Virus record (IMG/VR): IMGVR_UViG_3300022752_000059
Span: 2,601-66,600 of that record
Reading direction: 5' to 3' (one strand)
Origin: a virus
DNA: 64,000 nt
Numbering within the stretch: position 1 is the first letter of the stretch; the number at the start of each line of letters is the position of its first letter. Below the pieces are notes generated by a model, which did no database searches, was not told the origin of the DNA, and was given only the letters and a program-made list of their open reading frames with translations. The translations under genes and the position numbers were made by a program. Positions 1 through 64,000 of this stretch are shown here, in pieces.

Positions 1-210
1 TACCGAGGAATCAACGGTCGTGCCCTCAGCGAACGGGTGCAGGAAGCCAAACTAATCTGTGTTGGATGCCCAGTGCAGATGCGGTGTCTTCGCTTCGCAG
101 TGAAGAATCACATCAAGTTTGGTATTTGGGGCGGTGTAGATATTGAGACACTGCACAACGTCAAACACAAGCGTTCAGTGCTTGCGAAGTTACGAGAATT
201 GCTCGAGTAG
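1..210 (+). CDS. whiB: WhiB-family transcriptional regulator (5' truncated by window)
   Basis: Frame 1 reads ...EAKLICVGCPVQMRCLRFAVKNHIKFGIWGG...LE*; has the CxxC-x5-C and GIWGG WhiB motifs; not in the ORF track. Confidence 0.85.
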   Translation, partial: YRGINGRALSERVQEAKLICVGCPVQMRCLRFAVKNHIKFGIWGGVDIETLHNVKHKRSVLAKLRELLE

Positions 211-1257
211 CGAGCGGAGGGTGTGGGCACCCGTATCGATATGGCGTGCCCACACTTTCTCCCTAAGCAATGCACCTTCTTCAGCCCTAGCGCTCGGGCT
301 CTTGAGAGCGTTGAGATGACGAATCCAATCTTTAGGTCGTTTTGCGACTCGTCCAGCACCCCAATCCTTTTGCAATGATACGTATGACGGCAGTGCCGAG
401 GCAACCCAAGGGATGCCCGACGCCGAATACTCAAGAAGTTTGATGTCGCTCTTTGCGTAATTGAACGGTGTGTCGCTCAACGGAGCGATGCCCACGTGCA
501 TGTCAAGTAGCGACGGGTAGTCGATTGCGTCGACGGCGGGCTTTGTGTTGACGAGGTGGTGCGATACTTTAAGTATCTCGTGCACGGGTGTGGCATGTGC
601 ATAGTGCCCGCTGTGTTGAAAACGAATCTCCCCACGTTGAATCATGGGAGCCAAGAGACTGGCAACCGTCTCAAGGTCTCCAGAACGGTGACTCGTGGCG
701 CCGACCCATCCCACCAATGGTGTTTGGTCGTCGGTGTGCACGACTGGGGTGAAGCGCTCGACATCCACAGTGTTGGGAGCCACGACGATCGGACACTTGA
801 CCCAGTCGCTGATGCGCTCCTGCAGATACTTAGTGGAAACGAGTACGAGGTCACTGCGTGCGAGCACCTTCTTGTAATGGTTTCGGTTCTCGTTTGGATT
901 GCGCTTTGGATGTGAAGACCAGAAGGCGTCATTCCTCGGGTCAAGTCCCCAGTACCAATCGTCCAAATCGTTGATGACGTATTGCCCCTGTGCTTGAGCC
1001 AGTTTGATGTGTTCTGGGAGATTCCCATGCATGAGGCGCTGAAGCACCACGATGTCAACGTCAACCATTTCATTGACATCGTCGATGATCGAGAAATGGG
1101 TGCGGTTCCATGCCAGAGTGCCTGAGACGACGAGGTGGTCTCCCAACTTGTCCAAATATTGACCTAGGCGAGCCCACCCAGAACCTCCCCAATGTGATTT
1201 GCCGTCTTTGGCTTTATGGGCGGAGAGATAATCACCGCTGGCGATTCCGATTCTCAT
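190..1257 (-). CDS. Glycosyltransferase (GT-B fold, GT4-like)
   Basis: VVLQR, DLDDWYW, VGWVG, and GIAPL..FN..KSDIKLLEYSASGIPWVAS motifs. Confidence 0.85.
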   Translation of the reverse strand: MRIGIASGDYLSAHKAKDGKSHWGGSGWARLGQYLDKLGDHLVVSGTLAWNRTHFSIIDDVNEMVDVDIVVLQRLMHGNLPEHIKLAQAQGQYVINDLDDWYWGLDPRNDAFWSSHPKRNPNENRNHYKKVLARSDLVLVSTKYLQERISDWVKCPIVVAPNTVDVERFTPVVHTDDQTPLVGWVGATSHRSGDLETVASLLAPMIQRGEIRFQHSGHYAHATPVHEILKVSHHLVNTKPAVDAIDYPSLLDMHVGIAPLSDTPFNYAKSDIKLLEYSASGIPWVASALPSYVSLQKDWGAGRVAKRPKDWIRHLNALKSPSARAEEGALLREKVWARHIDTGAHTLRSLLEQFS

Positions 1258-1412
1258 TCGGTCACCTCAAGTGGTAGCCACTTCTCCTTGCGGGAACTCC
1301 CACCACACCTGTGCATCGGTGGCTCGCTGAGAGCCACGTATACAACCAAGGACTGGTCGCAGTTAGGGCAGGAATACTTTGTTGCTTTCTTCTTCTTGTC
1401 GTCGGTGGTCAT
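1254..1412 (-). CDS. Small Zn-ribbon protein (52 aa)
   Basis: MTTDDKKKKATKYSCPNC...PPMHRC...; ATGA overlaps with both neighbours; below the ORF track cut-off. Confidence 0.65.
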   Translation of the reverse strand: MTTDDKKKKATKYSCPNCDQSLVVYVALSEPPMHRCGGSSRKEKWLPLEVTE

Positions 1413-1618
1413 TGTGCTTGTTTCCACGGGCGCCAGTCTCTGAGGAAGGCATTAATCTCACGTGCATCCCAAATTGGGGTGGCGGCAAGAACAAGCACGG
1501 GTTTTGGGAACTTCTTGTTTTTACGCAGGGCGTGGATGCGTTGTTTACTGACGCCCAGAGCCTTGGCAACCTCGCTGGTTCCTAAAATCTCTTCTGGTTT
1601 CAATGTGTAGTGTTCCAT
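1409..1618 (-). CDS. Small HTH DNA-binding protein (AlpA/excisionase-like)
   Basis: ILGTSEVAKALGVSKQRI...FPKPV...PIWD..EI..F. Confidence 0.8.
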   Translation of the reverse strand: MEHYTLKPEEILGTSEVAKALGVSKQRIHALRKNKKFPKPVLVLAATPIWDAREINAFLRDWRPWKQAQ

Positions 1619-1625
1619 GGCGTAC

Positions 1626-1655
1626 AGCGTACACGTCGATCGTGTACAACGTCAA
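1626..1655 (-). promoter_or_regulatory. SigA-type promoter with an inverted-repeat operator; leaderless mRNA
   Basis: TTGACG-N18-TACGCT-N7-ATG; inverted repeat GTACACG-N5-CGTGTAC at 1629-1647. Confidence 0.6.
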
Positions 1656-1659
1656 CGAA

Positions 1660-2235
1660 CTACGGGCTCCAATGTCCGAGTCCGCCGTTGTCGTACAGAT
1701 AGCGAGCGACCGCCAGATTGCAGTCAATATCAAACAGCACAGTCATGTCTCCCTTTGATGTCCCGCAAACATTCGCTGTGACCGTCCGCCACGTGCTGTT
1801 GATTTGCAAGAGACCGTAGTCCTGAGACTTGTCACGGTTCAGGGTCTTGTTGTGGGCATTGACGAGGCAACGGCTCTCTCTCCATGCGATATACGAGAAC
1901 ACTTTGACGGGCAGTCCGTACTGGGCGAATTTGTCTTCCCACTGCGGACAGCGCATGGTGAGGTCGGATGGGATGCGCTTTCGTGGCGTGTCCTGCACCA
2001 GCGGTTGCGGAAGGGTAGTCGTCGTTGGGGCTGGTTTGGTCGTGGTCGTAGATTCCACGGGGATTGGCTCAATTTGGGTAATGACAGCGTCGGTGGTAGT
2101 GGTTTCTACCTTGCTGACCGTCTCCGCAAACAGCGAACCAAAGACGAGTGTGTATATGACTGCAAATGGGACTAGCGCTTTCTCTAACAACTTCTCTCCT
2201 AACGTTGGCGGATAAAGCAAGACGCCCCAAGCCAA
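1660..2235 (-). CDS. Membrane-anchored or secreted lysozyme-like lytic transglycosylase (SLT)
   Basis: N-terminal hydrophobic helix, Thr/Pro linker, IAWRES..DYGLLQIN..W...N..VA.YLY...G.GHW; start uncertain. Confidence 0.75.
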   Translation of the reverse strand: MAWGVLLYPPTLGEKLLEKALVPFAVIYTLVFGSLFAETVSKVETTTTDAVITQIEPIPVESTTTTKPAPTTTTLPQPLVQDTPRKRIPSDLTMRCPQWEDKFAQYGLPVKVFSYIAWRESRCLVNAHNKTLNRDKSQDYGLLQINSTWRTVTANVCGTSKGDMTVLFDIDCNLAVARYLYDNGGLGHWSP

Positions 2236-2270
2236 ACCTTTCGGTGCTGTCTTGGAGCGTTACTTCTAGT

Positions 2271-2696
2271 TTACTGGTCGTTAGGCGGAATCAACGTAAA
2301 CTTTAACTTTTCCAAGTCGGTCAATTCATCGATCATTTTAGGAATCTTCTCAATGTTTGTTTTTTCAATCTTCTGAGCGTGCGCTTTAAAGCATTCTGGG
2401 CATCGGCAACCTTGTCGATAACGCACCCACGTACCGTGTGGACGTAAGGCATTCTTCTTTGGGGTTGTCGTATTGAGCACCGTGCGTTCTTGCGGTGTGA
2501 GTCCACCCCACATGCCGTGCTTTTCTTCACGCCCGTTTTCTAAGCACTTCCTCCATACGGGACATTGTCGGCAAACTAATCGTGCAATTGAGTAATACGA
2601 TTCGGGGTTGTCCGCTTCGAGTGGTGGAAACCAGAGGTCGATGTGCCGTTCTTTGCAAAGGGCGTCGTGCCTCCAGTTTCCACCAGTCGATTTCAA
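2271..2696 (-). CDS. whiB: WhiB-family regulator with a C-terminal Cys/His motif
   Basis: W..DALC...WFP...CRQCPV..KC...GMWGGLTPQER, followed by HGT..RY..GCRC..C. Confidence 0.9.
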   Translation of the reverse strand: MKSTGGNWRHDALCKERHIDLWFPPLEADNPESYYSIARLVCRQCPVWRKCLENGREEKHGMWGGLTPQERTVLNTTTPKKNALRPHGTWVRYRQGCRCPECFKAHAQKIEKTNIEKIPKMIDELTDLEKLKFTLIPPNDQ

Positions 2697-3070
2697 CGGA
2701 GATACGGCTTTGACTGCTTAAGTGACTTCGCTCCCTCCACGAGCGATGGGTCGATGCGACCAATGGTGAGTTCTGCCTCCAGCAGATGTTTATTGAGTTT
2801 GCGCTCAGTGATGCGATTCCACTGGGCAGTGGTCAACGTGGACTCCAGCACCGACTCGTTCCATACGGTGGTGTTGGATTGGATGAGGTTGATCTTTCCG
2901 AGGGACGTGGTCAAGGACGTCAGACCTTGCTCACGAAACTCGGCAATGATTGCCTCGTCCACTTTTGCCAGTTGTTCGGTGAGTTCGTCAAGTTGCCTCT
3001 TCAACAACTGTCGGGACTCAATGGTTGTTACAAGTGCCTCCGCTTTGCGGTCGGCTGGTTTGGTTGTCAT
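2693..3070 (-). CDS. Hypothetical coiled-coil phage protein
   Basis: Start re-called to ATG 3070, 7 nt after a -10 box; loosely similar in pattern to 19301..19714. Confidence 0.6.
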   Translation of the reverse strand: MTTKPADRKAEALVTTIESRQLLKRQLDELTEQLAKVDEAIIAEFREQGLTSLTTSLGKINLIQSNTTVWNESVLESTLTTAQWNRITERKLNKHLLEAELTIGRIDPSLVEGAKSLKQSKPYLR

Positions 3071-3077
3071 GGATAAC

Positions 3078-3106
3078 ACGGTATCAGACGGGTGTATCAG
3101 AGTCAA
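3078..3106 (-). promoter_or_regulatory. SigA-type promoter; leaderless mRNA
   Basis: TTGACT-N17-TACCGT-N7-ATG. Confidence 0.55.
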
Positions 3107-3416
3107 ACAATAAATCGTTGACCCTGTTGTCCCTTAGCGGGCGCAATGCGCCCTCCACGGCGTTGTAAATGGCTTCACGCAACGAATCAAACTGCTTGGT
3201 CAAGAGAAGGTTCTCATTCTTAACTCGTATGGATTCGTTTATGGTGTCGATGACCTTTTCCCATCCACCGAGAAGCACTTCGATTTTTGACATACCGCAC
3301 TTCTCTTCAAAGTCACGGATGGTTATCGGGGACGTCGAGCAAAGCAACGAAGGCAATGCAGCGATGACGGCAGTCAACCTCGAGCATTCCCTGCCAAGCG
3401 CATCTGCGTATGACAA
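3084..3416 (-). CDS. Hypothetical protein
   Basis: ORF fills the gap; TTG start just after the upstream stop. Confidence 0.5.
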   Translation of the reverse strand: MSYADALGRECSRLTAVIAALPSLLCSTSPITIRDFEEKCGMSKIEVLLGGWEKVIDTINESIRVKNENLLLTKQFDSLREAIYNAVEGALRPLRDNRVNDLLFDSDTPV

Positions 3417-3420
3417 ATGG

Positions 3421-3720
3421 TTAGAGGTCTTGGCGGGTGACACAATCCCATCCACATGCGGCATAGCCAATATTGTCAACCCAGTGATCTTTCTTCTCTG
3501 GGCTCCACGTAGTGCGTGAAATCTTCAGCAGTTGCATCATGACTGCGACGTCATGTGGCTTGAGAATCAAACCTTTTCGTCGTTCCATGATGCGGAGGAG
3601 ATACGTTTCCCAGAACTCGGCTGTGGTGGCAAAGTCTTGGATGGGGTCTCCGTAATCAGCATTCCTGTCGCCGTTGACAAGGTTGTCTGCTTCTTTGACT
3701 ACTTCACTGCGGGCGTTCAT
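3421..3720 (-). CDS. DUF6378-like phage protein (often next to nucleotide enzymes)
   Basis: GDRNADYGDP..DF...A.FW...DVA.MM.LLKISR...DHWVD..GYAAC; ATGA overlap. Confidence 0.75.
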   Translation of the reverse strand: MNARSEVVKEADNLVNGDRNADYGDPIQDFATTAEFWETYLLRIMERRKGLILKPHDVAVMMQLLKISRTTWSPEKKDHWVDNIGYAACGWDCVTRQDL

Positions 3721-4334
3721 GCGTTTACCTTCCTCTTGGCAATGTTTCTGTTGTACTTGAGAACGAACTCGAAAAAGTTGTACATGAGAACTACACGACG
3801 CTTCGTGGCGTGGTGACGGTTCCAAGGCTGATCGTAGAGGAATGCAAGAACTCCAATTTCTTCCAAGGCTTTGAAGTTGTCCACGCTGTCTTCAATCATC
3901 GCAATCTCGTATTCGGGGCAGTACTTATCCCCGTAATAGGTGCGGACGTGGTGAGCAATGTCGGTCTTCATGGGAGTGAATACGAGGGTGTCATACTTGA
4001 TTCCCCAACGTTCCAACCATTCTGCAGTTTGCTCTTCGGCTTCCTTTGGTCGGTTAGTGACGATGTGTACTCGGTAGTTCTGGGCAGAGAACTTGTTGAC
4101 AATCTCTTTGACCGATGGCTCGGGCGGATACTGGGCGAACAAGTTGGCGTCTTTGGTTCCGTCAATAATCCACTGCTCAAATTCCTCCGATGACAAGCCC
4201 CATTCTCTGTAGAACTCCCATGTCGTTGGCTCGGGGAGATCGTCACGCCCCATCCTGTTTGATGCGTACTCATAGAACGCTTTGGAGAATGGATAGCAGA
4301 CCCCGTCAAGGTCAATGCCGATGTCAGTAATCAT
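3717..4334 (-). CDS. HAD-family 5'(3')-deoxyribonucleotidase-like phosphatase
   Basis: IDLDGV motif I, VTNR motif II, MIEDS motif IV, QPWN. Confidence 0.85.
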   Translation of the reverse strand: MITDIGIDLDGVCYPFSKAFYEYASNRMGRDDLPEPTTWEFYREWGLSSEEFEQWIIDGTKDANLFAQYPPEPSVKEIVNKFSAQNYRVHIVTNRPKEAEEQTAEWLERWGIKYDTLVFTPMKTDIAHHVRTYYGDKYCPEYEIAMIEDSVDNFKALEEIGVLAFLYDQPWNRHHATKRRVVLMYNFFEFVLKYNRNIAKRKVNA

Positions 4335-4344
4335 GAGGACAGAG

Positions 4345-4375
4345 AGATTACCTGTCCAACTATTGCTACTGTCAA
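4345..4375 (-). promoter_or_regulatory. SigA-type promoter with a long spacer
   Basis: TTGACA-N19-TAATCT, 10 nt before ATG 4334. Confidence 0.45.
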
Positions 4376-5823
4376 CTATCTTCCGACAAATCCAAAATCT
4401 CGGTGTAAAGGGCGTTGGTCTGCTGAGCGTTCAACCCGCCACCCTCCAGTGCTCTGGCTTGGTCTCCTGCACGGGCTCCAAAAATACGGCTGAGGACGCC
4501 ACTCGAGGCTCTGGCTTCCACCTCAAGGCGAAGAGTGTCACGACTGTCATTAATGTTCTTGAAACGCTCAATGAGCGAGAACAGCCTGTCCATTTCGGCT
4601 GACAGGACGGGGTCAAGTCCCTGACCTTCCAGTTCCTCAGCGAACCGAGCAAACATGACACGGCTCACTTGCATCTCGACCATGGCTCGAAGGGCGGCTT
4701 GCAACTGGTCTTTGGTTCGAATCTCTACGGGCATCTTGAAGGCACATTCTGAATGTTCCTTGAATGCAGGGCATCGGGTGCTCAAATAGCAATTATCGCA
4801 CTGACGCAAAAGTACGCCTGTGTTGCGAATGACTGGAACGACCTCAGGGTCGATTTCTATTGATTCTCCTTGATCATTTTCAACTTGTGTACCCATCGAA
4901 GTGATGTGCTCAATGCCCATAACTGGTAGCAATAAGCGCTCGCTTTCGTGCCGCTTCTCGGGCACGTTGATACCAATAGTTGACCCCCCAGAAACCGCTA
5001 AATCCCCACTTGGTGTTTCACCCTGATTAATTGCTAATTGACCATCTGCATCGAGTGAGAACTCGTGCTCGTCGCCGTCAGTTGTGGGGTCATAGCCCTT
5101 GTACATATCAGTCATAAACGTGTGGCTCTCCCATTGTTGCCATGAGCGAATAGCGAGCAATCCCACTGCACTGACCTCGTCGTTCTCAATCTCATCTGGA
5201 TTTAGCCCGAGGCGAATGATGTCGGCTCGGTGACGCTTGCGGGCGCTTTCTTTTTGCTGGGCAGGGTAGCGACGGAGCCCATGCCCGTCCCAGACTTGTG
5301 TTTCTCCGTACCTAATGGCACTCGTCCACGAGCCCACGACGACGGTATCCCATGGGATACGTTCGATTAGATCGGTCTTGGACGTGATGCCCACCAGTTT
5401 GGCTCCCCATCTCTGGGCGATGCCATTGATGCGATTCTGATTTCTGGCATCAATGGCTTTGTCGCTAACGGCGGCTCTACCGTATTTCTGGCAGAGGAAG
5501 GCGAGGCGCTCAAGGTCTTGGTCGTCGTTCCAGATGGGGACGTACTTCTCTCCGAGCCACGTTCCGTCGTATTCAGGACGTCCGATGACCATGGTCAGAT
5601 TGTCGGCATTGTCCCGAAGGAACATGTCGTAACGTGCCGTGTCCTCGTCGTTCTCCGAGGTGTAGACAATGATTTCCCCGCTGGCGAACATCGCTGGCAG
5701 GTCTAGGGCTTTCCTCTTTGGTAGTGGGAAGTGCGTCAGGTTGATGGCGAAACGCTGTACGCCAGCATTGACCAACATGTTCCTGTAGGAACCCTTTTCC
5801 GCACCACCAAAGAAGACACGCAC
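4372..5823 (-). CDS. Divergent TGT/DpdA-like TIM-barrel protein fused to a Cys4 metal-binding and helical C-terminal domain
   Basis: KLVGITS..LIERIPWDTVVVGSWTSAIRYG resembles the HxxG..PW.SVDSxSW...RYG segment of phage TGT-like proteins; CDNC-x5-C-x8-C. Confidence 0.5.
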   Translation of the reverse strand: MRVFFGGAEKGSYRNMLVNAGVQRFAINLTHFPLPKRKALDLPAMFASGEIIVYTSENDEDTARYDMFLRDNADNLTMVIGRPEYDGTWLGEKYVPIWNDDQDLERLAFLCQKYGRAAVSDKAIDARNQNRINGIAQRWGAKLVGITSKTDLIERIPWDTVVVGSWTSAIRYGETQVWDGHGLRRYPAQQKESARKRHRADIIRLGLNPDEIENDEVSAVGLLAIRSWQQWESHTFMTDMYKGYDPTTDGDEHEFSLDADGQLAINQGETPSGDLAVSGGSTIGINVPEKRHESERLLLPVMGIEHITSMGTQVENDQGESIEIDPEVVPVIRNTGVLLRQCDNCYLSTRCPAFKEHSECAFKMPVEIRTKDQLQAALRAMVEMQVSRVMFARFAEELEGQGLDPVLSAEMDRLFSLIERFKNINDSRDTLRLEVEARASSGVLSRIFGARAGDQARALEGGGLNAQQTNALYTEILDLSEDS

Positions 5824-5835
5824 AATTCGATTATC

Positions 5836-6075
5836 TCACGCTGGATAAGTCTTGCGCCATTGCGACGGGGAGTGGTTCTGCTCCACGAGCATGGCGTCAA
5901 GGTCGTCTTGGTAGAGCCTAATGACAGGAATACATGGGTCTCCGCCATCCATGAACTCGCTCTCTTCGTCCTCGGTCATTGGCATGCCGTCATGTGTTTC
6001 ACATACAACTGGACCGCAAAACTTATGCTCCAGTCCATAGGCAAGCCATTCTTCCCTTGTCATTTCAGTTGACAT
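5836..6075 (-). CDS. Small acidic Cys/His protein
   Basis: MSTEMTREEWL..G....FC.PVVC.THDG.P...E...GGDPC..VIR. Confidence 0.65.
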   Translation of the reverse strand: MSTEMTREEWLAYGLEHKFCGPVVCETHDGMPMTEDEESEFMDGGDPCIPVIRLYQDDLDAMLVEQNHSPSQWRKTYPA

Positions 6076-6541
6076 CTTCCCAGTTTCTTTCTGCCCATGC
6101 AAGGCGTTGAGTTTCAATCTCTGTTACCAGTGAATCCCAACCCTTGTGGTTCTTTTCTGTAGTCCACTCGGGTCGAACCACGTGTGGAATTGTAACGAGC
6201 ATTGTGGGGATTCCACCCCTGACAGCCTTGGAAATCGTGTGCGGATCGACATCGATGTACCACGTAATTTTCCCGTACACCGACCTCAGAGCATCTATTC
6301 TTTTGTACTTGGATTCTGGGTCATCCTCAACAATTGTGTCTACCGTCGACGCTTTGTAGTTTTCTCTTTTGAGCCACGTAGCGCACATCTCTGGCTCGTC
6401 GACGCCTGCACCAAAGACGATGATTCGACCATTGAACGCAGGAAACAAGACGTTCCAGAGACGGCGTCCGTCCACTGTCGGCTGTCGGGCTCCAACCACC
6501 CCGCTGGGAAAAGCCAATACATCGAAATTAACGACTATCAC
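6065..6541 (-). CDS. Degenerate HAD-fold-like protein
   Basis: VIVVNFDVLA...WYIDVDP...GIPTML pattern lacks the first motif-I Asp; GTGA overlap start. Confidence 0.5.
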   Translation of the reverse strand: MIVVNFDVLAFPSGVVGARQPTVDGRRLWNVLFPAFNGRIIVFGAGVDEPEMCATWLKRENYKASTVDTIVEDDPESKYKRIDALRSVYGKITWYIDVDPHTISKAVRGGIPTMLVTIPHVVRPEWTTEKNHKGWDSLVTEIETQRLAWAERNWEDVN

Positions 6542-7023
6542 TTGTCGTACAGCCCAAGCATCTTGCGCTCTTTGTGCGTATACCAAGCAGCGGCTGGGCA
6601 GTACATGCAGAGATACTGGCGCTTCTCGATGGGGACACCAATCTTGCGACCAATCGTCTTAGACTCATCGCACCAGTCAATACACCCGCTATTTGGTCGG
6701 TTGTGGCGATTAAAACAGTTGAGGGCGTCGACCTTGAGTTCGTCACGGAAGTCCTTAATGTAAATGTCGTGGCTCTTAAGTTCATTCTTGATGGCGGTCT
6801 CGGCATCAAGTTTGTCGGCGGTGTCTTTGTCGGTGCGGAAAATGAGGGCACGCCAGTTGTCAGCATCCTGATGGCGAGCCTTGTGGCGCTCAAGAACGTC
6901 AATCAATTCCATGTCGTACTCTGGGGCACCGTCATACGGGCGCATCTTGTAGATGACTCCGTCGGACTTTTTACCGTTGATTACCCGCCAACAGACGAGA
7001 AGACGGTTTGCTGGTTCGGACAT
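6538..7023 (-). CDS. Hypothetical Cys/His-rich protein
   Basis: RBS AGGAG; CFNRHNRP..GC.DW...YLCMYCP. Confidence 0.65.
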   Translation of the reverse strand: MSEPANRLLVCWRVINGKKSDGVIYKMRPYDGAPEYDMELIDVLERHKARHQDADNWRALIFRTDKDTADKLDAETAIKNELKSHDIYIKDFRDELKVDALNCFNRHNRPNSGCIDWCDESKTIGRKIGVPIEKRQYLCMYCPAAAWYTHKERKMLGLYDK

Positions 7024-7118
7024 GTGGTGCTCCTGACTTGTTACGTGGATTGTAATCGTTTTCTCAAGTGTGAGAAAAGTAACCAAATTATTAATTTAAG
7101 TTTTTAGGACGTGCTCAA

Positions 7119-7391
7119 TTAATCGCTAGATCGGAAGGAAGGTTTCCAATTTCTTTGCTCATGTGCTTTTTGTTCTGTTTGTTTTCTGCGACTGAAATCA
7201 TCCAAATTTTCATACGATCCTCGACCAGGCTTGTCTACAGGGAACATATAACCACGGGTATCATCACCTTCCCCATGACCCCAAAACCAATATTGATCAC
7301 CGCTGTTCTTATGAAAAAGGGTGTCGCCTAATTTGAGACCTCTGCCAACTTTTCGCCTTGGGTTGTGTGCTTCGTCTTTACCTTTAGCCAT
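7119..7391 (-). CDS. Small protein with shared N-terminal tag
   Basis: MAKGKDEAHNPRRKV... Confidence 0.65.
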   Translation of the reverse strand: MAKGKDEAHNPRRKVGRGLKLGDTLFHKNSGDQYWFWGHGEGDDTRGYMFPVDKPGRGSYENLDDFSRRKQTEQKAHEQRNWKPSFRSSD

Positions 7392-7603
7392 TATCGAGTA
7401 CCCAACCCTTTCTCAAGGTGCGCATCCATCGTGGTGCGCTGGGTCATCTGGACGTTGTACTGCGGTTGCAGGACGGTGGCACGCTCGATGACGTGCTCCA
7501 TCTCTGGCTCGCCGCCACGGTCGGGAGTCAAGTTCTTGAACTTGCCGTCGTTGGCGCCGAGACGCAGGTCATTGTTCATTGATCGAGTTTCGTTCACAGC
7601 CAT
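7391..7603 (-). CDS. Small hypothetical protein (leaderless)
   Basis: TAAAAT-N6-ATG; TAATG coupling to the next gene. Confidence 0.65.
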   Translation of the reverse strand: MAVNETRSMNNDLRLGANDGKFKNLTPDRGGEPEMEHVIERATVLQPQYNVQMTQRTTMDAHLEKGLGTR

Positions 7604-7634
7604 AGTTCTATTTTACCTCACTTGTTGATGAAGG

Positions 7635-8783
7635 TTAGTCGAGCCAACCCTTTGATATTTCTTTCCAATTTTCTGCTATCAATCTTTTGCCGACATCCCC
7701 TATGGCGGATTTGCCCTTCTTTGATGGGCGGGTCGTTGTTCTGTTCGTAGGAGGAGTGGTCACTGGTTGGGAAGTACTCGGTGTCGGTCGGTTGGTTTCA
7801 GGAAACATCGATCGACGTTGTTGTTGTGTTTGTGCCGACTGATCTTTCCATGCTTGAGCAGCAGGGCTCTGACGAAGACGCTTAAAGATGTCATCAATAG
7901 CATTCGGTACTGCTGGAGCCACGGGAGCACCACCCTCACGTCTGGCACGTGCCTCTCTTGCCCTTTGCTGGCGCTCACGCACCTCTGGGGACGTTTCAAT
8001 CGTTGGAGACGTACGAGGCGGAGCCATCGGAGGAGCAGCGGGTGGTGTAGTTGCAGGAGGCGTTGACAGTGGGCTCGACGGTGGTGGAGGAGGCGTTGCC
8101 GAGGGTGGAGCCAGCGGACTGGTCGGAGGTGGGGGTGGCGTTGCCGAAGGAGGAGTGGCGATTGGTCCGTATGCAGGAGGCACCGTGATTAGTGGGGTAG
8201 ACGGCGGCGGAGGAACTGCGCCAGTGGTTCCAGTAGTCATTGTTGCGGGAGTTGCGGCAGGTGAACCACCAGCAGGAGTTGCGGCAGGTGAACCACCAGC
8301 AGGAGGTGAGGCAGGTGAATCACCAGCAGGAGTTGCACCACGTCGACGTGCTAGCCTACCTCCACCAGCGGGAGCGGGGGCGGGTGAACCACCAGCGGGA
8401 GCAGGGGCTGCGCCAAAGGCGGGAGCGCCTGCTGGAGGAGTTGCGGGAGCACCAGCGGCGGGTTTTGGTTTTTCTCCAAAAAACAATCTGTTGTACATCA
8501 ATGAACTAACTGAAGAGGTATCCAAAGGTGGTTGATTTGGATTTCTCATTCGTGAATCACGAGTAAAGTCGGCTTGCACTCCAGCGGATGGCGGTTGAAA
8601 ACGAGAGCCAGAAGGTTGAATACCTTCTTTGAAACGACCTTCAGATAATGGTGTGGTTGGTGTATTTACAGAACCATAATCACGAAAACGTTGAATGTTT
8701 TGACGGTAACGGGTTACTTGTACAGGATTTTTGCCGTACGAACCTGTGTCGTAGTCGTAGTCAAAAGATTCACCACGTGCCAT
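7635..8783 (-). CDS. Pro/Ala-rich intrinsically disordered protein
   Basis: MARGES... start; PAGGSPAAT and PPSATPPPPP repeats. Confidence 0.65.
   Translation of the reverse strand: MARGESFDYDYDTGSYGKNPVQVTRYRQNIQRFRDYGSVNTPTTPLSEGRFKEGIQPSGSRFQPPSAGVQADFTRDSRMRNPNQPPLDTSSVSSLMYNRLFFGEKPKPAAGAPATPPAGAPAFGAAPAPAGGSPAPAPAGGGRLARRRGATPAGDSPASPPAGGSPAATPAGGSPAATPATMTTGTTGAVPPPPSTPLITVPPAYGPIATPPSATPPPPPTSPLAPPSATPPPPPSSPLSTPPATTPPAAPPMAPPRTSPTIETSPEVRERQQRAREARARREGGAPVAPAVPNAIDDIFKRLRQSPAAQAWKDQSAQTQQQRRSMFPETNRPTPSTSQPVTTPPTNRTTTRPSKKGKSAIGDVGKRLIAENWKEISKGWLD
8244..8400. repeat. 27-bp coding tandem repeat (PAGGSPAAT)
   Basis: gcggcaggtgaaccaccagcaggagtt units and degenerate copies. Confidence 0.8.
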
Positions 8784-8785
8784 GA

Positions 8786-9100
8786 CTACACCCACAGACT
8801 CGACATAGAGTAGCGACTAGAGCCAGAGTACGAATCGTCTACGAATCCATTGCGGAACATGACGGGGGCGCCAGAAACCCACGAACGATACGTGGGCAAC
8901 TGTCGGTCGATCGTCAATACATCCTGAACAGATGACTCACGCTTGGCAAAGCCGTAACGTTCTGAGAACAATTGCTGTGGCACGACTGGGCGAATTTGTC
9001 GAATAGTTTCAGGGTCTGATACGGCGGACTCCAAAGCAATATCCACCAGCATCTCTTGTCGAGACTGCCAAGGACGACGTGGTTTAGTCGTCTGAGCCAT
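8786..9100 (-). CDS. Hypothetical protein
   Basis: Tightly packed ORF with TAATG coupling. Confidence 0.6.
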   Translation of the reverse strand: MAQTTKPRRPWQSRQEMLVDIALESAVSDPETIRQIRPVVPQQLFSERYGFAKRESSVQDVLTIDRQLPTYRSWVSGAPVMFRNGFVDDSYSGSSRYSMSSLWV

Positions 9101-9312
9101 TAGTCCCTATACCAATCAGTGTTTGGTCGTGGCGTACCATTCCATGGTGTTGGGTCCGAGTCCTTAGAATAGCCACCATATCCAGTCTTTGGATACTTTG
9201 GTGGCTTCTTACCGCCTCCGCCAGTTCTCGTGGTCGGATGGTTTCTCCGCTTCCACGCAGCCATATCGACTATTCGGGCATCGTGGTTTCGTGTGTCTTC
9301 ACCACGTGCCAT
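9100..9312 (-). CDS. Small basic protein with shared N-terminal tag
   Basis: MARGEDTRNHDARIV...; start re-called to just after the upstream stop. Confidence 0.65.
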   Translation of the reverse strand: MARGEDTRNHDARIVDMAAWKRRNHPTTRTGGGGKKPPKYPKTGYGGYSKDSDPTPWNGTPRPNTDWYRD

Positions 9313-9313
9313 G

Positions 9314-9526
9314 TCAACAAGACTCGCAATCGTGACCGTATTGCCATTCATCGGGATTGTTGAAAGTCTTTGAACATTCTGGACATGTGTAGGACTTGCC
9401 CAAACTGGTGATGCTCTTTGGTGCCGTCATGTTTCCTTCAATAATTGATTGAAGGTCACGCATCACCATCGAGGCTCGATCAACCCTGCGCTTTGGGTGG
9501 TTACTAGTGTCATCTCCACGTGGCAT
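9314..9526 (-). CDS. Small protein with shared N-terminal tag and a C2HC Zn finger
   Basis: MPRGDDTSNHPKRRV...YTCPECSKTF...GHDC; RBS AAGGA. Confidence 0.7.
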   Translation of the reverse strand: MPRGDDTSNHPKRRVDRASMVMRDLQSIIEGNMTAPKSITSLGKSYTCPECSKTFNNPDEWQYGHDCESC

Positions 9527-9537
9527 AAATAAGTCCT

Positions 9538-10017
9538 TTAGTTGTAAAGATCACGTTTGTTGCGGGGCGGTGTTGCTGGGGTGGAGTCACCAAAAGGGTC
9601 CCACTCATTAGAAGAATGTGACTGTTGGGGTTGTTCCTGCGGAGCAGCCTGACGCTCTCTTGCTTTCTTTGAAAGCATCCCTCCTAGTTTCTTTCCAGCC
9701 TTGGCTCCGACTTTTCGACCGAGGAACCCACCAGTTGCAGCACCACCAACGGCGCCACCGATGGCTCCGCCGATCTTCTCGACTTTGTCAGGATTAGATG
9801 CAGCCCAATCACTGGCTGAGCCAAAAGCATCGCCAGCCATTTCTGCGGCACGGGAACCAACTTGCTTGGCTCCCTCAGTAAGCCGCTGCTGGGTCTGCGG
9901 ATTCAAGTGCTGCGAGACCGCTGAAGAAACGTGCCCAGTAAGACCACTGAGCAAGCCACCACGCCTGCTGCCACGCCTTGGAGCATCACCAAACGGATCT
10001 ACGTCATATTCGCCCAT
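9538..10017 (-). CDS. Glycine-zipper protein flanked by DPFGD motifs
   Basis: IGGAIGGAVGGAATGGFLG; DPFGD at both termini. Confidence 0.65.
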   Translation of the reverse strand: MGEYDVDPFGDAPRRGSRRGGLLSGLTGHVSSAVSQHLNPQTQQRLTEGAKQVGSRAAEMAGDAFGSASDWAASNPDKVEKIGGAIGGAVGGAATGGFLGRKVGAKAGKKLGGMLSKKARERQAAPQEQPQQSHSSNEWDPFGDSTPATPPRNKRDLYN

Positions 10018-10019
10018 GT

Positions 10020-10286
10020 TTAACCTACCGAATCTGGGTGAGCACATTCACCGCCTGGGCATTCATGAAAGTCAAAATTGGCTTTCTCGGCTTCTGCCCG
10101 ACGAAACTCCAAATTGCGCTTTCCTAATGCCGTGAACGGTCCAACCATTTTACCATTCTGACGACTCTTGAAATAAAAGGTGCGAACGTCAATGCCCTGT
10201 CGTACCCCCTCTTTGTCCATGGAATACAGGCGATCGCCAGACCACTGGACGTGAGTCATGTCGTTTTTATCCATCTCGTTAGGCAT
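10020..10286 (-). CDS. Hypothetical protein
   Basis: RBS GGAGG; fills the gap. Confidence 0.55.
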   Translation of the reverse strand: MPNEMDKNDMTHVQWSGDRLYSMDKEGVRQGIDVRTFYFKSRQNGKMVGPFTALGKRNLEFRRAEAEKANFDFHECPGGECAHPDSVG

Positions 10287-10289
10287 TGG

Positions 10290-10781
10290 CTACCTCCATG
10301 CGGGTCGCAGAGAGCGCAGTTTGGCACGACGCTCCTCACTGATTTCCTGTGGTTCTTCTCGATCGGCATTACGGGGAATGCCACGTGGTCCGACCTTACC
10401 ATCGTTGGTTAGTCGTACTGGCTCGGCTCCGACTGGGGCAAACTTCTTGCCAACCATTTGAAACTGAAGAGCCGTATATTTGTTGAACTCTTCGGGCCAT
10501 AGGTAATCACCCGAGTTGATCTTCTCTCCCTTGTGCACACCACGTGAATATTGGCGTGCATTCATACGGCTCAACGAACCAAGAATCTTGTCCTGACGTC
10601 GATTGGATGACATCGTGCCAAGGTATCCATCTGGATACTGCGTGTCTTGAATTGAACGGTAACCAGAGAGCATCTGGTCTTTTGCATTACGAAAGACGGG
10701 CGTCGGACCGTATGCAAGAGCAGACCCAACCCCAGGCGGTTCCTGCGGGTTGCTCCACGAAGTAAACGTATTTGCTGCCAT
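10290..10781 (-). CDS. Hypothetical phage protein
   Basis: YPDGYLG..RR.DK...Y.RGVHKGE.I...DYLWP...L.PAW. Confidence 0.65.
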   Translation of the reverse strand: MAANTFTSWSNPQEPPGVGSALAYGPTPVFRNAKDQMLSGYRSIQDTQYPDGYLGTMSSNRRQDKILGSLSRMNARQYSRGVHKGEKINSGDYLWPEEFNKYTALQFQMVGKKFAPVGAEPVRLTNDGKVGPRGIPRNADREEPQEISEERRAKLRSLRPAWR

Positions 10782-10933
10782 TAGTAATTTGCCTTACCTA
10801 CACCAGTTGGTGTTAACAGACCACCTTGAAGACCTCCACCAACTGCGGAAATCGGTCGGGGAACGTTCTTCCTGCTATTCCTTGTCATAGCCCGTGAAGA
10901 AGGTGGTTTACGACCTTTTAGGCTTGCAGACAC
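10781..10933 (-). CDS. Small basic protein (50 aa)
   Basis: GTG start, MSASLKGRKPP...GKANY*; TAATG coupling; not in the ORF track. Confidence 0.5.
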   Translation of the reverse strand: MSASLKGRKPPSSRAMTRNSRKNVPRPISAVGGGLQGGLLTPTGVGKANY

Positions 10934-10935
10934 AA

Positions 10936-11436
10936 TCAGCGATACGGGTTTAGTTCGTCTTCACGAATCTTTGGATCATCAAATAATTGTTTTCCATATT
11001 CGCTCTTGCCTGCAGCCTCGTCCTTGCCAAAGGTTTTTTCGTCATACGCTTTGACACCTTCAAAACCGCCCTTGGCGTACGCCTCAGCAACACCACCACG
11101 GGCAGTTCCATCAATGTCCGACTGAATTGGGCTCTTCATGCGGGCTTCTTCATCCGCCTTGGCACGGTTGTAAACCGAACCACGGTGCTGTGACTCGTTT
11201 CGGTTCTTTGGCTTGTTGATCTCTTTAAGACCCTTAGCCATACGCTTCTTTTCTTTGTCACTATAAATAGTGCTGCTGTCATTGGCTAGTGTCGAATCGA
11301 TCTTCACACGACCTGTCATGGGGTCTCGGTAAGACTGGGTCCTTCCCAACGCTTCAGAGCGGGCACGAGCGGCGGTGACGCCGTGCGGATCATCGTAACG
11401 ACCACCATGATGACCTTTGTGTCTGAACAGCGGCAT
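10936..11436 (-). CDS. Charged, disordered hypothetical protein
   Basis: Follows spoVS by 2 nt; RBS GAGG. Confidence 0.6.
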   Translation of the reverse strand: MPLFRHKGHHGGRYDDPHGVTAARARSEALGRTQSYRDPMTGRVKIDSTLANDSSTIYSDKEKKRMAKGLKEINKPKNRNESQHRGSVYNRAKADEEARMKSPIQSDIDGTARGGVAEAYAKGGFEGVKAYDEKTFGKDEAAGKSEYGKQLFDDPKIREDELNPYR

Positions 11437-11438
11437 AC

Positions 11439-11729
11439 TTACCTCACAATGGGCTTAAAGGAGATCGCTGAAATGCTTTCCCCGTTCTCTCCAATAATAT
11501 CATCGAAGCCAATGACGTACGTGAGGTCAATACCACGTGGGGCGACAAAGCCTCGTGCAATAGCGGCAGATTTAGCCGCTTGATTGACAGCGCTGGCGCC
11601 AATGGCTCGCATGCGGGGCGTCTGCCCTGCAACTACGGCTCGGGCAAGAAGAGAACCTACGCTTTGGGGATTGCTGCTTCCAGAAACCTTAAGGACGTCC
11701 TGAACTTCGTTGTTTAATTCTTGTGACAT
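11439..11729 (-). CDS. spoVS: Stage V sporulation protein S (SpoVS; Alba-like nucleic-acid-binding fold)
   Basis: VLKVS..SNP.SV...A...AIGA.AVNQA.K..AIARGFVAP.GIDL....F.DI....ISAI.F. Confidence 0.9.
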   Translation of the reverse strand: MSQELNNEVQDVLKVSGSSNPQSVGSLLARAVVAGQTPRMRAIGASAVNQAAKSAAIARGFVAPRGIDLTYVIGFDDIIGENGESISAISFKPIVR

Positions 11730-11764
11730 GGTAACTCCTTGTAGTACTACTTGTCGGTACTATT

Positions 11765-12130
11765 TTAGAGATACCCAGCCTCCTGAAGCAGGTCAATCAA
11801 GTCATCCAACCTCATCACAGCATAGGAGTCTCCTAGGGCTTTTTTGCCCTTTCCAGCACGCTTTGCGATAAGGATAGGGAGGGCTCCGTCTAGCCGTTCA
11901 GCCTGTTCTACGGTGTCGTTCAACCATTCACTGAGTTTTAAGGCTTTTTGATTCTTGCATTGAAAACACGCCTTGCGCAGGGTGCTGGGGCTCTCCACTC
12001 CGTGAATGTCACCTTTGTCCTGACCGCCCTCAAGGGCAGTTCGGCGTGCGTGTACAAACCCTTTGGCATTGAGGTATTCACGAATGGCGGTCTCAAATGA
12101 GGTGCCTTTGGCTTTGTGCTTATTGCCCAT
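11765..12130 (-). CDS. Holliday junction resolvase (PD-(D/E)XK, Hjc-like)
   Basis: KAKGT.FE.....YL...G...D.GDI.G....QCKN. Confidence 0.8.
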   Translation of the reverse strand: MGNKHKAKGTSFETAIREYLNAKGFVHARRTALEGGQDKGDIHGVESPSTLRKACFQCKNQKALKLSEWLNDTVEQAERLDGALPILIAKRAGKGKKALGDSYAVMRLDDLIDLLQEAGYL

Positions 12131-12290
12131 CGTCTTGAACCTCTACCCACTTGGCTTGGCTGAATCCACGAACCCGTCCATTAAGTTCTATGTACACCCA
12201 CTGTGGTGCGTCTGGGTCGCAGTTGCAACCAGTTATCTGTCGAGGGTTGTGCTCGACAAGGGCTCCGCAATTCAAACAACGGACTTTCAT
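12120..12290 (-). CDS. Small Zn-binding protein (56 aa)
   Basis: MKVRCLNCG...GCNCDPDAP.WV; ATGA overlap; not in the ORF track. Confidence 0.65.
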   Translation of the reverse strand: MKVRCLNCGALVEHNPRQITGCNCDPDAPQWVYIELNGRVRGFSQAKWVEVQDDGQ

Positions 12291-12502
12291 GAGTTGAGTA
12301 TTACGAATATTTCCATCTCTCGTTCCAAACGAACAAGTTCGTCTTCGTAATAGTCCATCGCTTGAAGGTTGTCCAAGATCGTTGCTCGCTCAAGGTCTTC
12401 TCTGACGTTTACCCAACTACGGAGCAAGAGGTAGGCGCTCTTGTACGTTTTGGGCTTCTTCAGGAGGTAAGCGCTCTTGTACTTTTTTCTAAACTTCATC
12501 AT
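12287..12502 (-). CDS. Hypothetical protein with an internal YKSAYLL duplication
   Basis: ATGA overlaps on both sides. Confidence 0.55.
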   Translation of the reverse strand: MMKFRKKYKSAYLLKKPKTYKSAYLLLRSWVNVREDLERATILDNLQAMDYYEDELVRLEREMEIFVILNS

Positions 12503-13023
12503 GGCATGTACCTCGCATTACGTACTTCTTTCGGTGAAAGCCCAATCCTACGTGACAATTCACGGGACATCAACTGCGCACTACGCTCACAACGATCAAA
12601 CACCGCCTCAACCAATTTGCGGTAGGCACGGGAGTGCAGATGCTTCTCACGTTGCTCGATAACACGTGGGTCGGTATCACGTCGTGCTTTGGCAAGCGTG
12701 ACGGTATCGCCCTTGGCGGAATCACTCCACTGACCGATGAGCACCTCGGCTTCAATGATGCGGCAGTTGTTCTCCTGACGCTCTTCCTTGATTTCAGCCT
12801 GCACCAGTTCCGACTTTGAGTAGGACAGCCACGCCATGAATTCGGCGTAGAGCCCCATCAAATTAGCGTCGGACAATTCGTCGAGGTTGTACGGAAGATC
12901 TGGAAGTCGACCCTGCGGTTTGCTCGGGCTCTCGAACCTCCTGCTGAACTCCAGGATTGCTGGATCTTCCAACTCCTCGTTCGCCCAGTCCTGTGTCTGG
13001 CGAATCACTGCTCTCGTCATCAT
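12499..13023 (-). CDS. Helical protein (recombination mediator/UvsY-like candidate)
   Basis: Coiled coil ending ...QLMSRELSRR; RBS GGAGG; in the recA operon. Confidence 0.55.
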   Translation of the reverse strand: MMTRAVIRQTQDWANEELEDPAILEFSRRFESPSKPQGRLPDLPYNLDELSDANLMGLYAEFMAWLSYSKSELVQAEIKEERQENNCRIIEAEVLIGQWSDSAKGDTVTLAKARRDTDPRVIEQREKHLHSRAYRKLVEAVFDRCERSAQLMSRELSRRIGLSPKEVRNARYMP

Positions 13024-13888
13024 TCCTCCAACATGTCTTCTTGTGTGGGCACCACTTGCATACTTGATCTTCTGGACTTGTCACCCATAGCGGTCGCATG
13101 GGTGGAATACCAGACTCTAGTCCCTTCAATACTAGGTCGCACGATTTTAGTATCGGGTCGACCAGTTCTTGTTGGAACTCAACGACGAACTCTTTGACGT
13201 CTTGGGTTGGTTTCCATTCATAGATGAAAACCATTTTGTTTACACCAGTGCAGTACATGTAAAGCATTGCTTGGCGGACGTGTGACGGGAACGGTTGGCG
13301 GATACGTTTCCACATCTCATCTAAATTGCCGTCACATTCTTTAAACAATTCGTAGTTGTCAAAACGGATGGTGCCTGCACCAACGCTTTTTATTTCGATG
13401 AGGAATTCTTCCTTACCAGTGCGCACCTGTCCGTCTGCATGACCGAGTATTCGGTAACGTTCTGACTTGACTGGGACTTCTTTGTAAAGCGGTTGAAGGG
13501 TGCTTCCGCAGGATGGGCAGGACTTTGGCGAGAGATCGGTCCATGCATGACCACAGGTTTGGCATGACCAGTTGCCGTACAGAACGCCAATTTCGTATAG
13601 CCAGTTCTGCCACTTGGCATGAATGGCGTGACCCTCAGCAAAAACATTGAGCCGTTGAAAGCCCAGTTTCTCAGGAGTGCCTTCATAACCTTTGATCGTG
13701 TACCACGATGCCCGTGGACACCAATCTCGTTTAGATACCTCGCTTGGGTGCAGATGCAGTGAATCACGAAGTTTGTTTGCTTCAAGTTTGCTCCTTAAAA
13801 GGTGTTCTTGTACGAGTGGCAGGACCTTGCCTTTTGCGGTAAGGGATTTCTTGAATTCTTCTAGATGCCATTTTTCAGTCGTCATCAA
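12863..13888 (-). CDS. Cas4/RecB-like PD-(D/E)XK exonuclease with Fe-S-type cysteines and a Zn-ribbon insert
   Basis: HPSE...WCPR, G.AIH, GHADG..LIEIKS, Q..LYM, CKWCPHKKTC. Confidence 0.85.
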   Translation of the reverse strand: MMTTEKWHLEEFKKSLTAKGKVLPLVQEHLLRSKLEANKLRDSLHLHPSEVSKRDWCPRASWYTIKGYEGTPEKLGFQRLNVFAEGHAIHAKWQNWLYEIGVLYGNWSCQTCGHAWTDLSPKSCPSCGSTLQPLYKEVPVKSERYRILGHADGQVRTGKEEFLIEIKSVGAGTIRFDNYELFKECDGNLDEMWKRIRQPFPSHVRQAMLYMYCTGVNKMVFIYEWKPTQDVKEFVVEFQQELVDPILKSCDLVLKGLESGIPPMRPLWVTSPEDQVCKWCPHKKTCWRNDDESSDSPDTGLGERGVGRSSNPGVQQEVREPEQTAGSTSRSSVQPRRIVRR

Positions 13889-14186
13889 GACCTGCTAGTT
13901 CAATAAAGTCGTCTTCAACGAGCACTACGTAGTGGCGGTTGTTGCAGTCAAACTGGAGGACTGGGATTCGATCCTCAAGTATCGCACGCTGTTGCAATTC
14001 AATGAGGTCTTTTGACTTCAGAGTTATTTGCTTGGTGTTGGCAGTCAACTTGTTTTCAATGAGAAGTTGCTCGGAACGCACGTCATTCTTCCTGAGCCAA
14101 CCAGCCCCAGAACGGGCGTTTCTACTTCCTCGGTAGACCGAGGCGCTTCTTTTCTCTTGCTTTTGCGACTTCTTGAAGAGGGTCAT
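13875..14186 (-). CDS. Second small PD-(D/E)XK resolvase-like nuclease
   Basis: QEKR.A....G.R..RSGA...K.DV......IENK. Confidence 0.7.
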   Translation of the reverse strand: MTLFKKSQKQEKRSASVYRGSRNARSGAGWLRKNDVRSEQLLIENKLTANTKQITLKSKDLIELQQRAILEDRIPVLQFDCNNRHYVVLVEDDFIELAGLDDD

Positions 14187-15232
14187 ACGTTGAACTTGTT
14201 TTTGACGTCGTTAATCAACTTTTCACGAAGTTCAAGGTCTTCACGAACCGCCTGAAGGATGCCGTCTTTGCCCTGCCATTTCTGACCGTTGTACATGTAG
14301 TAAGCACCAGCCCGTGACACGAGTTCGTAACTGATGGCGATATTGACAATGTCTTTCACCGTGTCAAATGATCCGCATGTGAACTCGGCGTAATCAGCAA
14401 AGTAGAAGTCAACTACACCGACTTGATTAGGGCGGTAGGTCTTATTCTTAAGGGTGCGGGCCTTGATGGTCTGTCCAACGATCTCGTCCTTGTTCTTAAT
14501 CCACTCGTCACGCTTGACCTCTAAACGGGCGAAATAATGAAAGTTCTTTGCCTTACCGCCAGGGGTTGTGCGAGGGTCTCCCCACATGACGCCAATCTTG
14601 TCACGCCATTGGTTAATGATGATGCCAGTGCACCCACGTTCTTCGTGGACGAGTGAACGCTTCTGTGCCTTGGAAGACTTACGGAAGAACTTGCCAGTGA
14701 GTCTGGCACCAAGACCAACGGTGAACTCCTCCATCATCTTTTCAGACTCATCGGACGGAACAAGGGCTGGCAACGAATCGATGACGATGATGTCAACCGC
14801 ACGGTTGTCCATGGCGGTGATCACCAAGTCGTAGACATGTTCCATCACGTTGGACTCAACGACCCACAACCTGTCGAGGTCTACTCCGAGTGCCTTGGCA
14901 TATTCTGGAACGTACTCTTCAGCAGCAACCCACAAAGCGGTGAACTCTGGGTTTTTTGCTTGGTTGGTGGCAATGATCTTGTAGGCGAGGGCGGTTTTGC
15001 CAGATGATTCTTCTCCAACGATTTCGCTCCATTGGTTTACTGGAAGCCCACCTCCGAGCATCAAATCAAATGCCAAGATGCCAGTAGAAATGCGTGGCAT
15101 CATTTCACGCACTGCACTTCCTTTTACTACTACGTCTTCCCCATACTTCTTGTTGACGCTGGAGATGATTGATTGAAGGGACTGATAGTCAGGCACGTTG
15201 TACTCCGATTGGTGTTGTGGGAACTGGGTCAA
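14183..15232 (-). CDS. recA: RecA recombinase
   Basis: ISTG..AFDLMLGGGLP, GEESSGKT, VIDSLPALVP, INQ.R.KIGVMWGDP.TTPGG.A. Confidence 0.97.
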   Translation of the reverse strand: MTQFPQHQSEYNVPDYQSLQSIISSVNKKYGEDVVVKGSAVREMMPRISTGILAFDLMLGGGLPVNQWSEIVGEESSGKTALAYKIIATNQAKNPEFTALWVAAEEYVPEYAKALGVDLDRLWVVESNVMEHVYDLVITAMDNRAVDIIVIDSLPALVPSDESEKMMEEFTVGLGARLTGKFFRKSSKAQKRSLVHEERGCTGIIINQWRDKIGVMWGDPRTTPGGKAKNFHYFARLEVKRDEWIKNKDEIVGQTIKARTLKNKTYRPNQVGVVDFYFADYAEFTCGSFDTVKDIVNIAISYELVSRAGAYYMYNGQKWQGKDGILQAVREDLELREKLINDVKNKFNV

Positions 15233-15645
15233 GAAGCCCAGTTGCCCTGATCTGCTTGTGAGAATTTACCATTCCAACCACATTCAAAGCAACGAGGCGC
15301 TGGTGCCGCCCCATTGATGGAAGTGTTTGCTCCCCGCCCAACACGTTTGAACACGTGCTGACTGCCGCACTCTGGACAACGCATGTCGCCTTCTTTACGG
15401 TGCGCTTCCCCGCCTTTCCATAGGCGTATGGCATCACTCATAGAAATCTGTTCGGTAGGTGCACGATTTGGATCTAGAACGTTTTGATTGTGCGCAGTAA
15501 CGGATTGCGTTTGTTGCGTTTGTTGCGTTTGTTGCGTTTGTTGCGTTTGAGGAACCGTATTAATGCGAAAGCCAGATGTGGGCAAAGAGCGCTGTTGGGT
15601 TGAAACGGGTTCTCCCTTTAGTTTTTTACTCCACCAGTCACTCAT
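15229..15645 (-). CDS. Zn-ribbon protein with a QQT-repeat linker
   Basis: CPECGS...RCFECGW. Confidence 0.7.
   Translation of the reverse strand: MSDWWSKKLKGEPVSTQQRSLPTSGFRINTVPQTQQTQQTQQTQQTQSVTAHNQNVLDPNRAPTEQISMSDAIRLWKGGEAHRKEGDMRCPECGSQHVFKRVGRGANTSINGAAPAPRCFECGWNGKFSQADQGNWAS
15505..15549. repeat. Perfect 9-bp tandem repeat x5 (TTGCGTTTG)
   Basis: Read directly; encodes (QTQ)n. Confidence 0.95.
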
Positions 15646-16018
15646 CTTCGTCCACCTCGGTTTCTACGTATACAGACATATCAAAATCATCGGGTATTGT
15701 AACGATCAATTTATCTGAATCAACCAGTTTGTTGATAAGACCCATGGAGAATAAAGACAATGCTTGAACCGTTTCCTCATGTTCCGAAACGAGTTTCCCC
15801 GTTTTATCTAAAAGTTCGGTATACCAAGTGGCTGCTTCAATTATCTCTGGGTAGATGTCAAATGCAATAAAGACGCCCCATTTTGCAAGGACGTCGGCTT
15901 CTTCGTTCTCTACGACGTCGGGAGATGGGGACGAAAAACCCATCACTTTTGCCAAATCTTGTCCTTCTTGCGGAGAGAGCATAAGGATAAAATTGCGTTT
16001 GTCTATTGCATTGTTCAT
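15638..16018 (-). CDS. Acidic hypothetical protein
   Basis: ATGA overlap with polA. Confidence 0.6.
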   Translation of the reverse strand: MNNAIDKRNFILMLSPQEGQDLAKVMGFSSPSPDVVENEEADVLAKWGVFIAFDIYPEIIEAATWYTELLDKTGKLVSEHEETVQALSLFSMGLINKLVDSDKLIVTIPDDFDMSVYVETEVDEDE

Positions 16019-18105
16019 TTACCCTTCGCTTCCGACCAGTTGTGTGCAACGTGACAGGACACTTTTAATGGTACCCCACGCAACACTACACCATCTCCCA
16101 TGGCGGAAACGAACCTAGGCATGAGCGACTCCCATTGGTCCTCGGGGACTGCGGCGACGATTTCGTCGTGGACCTGTACCAGCATCTTGCAGTTTGTGCC
16201 CTGCAACTCGTTGTCGATATTGATCATCGCCCGTTTGCAAATGTCAGCGGCGCTTCCCTGAACGACGGCATTCACAGCCTGACGTTCGGCACGGGCACGC
16301 AATTCGTCGTTCCCAGACTTCAGGTCTGGTAGACGTCTACGTCTGCCTGAGAGCGTCTTTACATAGCCGTACGCCTTTCCTTGGGATATGACATGACGCT
16401 TCCACGAGGTCAATCCAGAAAACTCTTGGTAATAACGGTTAATGATGTGTTTAGCACGGTCCTCGGACAGCCCAGTAATTCGTGCAAGTTTTCCATAGCC
16501 ACCGCCGTATGCCGTGAGGAAGTTGGCGCCCTTCCCCAGTTGTCGTTCTTCATCCGTCACCTCTTCAATGGGCTTGTTGAAGATGAGGGCGGCAGCACCT
16601 GCGTGAATGTCACGATTGTTGACAAAGATATCCATCATGTTCTCATCTTTAGAAAACATCGCCATGACTCGGAGTTCAATCTGGTCGTAGTCGGCAACCA
16701 TGAGCGTGTAGCCCTCAGGAGCGACGAACAGGCTTCTGATGCTCGAGTCACGTGGGATGTTCTGGAGATTGGGGTTTGATGAAGACAGGCGACCAGTTGC
16801 CGTACGGTGCAGGTTGAATGACGGGTGTAATCGACCTTTGTACAACTTTGGCATGAGCCCATCAACGTACGTGCTCTTGAGTTTTTGTGTTTCGGACCAA
16901 CCCAACAGCAGGTCAATGGCTGGGTGCTTTCCTTGTAGTTTGGTGAGTGACTCTTCGTCAACCGATGGGGCGCCCTTTTGAGTCTGTTTGACGGGCTTCA
17001 GTCCTAGTCCGCCTTCACGCTTCTTGTTGAACAGAAAGGCTTGCTTGTGCTTTGTGGAATCTGGATTGAATCCGATGGGGGCATACTCGGACAAGCCCAA
17101 AAGAATCTGTTGCATCTTGTCGTCAAGTTCCTTACCCAAGGTCTTTAGGCGGTGCGAGTCAACCGAGATGCCTTGGTTTTCCATCTGCATGAGAACGTAA
17201 AGTACGTCAGAATCCTGAACGAGTGAGCGTTGTAGTTCTTCTTGCGCCTCTAAATAGCGAGCCATTCGTACGTAAAGCATCCATGTCCATCGTGCGTCAA
17301 GGTGCACGTAACGGGTGGCGGCGTCAAACGAAACCTTGTCGATGATCTTTCCAAGTTTTCCGTCACGGGCGTATGCATCATGTTTTTCGTAGTTGTGGGA
17401 TATTAGGTTTTCCAACGAATACGACGACAAGTTTTCGTTGATGATGTGTTGAAGAATCATGGTGTCCCTAAATGGTTTGCACGGAAGGGCACCGTAATAC
17501 TTTGATATTGAGCGGGCATCGAATTTAACGTTGTGCCCAACCTTTATGAGACCTTCGTCAAAGAACAACGGACGAAGTGCCTCAAATACCTGACTGCGGT
17601 TGAGTTGTTCGGGAGGCGGTCCGTACACGGCGGGTTTGGCGTAGCGAACCTTAGCCATCGACTCTTGACCATTTTTCAATATCTTGCGAAATCCTGGAGG
17701 CGGGACTGTGGTGCCGTCACCTACCTCTTCTGGTTCAAGCACATACCCAACTTGGTGACCCATGGGAATAGCCCACGAATGACCTTTGGTTGCGATACCA
17801 ATCCAAAACACCTCGTTGCGCAAAGGGTCGAGCGCCAACATGGAACGATACTCAGATTCGATCGCCTCACGTGCCCGCTGACGAATCTCTGGGCTTGGGC
17901 TCTTGAGTTTGGACACATGGGCTTTCCAATCAGCCTCGATGTGCTCAGTAAGTTCTGGATGACGCTCCAGCACGCCACGAGACTCAATGTCAAAGGCAAA
18001 TGCTCCGACGCCCTTTACGACGTCAACAATCTCCTTGACTTCCTGAATGGTCGTTACGGCACGGGACTGCTGGAGCCCCGTGCCGTTGACGGCAACGGTA
18101 GTCAC
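16015..18105 (-). CDS. polA: Family A DNA polymerase with 3'-5' exonuclease
   Basis: AFDIE, GHNVKFD, TATGRLSSSNPNLQNIP, ADYDQIELR, R..GK..NF...YG, QGSAAD, VHDE. Confidence 0.97.
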   Translation of the reverse strand: MTTVAVNGTGLQQSRAVTTIQEVKEIVDVVKGVGAFAFDIESRGVLERHPELTEHIEADWKAHVSKLKSPSPEIRQRAREAIESEYRSMLALDPLRNEVFWIGIATKGHSWAIPMGHQVGYVLEPEEVGDGTTVPPPGFRKILKNGQESMAKVRYAKPAVYGPPPEQLNRSQVFEALRPLFFDEGLIKVGHNVKFDARSISKYYGALPCKPFRDTMILQHIINENLSSYSLENLISHNYEKHDAYARDGKLGKIIDKVSFDAATRYVHLDARWTWMLYVRMARYLEAQEELQRSLVQDSDVLYVLMQMENQGISVDSHRLKTLGKELDDKMQQILLGLSEYAPIGFNPDSTKHKQAFLFNKKREGGLGLKPVKQTQKGAPSVDEESLTKLQGKHPAIDLLLGWSETQKLKSTYVDGLMPKLYKGRLHPSFNLHRTATGRLSSSNPNLQNIPRDSSIRSLFVAPEGYTLMVADYDQIELRVMAMFSKDENMMDIFVNNRDIHAGAAALIFNKPIEEVTDEERQLGKGANFLTAYGGGYGKLARITGLSEDRAKHIINRYYQEFSGLTSWKRHVISQGKAYGYVKTLSGRRRRLPDLKSGNDELRARAERQAVNAVVQGSAADICKRAMINIDNELQGTNCKMLVQVHDEIVAAVPEDQWESLMPRFVSAMGDGVVLRGVPLKVSCHVAHNWSEAKGK

Positions 18106-18842
18106 TCGTTATCGAAACCGAGTTCTTCGGTGGCGATGCGGAGGAGTTCCGCACGAGACGGAACCTGAATGATGTCTTCCGTGTAGGAAATCTTCGTGAA
18201 GTGCGCCAATGATGATTCATCAAGCGGAGAGAAACCCCACTCTTCAAGGTCACGCTCACGAACCATCTGGAGCAAGGTCGACGACGTCGCACCCTTACCA
18301 GTACGGCTGATTGCCCAGTAGTGCTTGTTGATTGGACCAGTGCGCTCGCTGTTGTGGAAGTTCTTCAACTGGTCAACGACACGAACACCGACCTCCAACG
18401 AACGGAGGACGGGCTCCTCGTCTCCCGAGAGAAGCACCACGTTAAAAGCAGTGCGCTTGGACGGACGGTTGCCAGCAGCGCACAATGGACAGCCAGCGCC
18501 GAGGCACACGAAGGACTTCTGTCCAGTGCGCTCAACCCAATGCTGACCATACGAGGCGTACGGAGCGTCCTTGATGAACTTGATGATTTGTGTTTCTTCG
18601 GTCAACTTGAGGCGGACTGCGTACTCGCCACTATCGGTCTTGACTGCGTCAACACCATCCCAACCACCACGCACGACACGGCGTGCCTTGGGAGCCTGTT
18701 CGATGTCGTCTTCGGTCAGAGTGATCTGCGGTCGGGGCTTACGAACTGGTGCGTCGTTGTCATCGACAGTCACCGTGCGTTGCACCTTCTTCGGAGCAGT
18801 GAACTCTTGCTCGTCATCTTCGAAATCGTTGAATGTGGACAT
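18102..18842 (-). CDS. Single-stranded DNA-binding protein (Zn-containing, gp32-like)
   Basis: HW...SFVC....CPLC; acidic N-terminus; RBS GGAGG; upstream of polA. Confidence 0.65.
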   Translation of the reverse strand: MSTFNDFEDDEQEFTAPKKVQRTVTVDDNDAPVRKPRPQITLTEDDIEQAPKARRVVRGGWDGVDAVKTDSGEYAVRLKLTEETQIIKFIKDAPYASYGQHWVERTGQKSFVCLGAGCPLCAAGNRPSKRTAFNVVLLSGDEEPVLRSLEVGVRVVDQLKNFHNSERTGPINKHYWAISRTGKGATSSTLLQMVRERDLEEWGFSPLDESSLAHFTKISYTEDIIQVPSRAELLRIATEELGFDNE

Positions 18843-18869
18843 TGCTTTTACCTCCATGAGGTCTCGTAG

Positions 18870-19304
18870 TTACTTGGGGAATTGCTTTGATGTGTATTCT
18901 CGGAAGCCGTTCCAGTCTGCGGAATCGGTGTCGAGACCGAAACGTGCAACTGCTTCCATCAAGAACTCTACCTGCTCACGGCTGTATAACCTACGTCCGT
19001 TAGAAGGTTTTCCAGGAATCTGGGAGCCCTTGGGTTTCGGGGTGCGGTAGGTGGCTTTGGGTATAAAACCCTGCCGCTCCCATAACCGAACGGTGACTGG
19101 TCTGCGCCGTAGCGCTTTAGCCAAATCCCCGATCGTGAAGAACTGTTTCTCCTCGCCATTGACACGGAACGTCTTCGGCTTCGCTCCATTAAAGCGATCG
19201 TCGATATCCGTCAGCGCCTTTGACTTGGTGCCTCGGTTCTTCGGTGGGCGAGTTCCAGGAAAATCTGGAAGATCGCCCAACATCTCTAACAGTGGGTCTT
19301 TCAT
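18870..19304 (-). CDS. MerR-like HTH DNA-binding protein
   Basis: FTIGDLAKAL.R.P.TVRLWE.QG.IP...GRRLYS.EQV. Confidence 0.8.
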   Translation of the reverse strand: MKDPLLEMLGDLPDFPGTRPPKNRGTKSKALTDIDDRFNGAKPKTFRVNGEEKQFFTIGDLAKALRRRPVTVRLWERQGFIPKATYRTPKPKGSQIPGKPSNGRRLYSREQVEFLMEAVARFGLDTDSADWNGFREYTSKQFPK

Positions 19305-19714
19305 GCTTTGAATGCCCACGTCTCTTTCTCAACGTAGAAAGAAGTAACAGTGTCGTTGAGGGATTTGTCTTCCCATGCAAGAGCAAGTAGTTTCTCTTCG
19401 CTAAGAACCTCAATGACTTCTTTGACGGTCTCCCACAAACCATTGTCCCGTACCCATTTCTCTGCTTGTGCTGAATCAAACGAGCGACTTACACGGCGCT
19501 CACGCTTGATTTCATACGGGCCGACCTTCAACCATTTGTGCCCTTTGTCGTCGATGAATCCGTTGGACTCAATTGCCTCAGTCAATTGCTTCTTCATTTC
19601 GTTCTGGCGTTTCTCGATCTTTTCAAGAAGGTCTTTGCCGTCACGATATTCCTTGACTAAGCGTTCAAGATGTTGCGGGTCTTCCTTTGGTTTGCGGACG
19701 ACTCTGGGTGCCAT
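19301..19714 (-). CDS. Hypothetical coiled-coil protein
   Basis: RBS GGAGG; in the replication operon. Confidence 0.6.
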   Translation of the reverse strand: MAPRVVRKPKEDPQHLERLVKEYRDGKDLLEKIEKRQNEMKKQLTEAIESNGFIDDKGHKWLKVGPYEIKRERRVSRSFDSAQAEKWVRDNGLWETVKEVIEVLSEEKLLALAWEDKSLNDTVTSFYVEKETWAFKA

Positions 19715-19716
19715 GT

Positions 19717-21267
19717 TTATACCTCCGAGTTGGCTATGAAGTTACTAAGTGTACCGATCGTTAATTCAAATTTGCCTTGGCTGTCGTAGCCACCGTCGAC
19801 GAACGCCTCGTTGATGCCACGCTTTTGCTGGAGCATCTCGTATTGACGTTCTTCGATGGAGCCTTTCATAACGAAGGATGCAATAGTAACGTGGGGGTGT
19901 TGCGAAGATAGGCGAATGATGCGGGCTTCACGTTGGTCTAATTTCCCAGCGCTCCACGGCAGGTCGTAAGAAATCAAGTAATTGGCTTGGGGCAAGTCAA
20001 CGCCGTAACCACCAGCATCGGAAGACAAGAACAAACGTGTGTTCGGGTCGGTGCTGAACTGTTCCTTAGCGGCGTCTCGTTCTAAGGCATCCATACCGCC
20101 CATGAACAAGACGCTATTGGTTACGTGTTTGGTTGCCTTTTGGATTAATCGAAGATTGTTCTTAAAGAAAGAAAACAGAACGACCTTGTTCTTGGGGTCT
20201 TCTTCAAGGATGTCTTCAATGTACGTCAGGACCGCCTCGAGTTTGGGTGTTGCAAAAACGTTAGGAAGAACTCCGCCCTTCACTAAGTCGTAGGCGAAGG
20301 CGCTTCCTGTGGTGTGCTGAGTGGGGTCGCTGTAGGCGTTTGCGGAATCGATTATCAACTGAGGATTGTCGCATAACATCCGCAATACGGTGAGGCGTGC
20401 CATGATTTGCCCTTGCTCTTCTCCGCCCTTGTCAGCACCGTTGTAGTGCGACCATAAATCAAACCCACGACCGTGCTTAGAGATGGCGTCTTTGATCTTG
20501 TCAAGAAGGTCTCTTGCAATGAATCGATAGACACTGGCACCAACTTTATCGAACGGTACTAATATGACCTGGTTGATTACTTTAGGTAATTGATCTTCAA
20601 TGTCTTTACGAGTCTTTCGAACCATTGCATCTTGCATCGATGCATGCAACTGTTTAAGATTGCGATAACGAACTGGTTTACCAAAATGGTCACGAACGAT
20701 AAAGGTGCGGTCAAAGAGGTCGAACTTACCGAGGACTTCTTTGTCCACAAACTCCATGATTGAAAACAGTTCCTCTGGTCGGTTCTCGATGGGTTGCCCA
20801 GTGAGGGCAAAACGGTAGTGGTATTTGCGTGACAATCGTTTGATACGTCGTGAGCGCTGTGCTCTGGGAGATTTGATGATGGTTGCTTCATCCACGACAA
20901 TCGCATCGCATTTTGCTTTGGGCAAATTGGGCTCTTCTTTAGAAAGAAGTTCTGGGTTGATAATGACGTATTGGTGGGCAAAGGCGGTACGCCATTGCTC
21001 TTCACGTTGCTTAGGAGTTCCGTCAATTACTAGAGCCTTGGAAGTGGTGAACTTCTTTATTTCACGTGCCCATTGATATTTGAGAGAGGAAGGCACCACG
21101 ACCAACGTTCGTTGAACCTCTCCTTGGGCAAGAAGGTGTTCGATGGCGGCTAACGTCGTCGGGGTTTTTCCAGCACCCATCACCATGGCAAGAAGCATCT
21201 GACCACGGTCAACCATGCGCTCCATGGCTTCCTGTTGAAATGGGTAGAGAGTTCCAGTGAATGTCAC
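19717..21267 (-). CDS. SNF2-family helicase/ATPase
   Basis: LYPFQ, MGAGKT, VDEAT, LTGQPIEN, GGYGVDL, QREARI.R. Confidence 0.9.
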   Translation of the reverse strand: MTFTGTLYPFQQEAMERMVDRGQMLLAMVMGAGKTPTTLAAIEHLLAQGEVQRTLVVVPSSLKYQWAREIKKFTTSKALVIDGTPKQREEQWRTAFAHQYVIINPELLSKEEPNLPKAKCDAIVVDEATIIKSPRAQRSRRIKRLSRKYHYRFALTGQPIENRPEELFSIMEFVDKEVLGKFDLFDRTFIVRDHFGKPVRYRNLKQLHASMQDAMVRKTRKDIEDQLPKVINQVILVPFDKVGASVYRFIARDLLDKIKDAISKHGRGFDLWSHYNGADKGGEEQGQIMARLTVLRMLCDNPQLIIDSANAYSDPTQHTTGSAFAYDLVKGGVLPNVFATPKLEAVLTYIEDILEEDPKNKVVLFSFFKNNLRLIQKATKHVTNSVLFMGGMDALERDAAKEQFSTDPNTRLFLSSDAGGYGVDLPQANYLISYDLPWSAGKLDQREARIIRLSSQHPHVTIASFVMKGSIEERQYEMLQQKRGINEAFVDGGYDSQGKFELTIGTLSNFIANSEV

Positions 21268-22196
21268 GTTAACCACCATGGTACAACCGACGAGTTGCGC
21301 AAACCATTTTCTACCTCATCGTCACTCATATCTCCAATGTCTTTGGCTTTAGAAGTTCCGTATGCAAACCATAGGACACCATTTTTGAATCGAGGAAGAG
21401 ATTTAAATAGATTCCTTGCCGACTCAATCCCCGTGCTGTCGTTGTCCATAGCAACTATGACTTTGCTGGCGACAGTGGACAAGGTTTTTAACTGCTTGGA
21501 AGTTACATAGGCGCCAAAAGTAGCAAGAGACTGCACGTTGGTAAACGCCGAAGCAAACCGAACGACGTCAAGCGGGGACTCGACAAGTAGGGCGGTTTTA
21601 GCGATGAAGCGTTCGATGCCAAAAAGGGTGTCGCCCTTCTTTACACCTTTCGGTGTGTTGTTGAACCAACCAAAGCCCTTCTCTTGCCATCCCATGAGTT
21701 CACCGAGGGGCGAGACGATTGGAATGATCCAAGCACTTTTTTCGTAGTTCCATCGGATGCCATGAGCCTTTGCCACATCTGGGTCGATGTTTCTCTTGAC
21801 GCACTCACGGACGGGTGGGTGACCAAACCTGTTGTAGGTAATCCAATCAACGTCTGGTACGTATGGAACAGCGTCTCCGCTCTTTAGGCGGTTTAATCCA
21901 CTTTCCATGAGAAGTTGGTTCACCGCCATGACGCTGTCGGGGTTTCCTGACAGTTCTGAAACGAGCGACGAAAGAGTTCCACGTGCTCCGCACGAATGAC
22001 AAATCCACAGCCCGCTAATGGCGTTCATCGACCACGACGGAGACCTATCGGCTTTACCCGTTGTCCTTTCGTGAACTGGGCAACAGCCCGATATCTCACG
22101 ATCACCAACACGGCGTACGTCAACTCCTAGTTCTTGGAGGACGTGCGCTATGTCAGTAGTACCAGTTGTCACTGTCGATGTCTTCATTCTTTTCAT
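21264..22196 (-). CDS. dnaG: DNA primase (CHC2 Zn finger plus TOPRIM)
   Basis: CPVH...CHSCG, LVES.LD, AMDND..G, KDIGD; start uncertain. Confidence 0.85.
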   Translation of the reverse strand: MKRMKTSTVTTGTTDIAHVLQELGVDVRRVGDREISGCCPVHERTTGKADRSPSWSMNAISGLWICHSCGARGTLSSLVSELSGNPDSVMAVNQLLMESGLNRLKSGDAVPYVPDVDWITYNRFGHPPVRECVKRNIDPDVAKAHGIRWNYEKSAWIIPIVSPLGELMGWQEKGFGWFNNTPKGVKKGDTLFGIERFIAKTALLVESPLDVVRFASAFTNVQSLATFGAYVTSKQLKTLSTVASKVIVAMDNDSTGIESARNLFKSLPRFKNGVLWFAYGTSKAKDIGDMSDDEVENGLRNSSVVPWWLT

Positions 22197-23412
22197 CCAC
22201 CTCGGTAAAGTTCATGTGTTGCCAGTCCCACTTGATGCGTACTTCTCCTTTTGGAGATGAGCGGGCAAGCACGACACGTATGATTGCTTGGTCGTCAATG
22301 TCTGGGTCCGACTCGACGCCAAGAACGATATCGGAGTCCTGCGCAAACGACGATGTGTATCCGATTGCCTCTGCGGTAATTGCACGAGTCTTTCTGTTGT
22401 TTAGTTTCCACGACAGCACCTGGGTGGTGCCGATGATGGGAATGTCAAAACGCTGGGCAAGTCGTTTGAGTGAACGGGTGATGTTGGTGAGCGCTTGTGG
22501 AGAGCCTTTGGGTTCTCCGTTCTCATCGTCCATTAGGTATACACCGTCGACGATGAGCAACTGCGGTCGGTGCTGTTGTACTTTTCCAGCAAGTGCACTA
22601 ACCGTGGTGAGGGATGATGCGTCTTCGGTCATGATGAACGGCTGCATGTTCCTGCGCACAGAAACCGCACGCTGAATCTTTTCCATCTCATCATCGTTGA
22701 GGCTTCCACGAATGATGTTGGTGTGGGAGATACCTGAGATGATTGCGTCGTATCGGGCAGACTGCTCTTCGATACTCATTTCAAACGAGACGTACATGGG
22801 AACAACGCCGTGGTTGTGGGCAGCGTTCGCCATGATGAGCGTCATCAGGGATTTGCCCTTCTTCGCCTCACCAACGAACGTAACCAACTGCTGAGGACGG
22901 AAACCAGCAGTGATGCGGTCAAGCCCCAGAAAACCAGAGGGAATGCCCCTAAGTCCATTAGGCGTCTTACGCATTTCTTCATATTTTGCAAGCCTCGCTT
23001 CCCATGATTGTGTGAGATCAACGTCTCTGAGTCGGGCGGTTTCGGTGGATGCTTTTTGCAAGCCTTCCGAAAGGATTTGAAAAGCATCGTCAGTGTCGTT
23101 TGAGTTCAACGACGGCAGTGCCGCTGTGATTGCAGTGACGAGGTGCTGTTGCTTGTACGAGAGGAACAACTCGTCGATTAGTGCGGCGAATGGTTCGCTT
23201 TCCGCATTGATGAGCGTGATGTCCGCATATTCCTGTTTGAACGCACGTGGAGTTGGAACGGTGCTGTACTCACGCCAGTAGTTGAGGACCCACAACCAAA
23301 TGTCACGCCACTCATCACTGAAGTGGTCGGGCTTGATTCCAGAATCGATGAGTGCAGAAATGTCGGAGGTCTGGAGGACCTTGCTGATTAGGAGATGCTC
23401 AGTGGACGCCAT
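22153..23412 (-). CDS. dnaB: DnaB-like replicative helicase
   Basis: GIPSGF..LD....G, GEAKKGKS, SFEMS, IVDGVYLM, LK.LA....IPII..Q. Confidence 0.92.
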   Translation of the reverse strand: MASTEHLLISKVLQTSDISALIDSGIKPDHFSDEWRDIWLWVLNYWREYSTVPTPRAFKQEYADITLINAESEPFAALIDELFLSYKQQHLVTAITAALPSLNSNDTDDAFQILSEGLQKASTETARLRDVDLTQSWEARLAKYEEMRKTPNGLRGIPSGFLGLDRITAGFRPQQLVTFVGEAKKGKSLMTLIMANAAHNHGVVPMYVSFEMSIEEQSARYDAIISGISHTNIIRGSLNDDEMEKIQRAVSVRRNMQPFIMTEDASSLTTVSALAGKVQQHRPQLLIVDGVYLMDDENGEPKGSPQALTNITRSLKRLAQRFDIPIIGTTQVLSWKLNNRKTRAITAEAIGYTSSFAQDSDIVLGVESDPDIDDQAIIRVVLARSSPKGEVRIKWDWQHMNFTEVDEKNEDIDSDNWYY

Positions 23413-23843
23413 CAAATCACCCATGCCGATTCTGGAGAAGAGACCGTTGCACGGACTCCGATGATTTTTGCTTGCTCATCTTGGGGCACATAGATTATCC
23501 GTATCGAGCGCTTAAAACGCAAATCGTAAGAAAGTTCGTTGACGCTCTCGTAATACATGACAGGGACGGAGATACCTTTGCGTACGAGCCACTTGTCGAT
23601 TGCATCTGCCGCCGACGGGTCAAGAAACGTGTAAACCTCTGCGCCGATTCCCAGCCTGTTTGTGTGATCGGACAAAGCCTTCAACGGTAGGTCATTTGGT
23701 TTCCAAGAACGAATGATGCGATCCCAATCGTTGGAACGGGACACGAGGAGTGAACGAAATCCAGTTGGTTCCGAAGCAAGCAATCCTTCAAATACGACAC
23801 CGAACCCACGACTGTCGTACGACTGGATGTCACCCTTCTCCAT
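23412..23843 (-). CDS. Hypothetical protein (possible degenerate HAD fold)
   Basis: GVVFEGLLA in place of the DxDG motif; coupled to dnaB. Confidence 0.55.
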   Translation of the reverse strand: MEKGDIQSYDSRGFGVVFEGLLASEPTGFRSLLVSRSNDWDRIIRSWKPNDLPLKALSDHTNRLGIGAEVYTFLDPSAADAIDKWLVRKGISVPVMYYESVNELSYDLRFKRSIRIIYVPQDEQAKIIGVRATVSSPESAWVI

Positions 23844-24480
23844 CGAGGTCCTTCAATCTGTAGTCGGAACCTTTAACGCCGATGAGATAGCACGACGCTT
23901 TGATGATGGATGCAGTCCTTGGTGAGAAGATGCTCGACAACTTATCGGGGATGATTGACGTCGTGATGATCGTCGGCAGTTTCATTTCCCACCGTGACTC
24001 AATCAAGTCCGCCGTGGTGTTTGCCATGTAATCCGTCAACCTGTCGTTGTTGAGGTTGTCAATGACAACCACGTCAAGAACACGGCGTGTGTATTTCAAA
24101 AGATTTGGATCTCCGTACATCTCTGGTAATAAGCCGTCGGAATTTCGAGCATCGTGGACCATCTCGGTATAGATGTCGTAGTTCAAGAACAGTCCGCTGC
24201 ACTGGTTCTTTGTGACGACTTCACGAAGAGCGGACACGGAGATATGTGTTTTCCCTAGTCCAGTGGGACCATAGATGTACAGACCCATGCCCTCTGACTG
24301 TTGCTCTTCAAACGTCGAGCACCATTTCCTAACCGCTTTTTGTAGGTCGTGCGGTCCGACTGTATCGGACTCAAACGAATCGAACGTGCAGTTTCTGTAG
24401 CGGGGAGGAATCCGTAAATTACGAATACGCTCATCCGTTGGTCGACTACGCCAATATTTGGGACTATGCCATTCGCTCAC
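23830..24480 (-). CDS. DnaC/IstB-like helicase-loader ATPase
   Basis: IP.RY...TF.SF, GLYIYGPTGLGKT, VVIDNL, R....LPTIITT, G.DYR. Confidence 0.88.
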   Translation of the reverse strand: MSEWHSPKYWRSRPTDERIRNLRIPPRYRNCTFDSFESDTVGPHDLQKAVRKWCSTFEEQQSEGMGLYIYGPTGLGKTHISVSALREVVTKNQCSGLFLNYDIYTEMVHDARNSDGLLPEMYGDPNLLKYTRRVLDVVVIDNLNNDRLTDYMANTTADLIESRWEMKLPTIITTSIIPDKLSSIFSPRTASIIKASCYLIGVKGSDYRLKDLDGEG

Positions 24481-24587
24481 GATTACTCCTCGTTACGCAT
24501 GAATGATTCAAAAAGATGTCAACCTTAAAAAAGGTTATGCCACACGAAACACAGTTGACGCCGAGTGCGCCACTTTTCTTTTTGTTC

Positions 24588-24980
24588 TCAGTCTTCTCGG
24601 AGGAGACGTCGGTCGGTCGTTGTTTCACTGGTTGAATCCTCGCTGGTGCCATTATCGATCTGGTTTGCCAACTTGTCAAGGTTCGCAATGAACCCTCGCC
24701 AAGGTGCCACGTCCATCGGCAACGGTCTCCGTGAAATCTCCTGCATGTATTGCAGAATCATTTGTCGGATGTCGTCGTCGGTATAACCGTGGGCGACGAG
24801 TGTAGCAAAGCACTTCATCAACGCCTTGCCATTCGTAGAAGAATTCAAACGGAGGGCGTAATCGGCGGGGACGCTGTCACGGAAGAAGTTGACGAGGGCG
24901 AGACGGTAACCCTTCTTCGGGGCTGGCGACTTTGGTCGGTCGGGGTCTTCTCCCAAACCTCTGCCCCAATCGTCGTTCAC
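24588..24980 (-). CDS. Hypothetical protein (possible stand-alone C-terminal half of the initiator)
   Basis: GTGA overlap with the initiator; lies between initiator and DnaC. Confidence 0.55.
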   Translation of the reverse strand: MNDDWGRGLGEDPDRPKSPAPKKGYRLALVNFFRDSVPADYALRLNSSTNGKALMKCFATLVAHGYTDDDIRQMILQYMQEISRRPLPMDVAPWRGFIANLDKLANQIDNGTSEDSTSETTTDRRLLRED

Positions 24981-25432
24981 AAAAGTCTCCTGTCGACTTT
25001 GGTGGGTCCCTTCTTGTTCTTTTTATTCTCTCTTGTTTGGGTGACACCCGTGTCACCCCCAGTAGTGACACCCGTGTCACCACGGAGTGACACCCGTGTC
25101 ACCGTTTCGAGGGGTGACTGGTGTGTCACCGTTTCTGGATTATTGAAATTTATGTAGTACTGGTTGGTCATACTGCGCCCGCCTTTATTGCGATGTGTGC
25201 GTTCAAGAAGTCCAATCTCCTCCAGTTTGTTCACCGATCGAATGACCGACCTACGGGAGCGCTGCATCTGCTCAGCGATGTGCTGGTACGACGTTGTGAG
25301 GCGCTGAGTTTTGGCGTCCATGTACTGCAAAAGATAAAGCGCTACCGCCAAGGAAACCTCGTCTTTTACGAGGTATGGAAGCACCCATCGGGGCAAGGGT
25401 AGGAAGGGACCGCTCAAGGTATTGCGACTCAT
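24977..25432 (-). CDS. Winged-HTH replication initiator
   Basis: LPRW...YL...SYQHIAEQM..SRRSV.R.V..LE..GLL...N.Y; contains iterons; RBS AGGAG. Confidence 0.8.
   Translation of the reverse strand: MSRNTLSGPFLPLPRWVLPYLVKDEVSLAVALYLLQYMDAKTQRLTTSYQHIAEQMQRSRRSVIRSVNKLEEIGLLERTHRNKGGRSMTNQYYINFNNPETVTHQSPLETVTRVSLRGDTGVTTGGDTGVTQTRENKKNKKGPTKVDRRLL
25040..25130. repeat. Iterons / putative replication origin
   Basis: GTGACAC-CC-GTGTCAC palindromes at 25041, 25065, 25087 and a degenerate copy at 25114, next to an AT-rich tract. Confidence 0.85.
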
Positions 25433-25450
25433 GGTTGCTCCTGTTGTTCG

Positions 25451-25481
25451 TTGACGGCTGGTGGAGAAGGCATGCTACACT
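25451..25481 (+). promoter_or_regulatory. SigA-type promoter with extended -10
   Basis: TTGACG-N19-TACACT with TGc before the -10. Confidence 0.6.
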
Positions 25482-25487
25482 ATCGAT

Positions 25488-25595
25488 TGCTCCGACATTG
25501 CAATTTTAATGGTTGGTTGTCTGTCGGGCACTGTGCAGTTCGGCTGGGGGAGGCTTTTCCACCTCCTCGGAACCTCCTGGTCTCCCCCAGCCACC
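25488..25595 (+). ncRNA. Candidate structured small RNA or leader displaying two anti-SD (CCUCCU) motifs
   Basis: Stem 1: 25488-25497 with 25522-25530; stem 2: GGCTGGGGGAG 25542-25552 with CTCCCCCAGCC 25582-25592; loop holds CACCTCCT and AACCTCCT. Confidence 0.5.
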
Positions 25596-25636
25596 TGTAA
25601 TCATCTATGCTTGTTACGCACGATAGGAGGCCCGCT

Positions 25637-25795
25637 GTGGCATCAAAAAAGAAGCAAAAAAAAGTTGAGAAGGTCATGGGCGAATACAAGCGTGGAACGC
25701 TTAAGTCGTCGTCTGGAGACAAGGTCAAGTCAAAGAAGCAGGCTGTCGCCATTGCGATGAGCGAAGCAGGCATGAGCAAGAAAAAGAAGAAGTAA
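25637..25795 (+). CDS. Small basic protein (DUF6496-like)
   Basis: KVEKVMGEYKRGTLKSSSG.KV.S.KQAVAIAMSEA; RBS AGGAGG, GTG start. Confidence 0.8.
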   Translation: MASKKKQKKVEKVMGEYKRGTLKSSSGDKVKSKKQAVAIAMSEAGMSKKKKK

Positions 25796-25953
25796 TGCCG
25801 AAGAAAGTTTGGAACACTAAAAATCCGAACAAGAAGTCAACCAAGTTGACTCCTGAACAAAAGTCGGAAGCAAAGGCACGTGCGAAAGCCGCTGGTCGTC
25901 CTTATCCCAACTTGGTCGACAACATGGCGGTGTCTAAAAAAGGCAAGCGCTAA
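25795..25953 (+). CDS. Small basic protein (52 aa)
   Basis: MPKKVW...KLTPEQK..AKARAKAAGRPYPNLVDNM; TAATG coupling on both sides; not in the ORF track. Confidence 0.75.
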   Translation: MPKKVWNTKNPNKKSTKLTPEQKSEAKARAKAAGRPYPNLVDNMAVSKKGKR

Positions 25954-26231
25954 TGGCTAAGAAATCGGCAGCGTGGCAGCGCAAAGAGGGTAAGAACGAA
26001 AAAGGTGGGCTCAACGAGAGGGGACGCAAGTCCTACGAGCGTGAGAACCCTGGTTCAGACCTCAAGCCGCCCGTGAAGAAAGAACAGGCAGCAAAGTCTG
26101 AGAAATCCGCTGCTCGTCGCAAGTCGTTCTGCGCCCGTATGGAAGGCATGAAGAAAAAGAACACTTCAGCCAAGACCGCTCGTGACCCGAACAGTCGTAT
26201 CAACAAGTCTCTTCGTGCGTGGGATTGCTGA
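25953..26231 (+). CDS. Basic protein (DUF6321-like)
   Basis: AWQRKEGKN.KGGLN..GR.SY...LK.PV...RRKSFCARM...SRINKSLRAWDC. Confidence 0.8.
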   Translation: MAKKSAAWQRKEGKNEKGGLNERGRKSYERENPGSDLKPPVKKEQAAKSEKSAARRKSFCARMEGMKKKNTSAKTARDPNSRINKSLRAWDC

Positions 26232-26665
26232 TGAAAAAACTTGCCACGTCCCTCAAGACGGTTTTGTCTGATGTGGTAACCATGTATTTTGCCGCACAGG
26301 GTTATCACTGGAATGTCGAAGGCGAAGACTTTTATCAGTACCACGGACTGTTTGCCGAGATTTACGAGGACGTCTACTCCAGCATTGACCCGATTGCAGA
26401 GAACATCCGCAAGTTGGACGAGTACGCCCCATTTAGTTTGAAAACGTTCCTAGACCTTCGTACGATCGAAACTAAGGAAGTTAAGCCCGAACCCAAAGCA
26501 ATGGCAAAAGCATTGATGACACTGAACGAGGGCGTCATCAAGTCCTTGGACAAAGCGTTCAAAGACGCCACCTCAGCAGACGAGCAGGGCATTGCTAACT
26601 TCATTGCAGGTCGTATCGACCAGCATCAGAAGTGGGCTTGGCAGTTGAGGGCTTCTACGAAGTAA
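26231..26665 (+). CDS. dps: Dps family ferritin-like DNA protection protein
   Basis: YHWNVEG..F..YH.LF..IY......D.IAE.IR...H.K..WQL. Confidence 0.92.
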   Translation: MKKLATSLKTVLSDVVTMYFAAQGYHWNVEGEDFYQYHGLFAEIYEDVYSSIDPIAENIRKLDEYAPFSLKTFLDLRTIETKEVKPEPKAMAKALMTLNEGVIKSLDKAFKDATSADEQGIANFIAGRIDQHQKWAWQLRASTK

Positions 26666-27344
26666 AGCCAAATACCTCGGCAACTTTGTGCTCGGGTGCT
26701 TGACCCGTAACTACACGTCCATCGGAAAACACTACGACCACTGTGCAGTTAGTGCCCGTGCTTGAGACGATTTTGAACGTACCAAGGTCCACTGGCGCCT
26801 GTATTTCTTCCTTTGGCTTTTCTTCCTGTTCGGCATTGCCCAAAAGGATTGCCTCGGCAAGTGCCGACTTCGTGGTCAGTTTCTTGGTGTAGTTACCGTG
26901 CTCATTTGCGAGTGCCTTGAGTTTGGACAGTGGCATTGCTACAAGTTCTTCGTAGGTCAGTTCCGCAAACTTTTTAGTGGGTTCATCTTTTACCGATGGT
27001 TCCACTCCCTCAACGACGATGGGTGTCAAACCGTTTGACACATCCAATACCTTGACACCGTTATCAACGGCATTGATTACGTACTTGTTCATCAACTCGG
27101 GTTTGTCCTCGTCCCACATCAAAAGAAGGGTGCCATTTTCTTTGGCAAGTATTTCCATCACTTCGGTGGTCGCTACAAACTGAGCCTCTGGGGAAAGGGC
27201 TTCAAGCCACGTCTTGATCGTTTCGTTACCAATGAGTTTGTCCGAAATGTAGACGACGTCGTTGTCTCGATAGACGTCGGACAACGAGTCATAAATGACC
27301 TTGTCACTGACGTGTTTGTCGGAACCAATAAGTCCGTACTTCAT
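26655..27344 (-). CDS. Hypothetical protein with a SAP/Rho-N-like helical motif
   Basis: EELVAMPLSKLKALA..HG.....TKSALAEAIL; RBS AGGAG. Confidence 0.6.
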   Translation of the reverse strand: MKYGLIGSDKHVSDKVIYDSLSDVYRDNDVVYISDKLIGNETIKTWLEALSPEAQFVATTEVMEILAKENGTLLLMWDEDKPELMNKYVINAVDNGVKVLDVSNGLTPIVVEGVEPSVKDEPTKKFAELTYEELVAMPLSKLKALANEHGNYTKKLTTKSALAEAILLGNAEQEEKPKEEIQAPVDLGTFKIVSSTGTNCTVVVVFSDGRVVTGQAPEHKVAEVFGFTS

Positions 27345-27354
27345 GTTGTTCTCC

Positions 27355-27612
27355 TCACTGTTTGGCTATGCGGCCCAGGGCCATGTCTCCTAACAGCGTA
27401 GCGAGGCGGAGTACGGAATGGCAACCACTGGCGATTGAGGCAATAGTCAAGCCAGCAATTACAGGGTCTTCCACTTTAGTGACAAATGCGGCAGCGTATC
27501 CAAAGATGATTCCGACGAGAACTTTAACCCACGGCATCGCTTCCCGTGGAGAAAGTGCGTCTAACATTTGCACTGCTTTATATACAGCCAAACCAGCGAG
27601 AAAATAAGTCAT
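27355..27612 (-). CDS. Small membrane protein
   Basis: Three hydrophobic segments; ATGA overlap. Confidence 0.6.
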   Translation of the reverse strand: MTYFLAGLAVYKAVQMLDALSPREAMPWVKVLVGIIFGYAAAFVTKVEDPVIAGLTIASIASGCHSVLRLATLLGDMALGRIAKQ

Positions 27613-29240
27613 ACAAGCCTTCCTGGAATCCAATCAAATGATATGGCATATTTTGGTTGATTGCCAACTGTTCCCAACAACGTCACGGGTAGGATGTTTG
27701 GAATCAAACGAAGTAATGCGTCTTGCGTTTTCTTTCGGTTCATTGTGTATTGAGAGTATGAGGCATACGCAGTCCCAGACCACGTGTAGTCAGAAACATA
27801 GTTCTGGTACAAGAATCCACCCAGTACACTGCTCCCATCAAAGAACTCTCCAGTTCTATTGGGTTCAACCATCCATCTGTACAATGTGACGGATTGGTTT
27901 GCTGACAACTGCAGAAGTAGCACGGGTCGATAATTACCACTAGCGGTTGGCTTGTACATTTCATAGGCGTACCTGTTGGCAACACCAACGGAAATACTTG
28001 CTGCTGTGGTGCTTGGTGACCAGTTAGACCATGTGGTACCACCTGTCCAACTAGCGCTTACGACCGAAGCAGGGTAGGTGCTAAATTCAGCAGACATGTA
28101 ATAGTTATTATCTGCGCTCACAGGCACTGCAACTTTGCCCAAAATGGCAACCTTACTCCCAGAAGCACCAGCAGTTATCGTTATGCCTTCTGATGGAGTG
28201 GTGCTTACAGTTACTGCATTCTGCGAATACACTTGCCACGTGCTGTTGTCTGTGACGACAAATCGAGGGTCGGCAACTAAGTTGGCACGCTCGGAGTGAA
28301 CTCTTATTGTGTAATACGGTGCGGCAGAAGCCCCATTGTAGATAATGTCCACCTGGCTTCCACTAACCGCCGTCAAATAGTCCCTTGTACCGCTGATAGT
28401 TCCCTTATTTTTGCGCAAGTACCCAACGTCGTAAAGCAAAGACCGTGCCTTTGAAACACCGATGTCCGACGGTTTTAGTTCCAATCCAAACATGTTTGAC
28501 AACTGCTCAATTGACTGAGTCTCAGCCGTCAGTGGATCGTATTGAACCATTACGTTGTCAATAAGTGTTCGTGTCCTATCAACCTCAAATCCAAAAATCT
28601 CAAGAAACCGTTTCAGTTGGTTGTTGTTTTTTAAATCTTGCTCACGGTAGTAGAGAGGAATCCTTCTCCAGAGTTCGTCAGAAGAACCGTAATTAAAAGG
28701 AACGATTACTTCGAGAGATGCAAGGCGTTGGTAATAAAAACTTCCGTTTGGACCATCGGTATTGATATAGGCAAACAACGTGTAGTATGCCCACTTACCA
28801 GGCTCTGGTTCTTCATAAAACTTTGTTTGACCATTGTCGTTATATGGGATTAGGTTTTGGTGCAGATATTCCGTAACACTTCCATTAACGACTATCTTCC
28901 CATCCACCACAGTTTGCGGGGCACCAGTTTTTGAATAAACAACTGCCACCCCTACGATTCCGCTTTCTCCAGAATTGATCGTATTGACGTCAACTATTTC
29001 GTCGGTCAATGTCCAACGTAAATAAACGGCATTGTATTGAACGGCGGCAGCATAGAACTCAGAGATATCCGTGGTTTCAGTAACTGTGATTATTCCGTCA
29101 GCACGAAGCGCCGAGTCCTGATCAAGTGAGGATGCCCCCGCAACGCTTTGCAGTGTGTCCGTACCCCGTACGTACGACCCAACGCCCGTTGCATCACCAC
29201 CTCCAGCAACACGTCGAAGTCTAAAAGATGTGCGTGCCAT
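27609..29240 (-). CDS. Baseplate wedge / tail protein I-like with a carbohydrate-binding-like C-terminal part
   Basis: LW..IP.YYR..D.....L.RFL..FG...D, KGT..G; follows the J-like gene. Confidence 0.75.
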   Translation of the reverse strand: MARTSFRLRRVAGGGDATGVGSYVRGTDTLQSVAGASSLDQDSALRADGIITVTETTDISEFYAAAVQYNAVYLRWTLTDEIVDVNTINSGESGIVGVAVVYSKTGAPQTVVDGKIVVNGSVTEYLHQNLIPYNDNGQTKFYEEPEPGKWAYYTLFAYINTDGPNGSFYYQRLASLEVIVPFNYGSSDELWRRIPLYYREQDLKNNNQLKRFLEIFGFEVDRTRTLIDNVMVQYDPLTAETQSIEQLSNMFGLELKPSDIGVSKARSLLYDVGYLRKNKGTISGTRDYLTAVSGSQVDIIYNGASAAPYYTIRVHSERANLVADPRFVVTDNSTWQVYSQNAVTVSTTPSEGITITAGASGSKVAILGKVAVPVSADNNYYMSAEFSTYPASVVSASWTGGTTWSNWSPSTTAASISVGVANRYAYEMYKPTASGNYRPVLLLQLSANQSVTLYRWMVEPNRTGEFFDGSSVLGGFLYQNYVSDYTWSGTAYASYSQYTMNRKKTQDALLRLIPNILPVTLLGTVGNQPKYAISFDWIPGRLV

Positions 29241-29243
29241 CTA

Positions 29244-30818
29244 CTAACTTCCGCCTATCGATACTATTCCGCCGCTCATTGTCAATGTATATGACGAAGA
29301 AGTGCTTATCACCAACATTGATGTATCTGCAGCAATCACTCCCTTAAAACCATTTGTGTCATCAATGACGTTGTTTTGAGTTGTGGTTAATTTGGTAATG
29401 ACCGCATAGTCCACCCCATCAACGTCCAAGATCGTTCTGTAGAGAGTACCCAGAGAGACGCTTGCTCCAAAATCCATGTTGTCAAAGGAAAATACCTCAC
29501 GAACCGCAGTGTCTACTTTGTCTTTTACGTCTTCTCGAACATAGCCGTCTTGAACGTTTACGTTTGCGGCAAAGTTGACACGTGTCAAAGATACCGAAGC
29601 CCCAACGTTGGAACTCACAAATACGATTTCACGAGGTTCCAAATAATCTTCAATAGCAGTGACGGTGTCCGCCGACAGCACTAATGTTTCACTTGAACCG
29701 TACGATGCCTGTGGTTCGACTGCTCTAATCTCTACCGTGTTGTTGTTTAAGTATGCCGTTGATTTGACCACCCCACTAACCCGTTTTACAATGTCCTTAT
29801 AATCTTGTAGAGACACGGCCCTATCTTGTGTGCGGAACGACACGGGGATATTTGCACGCATTGAAACTATTGATTCCGAATCAAAACCACCAGCGGCACG
29901 GACAGTGTTTGGAACAATCACAAGACCATCAAGTGACGGTTTGTTGAGGATGGTAGTGCTTTCCAATGATTTGATGGCTCCCGCCAACACGTTCCCTGCT
30001 GCACCCCTACTTCGTCGGTATGTGATTTTTATTGGAGCATTCGTAGTTGGCACCCTCCCATTGATGCCGTTTCCAAATACCACCGTTGCCTCACCCTCAG
30101 CATTTGTCTCTATGGTGAAGGTTCTGGAAGAACTTGTCCCCGAGATCAAACGTTCAGAAAAGGCATACAGGAGGTCTTGACCATTTGGTCCTTCGCCCAC
30201 AAGGATGGTTACGCTTTCATTTACAACACCTGCCTTTTTCAAACGAATACGTTGGGAAATTTGACCAGATGATGTATATGTTTCTTCAAACCTTTCTCCC
30301 TCAGTAACACCCACCGACACAACCTGTGTTTTTGGATACGTTGTATAAACGACACCATCCGACTCTAGGTCCGCACTTGCCCCAGTACTAGTTGCCACAA
30401 AAGCAATTGGCGAGTTAAGGGTGAAGATAACTGACGGTGCAGTGTCCACCAATGGGGTGGCAACAAAGCGTGTGTATTGCGGAATAAATATCGGGGCGCT
30501 GTCAGTTGCAGATGTTTGCGATGCATTCAATGAAATAGTGGCAAAAGCAGAACGTCGACCGACTGGGATGTAGTCAAGTAGGTTGGCGATAGCAAGCACG
30601 CTTTCTCTTTGCGTAGCCGTGTCAAGGAACGCCTCACGTGCAGCCCTGTCAACATAAAAATGCAAAATGTCTCCCATGTAGGACCAAAGATCGACCATGA
30701 GCATTCCAAAGTCCGACGTGTCACGGCTTGTCCACTCTGGTAGTACTTCGGATGCCCGTGCCAACAAGTCTTCTTGAATCGACGCATAGTCACGGCTCGT
30801 GTAATCAAAAACGGTCAT
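29244..30818 (-). CDS. Baseplate J-like wedge protein (T4 gp6-like)
   Basis: DYTSRDY.SI, D.G.....L..Y.GD.L.FY.D, FG.G..G.VP, GG.D.ES...R.N.P...RTQDRAV..QDY. Confidence 0.92.
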   Translation of the reverse strand: MTVFDYTSRDYASIQEDLLARASEVLPEWTSRDTSDFGMLMVDLWSYMGDILHFYVDRAAREAFLDTATQRESVLAIANLLDYIPVGRRSAFATISLNASQTSATDSAPIFIPQYTRFVATPLVDTAPSVIFTLNSPIAFVATSTGASADLESDGVVYTTYPKTQVVSVGVTEGERFEETYTSSGQISQRIRLKKAGVVNESVTILVGEGPNGQDLLYAFSERLISGTSSSRTFTIETNAEGEATVVFGNGINGRVPTTNAPIKITYRRSRGAAGNVLAGAIKSLESTTILNKPSLDGLVIVPNTVRAAGGFDSESIVSMRANIPVSFRTQDRAVSLQDYKDIVKRVSGVVKSTAYLNNNTVEIRAVEPQASYGSSETLVLSADTVTAIEDYLEPREIVFVSSNVGASVSLTRVNFAANVNVQDGYVREDVKDKVDTAVREVFSFDNMDFGASVSLGTLYRTILDVDGVDYAVITKLTTTQNNVIDDTNGFKGVIAADTSMLVISTSSSYTLTMSGGIVSIGGS

Positions 30819-31228
30819 ATGGTGCTTTCCTCAGTAAGTGTTGACGGTAGGACAAGATTAAAAGAAAAGGTTTGTAGTGTCCCCAATTTCATTGAATAAC
30901 TTACTGTAATGGTAATTGAGTTTGCACTTTCATCGGAAATGAAAGGAGAGTCTTCTGCGGTTATCTGAACGTCTACTACAAATGCTCCAGAAAGGTTCTT
31001 GTTAAGTTGTTCCATTGCCTCGACTTTGAACTCACTGTAAATCAAATCATCAACTGGTTCAAATATCAGTTGCATGGCATTTGCGCCATACAAAGGACGC
31101 ATTACTCGTTCAAACGAACTAGTTGTCATGATGTCAACGATTTGTTGTTCAACAACCCTCGCAGCCGTAGTCGTCATGCTGACCTTGCCAGAAGAAGATA
31201 TTGAGAATGGGGTTTTAATTGACGGCAT
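30815..31228 (-). CDS. GpW/gp25 baseplate protein (sheath initiator)
   Basis: PF.I..SG.V...T...ERVMRP.YG. Confidence 0.85.
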   Translation of the reverse strand: MPSIKTPFSISSSGKVSMTTTAARVVEQQIVDIMTTSSFERVMRPLYGANAMQLIFEPVDDLIYSEFKVEAMEQLNKNLSGAFVVDVQITAEDSPFISDESANSITITVSYSMKLGTLQTFSFNLVLPSTLTEESTI

Positions 31229-31234
31229 AGAACC

Positions 31235-31540
31235 TCAAGAAAAGATACCTAACATTAAAGCATCTATTTGATTTTTTATTTCTGCAATGTCGTTTTGTGT
31301 TGTTTCTGACGGCTGTACTTGTACCCAATATACGTTGTACAAGTAATCATCGCTGGTGGTGACTACGATTTGTGAGCCGATTGCTGGAACGGGCCATACC
31401 CCATTGTACTTTGTTCTACCAATGAATGAGATTGGTACGGTGTCGTCCAATCCCCCAATTGAGGGTATTCGAACACGTATTTCTCCACTGTCACTGTTGG
31501 AGTAAACGACCGTGGCACGGAACGTTGGACTATCTAGCAT
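31235..31540 (-). CDS. Short baseplate spike, gp5/VgrG OB-fold-like
   Basis: FRATVV...D.GEIRVRIP...VP.IGSQ.VV....D.....YW; RBS GGAGG. Confidence 0.65.
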   Translation of the reverse strand: MLDSPTFRATVVYSNSDSGEIRVRIPSIGGLDDTVPISFIGRTKYNGVWPVPAIGSQIVVTTSDDYLYNVYWVQVQPSETTQNDIAEIKNQIDALMLGIFS

Positions 31541-32711
31541 AGATGTCCTCCATTGCGTACTCAGCAACCCACGTGTTTTTATTGTTCAAAACACTTGTTG
31601 GAGGTTGCTTGAATGCCCCGACGGGGCGAATAAGTGGCAAAGACCCGTTAGTTGAGTCCGATGACAAAGACAACTTGGTTACATAGTTGGATCTGGTCAC
31701 CATGTGCTTTACCGATCGAACCAGCCAGTAACCATCAAAGTACGAGTCATATTCATCTAGTTTGGCTACAGATCCAGGCATTGGTTCTGCCAATCCAATA
31801 GTCGATACTGAGACGTTATACGGATATCGTTTTCTAAGTGCCGCCCCCGCAAAACGTTTTAGCATTTCTAAAGACGTGACATCTTTGGTTACCGTGTCTA
31901 TGTGCTTTGAGTCGACTCGTTGTCCAAGACCAGAAAAGTCCTCAACATCATCCAAGGTTTCTGTGCTTATGAGGTTTCCGCTGTTGTCTATACCGACGTA
32001 TTTAAATGCAGAAGAGTTGCCGTTAGGAGTGTATTCTCCAAAAGTTCCAGTAAGTTCCAGAATGCGACCAGGAATAGTACTTACGGAACCCTTAGATCCA
32101 CGAACGCTTGTCAATTCGACATATGGAAGTTGTCGTGACAAAACCTTGTACGGATCATATATGTGTATGTGCGTGCCATTTGCAGTAACAAAGTAGCCCA
32201 GTGAGTTGCAAGTCTCAACCAATATTTCCCAGTTTGATTTGTCATTTTGAAGTACCCTATCCCAAACAAAGTAATCGTCGGGAACTGAGTAGGACATCTC
32301 GTATTGATTGGCAATTTTCTTTACCAATTGAGGCATAGATATGTTTTCCCAAATTTTGCTTTTCTTTTCCACCATCTCAATGCTTGCCCCAAAGCAGACC
32401 ACCTTGGCTCTTTGAACAGGGCTGTTGTTAATCAAACCACGACGGGTTATCAATTCTGGTTCTACGTACGTCACGTAACCGTTGAATGAGGATGTACGTG
32501 CTGGGCTGGTCGAAATGGTGATTGACACTGGGGCGTTTATATAGTCCGTAACTGCCTTGGCTGGTAATCCAACGAACGTCAGTACAGCCATATCATGTGC
32601 GTTTTCTTCAAAGTCAACTTCCACAGACTCAATAGATGTGTAGTCGACGGAGACATCGCTAATTATGATGTCCACGTCTGGTGAAGTTGGGAAGTTACTT
32701 TTGAATATCAT
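31530..32711 (-). CDS. Baseplate hub (gp27/late control D-like)
   Basis: F.GYV..V, Q...S.W..L......GY, PG....L......DGYWLV.SV.H. Confidence 0.8.
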   Translation of the reverse strand: MIFKSNFPTSPDVDIIISDVSVDYTSIESVEVDFEENAHDMAVLTFVGLPAKAVTDYINAPVSITISTSPARTSSFNGYVTYVEPELITRRGLINNSPVQRAKVVCFGASIEMVEKKSKIWENISMPQLVKKIANQYEMSYSVPDDYFVWDRVLQNDKSNWEILVETCNSLGYFVTANGTHIHIYDPYKVLSRQLPYVELTSVRGSKGSVSTIPGRILELTGTFGEYTPNGNSSAFKYVGIDNSGNLISTETLDDVEDFSGLGQRVDSKHIDTVTKDVTSLEMLKRFAGAALRKRYPYNVSVSTIGLAEPMPGSVAKLDEYDSYFDGYWLVRSVKHMVTRSNYVTKLSLSSDSTNGSLPLIRPVGAFKQPPTSVLNNKNTWVAEYAMEDIYAR

Positions 32712-32959
32712 TTTGGAATGCGGATTACGGTTCCAACTTCAATCTCGTTGGGGTACTTTACTGCGGGGTTCAGGTCGGCAATTCTCCAGTATTCTTGCGG
32801 ATTGCCAAATACTTTGTGGGCAAGGGTGTCAAAAGAATCGCCCTGCGATGACGTATACCTGTCAAACGTCACTGTTTTTTGCACCTTTTTTACCGCTATG
32901 ACACGACCAGTGCGCTCATCAATCGAGGTCGTATAGCGGGAGGAACTGTTCACTGACAT
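32708..32959 (-). CDS. LysM/tail X-like baseplate protein
   Basis: GDSFDTLA.KVFG.P..YWRIADLNP....P..I..G..IRIP. Confidence 0.85.
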   Translation of the reverse strand: MSVNSSSRYTTSIDERTGRVIAVKKVQKTVTFDRYTSSQGDSFDTLAHKVFGNPQEYWRIADLNPAVKYPNEIEVGTVIRIPK

Positions 32960-32962
32960 AGG

Positions 32963-34531
32963 TCATCCATTAGAAAGTGTGTAGTTATTGGTGAATTGCG
33001 TTAGCGGGCCGTTCAATTGTGCCGAAGATGGTTTGTACCTAATGTTTGTTGACCACTTTATTTTTTGTATTGACTCATAATTTGTTCCGTTTAATGCCAA
33101 GTACGTGAACGATATTACGATATCCATCGTGTACTTAGAGGTGTCCGTCGTGTCCACCAGGCTTCCAGTAACCATTTCTGGTCTATCAAAAGAAAGAATA
33201 TAGACTTGACTGAGATCATTCAATTCAAGATCTACTGACGATGTGGCTTCCCAAGTTTTTCCATAGTCATATGTAGAGGCTGGCTTTGACGACGTATTTT
33301 CAACGTACTTGACCGTCCACGTGGCATTGGCAGTTATTGTTTGAATTTGCGATTGTCTTATCACGTTCTTTAACTGGTCGCTTGGCTCTACCGAAAAGTA
33401 CAACTTTCTTGCACCTTTTGGATCAAGCAAGTCATAGGCACCCTGCACAGCAGGGTAGCCACTACGTCTGTTTACTTTTTTAAAGCCCTTGTCTGCAAAG
33501 TCTTTGATAAATATTTGTTGTTTCTTTTCCTCCTCCGTCTTTTCTTCCTGCTCCTCATAAACATTTTCTATCTTTGGTCCATTCAAGGTGAGGAACGTGT
33601 CTTTCTTTGCTGCTCCGATGTACAGGGCCTGCATGCTTAGATTGACAACGCATTGGGTAGGCACCATGTCTTGGTTGAATTTGTTGAAAACAACCTGTGT
33701 TTGTGTGACGTACCCCTCGACCATGAACAATGAAGAAAACACGATACGAATTGGATTGGCAACCAAGAACGCAGAGTTTCCAACATTAATACTGATGTTT
33801 TGACTTATCAACTTGCGGTCATCCTCAGATAACGGCTTTAGTTCGGTTTCTTTATCCTCTTCGTCCCCCGTGTTTGCGTCCTTTTTCTGCTCGTTTATTT
33901 GTTTTTGTCTGAGAAGTTCGGCGTTGTTGAGGTATGCAGAGATGACATCACGACTAATTCCTTGCCCAATGATTCGATCAAACTGGTACAAATCAGCAAG
34001 CACTCCCACTTTGGAGGGATCTTGCGTTGGCAAGAGTGTTGAAAACTGATCAAACCTTCGACCAGCATCAGAACTCACAAACGTCTTTAGGTTTTTAACG
34101 GTCCCAGAAGCCACCTCAGCCTCTCGGTTGAATAGCAATTCAAACGCAAAGTTTTGATCTCCTGGTATTGGTTGTGTCAATTGAATTGGATCCATGTTCA
34201 TCCAGTACTGGATGTCGTTTCGTGCAGCCACGGAACGGGTAATGGTGTCGGGATTAAATTGGAAAAACAGCCTGTGTGAACCAAGAGTTCTTAGTGTTGG
34301 GTTTGTAGAAGACTTTCCCAGTGCCTCCGACAGCATGCGCATGTAACCACGCTGGACAGTTTGAGTTACTGGTCCTCCAGTACCATCCTTCTTAGAAGAT
34401 ACGTTTGCAAGTTTTCTATTGTTGGGAGGCCACAAGAACTCTGGATTGTCGTTCGCAGTTCTGGATGTTGGGCTAAGTGATTCATATGACTTCCAGTTGT
34501 AAAACTGGTCGTTACTATAAGTTGATGCCAT
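32963..34531 (-). CDS. Tail tube initiator / CIS tube-like baseplate protein
   Basis: FQFNP.TI.R, F.LLF.R, VF....MVEGYV....V.F.KF...MVP..C.V. Confidence 0.7.
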   Translation of the reverse strand: MASTYSNDQFYNWKSYESLSPTSRTANDNPEFLWPPNNRKLANVSSKKDGTGGPVTQTVQRGYMRMLSEALGKSSTNPTLRTLGSHRLFFQFNPDTITRSVAARNDIQYWMNMDPIQLTQPIPGDQNFAFELLFNREAEVASGTVKNLKTFVSSDAGRRFDQFSTLLPTQDPSKVGVLADLYQFDRIIGQGISRDVISAYLNNAELLRQKQINEQKKDANTGDEEDKETELKPLSEDDRKLISQNISINVGNSAFLVANPIRIVFSSLFMVEGYVTQTQVVFNKFNQDMVPTQCVVNLSMQALYIGAAKKDTFLTLNGPKIENVYEEQEEKTEEEKKQQIFIKDFADKGFKKVNRRSGYPAVQGAYDLLDPKGARKLYFSVEPSDQLKNVIRQSQIQTITANATWTVKYVENTSSKPASTYDYGKTWEATSSVDLELNDLSQVYILSFDRPEMVTGSLVDTTDTSKYTMDIVISFTYLALNGTNYESIQKIKWSTNIRYKPSSAQLNGPLTQFTNNYTLSNG

Positions 34532-37233
34532 TATGATCTCCTAAGTGCCGCAATTTTCAAATTCTGTGAAAAGATGCGTGAAAATTCCTCAGCGGCCCTT
34601 CTTGCGTCAACGTCTGTGCTACCAGTTGATTGAATGTAGATGTTTGGGGAAATGTTGATTGTATCCCCAGAGGCAATGACAGTTGAGCCCCCTCCTCCAC
34701 GAACGGGCATTACTGGATCGCCTTCTCTACTCAAATAACCAGAACTACGTGCGACATTGTAAGCGTTTCGAAGATCGGTGCTGTATGTTGCTTCCTTGCC
34801 CTTGTAACCGCCCCAGTCGTAGAACGGGTCTTTGCCCTCTTTCTTTCGGAGTGCATAGAGTTTGTATGCAGCGGCAGCATTTGTTTCTGGATTGAACAAT
34901 TCTTCGTTTTCTTTGATACCGAAGAATCCTTGACGCCATTTACCAATGTCCCCAAGCATGTTGATTTGGAACAACCCGTATGAAAGATCCTTAGTTTCTT
35001 TATTTGGATTGAAAGCGTTGACGTTCCAACCGCTAGACTCACGGTGAGAAATTGCAAGAGCCTTGATTAGGTCGTCGCCACGGAATCCAGCCTGCCAAAG
35101 AATCTTGGCAACCTCCACCCCTTTTAATGTCTTCCTTCCCCTGCCTGTTCCTCCCCCGTTGCGTGACGATCCACTTCTCCCAACCATCCCGCCCATCGTT
35201 ATTCTGTTTGATGCACGAGCAGCGCTGATCGAATCAGAAATGGACATTTGTGAATAAGACTCAATGTTCCTACCAGCGGACGATTTTGATAACCCATCCG
35301 TCACCCCACCACGGGATTCGGAACCCATAAAGAACGCCTCTGGGTCCAATCTTTCAGCCCCCGCAATGGTGCCCCACGGGGCTCCTGCAGCCTCGTACTG
35401 TCGACGGCTGTTTGGCAACTCTGCTGGCTGTACGTGCCACGGCTCGTTGTTCACGTCTGCAAACGTCTTCAAACCAAAGCGAGCAGCGTTTTGTTGCAAC
35501 CAATTGAGGTCACCGTCCATGTCCGCAGCAAGACCAATTTCGTGCATCGACATTCCTGGAGGAGCAGCATCAGGTTCTCCAGAGGTGTTCTTCCAGTACG
35601 ATCCGTCCCAAAAGATGCTTGTCTTTTCATCGGTGCGTGTGTAACGCCGCAAGAACAACTGTCGTTGGGCAGCAGATGAACGGAACCCTGTACCCACCCA
35701 CACTTTTCCACCAGATGCATTGATCAGATTGTCAAGACGCTCTCTAAACGTACTGTTTAGATTGTTGAAGTTTGAAAGTTTGGTTGGTTGTTTTCCTGAA
35801 ACAGCACCAGATGACTTACCTTTGCCAGTGCTCTCTGTTTCAGTACCGTCACCTGGCCCTCCTCCTTGTAATGTTCCCATCAAACCAGCGGTTCCAGAAC
35901 TGATAAGTCCTCCAGCAGCAAGAAGCCCAACACCAGTCCAACCTGCACTAATTCCAGTCGCTACTCCAGCGCCAATCATTCCAACGCTAAGCAATCCCCG
36001 TGCCGCTCTCGCCACCATTCCGCCACGATAACTTATGCGCTTACCAATTACTGATTGGAAGACTTCTTCCATCGACGTCTGTAATCCAATTATTGCTTGT
36101 GTGTTTTTTTCTAGAGCCGCCATGTTGTCTTTTTGACGATTGTAGAATTTCTCATCACGAAGTTCCGCTAAACGAGTTGTTTCTTCACGTTGTGTTGCAA
36201 AGTTTTCTTCGATGCCCATTTCTTGACGGTGGGCTTGCTTTGACGGGTCATACATCCCTTGTTGACCGCCAGTCTTTCTTTGGAACTGGACGTTTTCTTC
36301 TGCATACTGAAGAATTAAGTCATGCATGTCTTCAGGAATGCCCAAGGAAGAAAGGCGGGCACGGGTCAGCGAACCAACCTGTTTTCCGCTTCTAATCAAT
36401 CGTTCATTAGTCAACCCAGCGCCACGAACCACGCTTTGGAAGATGTCCGTCATCGACCGTTGGGAACCGCCTGGTCCGTACAAACCAGTTCCAAGAGTCA
36501 TCGTCATTCGATTGTTGACCATTGGGTTAGCCAACGTCTTAATCATTTGAGCAAACTCTTGAGTCCCATATGCGTAACCGCTTGCAGCGGAAAGTCCTTG
36601 AATGGATGCTGCTTGACCTTGAGCACGAATACCTGTTTGGGCTTCTAGTCCAAGCAATGTATTAATACCACCAGCACCTAACCTAAATTGTTGCAATGGT
36701 TGTCTATAGTTGTCGTAATATTGGTTTTGAGTTATTCCCTGAGTTTGTTGATACAGAACAGCCAAACGATCATTAGCGAGAAGATTTCCGTAAGCATTGT
36801 TTACACGCTGGTCAAGACCAGCAACCGCTTGTTGTCCCATTTGAAATGCGGTAAGTGCCGCATAACCCCCAGTCGGAGAACTAAGGGCAGCCTTTGTTTT
36901 TAGGAAACCGCCCCTTACAGACGACAATCCGCTACGAATGGCACCACCAACAGCACCAGAAGTTGTAGTTGTTCCAGAGCCTTCATTTCCCTGGTCCTCC
37001 CCCGACCACCGACGCATGTTTTGACCAATTTGTCGTGTGGTGTTTAGCATGCGCTCCAATGCACGGTTAGTGCGTTGCACACCACTTTCAATGCTGTTAA
37101 AGATTGATGCAATATTTCGAACGGATCGACCAGTGTCTACGGGTGTCGATACAGTGTTGCTGGGCGTGTCGCCAAAAGGGTCTGAGCCGCCTAGCGACCC
37201 ACCACCAAGGTTTGGCTCGTTATATTCAGGCAT
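34531..37233 (-). CDS. Tape measure protein with M15B peptidase and lytic transglycosylase domains
   Basis: Long helical N-terminal half with TM segments; GFRS..AQ..AAPPGMSMHEIGLAAD..EPWH; RESSG...SYGLFQINM. Confidence 0.88.
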   Translation of the reverse strand: MPEYNEPNLGGGSLGGSDPFGDTPSNTVSTPVDTGRSVRNIASIFNSIESGVQRTNRALERMLNTTRQIGQNMRRWSGEDQGNEGSGTTTTSGAVGGAIRSGLSSVRGGFLKTKAALSSPTGGYAALTAFQMGQQAVAGLDQRVNNAYGNLLANDRLAVLYQQTQGITQNQYYDNYRQPLQQFRLGAGGINTLLGLEAQTGIRAQGQAASIQGLSAASGYAYGTQEFAQMIKTLANPMVNNRMTMTLGTGLYGPGGSQRSMTDIFQSVVRGAGLTNERLIRSGKQVGSLTRARLSSLGIPEDMHDLILQYAEENVQFQRKTGGQQGMYDPSKQAHRQEMGIEENFATQREETTRLAELRDEKFYNRQKDNMAALEKNTQAIIGLQTSMEEVFQSVIGKRISYRGGMVARAARGLLSVGMIGAGVATGISAGWTGVGLLAAGGLISSGTAGLMGTLQGGGPGDGTETESTGKGKSSGAVSGKQPTKLSNFNNLNSTFRERLDNLINASGGKVWVGTGFRSSAAQRQLFLRRYTRTDEKTSIFWDGSYWKNTSGEPDAAPPGMSMHEIGLAADMDGDLNWLQQNAARFGLKTFADVNNEPWHVQPAELPNSRRQYEAAGAPWGTIAGAERLDPEAFFMGSESRGGVTDGLSKSSAGRNIESYSQMSISDSISAARASNRITMGGMVGRSGSSRNGGGTGRGRKTLKGVEVAKILWQAGFRGDDLIKALAISHRESSGWNVNAFNPNKETKDLSYGLFQINMLGDIGKWRQGFFGIKENEELFNPETNAAAAYKLYALRKKEGKDPFYDWGGYKGKEATYSTDLRNAYNVARSSGYLSREGDPVMPVRGGGGSTVIASGDTINISPNIYIQSTGSTDVDARRAAEEFSRIFSQNLKIAALRRS

Positions 37234-37388
37234 CAATTATCTCCAGACTTACGCCATCTACCCATCGCTGACCAGAACGTCCGTTGACGAACCGTCATGT
37301 TTTGTATGTCCGTGAGCGTAAAGCCCTTGTATGCCGTTGCTATCGAGTCGTATTCCCAGTATATATGAACCAGATTAACTGAATAGAA
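37233..37388 (-). CDS. Second segment of the tail chaperone (gp51/gpT-like); no good start of its own
   Basis: +1 frame reads FYSVNLVHIYWEYDSIATAYKGFTLTDIQNMTVRQRTFW...*; stop overlaps the tape measure ATG. Confidence 0.6.
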   Translation of the reverse strand, partial: FYSVNLVHIYWEYDSIATAYKGFTLTDIQNMTVRQRTFWSAMGRWRKSGDN

Positions 37389-38157
37389 GGGATGCCCAAT
37401 CAAGCACGATGTTTAGGTCTTCCCCACACGTGGCACACTGGGCATTCACCTCCCCGATCTCTGGACCAGGCTGGTTTTCCATCAAGGTCTTGATTACTAG
37501 GGCTCGGTCCTTGAGATTGAGGCTTTTTGCCCATTCTTCGACGTTGACTCCCTTGTCTGCGATGAGGCAACGGGCAATCATGAGGGTGTTTTGTTCAGCG
37601 GTGGTTTTGGCTTTCTTAGCCACGTGCTGACTGTCGAACCCAACGGGTAGGCGCAGTTTCACCGTAGTGCCATTAGACAATTCGACGCTCAAATGCTCTC
37701 TGACGTCAAACGTTGCTTCTTTGCGCTTGAACTCGTCCATTGATACAAACACGTCGTTGGATGAACCGCAGGCCCTGCAGGTTACTTGGTATTCACGGGT
37801 CTTTCCGTAAGTGGCTTCAATGACCCCGAGGAACAACAGGTCACGGTCACCAATGATCAGTTGGTCAATGATGCTTGGATTGTCCGCAACCTCGATCGTG
37901 CCAATCTTTACGACGGCACGCTTCAAAAGAAACGACATAAACTCGGGATAGACCATCTTGCGACTGTCAATTGAAGCAATGGCTTCCTCGTCAAAACCGT
38001 TCAATTCACGGACCAGTGCGTTGGTTTCCCACACGTCGGTCTCTTTGTTGAGGACTCCACGAATCAGTTCTACAACTGGTTGAGGCGCAGATTTGATTTT
38101 TGGAACGTCGTCTTCCATCGCCTTGTTGAGGGCGTCGGCCTGCTGACTAATATCCAT
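37375..38157 (-). CDS. Tail assembly chaperone / gp26-like hub assembly protein
   Basis: VRELNG.DEE, L.IGDRD.L...I..ATYG, CxxC twice; lies between tube and tape measure. Confidence 0.8.
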   Translation of the reverse strand: MDISQQADALNKAMEDDVPKIKSAPQPVVELIRGVLNKETDVWETNALVRELNGFDEEAIASIDSRKMVYPEFMSFLLKRAVVKIGTIEVADNPSIIDQLIIGDRDLLFLGVIEATYGKTREYQVTCRACGSSNDVFVSMDEFKRKEATFDVREHLSVELSNGTTVKLRLPVGFDSQHVAKKAKTTAEQNTLMIARCLIADKGVNVEEWAKSLNLKDRALVIKTLMENQPGPEIGEVNAQCATCGEDLNIVLDWASLLFS

Positions 38158-38190
38158 TTACTGCTCCTTCTATGAAACTTAGTTGTAATA

Positions 38191-38820
38191 CTACTTGTTG
38201 GCGAGATCCTCGGTGCCGCTCCAGTCGATGTAGAAGCCTTCGTGGTGGACGGTCATTGACTGAATCAGGATGCCGTTGTCACCAGCGTTGAGATCGGTCA
38301 GGGCATATGCACCAGGCCATGCGTTGTACAACTTGAACTGGAACTTGACGTTTCCAGGAACGATGTTCGCAGACTGCGTGTCGCCGTCCCACTGGTACTG
38401 CAATCCACCGTTGTTGGTTTCGGTGGCAGTATGCGGGTGGTCATAGACACGGACGAGGATGTCGCAGCGATAATCACCGTCACCCGTCGCCAAACCAGTT
38501 TCGCCACTGACGCCGCCGCCCAACCATGCGTGGAGGAACTTTTGCCACTGGAACAATTGGTCCTGACCAGCAAACGCACCACGTGCAAATGACACGGGAG
38601 CAAAGTCTGACTGTCCAACCATCTTGTGCGGGTGGGTATTCATTCCGCCTTCACGGTACGTGATCACTTCGTTGGTGACCGAAATACCGCTGACTTGTGC
38701 AAAACCCAGTTCAGACAACTCCTTCAATTTGTTTGCAAGGTTTGTTCCCTGATTTTTCGGGATGATACGAACCCGAAACTTGAAATTACGAAGCGGGTCT
38801 GTTCGAAGCGTATTTGCCAT
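38191..38820 (-). CDS. Tail tube protein (T4 gp19-like)
   Basis: DPLRNFKFRV, GF..VSG......I.YREGG, F.RG, AWP......DL.A, HEG. Confidence 0.93.
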   Translation of the reverse strand: MANTLRTDPLRNFKFRVRIIPKNQGTNLANKLKELSELGFAQVSGISVTNEVITYREGGMNTHPHKMVGQSDFAPVSFARGAFAGQDQLFQWQKFLHAWLGGGVSGETGLATGDGDYRCDILVRVYDHPHTATETNNGGLQYQWDGDTQSANIVPGNVKFQFKLYNAWPGAYALTDLNAGDNGILIQSMTVHHEGFYIDWSGTEDLANK

Positions 38821-38835
38821 GTTCTAACGTTCTCC

Positions 38836-40413
38836 TTAGATTGCACTGGCGGTGCCGCCAGCGAACTGGGTGAGTTTGATGATTACGAATTCGGCTGGGT
38901 ATTGCAGTGCAACACCAACCTCAATATTGACGTATCCGTCTTCGATGGACGCTTGGGTATTGTTTGTGTTGTCACAGACGATGTAGAAAGCCGACGCAGG
39001 CGAGGAGCCCTTGAGGTTTCCTTTCGCCCAGAAGTCAGTCAGGGTGCTGGTCAACGACACCTTGATTCGATCCCACAGCCGCTCATCGTTGGGTTCAAAA
39101 ACCGCAAACTCCGTCTGATTCTTCAAGACCACTCGCAAGTACGAGAGCGTACGGCGGATGGTGATGTAGCGGTCTGGACGGTTCTTCGAGAGCGTTCGTG
39201 CACCGTTGATGATGGTGCCGCCGCCAGGAATCGTACGCAAGCAGTTGACGTTGTTGGTCTTGTACAACTCACCCTGATCGGCATCGCTCAAAGTAGCAAC
39301 CAGACCGAACACGTTTTGCAGGTCGAGGTCGTAACCAGCGGGCGCCTTTCCGACACCACGGATGCTTTCAGAACGAACGAATGCACCAGCAATCGCACCA
39401 CCTGCGTGGGTGTCACGAATAGCCGTTGGACCACTCTTGGCTGGGTCGTACATCTTCAATGCGGGGAAGTACACCGCACCGTATGAACCATAGGTGGAAG
39501 CGCTGTAGTTTGCAACGGCGGTCTGCACTTGGTTCTTGGTGAGTGTGGTCAAATCCGAATCAATGATGACGAATGCGTCTCCACGATTTGCGGCGTACAG
39601 AAGTGCGTTGTTGATGCGGGTAGTCGCCGTCTGACCAACGAGGTTGATCAACAGCGGACCAGGAACCGAATCAAGGTTTGAAACTGCGGTTGCCCATTCC
39701 GTATCAGCGCTAACTGCGCTCGGGTTAGTTGCATCAGAACCACTGGCAAGAGTGAATGACGTGACATAGTCGCCAACCGATACACCAGATACGGACACGG
39801 TTGCGCCGCTTCCAATTGTTGCTGGGGTACCGTTCACTTTCACATAAGCGGAATAGAGATCGAGAACGCTCTTGAAGTAACGGCTTGACGTCGAATCAAA
39901 CGACAGTTCCTGCCATGATTCAACTTCGGTGGCAACACCATTCTTCGTCAGAGTTACCGACAGAGCAAACAACGTTGAGGCTTGCAACTTGGGAGCGGTG
40001 GTAACGTCAGCCAGCGTATTTGGGTCGAACGTCAAGGTCACCGAGAGGTCATTGCCCCATGCGCCCTTGGAAGCAGCATCAAGTTGGAACAACGTTGACG
40101 AACCAGATGCGCCCGTCACCGTTCCAGTGAAGGTGAACGTAGAAGCAGCAGCGGTGGTGTCGATAACACGTGACACGTAGACGTCACGACCACCATTTGC
40201 AAAGAAGTGATAGACGGCGTAACCAAGATCGTAACCGCTGGTGATGTCACCAAACTTGGTCTTGTACTCGTTCCACGAAGTCAAAAGAACGGGCGTTGCT
40301 GGACCACGCTCGGCTGTGCCAACAAATGCCGCAGCAGTGACTGCCGTGCGGTTTGCGACGTTGCTAGTGAACGGGGCTTCCTGAACGTATACCCCTGGGC
40401 GATCGTATGCCAT
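38836..40413 (-). CDS. Contractile tail sheath protein
   Basis: RPGVYVQE, AFVG...RGP, FF.NGG...YV.R, GV.KAPAG, GARTL, FEPND..LW, PAEFV. Confidence 0.97.
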   Translation of the reverse strand: MAYDRPGVYVQEAPFTSNVANRTAVTAAAFVGTAERGPATPVLLTSWNEYKTKFGDITSGYDLGYAVYHFFANGGRDVYVSRVIDTTAAASTFTFTGTVTGASGSSTLFQLDAASKGAWGNDLSVTLTFDPNTLADVTTAPKLQASTLFALSVTLTKNGVATEVESWQELSFDSTSSRYFKSVLDLYSAYVKVNGTPATIGSGATVSVSGVSVGDYVTSFTLASGSDATNPSAVSADTEWATAVSNLDSVPGPLLINLVGQTATTRINNALLYAANRGDAFVIIDSDLTTLTKNQVQTAVANYSASTYGSYGAVYFPALKMYDPAKSGPTAIRDTHAGGAIAGAFVRSESIRGVGKAPAGYDLDLQNVFGLVATLSDADQGELYKTNNVNCLRTIPGGGTIINGARTLSKNRPDRYITIRRTLSYLRVVLKNQTEFAVFEPNDERLWDRIKVSLTSTLTDFWAKGNLKGSSPASAFYIVCDNTNNTQASIEDGYVNIEVGVALQYPAEFVIIKLTQFAGGTASAI

Positions 40414-40450
40414 TGTTTTACTCCTGAGAAGTTAGACTCGACAGACCTGT

Positions 40451-41092
40451 TTAATTTGTCTGTTCAAGTGTAGTTGATACGGATAGAACTTTCTTGATCC
40501 CAATTAGTGCTGCTGTCGGCAGTTCTGACGACATTTGTAACGTGTATATTTTACGAAATATTCGCTTCCTGTACCCAGCCTCTGGGTCCAACATGTCGGC
40601 AGCCGACCAGTCCAAAAGGTCAAGCCTTCGGCTGGTTCCGTCAACCCCAATGTTGATTGAGTTGTAGCGAAACGGTACCACAGAAGAAAGCATCTGGGAG
40701 GTTAGTTCCCTGTCATGGAGGGCACTTCGGCAGTAGGTGGCGACCTGATACATCAAGTCGATCGGAATGAACTCATTGCTTCGGTAGAAATCGTCACCAG
40801 TCATTTCGGGAGAACTGGCAGAAGACGTATTAGGCCAGTACTTGATGACATTGGGGTGGTCGGTATTCAAATTTGTGTACAAAGTAACGTCTGAATGTTG
40901 TCTGTTTTTTGCATGGTTGATATCAAGAAGGTCGATGGTAATAAACGGATACTGCCGTTCAGTTTCACCGTCTGGATATCTGAAGAATACTTTGACTGGT
41001 CGGGACGCATTCCTGTCGTCACTTACCGTCACAGTGCTTAAACGAATCTTGAGCGCCTCATCTTCAGCAAGAAGAAAACCAGCACGACTCAT
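40451..41092 (-). CDS. Tail terminator / sheath-stabilising protein
   Basis: V.FR.PD......YPFITIDL, P.DL.YQV..Y; directly upstream of the sheath. Confidence 0.7.
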   Translation of the reverse strand: MSRAGFLLAEDEALKIRLSTVTVSDDRNASRPVKVFFRYPDGETERQYPFITIDLLDINHAKNRQHSDVTLYTNLNTDHPNVIKYWPNTSSASSPEMTGDDFYRSNEFIPIDLMYQVATYCRSALHDRELTSQMLSSVVPFRYNSINIGVDGTSRRLDLLDWSAADMLDPEAGYRKRIFRKIYTLQMSSELPTAALIGIKKVLSVSTTLEQTN

Positions 41093-41451
41093 AGGCGAGT
41101 AACCTTTGCAATACGCTGTTCAAGCGTTCGTGCGGTACGTTCAGCCGTTTTCCTTAAGAACGCCCGAGGTGCCTGCTCTAGATTTCCATATTCAAGGTTT
41201 GGGGCGGCATCGCCATCCATTGAGTAAAACAACTTACCGTCTTTGACTACCGCATTAATTGTTTTAGCAAGTTCTGGATTCTCTTGTGCCACAACGTCCC
41301 GCAACATTTTTAAATCATTGTTGATCGTTGAAATTAAAGTCTTTTGAATTGTTTTTGGAATTTGATTAACTGCCTGAGCAATCGAGTTTGAAACTGGTGC
41401 AAAGATGGGGTCAGAACTGAGTGGAATGGACGTTTTGGAATAGCCAACCAT
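41089..41451 (-). CDS. Tail completion / neck protein (HK97 gp10-like)
   Basis: LEYG....APR.FLR motif; position. Confidence 0.6.
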   Translation of the reverse strand: MVGYSKTSIPLSSDPIFAPVSNSIAQAVNQIPKTIQKTLISTINNDLKMLRDVVAQENPELAKTINAVVKDGKLFYSMDGDAAPNLEYGNLEQAPRAFLRKTAERTARTLEQRIAKVTRL

Positions 41452-41516
41452 GGCAATCCTCTCAAAGTTCTGGGCAGTTGTGGCTTACGACGCTCGTCGA
41501 AAGCAAATCAATTTTA

Positions 41517-42056
41517 TCAGAGATTGGCGATAGTGGAGGGCCACGGAAGGTCGACGACCCCCATTGCTTGCGGGCCTGGGTCAAATGGCATCTCTTGGTC
41601 AATGTAGATTTCGTACCCTTCCACCAAAATAAGCACGTCATCTCGCAGCCGACCACGGACCTTGTAGTTATGGACGCTGAAATAACGACCGTCGTACAGG
41701 AACATATCGTTCAATCGACGTTGGTATTCGTAAGGGTATTCAATACCAGCCGACCTAAAATCCTCCACCGAAGCAACAAAATTGGTAATTTCTACGGGCT
41801 GTCGTCCCTCTGGAATTGCACGCTTTTCGTCCTCACGTTCCGCAATTGTTAGGACAGGGATAGTCACCCCGTTCTTATACTTCTTTCCTCCGACACCACG
41901 TGGGCCCTCGTCATATACGTCGTCGTATTGAGAACCAGCACCTGCTGGGGTGGTGTGGGGAACAAACTCAAACCACACCACAGTCTCGCCGTAGTTCCTC
42001 GTGTGTTCACGATAACGGCGGCGTATGAGGTTTAGTTCACGCCGAATGTCCGTCAT
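41517..42056 (-). CDS. Head closure / neck protein
   Basis: G..V.WF...D.VYDEG, D.F.Y.G..F.V; position. Confidence 0.6.
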   Translation of the reverse strand: MTDIRRELNLIRRRYREHTRNYGETVVWFEFVPHTTPAGAGSQYDDVYDEGPRGVGGKKYKNGVTIPVLTIAEREDEKRAIPEGRQPVEITNFVASVEDFRSAGIEYPYEYQRRLNDMFLYDGRYFSVHNYKVRGRLRDDVLILVEGYEIYIDQEMPFDPGPQAMGVVDLPWPSTIANL

Positions 42057-42865
42057 ATGAACGTATTACTGACATAATTGGGAGGAATGTTGGCGTCGAT
42101 ATAGACATCCTCACGCAGTTTGTCAATCGGAGCCTCTTCAAGTTCGATGACTTGTTTGTCCTCGTTCGGGAAGATGCGCTCGATTGGACCGTAGTCACCG
42201 AGTTCCTTGTGCTTGTAAATGGGCACGTAGCGATTGGTTGTGCGACTGACACGTCGAAGATTGAAGATTTCGATGCGGTCAACGCCAATGTTGAGGGCAC
42301 GTGCCTGTTTGTCGTATTGCTGAGACCAGTAGGTCAGCAATGATTGCACCATTCTGAAACGCTGACTGGCGGGGATGTGAACGGATTCGGAGGTCATGAC
42401 GTCAATATCACGGCTGAATTCGGACATCAGTCCCATGAGTACCTCAACGATCGTTCCCATACCAATCGTTTCGATGATGACCTGTGCCATGTTTTCGAGC
42501 GGAATATCCAGACTGAACACATGCTGGTTGATTGACTGCTTTGCGTAGAACTCAAGATCAGCAGGCGATACCCATTCGTAGTAGTACCCTTCGACCATCA
42601 GTTTGGTGTTGGCGGCTGGGGTGGAACCGAGACGAAGGATTCCGTTTCGATCGTCCAACGAATACTGGAGCGGGGACAACTGGGTTGCCGAGGCGCCAGT
42701 AGTCGTGGCTACCCATAAGGTGTCAGCGTCGATGTTTGGGTTTCCAAGTTCATAGGTGCGCCCAACCGCATCTAAAGACACTTGAAAGAATCGTGGGAAG
42801 TCCCGAAGGTAGGTTCGGGCTACCTCTGTGACGTCCTTGAGGATGGCGTCCGAATACAGAGTCAT
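42053..42865 (-). CDS. Head-tail adaptor (neck) protein
   Basis: R..L.D, Y.LD..NG.L.L, DI.V...E.V.IP.SQRF; leaderless TAAACT-N6-ATG. Confidence 0.6.
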   Translation of the reverse strand: MTLYSDAILKDVTEVARTYLRDFPRFFQVSLDAVGRTYELGNPNIDADTLWVATTTGASATQLSPLQYSLDDRNGILRLGSTPAANTKLMVEGYYYEWVSPADLEFYAKQSINQHVFSLDIPLENMAQVIIETIGMGTIVEVLMGLMSEFSRDIDVMTSESVHIPASQRFRMVQSLLTYWSQQYDKQARALNIGVDRIEIFNLRRVSRTTNRYVPIYKHKELGDYGPIERIFPNEDKQVIELEEAPIDKLREDVYIDANIPPNYVSNTFI

Positions 42866-42883
42866 GCTACCAGTTTACTTCAA

Positions 42884-43036
42884 TTACTGGTCGCCCGAAC
42901 CGCTCCCAGGAACCTTGTCGCTTGCTGGCTGGTTGATCTCTGAGCGCTCTTCATGTACACGGTGTGACATGACGGCACGTACACGTTTGATATCGGTGAC
43001 GGTTCCGCTGGGAAGGGGGAGGTCTCGTTCAGTCAA
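42884..43036 (-). CDS. Small hypothetical protein (50 aa)
   Basis: TTG start; MTERDLPLPSGTVTDIKRVR...PGSGSGDQ*; fills the gap. Confidence 0.45.
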   Translation of the reverse strand: MTERDLPLPSGTVTDIKRVRAVMSHRVHEERSEINQPASDKVPGSGSGDQ

Positions 43037-43355
43037 GTTTCATCGCCTCCTGTCTGGCGTGTGCGTATCGTGGGTATTCCTGATTTGCAAGAATTGAGTA
43101 AAGGCGCATCGCATTGATGTACACCTGGATGCTGTCAACGGCAGCAAGGTGGGTGGGGCCGTTGAATGACTCGACGGCAAATGCAGAATGCTTCTCCAAA
43201 CCTTCAGCAATGAATCCTTTCAAATCTTTTAAAAACTCAGGGTTCTCATCAATAACGTCAAAGAGTCTCACGTACTCGTGAAGTGCAATGATTTCGTCCC
43301 TAAACATGACGAGGACCCCAACGTTTGATTCAAACAATTCGTAATGATTTGACAT
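43029..43355 (-). CDS. Hypothetical protein
   Basis: ORF track; packed in the operon. Confidence 0.5.
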   Translation of the reverse strand: MSNHYELFESNVGVLVMFRDEIIALHEYVRLFDVIDENPEFLKDLKGFIAEGLEKHSAFAVESFNGPTHLAAVDSIQVYINAMRLYSILANQEYPRYAHARQEAMKLD

Positions 43356-43359
43356 GTTG

Positions 43360-43527
43360 TTACCACTTTCCTAATGGGCATTTTTGTGATTTGATTAGGG
43401 TTTTCACTTTCATGAAACACCCACATTCCTTACACGTACCAGTTGGTTTAAAGAACCTATCACAGCCACGGCAAATCTCATAACGGCTCTTGGATAGTTC
43501 CATGCGGTCATCAGTTGATGTATTCAA
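43360..43527 (-). CDS. Small Cys-rich protein (DUF6171-like)
   Basis: R.EIC.GC..F....TC.ECGCFM..KT......CP.GKW. Confidence 0.75.
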   Translation of the reverse strand: MNTSTDDRMELSKSRYEICRGCDRFFKPTGTCKECGCFMKVKTLIKSQKCPLGKW

Positions 43528-44524
43528 ATTGATCAATCCTTGTGCTTTGTCCTCGTGTGGCTGGAGCAATGATGATTCCATGCTGTGTTCCAAACTGCGG
43601 GTTATTTGCGGTGTGGTTAAAGGATACTGAAGAGCCACCACGCACGCCAGTCACAGTAATACTGTTGATGTTTGTAGATACTTGGATAGTAGATAGATAG
43701 TTATCGGAACCAGTATTAGAAAACGTGGATGACGCAACTTCTGAAACGACTCCACTTTCACTTTTAATAATACGCATTGTGTGCGTGTATACCGTAGTAT
43801 TTACAGTCGTCAGTGTTGCGGGGTAGTCGCAGTTAAAACTAGTGGTTGTAGTATTGGCAGTACAACCGCTTCCTGGATAGGAATAAGGGTTTACAGCACC
43901 GCTCCTTATGTTTTGGTAGCAAACGCCGTTGAATGCATAACCACCAATAGCACCGCAACTTGGAACCATGCTATCAGTAAATCCAAGAAAACCGCTGTAA
44001 CAGGTGCAGGTTGCTGGGTCGACGGGGTCTCCCGAACAAGCACAACCGCCTGGATCATTACAAATGCATTGACTGTTTGGAGTGACAGATTGGTTGTTTG
44101 GGCAAGTGCCCCCAGAGAAGGTAGTGGTTGAAGACGTGCAGGTTCTAAGACACGTTGTTCCGCTAAGTGTTCCACCCTCTGGACATGTGTATGCCGAGGA
44201 CGTACCACCAGTTGTTACAGATTGTGTGACGGCAGCCCACCAGTTGTTGGCATTTCTAACCCAAAAAGAAACTCCAAAGCCAGCATTATCACTACCACTA
44301 CTGGTTGCTCTAAACGACCCATCAGACTTTTGAGAGTCAAAAACCGCAAGCGGATAGGAAGACGCAGTGGTGGGTGTAAAGGCAGTGTTGGAACTTATTT
44401 GCCAATCGCCTCTTACTTCTATCCACTCATACTCAATCGTGGCAATATTGGCGTTATTAGCCCTGTTGAAAGTATCTGTGAACGGCACTACCGATCGAGC
44501 CGATTCAATAATTCCTGGAATCAT
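43511..44524 (-). CDS. Fibre/decoration protein: lectin-like beta-sandwich with a Cys-rich insertion
   Basis: DTFNRAN..W....G.W.I, G.GVSFWV...NNWWA; YTCPEGGTLSGTTC and about 14 Cys. Confidence 0.55.
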   Translation of the reverse strand: MIPGIIESARSVVPFTDTFNRANNANIATIEYEWIEVRGDWQISSNTAFTPTTASSYPLAVFDSQKSDGSFRATSSGSDNAGFGVSFWVRNANNWWAAVTQSVTTGGTSSAYTCPEGGTLSGTTCLRTCTSSTTTFSGGTCPNNQSVTPNSQCICNDPGGCACSGDPVDPATCTCYSGFLGFTDSMVPSCGAIGGYAFNGVCYQNIRSGAVNPYSYPGSGCTANTTTTSFNCDYPATLTTVNTTVYTHTMRIIKSESGVVSEVASSTFSNTGSDNYLSTIQVSTNINSITVTGVRGGSSVSFNHTANNPQFGTQHGIIIAPATRGQSTRIDQFEYIN

Positions 44525-44529
44525 AAGCC

Positions 44530-45708
44530 CTACGCAATCAAGTTACCGATAAGCACCCACGTATTAGCGCCTCGCTTCACCAGAGTGGCAGCGGCCCACT
44601 GACCCTTTAACTTGAATTTGTTACCCTCCGCATTTAGGGTCACACCACCAGCCGCTTGAATAGTGACAACATACGTTCCAGTTGTTTGTAATAGGTCAAC
44701 ACGATCACCAACAGAGAACGCCACTGAATCCGTGGGAACCGTGACAGTCATATTTGCAGTAGTCGGGCCTAATTCAACTAGTTTTCCCAAGTCACTAGCC
44801 ACCAGTGTGTAGTTGTTTGAAGTAATTGTTGCGGTTGCTTGTGTTGAGTTGAATCCTGCACGAGGGGCACCAGCGGCAAGTTTGTCAACGGTCACCGCTC
44901 CGTTTGCTAACTGGGTAGTTCCAATACCACCGCTTGCAATAGCACTTCCAGGAATGGAAGTAAGACCAGCGCCAGATCCCGTAAAGGATGTTGCGGTCAC
45001 CGCACCAGCGGCAAAATTACCACTTGCGTCTCGATACACAATCGAGTTGGCAGTGTTTGTAGAAAGAGTTTGAACGTACTGAGCAAGGTTTGTCCACGTG
45101 GTTGCCCCAGTCTTTACATAAACCTGAGACTGACCAGTGTTGCTTGCGACAGTGGTGTTGATATGAGTATCACCAACAAGGCCAGTGGACCCAGAAGGCG
45201 CTGAGGAACTCTTTCTAGCAATCGTTGACGGGCTTACTACCCGCTTGTCGACAAGCAATTCCGTGTCGTGCGTTTGATTAAAAGTATTCTTGACGTACAC
45301 CGCATAAAGCGGGATTTGAGAAGCGGGAAGTGTTGGAAATACTGGGTTTGTTGCACTTGTTGTTCCAGTCACAACCGCAAACTGAAACGTGCCGTTGTTG
45401 TTATACGCACAGATTAAATCAAAGCGTGCGTCAGTAGTGGCGGGAGCAAGAGGGATGATTACCGTGGAACCAGTGATCGTTCCGTACTCGTTATCAATAC
45501 GAACTTCTACAGTGGACAACTGAACGTTCAAGTATGCGGCTGGATTATTGCCAGCAGCAGTGGTCACGGAGACAATGTCTCCACCAGAGATTACGGCATC
45601 ACTACGGTGACCCAAGACTTCAAAGTCAAGGGCATCTGGCTCCGCTTGATCAAGAGAAGCGATGAGGTTTGCTGAGTAATCCGTCGCATTAGGGACTGTG
45701 AAACCCAT
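44530..45708 (-). CDS. Tail fibre / collar protein
   Basis: RFDLI...G......PVFP.LP....PLYAVYV, ANSIV.RDASGNF.AG, YTLV.SD.GK...TLVK...NTWVLIG. Confidence 0.7.
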   Translation of the reverse strand: MGFTVPNATDYSANLIASLDQAEPDALDFEVLGHRSDAVISGGDIVSVTTAAGNNPAAYLNVQLSTVEVRIDNEYGTITGSTVIIPLAPATTDARFDLICAYNNNGTFQFAVVTGTTSATNPVFPTLPASQIPLYAVYVKNTFNQTHDTELLVDKRVVSPSTIARKSSSAPSGSTGLVGDTHINTTVASNTGQSQVYVKTGATTWTNLAQYVQTLSTNTANSIVYRDASGNFAAGAVTATSFTGSGAGLTSIPGSAIASGGIGTTQLANGAVTVDKLAAGAPRAGFNSTQATATITSNNYTLVASDLGKLVELGPTTANMTVTVPTDSVAFSVGDRVDLLQTTGTYVVTIQAAGGVTLNAEGNKFKLKGQWAAATLVKRGANTWVLIGNLIA

Positions 45709-45715
45709 TTAAACC

Positions 45716-45940
45716 TCACAGAGTGTCGTAGATGTTTCCGTTCTTTCGGAGGTAGGCGTAGAGGTCACGAGGGACCGAGTATCGAGTGCCATCAACGAAG
45801 TTGAAGACCCGCTGACCCCAGTACATCGTCCAAGTTCCCTTGATGCGTGCCTGCACTTCGTCAGGCATTACGACTACTGGTTGCTCTTCGACCTGGTTCT
45901 CGTCCTGTTCGACGAACTCCGCAATCTTTCTTTTAGCCAT
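45716..45940 (-). CDS. Small capsid-associated protein
   Basis: Directly after the capsid gene; F..G.RY.VPRDL..YL...G.IY; RBS AAGGAG. Confidence 0.6.
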   Translation of the reverse strand: MAKRKIAEFVEQDENQVEEQPVVVMPDEVQARIKGTWTMYWGQRVFNFVDGTRYSVPRDLYAYLRKNGNIYDTL

Positions 45941-45980
45941 GTTGATTACTCCTTACTGAACATTTTGTCATAGATGGAGA

Positions 45981-46010
45981 GGGGGGCGGGGCAAATTGCG
46001 CCCCACCCCC
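45981..46010 (-). terminator. GC-rich hairpin after the major capsid gene
   Basis: GGGGGTGGGGC-GCAATTT-GCCCCGCCCCC; no U-tract, as is common in actinobacteria. Confidence 0.6.
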
Positions 46011-46031
46011 AACTCACATCGATTGCCTGAA

Positions 46032-47117
46032 TCAGGCGAGAGCGCCACCCTTGGTGTTGATAAGCACTCGGGACTCATGGGTGATGACACCGAAGCCCCA
46101 GATTGCGTACCAAGCAAGACCGTGCTCACGACCGAAGTCGATGACGCCACCGTCACGGAGTTCGACGGGCAGAGCGATTGCCTGACCGAATGCGTTGTCT
46201 CCGATCATCATGGCGCTGTACGAGTCAGAGGTCGGGTCCTGGAAACCGTTCGACGACGGGTTGACGTCGACGACATCCGTGGAAGCCTGACCCTTGAGCA
46301 CCTGCGTGGTCTCGATGAACACGACGTCGTAGAGACGACCGATTTCACCGAGCATGAAGTTGCCAGGAGCGGCGTACTTGGTGACTTCGATGAACTCAGG
46401 CCAGTCACGCAGCGCACGGCTCTGCGACGGGTGCACGAAGCACACGTACGTGTCGCCAAGGCGAGGAATGTTCTGACCAGCGAGCACTTCGACGGCATCC
46501 TTAACGGTTGCAGGCGAGAAGTAGCCAGGGGCCGAAGCCGAACCAGCGGCTGCGTACTCGTACGGAGCAAGCGAACCACGGCTTGCGGCTGCAGTGCGAC
46601 CGAACACAACGCTCGGAGCAACAGCGGCACCGCCGCCGAACGGAACGCCAGCGCTGTACAGCGTGTTGCGTGCCTGGATGTCCATCGACTGCGCCATGTG
46701 GCGACCGAGGAGACGGGAAGCCGATGCCATGACGTCATCGAATGCTGCGTTGAGCAACAGTTCGGTGACGGCAACTGCCTTACCCTGTTCCTTCACGGTG
46801 ATCTGAATCTGCGAGGCGGACAGAGCGCTCGGCTCAAGTCGCACACCTTCAGTCAGTTCGGCGCCAACGGCGTCGTCCGTCGAAAGGTTGTTGTAGCGCA
46901 TGAAGTTAACAGTGAGACCAGGCATGACGCCGAGTTCGGTCTTCTTCACTGCGAACTGCTCAAAGCGCAGAACGGGCATTGCCTGGAACAAGATTTCCTT
47001 GGACCAGATTGTCTGAATTGCGGGTGACAGGGTGGTGTCGGACGAGTAACCCGTCGTCGTGATTGACGCAAGGTTTGCTCCCGTTACCGCACCGCCTGCT
47101 GGGGCTGGAAATGCCAT
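46032..47117 (-). CDS. Major capsid protein (N4-gp56 family)
   Basis: WSKEILF.A.P.L.F.QFA, G.TV.F.RY..L, LTEGV, HP.Q...LR, GEIG....V.FIET, DFGR..GLAWY. Confidence 0.93.
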   Translation of the reverse strand: MAFPAPAGGAVTGANLASITTTGYSSDTTLSPAIQTIWSKEILFQAMPVLRFEQFAVKKTELGVMPGLTVNFMRYNNLSTDDAVGAELTEGVRLEPSALSASQIQITVKEQGKAVAVTELLLNAAFDDVMASASRLLGRHMAQSMDIQARNTLYSAGVPFGGGAAVAPSVVFGRTAAASRGSLAPYEYAAAGSASAPGYFSPATVKDAVEVLAGQNIPRLGDTYVCFVHPSQSRALRDWPEFIEVTKYAAPGNFMLGEIGRLYDVVFIETTQVLKGQASTDVVDVNPSSNGFQDPTSDSYSAMMIGDNAFGQAIALPVELRDGGVIDFGREHGLAWYAIWGFGVITHESRVLINTKGGALA

Positions 47118-47155
47118 TTTAAATCCTCCGTGGATTTGTTGTTGTTGTTAGTTGC

Positions 47156-47950
47156 TTAGAACCGACCACGATTAGGTCGGGCATTCAGGAGCCGTTCACG
47201 CATCTTCGCATACTGGTCCATCGTCATGTTGCGAATGTCATCCGCAGACAACGTCTGGTATTCCGTTTGAGTTTCCGTAGGCCCAACGGGAGGTGCCGTT
47301 ACCGACACTCCCCTCAAACGACCTTGCTGTTGCTGAGTCGCTTGCTGGATTGATTCCAGAATAGCAGAACTTCGTTCACGAAGTACGGCAATTGAGTTCT
47401 CAATCTCCTCCTCCGTGTTTCCTGACACGAGGTCCAGGAGTTCGGGAACGATGTTCTCCGTCTCCTCAGACAGTCGTCGCTGGCGGAACGAAGTCAGTTC
47501 CTGGAGACGGCGCTCTTTTTCAAGGATTGCCGCCTGTGCTTGGCGCTGTTCCTCGATCTCTTGGAAGCGTCGGCTGTACTCCGAGTCGAGGTCCTTCAAT
47601 TTGAGGTCGAATTCCTCTTCACGCTTGCGGAGCAAGTCTTTGGCGCTGAGTTCCTCTTCCTCTCGCTTCTTAAGAGCCTCGGCTTCAAGACGGGCACGCT
47701 CTTCCGCTTCCTTACGGGCGGTTTCACGTTCCTGAGTCAGGAGTGCCATTTGCTCTTCCATGGTCTTGACACGGCTGTCTGCTTCTTCAAGACGCTTGTA
47801 CAGTTTGTCTTTTTCCTGCTTTCGGATGCCTTCAACTTCGTCCTCGGTGAAGACCTTCTTCTTCTGTCCGCTGACGTTTGCTGCTTCATCCTTCAGGGCT
47901 TCAGTCGCCTCTGCGGGAATGACAATTTCATCGGTATTACCTTTTGGCAT
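47156..47950 (-). CDS. Capsid scaffolding protein
   Basis: FTEDEV..IR.QEK.KLY; coiled coil; DI..M....Y...R..LL; lies between portal and capsid. Confidence 0.85.
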   Translation of the reverse strand: MPKGNTDEIVIPAEATEALKDEAANVSGQKKKVFTEDEVEGIRKQEKDKLYKRLEEADSRVKTMEEQMALLTQERETARKEAEERARLEAEALKKREEEELSAKDLLRKREEEFDLKLKDLDSEYSRRFQEIEEQRQAQAAILEKERRLQELTSFRQRRLSEETENIVPELLDLVSGNTEEEIENSIAVLRERSSAILESIQQATQQQQGRLRGVSVTAPPVGPTETQTEYQTLSADDIRNMTMDQYAKMRERLLNARPNRGRF

Positions 47951-47998
47951 AACGTATCCTTTGTTTAGTTTTGCTGATATTGACTTGTTTAGTGATTC

Positions 47999-49690
47999 TT
48001 ATTTGTCTTCGTCTGGGTTGCGACGTTGGGCGAACCTTGCGCCGTATGCCCGTGATACTAGTTTGTTTACGAGTTGCCCTTCGATGGGGTTAACCCCAGC
48101 ACCAGGCAACGGGGCTGCTGACCCCGCATTGGTTACATTAGCACCTTCTGAGGGTGCGGGTGCGGGAGCCATACCACCGTCAGGGCTGGGAGCCATGCCA
48201 GTGGCAAGCATGATTGCCATCTGAATCTGGGCACGCATCATGTCGAGCGCACCCTGATCGAGGGCATCATCCTGCAGTTCTTCGAAGATTTCAAGCATCT
48301 TCTCGTTCGGGAATTCCTCGCCCAAAGCCTCAAGCGCACCACGCTTGGACTCCAGACCCAAGGACATCTTTGCCTGCACTTCGTTGAGTTTGATAAGGAC
48401 GTCAACGGGCAACGGCTCGGGCCAGTGGATGGAAGTCTTGTAGGTCAGCGGGTCGGCTGGGTCAAGTTGCGGCAACTGGTCGGGCTCAGGCTCGGCAGCA
48501 ATTGCTGGGTTGTACGTCAACCATTCAGGGGTAAAGATTGCCGCCGTGCGAATAATGATTTCGTTCAAACGCTCCAAACCGACGGTGAAGTGGGTCTTCT
48601 TCATATTGAAACGGTTCATCATTGGCTGGTACTGGATAGCCAAAGCAACGCCGCTGGTGTTAGATACGGGTTGGAACTGACCTAGTGCGGTCTCGGGAAC
48701 ACCAGTGATCTCATGCATGGTGCGCTTCAAAAACTGAATGTATTCAAGCGCTCCCGACATTTCTCCACGAGATTCAAGGTTGAATACTTGTGCATCCTTT
48801 GGCAGACCAGCCCACACCTTCTTTGGTCCACGCTCCAACTGACTTGCCTTAGCGCCAGTGATGATCGTGACAGGGGCGGCATGGTAGTTAATGATGTCAG
48901 AAACTTCGACCATCTTTTCGTTTAATTCACGGTTCAACGGGATAATGTCCCAGATGTCCGACTGACCCCACGGCGAGGACGAAATAGACGTATTGGTGAT
49001 GTGCACCACTGGAACGGTTCCAAGAACGTTGTCGTACTGGTCGATTAATTCGTCATTGATGAATTGCTGCACCATCTCATCGGTCATGATTTCGGTGAAC
49101 GTGTATACCTGACGGGTGCCTTCGGGAGACGTTCCCCAGAAGCGATACTTCAATTTAAATCGGATGATTCTTGAACGATCGTGCGGATGATATTCGGGAA
49201 AACAATGCGCAGGGTTCAAAGGAATAATACGAATCTTGCCGTTGTGTGGAACCCCAGCCGTATCCACATATGGTTCTTCAAACGCAATCTTGACAAAACA
49301 GTCTCCCGTGACGGATGCCAACTGGCCCATCTCCCACAAGACCTTGTGTTTGTTGTTGTCTTGGTCCCAGACCTTTTGCAGAAGGTGCGGAATTATTGCC
49401 TTGTTTTGTTCTGGAACTCGGAACTGCACGCCTTTACCAAAACAAAAATTGGTGATGTAGTCCGACATTGTGCGGACATAATTCATGTAGAACTGGGACT
49501 CGCCCATCTCTCGGCGGTACGACCAGTGATGCCCTAGGTACCACGCCCAAGCCGATGCATATCTATTCAGCCGTGGACCATGAACTTCAAACTCTTCGTC
49601 TGCCAGTTCGACCAAGCCAAGCGGCGAAATAGCGACTGTGAGGTCGCTTGCGGCTGCTCTATATGATGGCGACCAGAAGTCAATAGCCAT
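47999..49690 (-). CDS. Portal protein (SPP1 gp6-like)
   Basis: W..YLG.HW, VTGD.F, G..PVVH..N, WG.SD, SG.AL...Y.P. Confidence 0.9.
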   Translation of the reverse strand: MAIDFWSPSYRAAASDLTVAISPLGLVELADEEFEVHGPRLNRYASAWAWYLGHHWSYRREMGESQFYMNYVRTMSDYITNFCFGKGVQFRVPEQNKAIIPHLLQKVWDQDNNKHKVLWEMGQLASVTGDCFVKIAFEEPYVDTAGVPHNGKIRIIPLNPAHCFPEYHPHDRSRIIRFKLKYRFWGTSPEGTRQVYTFTEIMTDEMVQQFINDELIDQYDNVLGTVPVVHITNTSISSSPWGQSDIWDIIPLNRELNEKMVEVSDIINYHAAPVTIITGAKASQLERGPKKVWAGLPKDAQVFNLESRGEMSGALEYIQFLKRTMHEITGVPETALGQFQPVSNTSGVALAIQYQPMMNRFNMKKTHFTVGLERLNEIIIRTAAIFTPEWLTYNPAIAAEPEPDQLPQLDPADPLTYKTSIHWPEPLPVDVLIKLNEVQAKMSLGLESKRGALEALGEEFPNEKMLEIFEELQDDALDQGALDMMRAQIQMAIMLATGMAPSPDGGMAPAPAPSEGANVTNAGSAAPLPGAGVNPIEGQLVNKLVSRAYGARFAQRRNPDEDK

Positions 49691-49809
49691 TAGGACGTGG
49701 GTTCCTCTTCAACTGATTTAGGTGTATAAAGTGTACCTTGCTATGACATTACCATGTTGGAAACTTCTGCATTTGGTCATAGTCTGTTGCCTTCAACCAA
49801 GGAGAAACC

Positions 49810-50010
49810 ATGCCAGGTAGTTTGAACGGGGAAGTCGTTGATACGTACTTTTTACACCCGAAGTGCAAAGAAATTGATATCTACGCCGAACAGTTGTATC
49901 CCCAAATCTTGCAACTACTTAAAGAGTTGTACGGGGATGAGAAGGTTGTCCAAAACACTGAGTTAGTAGTGGAGGCGGCTACGTATACCCTCGTGGACTG
50001 GTTGCCCTAG
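49810..50010 (+). CDS. Small counter-oriented protein (moron-like)
   Basis: RBS AAGGAG; possible promoter TTGGAA-N17-TAGTCT. Confidence 0.6.
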   Translation: MPGSLNGEVVDTYFLHPKCKEIDIYAEQLYPQILQLLKELYGDEKVVQNTELVVEAATYTLVDWLP

Positions 50011-50621
50011 TAAACGATCGACTGCTGTCCCTTGGCGGGCTTCCGTTTTTTAGGACCGCCAATCTTGGACGGGTCTACAACCTCAGCAAAGTACGGCTCG
50101 CCAATGGGACCTGTTCCACTTAAGAAACTCTCCGCTGTTCCAGGAACCAGTTCAAGGCCAGGGGCAGGGCGAGTGGGATGGAGCGGATTGATTTCTGTTT
50201 TGTTTGACGCAATGTCATAGATTGCTTCTTGCTGATTTCTGTACGCATTTCTGCGAGCCTGTCTGCGACCAAATTCTGTCGGATTAAATCTACGAGACAC
50301 GTCCAATACCAGTTCTTTTTGTGCCGCTGGTGTTTGGGTTTCATCGATTCGTGTTGAAACCCACCCGCCCAAGTTACTTCCAACCTTTGTCAGGGCTATT
50401 AGAGTATCAGGGCTGTTTATGTAGTCAGCAAACTGCTTGTGACCAACGGAGTTTAGAAGGTGCCGTTGCTCGTGACCTTTTATCGAAACCATAACCCCAG
50501 AATCCAGGACGTTGCCCGTTCGTGGGTTGATTGTAAACCCACCTTCTTCTTTTGCTAAAGAGATAGCCCGATCGGGGTCAATGTTGGTGAGAATCTTCTT
50601 AGGAGAAAGATCGCTCGACAT
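50007..50621 (-). CDS. Phage protein of unknown function
   Basis: GGFT..P.TG...G.MVS..G.E, LGGW, LDVS, A..N.Q.AIYD. Confidence 0.65.
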   Translation of the reverse strand: MSSDLSPKKILTNIDPDRAISLAKEEGGFTINPRTGNVLDSGVMVSIKGHEQRHLLNSVGHKQFADYINSPDTLIALTKVGSNLGGWVSTRIDETQTPAAQKELVLDVSRRFNPTEFGRRQARRNAYRNQQEAIYDIASNKTEINPLHPTRPAPGLELVPGTAESFLSGTGPIGEPYFAEVVDPSKIGGPKKRKPAKGQQSIVY

Positions 50622-50881
50622 TATTTCTTGGCAGTGCCCTTCTTGGCTTCTGCCTTCTTTGGCTCAGCCTTGACAGCAGTCTCAGCCAACTTGAGGAAGA
50701 GGGCAGTGTTCTCGTCGCCAACCTTGGTTGACACTATGGACAGACCGTAGGCAACGACTGGGACGAGGAGGGCTACGGCTTCTTCACCAAGGCCCAACTT
50801 GGCGGCGGCGTACGTGACGATACCGACTGCGGCGCCTTTGAGGGCGGCATCTTTATGGGCAACCTTGAGGTTCTTCTTCAT
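50621..50881 (-). CDS. Two-TM membrane protein (holin candidate)
   Basis: Two hydrophobic helices and a basic tail; RBS AAGGAG; TATAAT upstream. Confidence 0.55.
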   Translation of the reverse strand: MKKNLKVAHKDAALKGAAVGIVTYAAAKLGLGEEAVALLVPVVAYGLSIVSTKVGDENTALFLKLAETAVKAEPKKAEAKKGTAKK

Positions 50882-50908
50882 AATTGACTCCTTGAGTAGG
50901 TAGACCAA

Positions 50909-51532
50909 TTATACCGTTTTACGGATTCTGCCGTTTTTGCCTTGGATGTGGGTGTGGTACGGGGCGCCAGTATGGGGATCAAACTTTGCAGCAACTGCCA
51001 TGGTTTTGAGTGCGTTGGCTTTTGCTTGCTGAATAGTTTTCTGCTTGTTGCGGGTAAGTATTTGCATTGCCCCAAGAGCGTAGGGCGCCCCAGAACCAAT
51101 GGCATATATTCCGTTGGCATCCGACGACCAGGCGTAGTCTTCGTCCACCACGTAAATGACCCCGTTCACTGCGACGATGATTGTCGAGTTTTGTTCGGCT
51201 ATGTGCTCCTTATCCTCACGCTCTGGTGTGGCGTAACCCTGAGCCTCAAAGCACTCTCTCAGTGCAGGGACGAATTTCATCGTGAAGAACTGGTCAAGTT
51301 TCTTTCCAACGATGTTTGGTGGAGGCGCTGGTGGTTGGAATGCATGGTGGAGAATGTTGATTGCCCGCACATCCCCAGCGGCACCAAGTAAGTACTTACC
51401 ATTGACCGCAATCTTTCCAGAACCTTCACGAAGTGTGGAGATTTGGGAACCATCTGTAGACATTGAAGAAATACGAGAGTCAGCACAGATTACGGCAAAG
51501 CCGTCACCTTGAACTCCAACAATCGTTGTCAC
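50909..51532 (-). CDS. Proteasome-beta/HslV-like Ntn threonine protease
   Basis: Start re-called to GTG 51532: (M)TTIVGV...ADSR.S...GKI...GAAG...AIGSG..YALGA...D..TG. Confidence 0.88.
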   Translation of the reverse strand: MTTIVGVQGDGFAVICADSRISSMSTDGSQISTLREGSGKIAVNGKYLLGAAGDVRAINILHHAFQPPAPPPNIVGKKLDQFFTMKFVPALRECFEAQGYATPEREDKEHIAEQNSTIIVAVNGVIYVVDEDYAWSSDANGIYAIGSGAPYALGAMQILTRNKQKTIQQAKANALKTMAVAAKFDPHTGAPYHTHIQGKNGRIRKTV

Positions 51533-51534
51533 GA

Positions 51535-52689
51535 CTATTCCGACTTGTATTCCTTGCCGTTGTGCATCGCCCATCCGTTGTAGATCGGAATGACGTTGTA
51601 CGTAAAACGGTGCTGTCCGTTGTCTTCGTACGCCACTATCCCAAGACCCTGTTGCCAATTCTCGTGTCGTGTGAGTGGTCTTCCGTCGAGGTCGACACCA
51701 CCCTTAGTAGATGGAATGGCGCCGTCAATACGAGCCAAGCAACCAGGAGAAGCAGCCATAATGGTACGAGGACCATCGAAATCTTCCCGAGTTTTATATG
51801 CGGTCTCAATGCGGTGAATGTGTCCATAGATGACGCTCGTTTTCTCGTTGTTCAAATAGACGTGTGCTGTGGAACCAGAAGACTTAACACGGTCGCCGTG
51901 AATGACACGCAACTTCTCATTAATCCAGAAGTCTGAGGCGGGGTACCCAGGTCGGTACTCAACATCAAACTCGTCCATACGGCAGAGGTACGGGACGCTG
52001 AGGACGGGCCATGAGTCTGGAGTATTCCCTTTGCGCAAGCCATAAGCGGCGGCGGCGTTGGTCAACAAGTACTTTGGCATTCGCTCTTCGTGATTGCCTG
52101 CCAACCAAACGATCTTTGCAAACGGTGCAGCAGCACGAATCTGGGCACAGAACGTAGTTGCCCTGTCTATTGCCGCCTGCGTTGTTCGCTGATAAGCGGG
52201 CGTGGTCAGATACTTGCCCATTTCTGGAAGGTCAAGGTTGTCTCCTACGCAGACGATTCGTTCTGGCTGCACGTCTTTGATGAGGGCTATTGCAATTTGA
52301 ATTGCCTTCTCATCATGAGTCGGTTCAAGTTGCCCATCACGCCCCGTGTAGTAGCCAATCTGCATGTCGGGAACCACAATGTCAGTCTTGAAATGCACTG
52401 CTTTTTTGGGTTTGACAGTCGGGGCAGGAAGTTTGATGGCAGGTCCGACATGCACCACAGGCCATTCGGGACCGCTTTCCCACGACGGGGCAAACTGGAT
52501 GGCGGCAAGGTCGTGAATTTGGGCTTCGCCATCATCGTCTTTGGTCAACGATTGATACAAGGACACACGCTTGATGTCACCAATTTGCTCAATGTCAATG
52601 TTTTTCTTTTCGAGCAGTTCCACAAGTTGACCAAGCAGTTTGGTCTTGTCTTGTTTCGGGGTGGACAGGGCGTCAGTCAGATTGCTCAC
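51535..52689 (-). CDS. Calcineurin-like metallophosphoesterase
   Basis: VPD.Q, GDNLD, GNHE, HG, GHIHR, PGCL, WQQG. Confidence 0.9.
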   Translation of the reverse strand: MSNLTDALSTPKQDKTKLLGQLVELLEKKNIDIEQIGDIKRVSLYQSLTKDDDGEAQIHDLAAIQFAPSWESGPEWPVVHVGPAIKLPAPTVKPKKAVHFKTDIVVPDMQIGYYTGRDGQLEPTHDEKAIQIAIALIKDVQPERIVCVGDNLDLPEMGKYLTTPAYQRTTQAAIDRATTFCAQIRAAAPFAKIVWLAGNHEERMPKYLLTNAAAAYGLRKGNTPDSWPVLSVPYLCRMDEFDVEYRPGYPASDFWINEKLRVIHGDRVKSSGSTAHVYLNNEKTSVIYGHIHRIETAYKTREDFDGPRTIMAASPGCLARIDGAIPSTKGGVDLDGRPLTRHENWQQGLGIVAYEDNGQHRFTYNVIPIYNGWAMHNGKEYKSE

Positions 52690-52966
52690 AGCAGCATTCT
52701 CCGTTTACGTGTCGTTGGATGGTACTTATACTCACGCTGTAGCCGTGTTGTTTCAGGACCTTAGTAAGCCATGAAGCGCTGTAGACCTTGCCCTTACCCA
52801 TACCGTTGTCTTTGCGCACCATTTCCACGGCACGGTCGAGGGCTTTTTGCTCCTCTTCGGACATCCCGTCCTTGACACGGGTGAACTTACACACCAATGA
52901 AGTGTTCTGTTCCCTCGGCAAAAGAAGGGCTTGGGCAAGGCTGGATGCTTGTTCTTGATCGTTCAC
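52673..52966 (-). CDS. Small HTH-like protein
   Basis: SASWL..VL...GY.VS.STI.RH..GEC.C. Confidence 0.65.
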   Translation of the reverse strand: MNDQEQASSLAQALLLPREQNTSLVCKFTRVKDGMSEEEQKALDRAVEMVRKDNGMGKGKVYSASWLTKVLKQHGYSVSISTIQRHVNGECCCEQSD

Positions 52967-52996
52967 AAGTACCTACACATGTTCCTGTTCACGAAC

Positions 52997-53027
52997 ATAG
53001 TAGCACCCTATGCAGGCGCCGTGTCAA
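52997..53027 (-). promoter_or_regulatory. SigA-type promoter with extended -10
   Basis: TTGACA-N19-TACTAT with TGc before the -10. Confidence 0.6.
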
Positions 53028-53030
53028 GGA

Positions 53031-53303
53031 TTAGCGCTTGCGAGAACGAGCCAGCGGCTTCTCTTTCGTAGCATGCCACTTGAAGTGGTCTTGTTGGTCA
53101 CGTTTAATTTCTTTGACGTCAGACGACAAGTCAAGGATGGCATTCATGACAATGCCATGGTCGGTGCGGTTTTCGTCCCGCAGTTCTTTAAGTTCTTCCG
53201 ACTGCTGTTGTTTCATCTCCAAAACAATCTTTATGAGGACGCCGATTCCGCTGGCGACAACTGGGATAGCGGCGGCGATAACTATTGCCCAGGCGTCCGA
53301 CAT
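53031..53303 (-). CDS. Single-TM plus coiled-coil membrane protein
   Basis: MSDAWAIVIAAAIP...EN..DH..V...H..WH. Confidence 0.65.
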   Translation of the reverse strand: MSDAWAIVIAAAIPVVASGIGVLIKIVLEMKQQQSEELKELRDENRTDHGIVMNAILDLSSDVKEIKRDQQDHFKWHATKEKPLARSRKR

Positions 53304-53305
53304 AC

Positions 53306-54073
53306 CTAAACCTTTGGACGCCCTCGACGAATCATGGACGTTGACGGCACCCCACGAGAAGGCGCATTTGCTTTCCAAGAAACCCAAGAAATTGCTTGGG
53401 CGTCAGCAGGACGAAGACCTTTGCGCTGACCAACGGTGCGCACGGCATCCGCAATTGTGTTGTAACGTCCAAAAGAGCCCAAACCACGATCAACAGTTTT
53501 CCATGGTTGTTTTAGTCCACCTGCAAGATCGGCTTGGTGTGTATCAACCACAACAATATTTTCATTTTCTGGATTAGTAATCAAGTCAGCGAAATTACGA
53601 ACTTTCAAACCTTCTGGAAACACATCACGATAGTGTTCCCCACCCATGATTCTGGTTGCCCATTTAAGTTGATGTTTTGTTGCTTTGGACCCCTGCATTG
53701 GTTCGCCGTGTTTCATGAAATGACGTGCTTCAGCAATATTTTTATCCCATTTGGTGCCATACGAACTAAGTGCCGCAGTAAGACCCGCACCTCGCTCTAT
53801 GTCCGAAGGACTGATTTCTTGAGCCATTTGATTGGCTTGTTTATACCAAGATAAACCTTCCTCACGTTGTTCTGGGGTAGAGATATCAATTGCTCTGGAA
53901 ATGTTGCCAAGCATTTTTGTAAACTGAGCCCCAGACATTGCTCGGCCTTGACCAACGGTAGATGGTGCTGATGCTTGTCGAATTGGAAGCAGGTTTGAGG
54001 TCGGCTCGACACGCTCAACAAATTGGAATCCAGCCTGCTCCAAACGTTTTGGATAGTTTCGTGGATTAGGCAT
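53306..54073 (-). CDS. DUF7178-like protein (HhH DNA-glycosylase-related)
   Basis: EGL.WY..A, AALS....W..N...A, KV..F...I, VVVD.H, Y..IA.A....G.......QA..W. Confidence 0.7.
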   Translation of the reverse strand: MPNPRNYPKRLEQAGFQFVERVEPTSNLLPIRQASAPSTVGQGRAMSGAQFTKMLGNISRAIDISTPEQREEGLSWYKQANQMAQEISPSDIERGAGLTAALSSYGTKWDKNIAEARHFMKHGEPMQGSKATKHQLKWATRIMGGEHYRDVFPEGLKVRNFADLITNPENENIVVVDTHQADLAGGLKQPWKTVDRGLGSFGRYNTIADAVRTVGQRKGLRPADAQAISWVSWKANAPSRGVPSTSMIRRGRPKV

Positions 54074-54263
54074 GGCTGCACCCGCAGTTAATGCCTTGTT
54101 CAAACTCCTTGCGCCGACGTCGGTATAGGTTGAGCGCCCGAGACGCACCCGCATACACGGGAGCGATCGGGAGCCCAGACGACGTTGTGGTCAGCGAGGA
54201 ATCGCCCTCAGCCGAGCCCTCAGCCGACGTGGGGCTCCCTGCGGGAGAGCCCACTGTCTGCAT
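54066..54263 (-). CDS. Small hypothetical protein
   Basis: Abuts the upstream stop (TAAATG); 8-nt overlap downstream. Confidence 0.4.
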   Translation of the reverse strand: MQTVGSPAGSPTSAEGSAEGDSSLTTTSSGLPIAPVYAGASRALNLYRRRRKEFEQGINCGCSHA

Positions 54264-54665
54264 TTAGTCGTTGACGACGGTTGGGTTCGGGCGGTTCATG
54301 TGTGCGCCCGAGTTGTACTCGTACTCAAAAGCGGGCATTGCATCGCCAGCCATCGAACCTTGGACGAACTCACGGAGAACCGCAGGAGCCTCAATCCACG
54401 AAGCCGAACCAACGTGAGCACGCTCACGCATGGTCTGCTCGGCACGCTTGTAGAACATCTCGGGGTTGTTGTGGTTCATTCGCATGGGCGACGGAGCCGT
54501 ATCGCTGTAGGCGCCGACGGCAAAGTCGTTCGGGACGTAAGTGTCGGTTGCGACACCTTCCTCGAAACGGAGCGGTCCCTTGTTCATCGGGATGCTCGGG
54601 GCCATGGCACGCTCAAACACGTTGGGCGAGCGCTCTGGAAATTGTGGTGCGGGTGCTACGTTCAC
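54264..54665 (-). CDS. Probable virion protein downstream of terminase
   Basis: RBS GGAGG; GPLRFEEG.ATDT.VP.DF, ERAHVGSA.W.EAP; codon bias similar to the capsid gene. Confidence 0.65.
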   Translation of the reverse strand: MNVAPAPQFPERSPNVFERAMAPSIPMNKGPLRFEEGVATDTYVPNDFAVGAYSDTAPSPMRMNHNNPEMFYKRAEQTMRERAHVGSASWIEAPAVLREFVQGSMAGDAMPAFEYEYNSGAHMNRPNPTVVND

Positions 54666-54715
54666 GTAAGCCTCCAAATAGTGTGGGTAATTACCGAATA
54701 CAAGATTAGCATTAT

Positions 54716-56296
54716 TTAGCGACTGAAGAATGGCGATTCCGCCACCTGTACCTGCGGCATGGTGTCGTGAATGGTCATGGCGCAGGCGATAGCCAGAGAG
54801 TCTGGATAGTCGTCAAAAGCGCCTTTTTCTTCAGGTGCTGCAGCAAGCATATACGGTCCACGGTAGGTTTTCTCGAGGTCCGACATTTGCTGGTTAAACC
54901 GTTTCCATGCCCGTGTACGACGTGCCTTTGAGTGACCAGGAATGATTAATTGGTCTCTCTGGATGAGTTCCGTAAGGTGCACCCATCGCTCATGCTGGGC
55001 TTTCTGGTCGGAACTCATGGCGACCACTTCGATGTCGGGGAGGAGAATTTGCATGCGCTCCGCCACGGCACCGCCAACACCCTGAGAGTCAATACCAATT
55101 CTTAGGATTTCGTAATTACGGAGGAAGTCAATAATTTCAAAGTACTGCTGCTCCCATTCGACGTTGTTGATTTCCAACCAGTTGAGGATGCGATGCTCGT
55201 AGAAACCAAACGGGTCTGGGTGGTCCCAGTCAACCCATACGACGGTCACCACGGTGGAGTCGTTTGATCGGGCGACGTCAATACCTACTACTACCTGGGT
55301 GCGCCACCATTGTTTCACGAGCGGCATGGACGGGTCGTACAAGCGCTCCATTCGTTCCTCGGTAACGAACATTCCTTTCTCAAGAATCCATCTGTTGCAA
55401 TATGACATCTGGAATTCGTCGGAGTCCTCGCCAATGCGAACCTTTTCTTTGGCGATGAACTTGGCATAGTTCTCGTTGTACTTGGCGGCAGTTCTCCAGT
55501 CGTATTCAAAGTGGACTGCACGCTGTCGTTTACCGCCGTTTACCATTCGTCGTTTGTTGAACTGAATCATCTTGTAGAAGTACGACTTGTTTTTGGTCGC
55601 CGTACCAGTCAGGCAAATACTCCCGTTGTTGAACGCCAGCATCGGTTTGATTGATTTGGCGATGACGAACTCGTCTGCTTCTTGTGCCTCGTCAATGAGG
55701 ACAAAATGGTAAGTCTTAGATTCGATCTTTGCCTTGGGGTTGCAAGTCTGCATTCGGCAAAGAGACCCAGACTTCTTCAAGGTGATAATTCGTCCTTTTC
55801 CACGGGCTCCACCTGAGGCTGTTTTATCGTCGATTTCAGGATCCAAAAGAAAGTCAACTGCATGGTCGCTGGTCAGTTTGTTGACGATGCGGCTGAACAC
55901 CGTATCCGCTTGGTCTTCGACTGGGGCGAATACTCCGCACCAAAAACCCTTCTCAAACTTGGACAACCACGTTGGGTAAATCTTCGACAGTTTGGGCAGG
56001 ATGACCATCATGGATGCGAGGACGTTGGACACGACCTCTGACTTACCGCTCTGTCGTGTGGCTACCACGGTCATTTCTTCGCCGTCTCCCAGAACGATTG
56101 ATTCGATCATTCGGTAAGCGATAGGAATTTGGTATGGGAACAATTCCACGTCGCAGAACTGCTCAGTGAACACGATGAGGCGCTTGACCAGTTCGTCGAC
56201 GAATTCCGCCGACGCCTCGTCAAGTTCAGGCGGCAGGCTCTCTTCTAGCGCCTGCTCGTCAGTTAATTCTTCGTCTAGTTCGTCCGTTACTGGCAC
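54716..56296 (-). CDS. terL: Terminase large subunit
   Basis: L.PYQ, RQSGKS, IDEAQ, GT, GIDVAR..D, FDDYPDSLA. Confidence 0.95.
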   Translation of the reverse strand: MPVTDELDEELTDEQALEESLPPELDEASAEFVDELVKRLIVFTEQFCDVELFPYQIPIAYRMIESIVLGDGEEMTVVATRQSGKSEVVSNVLASMMVILPKLSKIYPTWLSKFEKGFWCGVFAPVEDQADTVFSRIVNKLTSDHAVDFLLDPEIDDKTASGGARGKGRIITLKKSGSLCRMQTCNPKAKIESKTYHFVLIDEAQEADEFVIAKSIKPMLAFNNGSICLTGTATKNKSYFYKMIQFNKRRMVNGGKRQRAVHFEYDWRTAAKYNENYAKFIAKEKVRIGEDSDEFQMSYCNRWILEKGMFVTEERMERLYDPSMPLVKQWWRTQVVVGIDVARSNDSTVVTVVWVDWDHPDPFGFYEHRILNWLEINNVEWEQQYFEIIDFLRNYEILRIGIDSQGVGGAVAERMQILLPDIEVVAMSSDQKAQHERWVHLTELIQRDQLIIPGHSKARRTRAWKRFNQQMSDLEKTYRGPYMLAAAPEEKGAFDDYPDSLAIACAMTIHDTMPQVQVAESPFFSR

Positions 56297-56313
56297 CCAG
56301 CCAGTTTACGTTA

Positions 56314-56526
56314 TTACCAGAGCGAGAGTTGATCGCTGGATACGGTGACAGGTTCCTTGGAGACGGATGCCGACTCAAGGGCGTCAAGCAACGTGCGTGT
56401 ATTGACACGAACCTCTGCTCCAAGCGTGTTGATCGACATTGCCTCGTGCGGAAAAAGGTCCACAAGTAGTTGTCGGATGCGCTTGGCATCGCTGCTGCTT
56501 TCGGTCATGATTGTAATGGTTGTCAT
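56314..56526 (-). CDS. Small hypothetical protein (leaderless)
   Basis: TTGGCA-N17-TACAAT-N6-ATG. Confidence 0.55.
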   Translation of the reverse strand: MTTITIMTESSSDAKRIRQLLVDLFPHEAMSINTLGAEVRVNTRTLLDALESASVSKEPVTVSSDQLSLW

Positions 56527-56547
56527 GAGACCATTGTAGGTCGTAAG

Positions 56548-56778
56548 TCAGCCTTTGCCAACCCGCTCTTCCAACTCCTGCCATACGGCGTTCAACGCCT
56601 CTATGTGCTCGACAAGTTCGTCCTTGTTCTTATCGTGGTAACGGTATTTGTCAAAAGACGCCCCAAGCCCCATTATTGTGGATTCCATCCAGTTGTAGAG
56701 ACTGGGCGTGTCCATTTTCTTCAAGCGGGATGGGACAACCGCCTTCTGTTTTTCGGTTTTGAAAAGACGCATCACCAT
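56548..56778 (-). CDS. Small helical hypothetical protein
   Basis: Packed in the operon. Confidence 0.55.
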   Translation of the reverse strand: MVMRLFKTEKQKAVVPSRLKKMDTPSLYNWMESTIMGLGASFDKYRYHDKNKDELVEHIEALNAVWQELEERVGKG

Positions 56779-57044
56779 GACTCTATCTCGTCAACCGAAA
56801 CATCCAGCATGCGCCCGCCAACGGCGGAGAGCACGCCTTCGGTGTCATCGAGCGGGTACGTTCGCTTGCAGAAGCCTATCTGAAACGTCTTGTGTTTGAA
56901 TCGGATTTGTAGCCCTTTACCGTGACGCCAAGGATCGTCGATTTCTTTCATGAAGCCCGTGCAGATGACCCGAGTTCGGTTGTCGACAAAATCCCTTGTT
57001 ATCCAGTAAACGGGTCCGACTGATCGGACTTTGTTCATTTTCAC
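56772..57044 (-). CDS. Hypothetical protein
   Basis: E.D.PWR.G.GL; GTGA overlap. Confidence 0.55.
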   Translation of the reverse strand: MKMNKVRSVGPVYWITRDFVDNRTRVICTGFMKEIDDPWRHGKGLQIRFKHKTFQIGFCKRTYPLDDTEGVLSAVGGRMLDVSVDEIESW

Positions 57045-57490
57045 ATCCCTTGGAAATACGCTGCTACTTCGTCTCCAGTAGCCCTTCCGTAAGGATAGTT
57101 GTTCAAAACGGCGTTTATAAACTTTCCTTTAGAGCGGGAGGCGGCAAAAGCCTCATACACGCTCAACGGGACGTTGGTGTACTTCCATGGAGTGTCGTAT
57201 TTGATGAACCGAACAAATATTGTGCCATAGCGATCACCAAGCACTTCCTCCCCAGGGTTTGCCGATGTTGAGAATCTAAATGCCCGCACACGGCTACTTT
57301 CGCTGGGGTCGTGGTCGTCGTTGGGAACGTACTGAATCGGGGTCAGGTACTGGTTGGGGAACTCTCGTTCCCTCTTCTCCCGTTCACGTCTGCGCTCGGC
57401 TTCGATCGCATACGTTCCCGTGTACTGACCAAGAGCGTCGGCTATTCGAGCACGACTCTCTGGTGAGAGTCCTGGTCGGCGCCTAGCCAT
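57041..57490 (-). CDS. KTSC-domain protein
   Basis: SSRV....., VRF.....W.Y.NVP..VY.AF..S.SKGKFIN. Confidence 0.8.
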   Translation of the reverse strand: MARRRPGLSPESRARIADALGQYTGTYAIEAERRREREKREREFPNQYLTPIQYVPNDDHDPSESSRVRAFRFSTSANPGEEVLGDRYGTIFVRFIKYDTPWKYTNVPLSVYEAFAASRSKGKFINAVLNNYPYGRATGDEVAAYFQGM

Positions 57491-58044
57491 TACTCAACTT
57501 CAGTTGCGTTTGACGCCTTCCAGTCAAGGACTGCCTTTGGCGTCTTGTCACCGACGTAGTAGAACCAGTGCCACGGTTCTTCGGGCATGACTTCAAGCGA
57601 CCAACCAAATGTGGGTGCATTGAGGCAAAGCCATTCAAAGATTGCGCCCGAAGCGTTGGCAATGTCGCAAGCCAACCCGAGGTTGTGGCGAGACGTACCA
57701 GGCACAGCCATCGGCGCACCAGTGTGTCGGTAATATTCCTTACCTTCAAAGATTCGTGGTTTTTGACCAGCGATTACCTTGGTTGAATAACGGCTCAAGA
57801 ACCCACGCTTTTGCATTTCATAATCACGGTAAGTGTCGCCAGACGACGTCGGGACGATTTTGATCTTGTCCTGACGTGCTTTTGCACGCATCGCACGGTA
57901 AGCATCAGCGGCAAGGTGGTGCAACTTTCCTGACGGTTTGATGTCCACAAGGAGAGTGGCGGGCAACTTGCCTGGTTCGACACCCTTCAAGTCACTTGGA
58001 AGAACCAGTTTTTGGATTGCGGGAATTTGGTGCTTTACTTTCAT
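57490..58044 (-). CDS. M15-family peptidoglycan peptidase (endolysin candidate)
   Basis: YR.Y..Q, A.PGTSRHNLGLA.D, WL..NA..FGW, EPWHW. Confidence 0.88.
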   Translation of the reverse strand: MKVKHQIPAIQKLVLPSDLKGVEPGKLPATLLVDIKPSGKLHHLAADAYRAMRAKARQDKIKIVPTSSGDTYRDYEMQKRGFLSRYSTKVIAGQKPRIFEGKEYYRHTGAPMAVPGTSRHNLGLACDIANASGAIFEWLCLNAPTFGWSLEVMPEEPWHWFYYVGDKTPKAVLDWKASNATEVE

Positions 58045-58220
58045 ACTGTCTCTTTAACCTTTCGTGTTAAATCATGTGTTCGAAGTGGGTGTCCGAACGG
58101 AAGTCGTGTTCGTTTGCGACCCGCCTTAGTACCTGGAACTGTTTCAATTTGATTGGTCAAATAATTAAATCGAGTGCGTTGTTGGGCGCCTCGAGAAACT
58201 TTCTTATTCTTCTTCCCCAT
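58041..58220 (-). CDS. Small basic protein (59 aa)
   Basis: MGKKNKKVSRGAQQR...TRKVKETV*; ATGA overlap with the peptidase; not in the ORF track. Confidence 0.55.
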   Translation of the reverse strand: MGKKNKKVSRGAQQRTRFNYLTNQIETVPGTKAGRKRTRLPFGHPLRTHDLTRKVKETV

Positions 58221-58512
58221 TTGCGGTCACTTCCGTTGCTGGGGCTTCTTCTTCGCCCGATTGACTGATGGCACGTGCGCCAGACTTCATGAGGATTCCA
58301 GCAAGTGCGCCAGTAATGAACGTTGCAACGCTTGAGAGCACCGAGAAGAACATCTTGTCATTTTCTGCTTGTTCCCCAACTGGCTGGGCAACAAAAACGA
58401 GCGCATACAGGATGGCAATCGTCGTAAAGAAGAGAACTGCTGCAAGAGTGACGCCAACTACAAAACGGAGGCGTGAATCAAGTTCTTCGGTGTTATAGCG
58501 CTGTTTTGTCAT
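58204..58512 (-). CDS. Two-TM membrane protein (holin candidate)
   Basis: RL.F.VG..LA...ILYAL.FV.QP...Q..ND..F..VL..VA.FITG.LAG. Confidence 0.7.
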   Translation of the reverse strand: MTKQRYNTEELDSRLRFVVGVTLAAVLFFTTIAILYALVFVAQPVGEQAENDKMFFSVLSSVATFITGALAGILMKSGARAISQSGEEEAPATEVTANGEEE

Positions 58513-58688
58513 TGTCCAATATCTCCAATTAGATCTTTTGTGCACTGCCCCTCAACCTCGCACATGGGGGGATTACAGTCTTCGTTTTCCCAATTTGCAG
58601 GGTCTTGGCATTCGTAGCGGTAATACCCATCATAGCCACATCCACCGAGGGCGATGGCAAGGGCGACGACGAATAGGGTTCTACGCAC
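58509..58688 (-). CDS. Small Cys-rich lipoprotein (59 aa)
   Basis: MRRTLFVVALAIALGG-C lipobox; YRY.CQDP.NW...C.PP.C...G.C; TAAAAT-N6-GTG; not in the ORF track. Confidence 0.75.
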   Translation of the reverse strand: MRRTLFVVALAIALGGCGYDGYYRYECQDPANWENEDCNPPMCEVEGQCTKDLIGDIGQ

Positions 58689-58740
58689 CTACTAATTTTA
58701 GCAGAATTGTATTTTATCCAAATGATCAGTATTTACAAGG

Positions 58741-58995
58741 TCATTCGGCTACTTCGGTGGCAGGTGAAACGAACACATCATTCACCGCATCATAGAAGTC
58801 ACCGATACCTGCGTACTTGCCACGGAAGTTGCCGTTGTACGAAGTCTGTCGCCATTCGCCTGCGAGACCTAGCGATGCGATGAACGCCTGACCTGCGGCT
58901 TCTGACGCAGGGAAGTCACCGCCGCCGCAGTCATCGTTGGATACGACGATTACTTGTGCGACTTGACCATTGCTGATGCGTGCAAAGTGTGCCAT
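58741..58995 (-). CDS. Fibre-partner protein, MAHFA family (copy 1)
   Basis: MAHFA...QVIVV...W.QTSYN.NFR.KYAGIG..YD...DVF. Confidence 0.75.
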   Translation of the reverse strand: MAHFARISNGQVAQVIVVSNDDCGGGDFPASEAAGQAFIASLGLAGEWRQTSYNGNFRGKYAGIGDFYDAVNDVFVSPATEVAE

Positions 58996-59813
58996 TATGC
59001 GAACCTGTACCTAACGATGAAGATACCTGAACCGCCAGCGTAAGAAGCACGCCCGTCGCCACCGTCACCTGTATTCGCCGCACCAGCCGCACCAGACCCA
59101 ACATTGTATCCATCGCCGCCTTGTGCGTACTCAGTAAGCGTTCCATTGTCAAAGAAAAACGATAATCCTTCGCCACCCACACAACTAGTTGCGCTTGGTC
59201 GTTCACCGTTGCCCATACCACCAGCACCACCACCACCACTTCCACTCTCAGTATTGGTGTAGGCGTTGCCGCCACGATTACCATAGCCACGCCCATTAGA
59301 AGGCGATGTTTGTGTTGAAGCACCACCGTTCGGTTGAGCCGCACTATTACCAGCACCGCCACCGCCACCCGAACCGCCGCTATTACCAGCACCATAAACA
59401 GACCCGCCCTTACCACCGCCGTAAGCAGTAATCGTGGTCAAGCCTGTACCAGAGATAGATGAGTCAGAACCGTTAGTGTAAGAAGCACCGCCACCACCAA
59501 CAGTCACCGTGTAAGTCACGGCTGTCGGAACAAAGAAACCTGTGACTAATCCACCAGCACCGCCACCGCCATAATCGCCAGCACCACCGCCACCACCAAC
59601 AAGCAGATACTCACACACGGGATTAGTACCAAGCGCAGAAACAACGAATGAGCCATTAGCGGTGAACTTGTGGTAGTACCAAGTCACACCAAGCGACGAA
59701 TAAGAACCTGTCGTGTTGCCACCCGTCGCCGTGATGGGCGTGAACACAGCCGCACCACGCTTAGTCCACCCTGATACTGATGTGCCTGAGCGTGTGCGCT
59801 CACCGAAACGCAT
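58995..59813 (-). CDS. Glycine-rich fibre/adhesin protein
   Basis: ATGG...H.FT..G, YL.VGGGG.G, ANTG.GG, GGSG..IVRY. Confidence 0.75.
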   Translation of the reverse strand: MRFGERTRSGTSVSGWTKRGAAVFTPITATGGNTTGSYSSLGVTWYYHKFTANGSFVVSALGTNPVCEYLLVGGGGGAGDYGGGGAGGLVTGFFVPTAVTYTVTVGGGGASYTNGSDSSISGTGLTTITAYGGGKGGSVYGAGNSGGSGGGGGAGNSAAQPNGGASTQTSPSNGRGYGNRGGNAYTNTESGSGGGGAGGMGNGERPSATSCVGGEGLSFFFDNGTLTEYAQGGDGYNVGSGAAGAANTGDGGDGRASYAGGSGIFIVRYRFA

Positions 59814-59822
59814 CGCTACCCC

Positions 59823-60188
59823 TTACGGCGTGATTCTGTTGACGTAGCCGCCAATCATGACGACGTTTGCTGTTGCGGCAAAAGCGGTTACGGTACGGGC
59901 GGCAGAACCAGTGCCCATCAAAATCAAACCTGGGATTACCAAAATCAAACCAGACTCGGCGGTAATCGTCTGCTCAATGATGTCGTCGGGCGAAGTCGTG
60001 CCACCGAACTCAATCGTCAACTTGCGATCAGTCGTGTCGGAGTTGACTGCGTAGAGCCAAATCTCATCTTCAATGGTTGCAGACGTTCCAGTCGCATGAA
60101 TTGTCGTACCAGTCGTAGCGGTAGCGGCGACTTTGATGAGTCGACCACCAGTTGAACCGCTCAACTTTTCTTTACTAAATACTGCCAT
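59823..60188 (-). CDS. Small beta-sandwich fibre-associated protein
   Basis: G..IH......DEIWLYA.N, L.IPGL, AFA..ANV..I.GYVNRI. Confidence 0.6.
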   Translation of the reverse strand: MAVFSKEKLSGSTGGRLIKVAATATTGTTIHATGTSATIEDEIWLYAVNSDTTDRKLTIEFGGTTSPDDIIEQTITAESGLILVIPGLILMGTGSAARTVTAFAATANVVMIGGYVNRITP

Positions 60189-60197
60189 GAGTTTCTC

Positions 60198-60422
60198 CTA
60201 TCCGAAAATCTGTGTTCCCAAAATGATTTGGTCGTTATCACCAGAAGTAATTGACCCAGAAGGCAAAGACGAGTATGAAAGACTATTCCATGCCGTAGAA
60301 CCATTACCGATCTTATACCTTGCCGTATCCGTCTCGATGGCAAGTTCGCCCTCCATGAGGGTCGGGTTGGCGGAAGTCCAGTCAGCAGCCAATCCACGTC
60401 GTAATTGAATCTTTACAGCCAT
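60198..60422 (-). CDS. Stand-alone Mtd/hyaluronidase N-terminal-like fibre domain
   Basis: IQLRRG..A.WT..NP.L..GE...ETDT...KIG.G.T.WN.L.Y. Confidence 0.75.
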   Translation of the reverse strand: MAVKIQLRRGLAADWTSANPTLMEGELAIETDTARYKIGNGSTAWNSLSYSSLPSGSITSGDNDQIILGTQIFG

Positions 60423-60610
60423 TATATGACACCCCCACCGTCAACGCTTCCAGCCCCGCCATAGTTGGAGAATGGGCCGCCACCGTCGACGTTCAAACTG
60501 ATTGCCCCAGTAGTGACAACAATCCACTGCCCACCGTTGTATTCCCAAGTGCGTAGGTCATACGAATATCTTTGACCAGTCACGGGTGAGGCAGGGAAAT
60601 CGATGGGCAT
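60422..60610 (-). CDS. Small fibre adaptor-like protein
   Basis: MPIDFP.SP..GQ.Y.....TW.Y.G..W; DGG twice at the C-terminus. Confidence 0.6.
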   Translation of the reverse strand: MPIDFPASPVTGQRYSYDLRTWEYNGGQWIVVTTGAISLNVDGGGPFSNYGGAGSVDGGGVI

Positions 60611-60969
60611 TAAGCGGTCACTTCATCCCACTGCTGGTTGGCTTCGTTCCAAGTCCAATTGCCTTCGGCAGGCTTGGCAACGGGCGCTTCCCAATCAGCC
60701 GTTTCTTCGTTGAGAGTCCAAGACGCATAGGGCTGCGGGGAGACAAATGCATCAATGTCGGCATTGAACGTGAACCCGATACCAGCGTAACGCTTGCGGA
60801 AATTGCTGTTATACGACGTTTGCTTCCATGTTCCGCCCAACAGTTTGTTGCAGAATGCCGCACCGATTGCATCGGATTCTGGATATTCGCCCCCACCACA
60901 ATCGGCGTTTGAAACGACGATCACCTGAGTGACGACGTTGTTTTCGTTAATTTGGGCAAAATGTGCCAT
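60610..60969 (-). CDS. Fibre-partner protein, MAHFA family (copy 2, long form)
   Basis: MAHFA..., P.PY.SW.L.E....W.AP..P....W.W.E....W. Confidence 0.75.
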   Translation of the reverse strand: MAHFAQINENNVVTQVIVVSNADCGGGEYPESDAIGAAFCNKLLGGTWKQTSYNSNFRKRYAGIGFTFNADIDAFVSPQPYASWTLNEETADWEAPVAKPAEGNWTWNEANQQWDEVTA

Positions 60970-60999
60970 TGGTATCTCCTGTATGAGTGTTGTAGATAA

Positions 61000-61194
61000 T
61001 TATAGCCCGATCAAAGCGTTCACTTCATCCTCGGTTAGCCCCAAGGCTGCAAGTTTGACTTTGGCGGATTCTTTTGCGGCGAGTTTGGCTTCAAGGGCTT
61101 CTTGTTGAATGGATTGCTCAAGAAGGGTTTGTTCATAGTTTTGAACTTCCTCGAATGTCATATCTCTAACCTCATTGCCTATTTGTATTTTCAT
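61000..61194 (-). CDS. Small fibre chaperone-like protein
   Basis: RDMT.EE...AK..A..KL.ALGLT.DE..AL. Confidence 0.6.
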   Translation of the reverse strand: MKIQIGNEVRDMTFEEVQNYEQTLLEQSIQQEALEAKLAAKESAKVKLAALGLTEDEVNALIGL

Positions 61195-61202
61195 AGCCCC
61201 TC

Positions 61203-61871
61203 CTATGCCAGACCGTATACCCTATATTGACCACTAGATGCATTACTAAATGTAAATGTTAAACCAGTATGAGTTTCGGCAACACCGTAACTTCCACCAA
61301 AATGCCAACCTCCAAGCGATGCACCGCTTTGTGGGTCTGCTGTAGCAGTTCCATTCCAAACAGTATTTTTAGTGCTACTTGCCGCATTGCTTACATATAT
61401 TGTCCAACTGCATCGCCTTGCACTGCTTCCCACTGTCGCCTGCATTAATTGAAATGAGGTTGCGCCATTCACACCAAAAGTGCTTTGAGTATTGTTAAAT
61501 AATTGACCTATTCCACCACCATTATATGATGCTGCGGATTTAGTGCCTGAATTATCTCGTACTTGCAGAGACAGATTTGCTGCAGTTGAATCTGCCGATG
61601 CATCCATCATTACCAAATGATATTCGTGAGTGCTTGTAAATGTATTATTTGGTAAAGCGACAGAAGTTTGAGCACTAAAAGTTGTGCCCGTAATGTAGAT
61701 AAGACCGCTTGAATGCGTATACACCCACGCACTTCCGTTATACGCAGCAACCCTGTCCGTATCGGTTTCATAGATGAGTTGCCCTTCATAGGGAACAGAT
61801 GGGCGGGTTGTAGACGTACAAACACCTGGCTTGATGACGCTTGATGCGCCCAAAACTGAACTAAACGGCAT
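61203..61871 (-). CDS. Fibre/receptor-binding protein
   Basis: GVCTS.TRP..P.EGQ.IYETDT....Y.GSAW; F.STY-like segment; G..RVYG. Confidence 0.65.
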   Translation of the reverse strand: MPFSSVLGASSVIKPGVCTSTTRPSVPYEGQLIYETDTDRVAAYNGSAWVYTHSSGLIYITGTTFSAQTSVALPNNTFTSTHEYHLVMMDASADSTAANLSLQVRDNSGTKSAASYNGGGIGQLFNNTQSTFGVNGATSFQLMQATVGSSARRCSWTIYVSNAASSTKNTVWNGTATADPQSGASLGGWHFGGSYGVAETHTGLTFTFSNASSGQYRVYGLA

Positions 61872-61898
61872 AATGACCTCGATCCATATTAAACGATT

Positions 61899-63455
61899 TC
61901 ATGCTCTTGCCACCGTCAAAGAACCCGTAGTAGTCCACGAGTACCAAGTGTAAGAACCGTCTGTGCCGTTTGTCGTAGTTCCTGTGACGCTAATGCTTAG
62001 ACCTGTTGCGTCTGCGGTAAGCCAACGCACAATGACAATGCCTGAACCGCCGTTATTGTTCTGACCGCCGCCATTACCTGTGTTAGCGCCACCTGCGCCG
62101 CCGCTTTCCGAACCGCCCGTTGCGTATGTAGTTGCTGAACCGTTGTAGTTGTTGCTCGACCCTGCGCCGCCTGTCGTACCGCTTGCGTCACCACCTGCGC
62201 CACCACCTGCGCCAGCGTTCGCATTATTTACGCCGATACTGCCTTTGTTGCCTTGCCCCAACACGCCGAAACCGCCCGAACCCGCACCGACAAAACTTCC
62301 GCCACCTGAACCGCCCTGTTTGCCAATAGCACTACCGCCGCTTTGTGATGCGCCACCGCCACCACCATAAGCGGTACGAATAAAGAGAGAGTTGCTACCG
62401 TCACCGCCAGCCGCACCGCCAGCCGCACCACCACCGCCAACAGTCACCGTGTGCGTTGCTTTGCCAATGATGTTGCTCGCAACTATCATTCCGCCAGCGC
62501 CACCACCGCAACCGTCATTGCCGCCAGCACCGTAGCCGCCAGCACCGCCGCCAGCAACGACCAGATAATCAACATTTAATACTTCCTGATATCTAACATT
62601 TCCTACAGCAGAACCTGAGACTCTTCTACGGATATAGACGATTCCTGCACCGCCTGAACCGCCATCATTGTTTACGCCGCCGCCACCGCCGCCTCCAGTA
62701 TTAGCAGTTCCGTTATTTTGACCACGGTTTGCACCGCCACCAGAACCACCCGTGCCACCGCTTGCACCGCCGCCTCCACCGCCTCCTGAACGGTATGTTG
62801 TTCCTGCGGATTGTCCAAGCCAAGTTGAAATGTCTACTCCAATCCCACCATTTCCTCCAGCCGTTCCAGCGGCATTGCTGCCAATTGCACCTGCTCCACC
62901 ACCGCCACCGCCACCATTATTGTCTGATGCGACTCCAGTACCTCCTGCAAATCCTTGCATTCCCAGTCCACCAGTTACATAGTTGCTATTTCCTGTTCCT
63001 GAACCTCCACCACCACACCCGCCGTTATGTGCAACAAAACGGTCACCACCAGCAGTCCAACCTGCCCCTTGCCCACCGCCAACTCCAACGATGTCGGTAC
63101 TTGACCACGAAGACCCACCTATGCGAGATGAACCGCCACCTGCGCCCATTCTCCCTGTCCCCCCACCGCCAATAGTTACGGTTTGATTGGAATTTAAATA
63201 AACAGTTTCCTGAATTATGCCGCCACCGCCACCACCACCGCCGTATGATGTTCCTGGTGCATATCCACCCTGCCCGCCTCCGCCAACAACAAGCACGTCA
63301 AACCAGCCAGGTTTTGTAACCGTCAACGTACCTGTTGCCGTAAATGTATGAAGTTTATATGAAACACCAGAGACGGTTATATCTGTTTCTGTACCGCCCG
63401 ATGCAACACCGTATTCGGTTGCAAGTCGAGGAGATCGGGCTGCTGAGATACTCAT
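61899..63455 (-). CDS. Glycine-rich fibre/adhesin protein with two Gly-rich domains
   Basis: H.FTATG, VLVVGGGG.G, YLVVAGGG.G, ANTG.GG, GGSGIVIVR. Confidence 0.75.
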   Translation of the reverse strand: MSISAARSPRLATEYGVASGGTETDITVSGVSYKLHTFTATGTLTVTKPGWFDVLVVGGGGQGGYAPGTSYGGGGGGGGIIQETVYLNSNQTVTIGGGGTGRMGAGGGSSRIGGSSWSSTDIVGVGGGQGAGWTAGGDRFVAHNGGCGGGGSGTGNSNYVTGGLGMQGFAGGTGVASDNNGGGGGGGAGAIGSNAAGTAGGNGGIGVDISTWLGQSAGTTYRSGGGGGGGASGGTGGSGGGANRGQNNGTANTGGGGGGGVNNDGGSGGAGIVYIRRRVSGSAVGNVRYQEVLNVDYLVVAGGGAGGYGAGGNDGCGGGAGGMIVASNIIGKATHTVTVGGGGAAGGAAGGDGSNSLFIRTAYGGGGGASQSGGSAIGKQGGSGGGSFVGAGSGGFGVLGQGNKGSIGVNNANAGAGGGAGGDASGTTGGAGSSNNYNGSATTYATGGSESGGAGGANTGNGGGQNNNGGSGIVIVRWLTADATGLSISVTGTTTNGTDGSYTWYSWTTTGSLTVARA

Positions 63456-63676
63456 TGTGGAACCTCAGGTGCTACGAACACATCATTCACCGCATCGTAG
63501 GTATCACCGATGCCAGCGTACTTGCCACGCTGAGAGTTGTCTTGAAATGTTTCTACCCAAAGCGATGCGTCACCATAACGCTCAGGGTTTGCCACGATGA
63601 AGTCATACGCAACAACACGAACATCGGTGACGATGCCGTTCTCAACCTTTGCGAAGTAGGTGCGTGTGTCGCTCAT
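63452..63676 (-). CDS. Fibre-partner protein, MAHFA family (copy 3)
   Basis: YFAKVENG.V..V.VV...W.ET....RGKYAGIGD.YDAVNDVF. Confidence 0.7.
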   Translation of the reverse strand: MSDTRTYFAKVENGIVTDVRVVAYDFIVANPERYGDASLWVETFQDNSQRGKYAGIGDTYDAVNDVFVAPEVPQ

Positions 63677-64000
63677 ATCTTGAACCTTACGAATACTGCG
63701 CCAGCCGCACCGTTGCCGCCCGTGTTCATTCCACCACGACCACCGCCACCACCTGCGCCGTAGTTAACACCATTATCGCCGTTGGCAGATGAACCTTTGC
63801 CTGCCACGCCACCGTTGCCAGCCGAGCCACCAGTACCGCTTGCAGAGCCACCACCACCTGCTGATGCATAATAGATTGCGCCCGTAATCCAACTAGAGAT
63901 GTCAGCACCGTTGCCGCCAGAGCCGCCAACAGATGACGTACCGTTGCCGCCTGCACTACCAGCACCACCGCCACCACCAGCGCCTGTCCCAGATGAGTTA
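63673..64000 (-). CDS. Glycine-rich fibre protein (5' part outside the window)
   Basis: ...GGGGGAG...DISSWITG...GGGG...GNGAAGAVFVRFKI*; ATGA overlap. Confidence 0.7.
   Translation of the reverse strand, partial: NSSGTGAGGGGGAGSAGGNGTSSVGGSGGNGADISSWITGAIYYASAGGGGSASGTGGSAGNGGVAGKGSSANGDNGVNYGAGGGGGRGGMNTGGNGAAGAVFVRFKI

What the first reader, a model, noticed from the sequence alone, without database searches (positions are those of the whole stretch)
25451..25640. Candidate phage small RNA displaying two anti-Shine-Dalgarno motifs
Seen: a promoter TTGACG-N19-TGcTACACT (25451-25481) predicts a start near 25488, exactly where a 9-bp stem begins (25488-97 with 25522-30). A second stem of 11-14 bp (25542-55 with 25579-92) encloses TTTCCACCTCCTCGGAACCTCCT. 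This holds two CCUCCU copies, one in an apical loop closed by UUCC/GGAA and one unpaired beside it. A separate possible -10 (TATGCT, 25606) could serve the downstream genes. Known: CACCUCCU is the 16S rRNA anti-SD tail, and C/U-rich loop sRNAs (alphaproteobacterial cuckoo RNAs, actinobacterial 6C RNA) pair with RBSs. Inference: either (a) a trans-acting 16S-tail mimic that silences SD-led mRNAs (host or late phage) while the phage's leaderless mRNAs escape, or (b) a cis switch sequestering the AGGAGG at 25625-25630.
Basis: partly seen in the sequence, partly recalled or inferred. Interest (0 to 1): 0.78.

Follow-up and report, generated by a model that had tools for sequence, protein, structure and literature searches.

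The report
Phage small RNA beside replication initiator
Next to its DNA-replication initiator gene this uncultured phage carries a small, folded, non-coding RNA gene whose open loop copies the ribosome-binding tail of 16S rRNA; related phages keep the same kind of RNA, so it probably controls translation, though no transcript has been seen.

Summary
At 25473-25600 there is an extended -10 promoter (TGCTACACT) followed by two hairpins. The second hairpin has a 14-bp stem and an open loop with two CCUCCU boxes. The 113-nt RNA folds far better than shuffles (z -4.5, 0 of 200).

I fetched 55 distinct loci that encode homologues of the neighbouring lambda-O-like initiator. In 47 of them a structured element follows a promoter at the same place. 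The stems covary: 6 compensatory pairs in one architecture and 11 in another. G-U pairs place the RNA on the + strand. The loop CCUCCUUUC, which matches the 16S 3' tail, is present in 31 of 31 loci of two architectures (a count that is partly circular). In 17 loci no + strand gene follows the RNA, so it is a stand-alone RNA and not a leader.

The + strand extended -10 is present wherever the RNA is (45 of 48) and absent where it is missing (0 of 8). Rfam has no match.

The most likely function is a base-pairing RNA that blocks Shine-Dalgarno sites, with the initiator mRNA as prime suspect. This fits well in relatives but is not significant in this window. A global 16S-mimic role and a cis switch remain untested; the cis switch cannot be the conserved role. 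No RNA data exist.

The scan has found this kind of RNA before on other DNA (e1-6022481, e1-6221688, e1-5921865).

The parts
25451..25456 (+). -35-like hexamer TTGACG, 19 bases before the -10 hexamer
   Evidence: Read. TTGAC(T) at the same 19-base spacing is seen in L008, L031 and L067. Its function is not tested.
25473..25481 (+). Extended -10 promoter of the RNA (TGcTACACT)
   Evidence: Read. TGnTAnA(C/A)T sits at the homologous place in 14/14 group A, 17/17 group C and 13/16 group B loci. It is present in 0/8 loci that lack the RNA.
25472..25477 (-). Candidate -10 (TAGCAT) of the initiator's own promoter, overlapping the RNA's -10 back to back
   Evidence: A TANNNT is present on this strand in 14/14 A, 16/16 B, 7/8 short loci and the window. 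It is present in 0/17 group C loci, where the initiator follows an upstream gene on the same strand. This is an inference; no TSS data exist.
25488..25531 (+). Hairpin 1 of the RNA (outer stem 25488-25497 / 25522-25530, inner 6-bp stem, loop with AAUGGUU)
   Evidence: -15.6 kcal/mol, z -3.09, 2 of 200 shuffles as good.
25534..25600 (+). Hairpin 2: outer 5-bp stem, 14-bp stem 25542-25555 / 25579-25592, 23-nt loop
   Evidence: -36.2 kcal/mol, z -5.00, 0 of 200. Perfect 11-nt inverted repeat. Best hit in the whole window of a covariance model built only from group C relatives: 25513-25607, 16.2 bits, E 0.066.
25562..25567 (+). First CCUCCU box (within CCACCUCCUC), unpaired in the apical loop
   Evidence: CACCUCCU equals part of the published 16S 3' tail GAUCACCUCCUUUCU (PMC6288834, Table 1).
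25573..25578 (+). Second CCUCCU box (AACCUCCUGG), unpaired
25455..25466 (+). Third copy of the hairpin-2 arm sequence (CGGCTGGTGGAG), lying in the promoter spacer
   Evidence: CGGCTGGNGGAG occurs at 25455 (+), 25541 (+) and 25582 (-). There are 10 matches in the window at up to 1 mismatch against 0.78 expected. Its meaning is unknown.
24977..25432 (-). Replication initiator gene (winged-helix, lambda-O-like), divergent neighbour of the RNA
   Evidence: PHROG replication initiation families, best E 2.5e-14. PF13730. 35-39% identity to the N-terminal part of lambdoid O proteins.
25038..25135 (.). Four tandem iteron-like repeats inside the initiator gene (probable origin)
   Evidence: Four copies of a 25-mer with core GTGACACCCGTGTCAC, spaced 24, 22 and 27 bases.
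25625..25795 (+). SD AGGAGG and DUF6496 gene (GTG 25637), first gene of the + strand island downstream of the RNA
   Evidence: PF20106, E 2e-10. SD and start codon read.

Best explanation
What it is: 25473-25600 is a stand-alone small-RNA gene. An extended -10 promoter sits back to back with the initiator's own -10 and starts a transcript of about 113 nt at about 25488. The transcript folds into two hairpins. The loop of the second hairpin exposes two CCUCCU boxes.

Family: it is one member of a varied family of RNAs that uncultured actinophage-like phages keep directly beside a lambda-O-like replication initiator gene.

How it most likely works: by base pairing. The exposed C/U-rich boxes bind Shine-Dalgarno regions and keep ribosomes off. 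The prime candidate target is the initiator mRNA made from the opposite strand a few bases away. The RNA would then throttle replication initiation, much as plasmid counter-transcripts and the P1 c4 RNA act. Other SD-led mRNAs are possible targets.

Shown here: a conserved promoter, covarying stems, the strand, and conserved loop boxes.

Inferred: that the RNA is made, where it ends, what it pairs with, and the effect.
For: 1. Structure in the window: z -4.54, 0/200.

2. Homologous loci. 66 loci were fetched through the initiator: 10 are duplicates, 1 is truncated, 55 are distinct. 47 of the 55 have a structured element at the same place.

3. Group C (17 loci): 20 predicted pairs, 6 with compensatory changes. 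95.1% of cells are paired against 88.8% in shuffles (0/500). Covariation score is 0.270 against 0.142 (0/500). Slid controls give 38-60% paired.

4. Group A (14 loci): 35 pairs, 11 compensatory.

5. Strand. One pair is G-U in 11 of 15 distinct group C rows, and several group A pairs are G-U in 2-4 rows. These would be A-C mismatches on the other strand. The window's hairpin 2 also folds better on +.

6. The loop CCUCCUUUC is present in 14/14 group A and 17/17 group C loci although the stems differ.

7. Stand-alone gene. In group C a gene on the initiator's strand ends 5 nt from the hairpin and no + gene follows. That gene is homologous to window 26655-27344.

8. The promoter tracks the RNA: + extended -10 in 45/48 loci with the RNA and 0/8 without.

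9. Pairing with the initiator's ribosome site. In 14/14 group A loci the 9-mer CCTGAGGAG occurs only twice, as the complement of the RNA's open box and at the initiator's RBS. The cognate site ranks in the top 5% of all sites in 9/9 A, 6/12 C and 5/11 B loci tested.

10. The origin-like iterons lie inside the initiator gene, so the intergenic hairpins need not be the origin.
Against: - No transcript evidence: no RNA run was listed.
- In this window, complementarity between the RNA and the initiator's start region is ordinary: 23% of all sites in the window pair as well. Only short matches exist (CUCCUG/CAGGAG, UUGCUCC/GGAGCAA, AUGGUUG/CAACCAU).
- The same direct repeats could be DNA sites for a protein. 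My test for wobble-compatible differences was weak: 14 compatible transitions, 4 incompatible, 29 transversions.
- Group B loci hold CCTCC in only 9 of 16, and it is unpaired in only 3. An anti-SD box is therefore not universal in the family.
- The link between the window and its relatives rests on synteny, the promoter and a weak model hit (16.2 bits, E 0.066). A spurious hit elsewhere in the window scored 15.5 bits.
- The closest relatives (initiators 71-97% identical) could not be fetched, so conservation of the double CCUCCU loop itself is untested.
- Hairpin 2 has no U-tail in the window, so the 3' end is uncertain.
- The groups were sorted by eye, partly on the loop motif, so '31 of 31' is partly circular.
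Confidence: 0.5

Rival explanations
1. Global 16S-tail mimic. The RNA is made in large amounts and its loop, a copy of the 16S 3' tail, soaks up strong SD sequences (mainly host mRNAs). Alternatively it soaks up a factor that recognises the 16S tail. Either way translation is reprogrammed in favour of weak-SD or leaderless phage mRNAs.
For: - The loop matches the 16S tail beyond the CCUCC core. CACCUCCUUUCU is seen in L017, L044, L048 and L056, and CCUCCUUUC in 31/31 group A and C loci. The published tail is GAUCACCUCCUUUCU (PMC6288834, Table 1).
- Its perfect complement AAGGAGG is used by almost no gene near the RNA in relatives. Across the 23 loci examined there was 1 occurrence that is not the RNA's own complement.
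- Relatives place -10 boxes a few bases before ATGs, a leaderless-type arrangement.
Against: - No sign that the window avoids AGGAGG (24 found, 21 expected) or GGAGGT (28 found, 26.8 expected).
- Roughly half of the window's own genes have 4-6-nt SD matches, structural genes included.
- Stoichiometry against a cell's mRNAs is demanding.
- Group B often lacks the box.
- The host and its 16S tail are unknown.
Confidence: 0.12
2. Cis-acting leader. Transcripts from the promoter read through hairpin 2 into the DUF6496-Dps genes, and the CCUCCU boxes pair with the AGGAGG at 25625-25630 to gate translation of the first gene.
For: - There is no U-tail after hairpin 2, so read-through is plausible.
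- CCUCCUGG can pair with UAGGAGG (7 pairs, read).
- The downstream gene in this window is SD-led, unlike in most relatives.
Against: - The RNA is kept in 17 loci with no downstream + gene.
- In groups A and B the next gene mostly lacks an SD.
- Group B hairpins are followed by U-rich tails typical of terminators.
- In the minimum-energy fold the SD is not paired with the boxes. Such a pseudoknot-like contact cannot be predicted by that tool.
Confidence: 0.12
3. pO/oop-like promoter effect. What matters is transcription from this promoter next to the initiator and its internal origin, through competition with the overlapping initiator promoter or interference with incoming transcription. The RNA is mainly a stable by-product.
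For: - The topology matches lambda. pO lies by the O gene, points away from it, makes the short oop RNA, and its activity tunes replication by interference with pR transcription (PMC3985674, passages).
- The initiator is O-like and has iterons inside the gene.
- The two -10 boxes overlap.
Against: A by-product would not need unchanging loop boxes over covarying stems in two different architectures.
Confidence: 0.12
4. DNA-level element. The repeats and the inverted repeat are operators or origin sites bound by the initiator or a repressor, not an RNA.
For: - CGGCTGGNGGAG occurs three times in 140 bp, including inside the promoter spacer.
- Direct repeats link the initiator-proximal region and the distal region in all groups.
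Against: - G-U pairs on one strand only, and compensatory changes.
- The loop is conserved while the stems change.
- Arms 29 bp apart are unusual for a dimer site.
- Clear tandem iterons lie elsewhere, inside the gene.
Confidence: 0.05

Closest known systems
oop RNA and promoter pO of phage lambda
   Same: A short RNA whose promoter lies at the start of an O-type initiator gene and points away from it. The origin lies inside the initiator gene. In group C relatives the RNA runs up to the end of the gene upstream of the initiator, as oop runs into cII (PMC3985674 passages).
   Different: There is no detectable sequence or structure relation. In the window no gene on the initiator's strand lies under the RNA, so it cannot be a cII-type antisense. 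oop is not known for anti-SD loops (recalled).
Anti-SD-loop sRNAs of Rhizobiales (SmelA075/SmelA099; 'cuckoo' is a name I recall)
   Same: Several hairpins with variable stems whose loops carry a fixed anti-SD motif (PMC3927594, passages).
   Different: Their motif is CCUCCUCCC, here it is CCUCCU(UUC). They are chromosomal and alphaproteobacterial. No Rfam family of this kind matched.
Plasmid counter-transcripts that block rep translation (e.g. RNAII of pMV158)
   Same: A small hairpin RNA encoded beside the initiator gene that inhibits its translation by pairing near the start signals (PMC4485353, abstract).
   Different: Those RNAs overlap the rep mRNA as true antisense. Here the two promoters appear to be back to back, so pairing would rely on short trans complementarity.
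c4 antisense RNA of phages P1/P7
   Same: A phage RNA that acts through short complementary boxes on a ribosome-binding region it does not overlap. This is recalled, and it was named by earlier finding e1-6022481.
   Different: No Rfam match of any kind. Different host group and gene context.
6C RNA of Actinobacteria
   Same: C-rich loops on two hairpins in an actinobacterial setting (recalled; also named in e1-5921865).
   Different: No hit to any Rfam family above E 0.019, and that hit was sucC on the other strand. The loops here are CCUCCU, not C-runs.

Membership tests
Any Rfam 15 family (including 6C, C4, ctRNAs, alpha-r14/15) | Score at or above the family's gathering threshold | tested here: not met
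   0 matches in the window at gathering. At E up to 10 in 25400-25700 the best is sucC, 21.6 bits against 50, on the minus strand. 0 matches at E up to 1 in 6 related loci.
Initiator-adjacent actinophage RNA (family defined here; also earlier scan findings) | Extended -10 promoter next to, and pointing away from, a homologous initiator gene | tested here: met
   TGCTACACT at 25473-25481. The same element is present in 44 of 47 related loci with the RNA.
Initiator-adjacent actinophage RNA (family defined here; also earlier scan findings) | Hairpin with covarying stem and CCUCC-containing open loop, detectable by a model built from relatives | tested here: inconclusive
   The model from group C puts its best window hit exactly here, but at 16.2 bits, E 0.066. 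A spurious hit scored 15.5 bits.
lambda oop RNA | Antisense overlap with the 3' end of the gene upstream of the initiator | tested here: not met
   In the window the + strand island lies downstream of the RNA. In L014 the upstream gene stops 5 nt before the hairpin.
lambda oop RNA | Promoter at the start of an O-like initiator gene, directed away from it, with the origin inside the gene | tested here: met
   The promoter is inferred from sequence only.
Plasmid-type counter-transcript | Transcribed from the strand opposite the rep mRNA leader and overlapping it | tested here: inconclusive
   The initiator's candidate -10 (TAGCAT) would start its mRNA outside the RNA gene. No TSS data are available. 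In group C an incoming transcript would overlap the RNA.
Intrinsic terminator only | G+C-rich hairpin followed by a U-run; loop of no particular sequence | tested here: not met
   No terminator was called at 25542-25592. The tail is ACCUGUAAUCAUC. The loop motif is kept in 31/31 group A and C loci.
Anti-SD-loop sRNAs of Rhizobiales | Three or four hairpins, each with loop CCUCCUCCC | tested here: not met
   There are two boxes in one loop, with sequence CCUCCU. The motif definition is from PMC3927594.

The most novel reading that the evidence does not exclude
The phage makes a decoy of the 16S rRNA 3' tail. In one version the hairpin-displayed CACCUCCU(UUCU) titrates strong Shine-Dalgarno sequences across the cell, giving host shut-off that spares weak-SD and leaderless phage messages. 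In the other it draws off a factor that attacks or binds the ribosome's anti-SD tail, for example an anti-SD-cleaving toxin of an abortive-infection system (that such toxins exist in actinobacteria is recalled, not checked here).
Probability: 0.12. Interest if true: 0.9.

Novelty: new variant of a known kind. Interest (0 to 1): 0.6.

Why it matters
Small RNAs of phages of Actinobacteria are almost unknown, and none is in Rfam for this locus type. This is a comparative case, with promoter, strand, covariation and fixed loop boxes, for an RNA tied to the replication initiator across dozens of uncultured freshwater phages. It occurs in at least three architectures.

If the boxes act on ribosome-binding sites, it is an RNA-based throttle of phage replication, analogous to plasmid copy control. 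If the 16S-tail likeness is the point, it would be a viral mimic of the ribosome's mRNA-recognition element.

Both readings are directly testable with reporters. The family also gives a ready alignment for a new RNA model.

Tried and rejected
- Expression: the look-up of sequencing runs (rna) on 24000-27400 listed no RNA holder.
- Close relatives:
  - A single-protein scan of viral contigs found none.
  - The exact 20-mer of the loop gave 0.
  - The hairpin-2 arms with a free loop gave 0.
  - Isolated phages match only the DUF6321 gene, not the intergenic region (49 records).
  - Genome contigs gave 0 relatives of the initiator.
- Ungapped repeat and wobble-direction test for RNA-RNA pairing against DNA sites: weak and not decisive.
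- RNAduplex of whole RNAs against start regions gave long, loop-ridden duplexes that I did not use.
- Search for a shared extended ribosome-site box in the window matching the loop: only generic SD matches.
- Avoidance of the target motif in the window: none.
- GGTTGGTTG as a genome-wide iteron: 35 matches with 1 mismatch against 22 expected, scattered, not informative.
- A crude gene and SD survey used my own greedy ORF choice and is only indicative.
- Literature searches for a prior description found none: 'anti-Shine-Dalgarno / small RNA / phage-encoded', 'anti-Shine-Dalgarno / mimic / sRNA / CCUCC', 'actinophage / small RNA / antisense / replication initiator'. I looked at listings only, apart from the papers cited. 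Supplements were closed and were not consulted.
- For alignment A1 I used 19 of the 22 homologues, leaving out P0016, P0017 and P0020.
- For some searches I used 33 representative loci out of 56 (the 55 distinct loci plus the window).

Full report
**Setting**

The window is part of a 66.6-kb viral metagenome record. Nearly all genes run on the minus strand.

- The region 25433-25636 lies between two genes. On the minus strand is a 151-aa winged-helix protein (24977-25432). On the + strand is a short island.
- The 151-aa protein matches phage replication-initiation families (best E 2.5e-14; PF13730). Its N-terminal part is 35-39% identical to lambdoid O proteins.
- The island holds DUF6496 (GTG 25637), phrog_34011, DUF6321 and a ferritin/Dps-like protein.
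- DnaC-like and DnaB-like genes follow the initiator.
- The portal protein is 52-54% identical to those of Streptomyces phages. An actinobacterial host is therefore likely but not shown.

**The observation**

- The RNA predicted from the promoter, 25488-25600, folds into two hairpins at -51.8 kcal/mol, z -4.54, with no shuffle of 200 as stable.
- Hairpin 2 alone gives z -5.00 on the + strand and -3.14 on the minus strand.
- The 14-bp stem encloses a loop with two unpaired CCUCCU boxes.
- The longer stretch up to the next gene is unremarkable (z -1.94).
- In my scan no other CCTCC-in-loop hairpin in the window has a stem above 10 bp.

**Relatives**

Isolated phages and exact-word searches gave nothing for the intergenic DNA. 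I therefore went through the initiator protein.

- It has 22 homologues at E up to 0.001.
- An alignment of 19 of them (A1) retrieved 19 loci from viral contigs and 47 from metagenome contigs. It retrieved none from 185,579 species genomes.
- After removing 10 duplicates and 1 truncated locus, 55 distinct upstream regions remain.
- I sorted them by eye into four classes:
  - A: 14 loci, an RNA of about 135-150 nt.
  - B: 16 loci, two hairpins with a U-rich tail.
  - C: 17 loci, about 85 nt.
  - Short: 8 loci, no structured element.

**Structure and strand**

- Group C: RNAalifold predicts 20 pairs, 6 with compensatory changes.
- On the trimmed group C alignment, 95.1% of cells pair against 88.8% in shuffles (0/500). 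The covariation score is 0.270 against 0.142 (0/500). Slid controls reach only 38-60%.
- Group A: 35 pairs, 11 compensatory. They include a 14-bp long-range helix and an inner hairpin.
- One group C pair is G-U in 11 of 15 distinct rows, and several group A pairs are G-U in 2-4 rows. On the other strand these would be A-C mismatches. The folded strand is therefore the one that reads away from the initiator, the + strand of the window.
- The loop of the main hairpin carries CCUCCUUUC in all 31 group A and C loci, although the stems differ. Group A has a second fixed open box, ACCUCCUCAGG.
- Because I used this motif when sorting, the count of 31 of 31 is partly circular. In group B only 9 of 16 hold CCTCC, and it is unpaired in 3.
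- Four group C loci read CACCUCCUUUCU. That is 12 letters of the 16S 3' tail GAUCACCUCCUUUCU reported for several bacteria (PMC6288834, Table 1; no actinobacterium was determined there).

**Link to the window**

- A covariance model built from group C alone places its best hit in the 64-kb window at 25513-25607 on the + strand. The hit aligns the stem and UUUUCCACCUCCU.
- The score is only 16.2 bits, E 0.066. A structurally broken hit elsewhere scores 15.5.
- Homology therefore rests on this hit plus synteny and the shared promoter.
- The window looks like a mixture. Its 5' hairpin resembles group B (CAAYY/GGUUG stem) and its 3' hairpin resembles group C.

**A gene of its own**

- In group C a 225-aa gene on the initiator's strand ends 5 nt from the hairpin, and no + strand gene follows.
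- That gene is homologous to window 26655-27344 (31% identity, E 1e-13). It is also homologous to the gene beyond the island in L003 (E 7e-19).
- The + island is therefore an insertion between the RNA and that gene. The RNA stays with the initiator whatever lies downstream. This excludes a leader or cis switch as the conserved role.

**Promoters**

- The + strand TGnTAnA(C/A)T is present in 14/14 A, 17/17 C, 13/16 B and the window. It is present in 0/8 loci that lack the RNA.
- Where the island separates the initiator from upstream genes, the opposite strand reads TANNNT over the same bases (A 14/14, B 16/16, short 7/8, window). In group C, where the initiator can be co-transcribed, it never does (0/17).
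- I read this as two back-to-back, overlapping -10 boxes: one for the RNA and one for the initiator.

**Not the origin**

The initiator gene itself contains four tandem 25-mers with a palindromic core, spaced 22-27 bp, at 25038-25135. This is the lambda arrangement of iterons inside O.

**Function**

- In each architecture an open segment of the RNA repeats, in direct orientation, the sequence complementary to the initiator's ribosome-binding region:
  - CTCCTCAGG in group A.
  - TCCTTGTCC in the loop of hairpin 1 in group C.
  - GGTTG(G/A)TTGCT in group B.
- In 14/14 group A loci the 9-mer CCTGAGGAG occurs only as the RNA's complement and at the initiator's RBS.
- Ranked against all sites of each locus, the initiator's start region is in the top 5% in 9/9 A, 6/12 C and 5/11 B loci. 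In the window it is ordinary: 23% of sites are as good.
- The 16S-like loop has no obvious local target. AAGGAGG occurs near the RNA only as its own complement in the 23 loci examined, with 1 exception.
- The window shows no avoidance of AGGAGG or GGAGGT. About half of its genes are SD-led.
- My best reading is therefore an SD-blocking, base-pairing RNA aimed first at the initiator mRNA, at about even odds.
- The rivals follow. They are a global 16S-tail mimic, a cis leader in this particular window, a pO-like promoter effect as described for lambda (PMC3985674), and DNA operator sites.

**Comparison with the known**

- No Rfam family matches.
- By position the closest analogue is lambda oop/pO. 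By motif it is the anti-SD-loop sRNAs of Rhizobiales (PMC3927594). By proposed action it is plasmid counter-transcripts such as pMV158 RNAII (PMC4485353 abstract) and the P1 c4 RNA (recalled).
- It is a member of none of these.
- Three literature searches found no description of it.
- Earlier agents of this scan reported what appears to be the same or a sister RNA in other phage contigs (e1-6022481, e1-6221688, e1-5921865). Those are unchecked notes, not independent evidence. My group A results agree with them. The claim that a block of small genes shares the box was not seen within 3 kb of the initiator.

**Verdict**

This is a real, conserved, structured RNA gene of a new family. Its mechanism is inferred and no expression data exist. 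I class it as a new variant of a known kind, interest 0.6.

Noticed in passing
window 25038-25135: Four tandem iteron-like 25-mers with palindromic core GTGACACCCGTGTCAC, spaced 24, 22 and 27 bp, inside the initiator gene. They fall where the protein has its GDTGVT repeats. This is probably the replication origin, as in lambda O.
   Followed up: partly
window 25472-25481 and homologous sites in L002-L067: Two overlapping -10 boxes on opposite strands (TAGCAT / TACACT). The minus-strand box is present only where the initiator is cut off from upstream genes (38 of 39 such loci including the window, against 0 of 17 group C loci).
   Followed up: yes
window 25637-26665: The + strand island DUF6496 / phrog_34011 / DUF6321 / Dps-like is an insertion relative to group C relatives. 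The DUF6321 gene is about 67% identical at DNA level to genes of marine cyanophages (P-SSM4, S-CAM1 and others).
   Followed up: partly
L008, L010, L012, L013, L020, L003 and others (upstream regions): The conserved small basic protein gene (phrog_34011 homologue, MASKKEVWDKPNPKKK...) usually starts 5-7 bases after a TAAAAT/TAAACT box with no SD. This is a leaderless-type arrangement. In the window its homologue is translationally coupled behind DUF6496 instead.
   Followed up: no
window 25455-25466, 25541-25552, 25582-25593: Three copies of CGGCTGGNGGAG within 140 bp. One lies in the spacer of the RNA's promoter and two form the stem of hairpin 2. There are ten matches in the window (up to 1 mismatch) against 0.78 expected; several others lie at 62402-63707.
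   Followed up: no
window 24923-24941 and 24990-25008: A 19-nt direct repeat (CTGGCGACTTTGGTCGGTC, 89% identical copy) spans the junction of the initiator gene and the next gene.
   Followed up: no
L064/L065 upstream region: In these group B relatives the terminator loop reads UUCCCCCUUUCG, a C-run in place of CCUCC. It is followed by a clear U-rich tail (UUUCGUUUUG).
   Followed up: no
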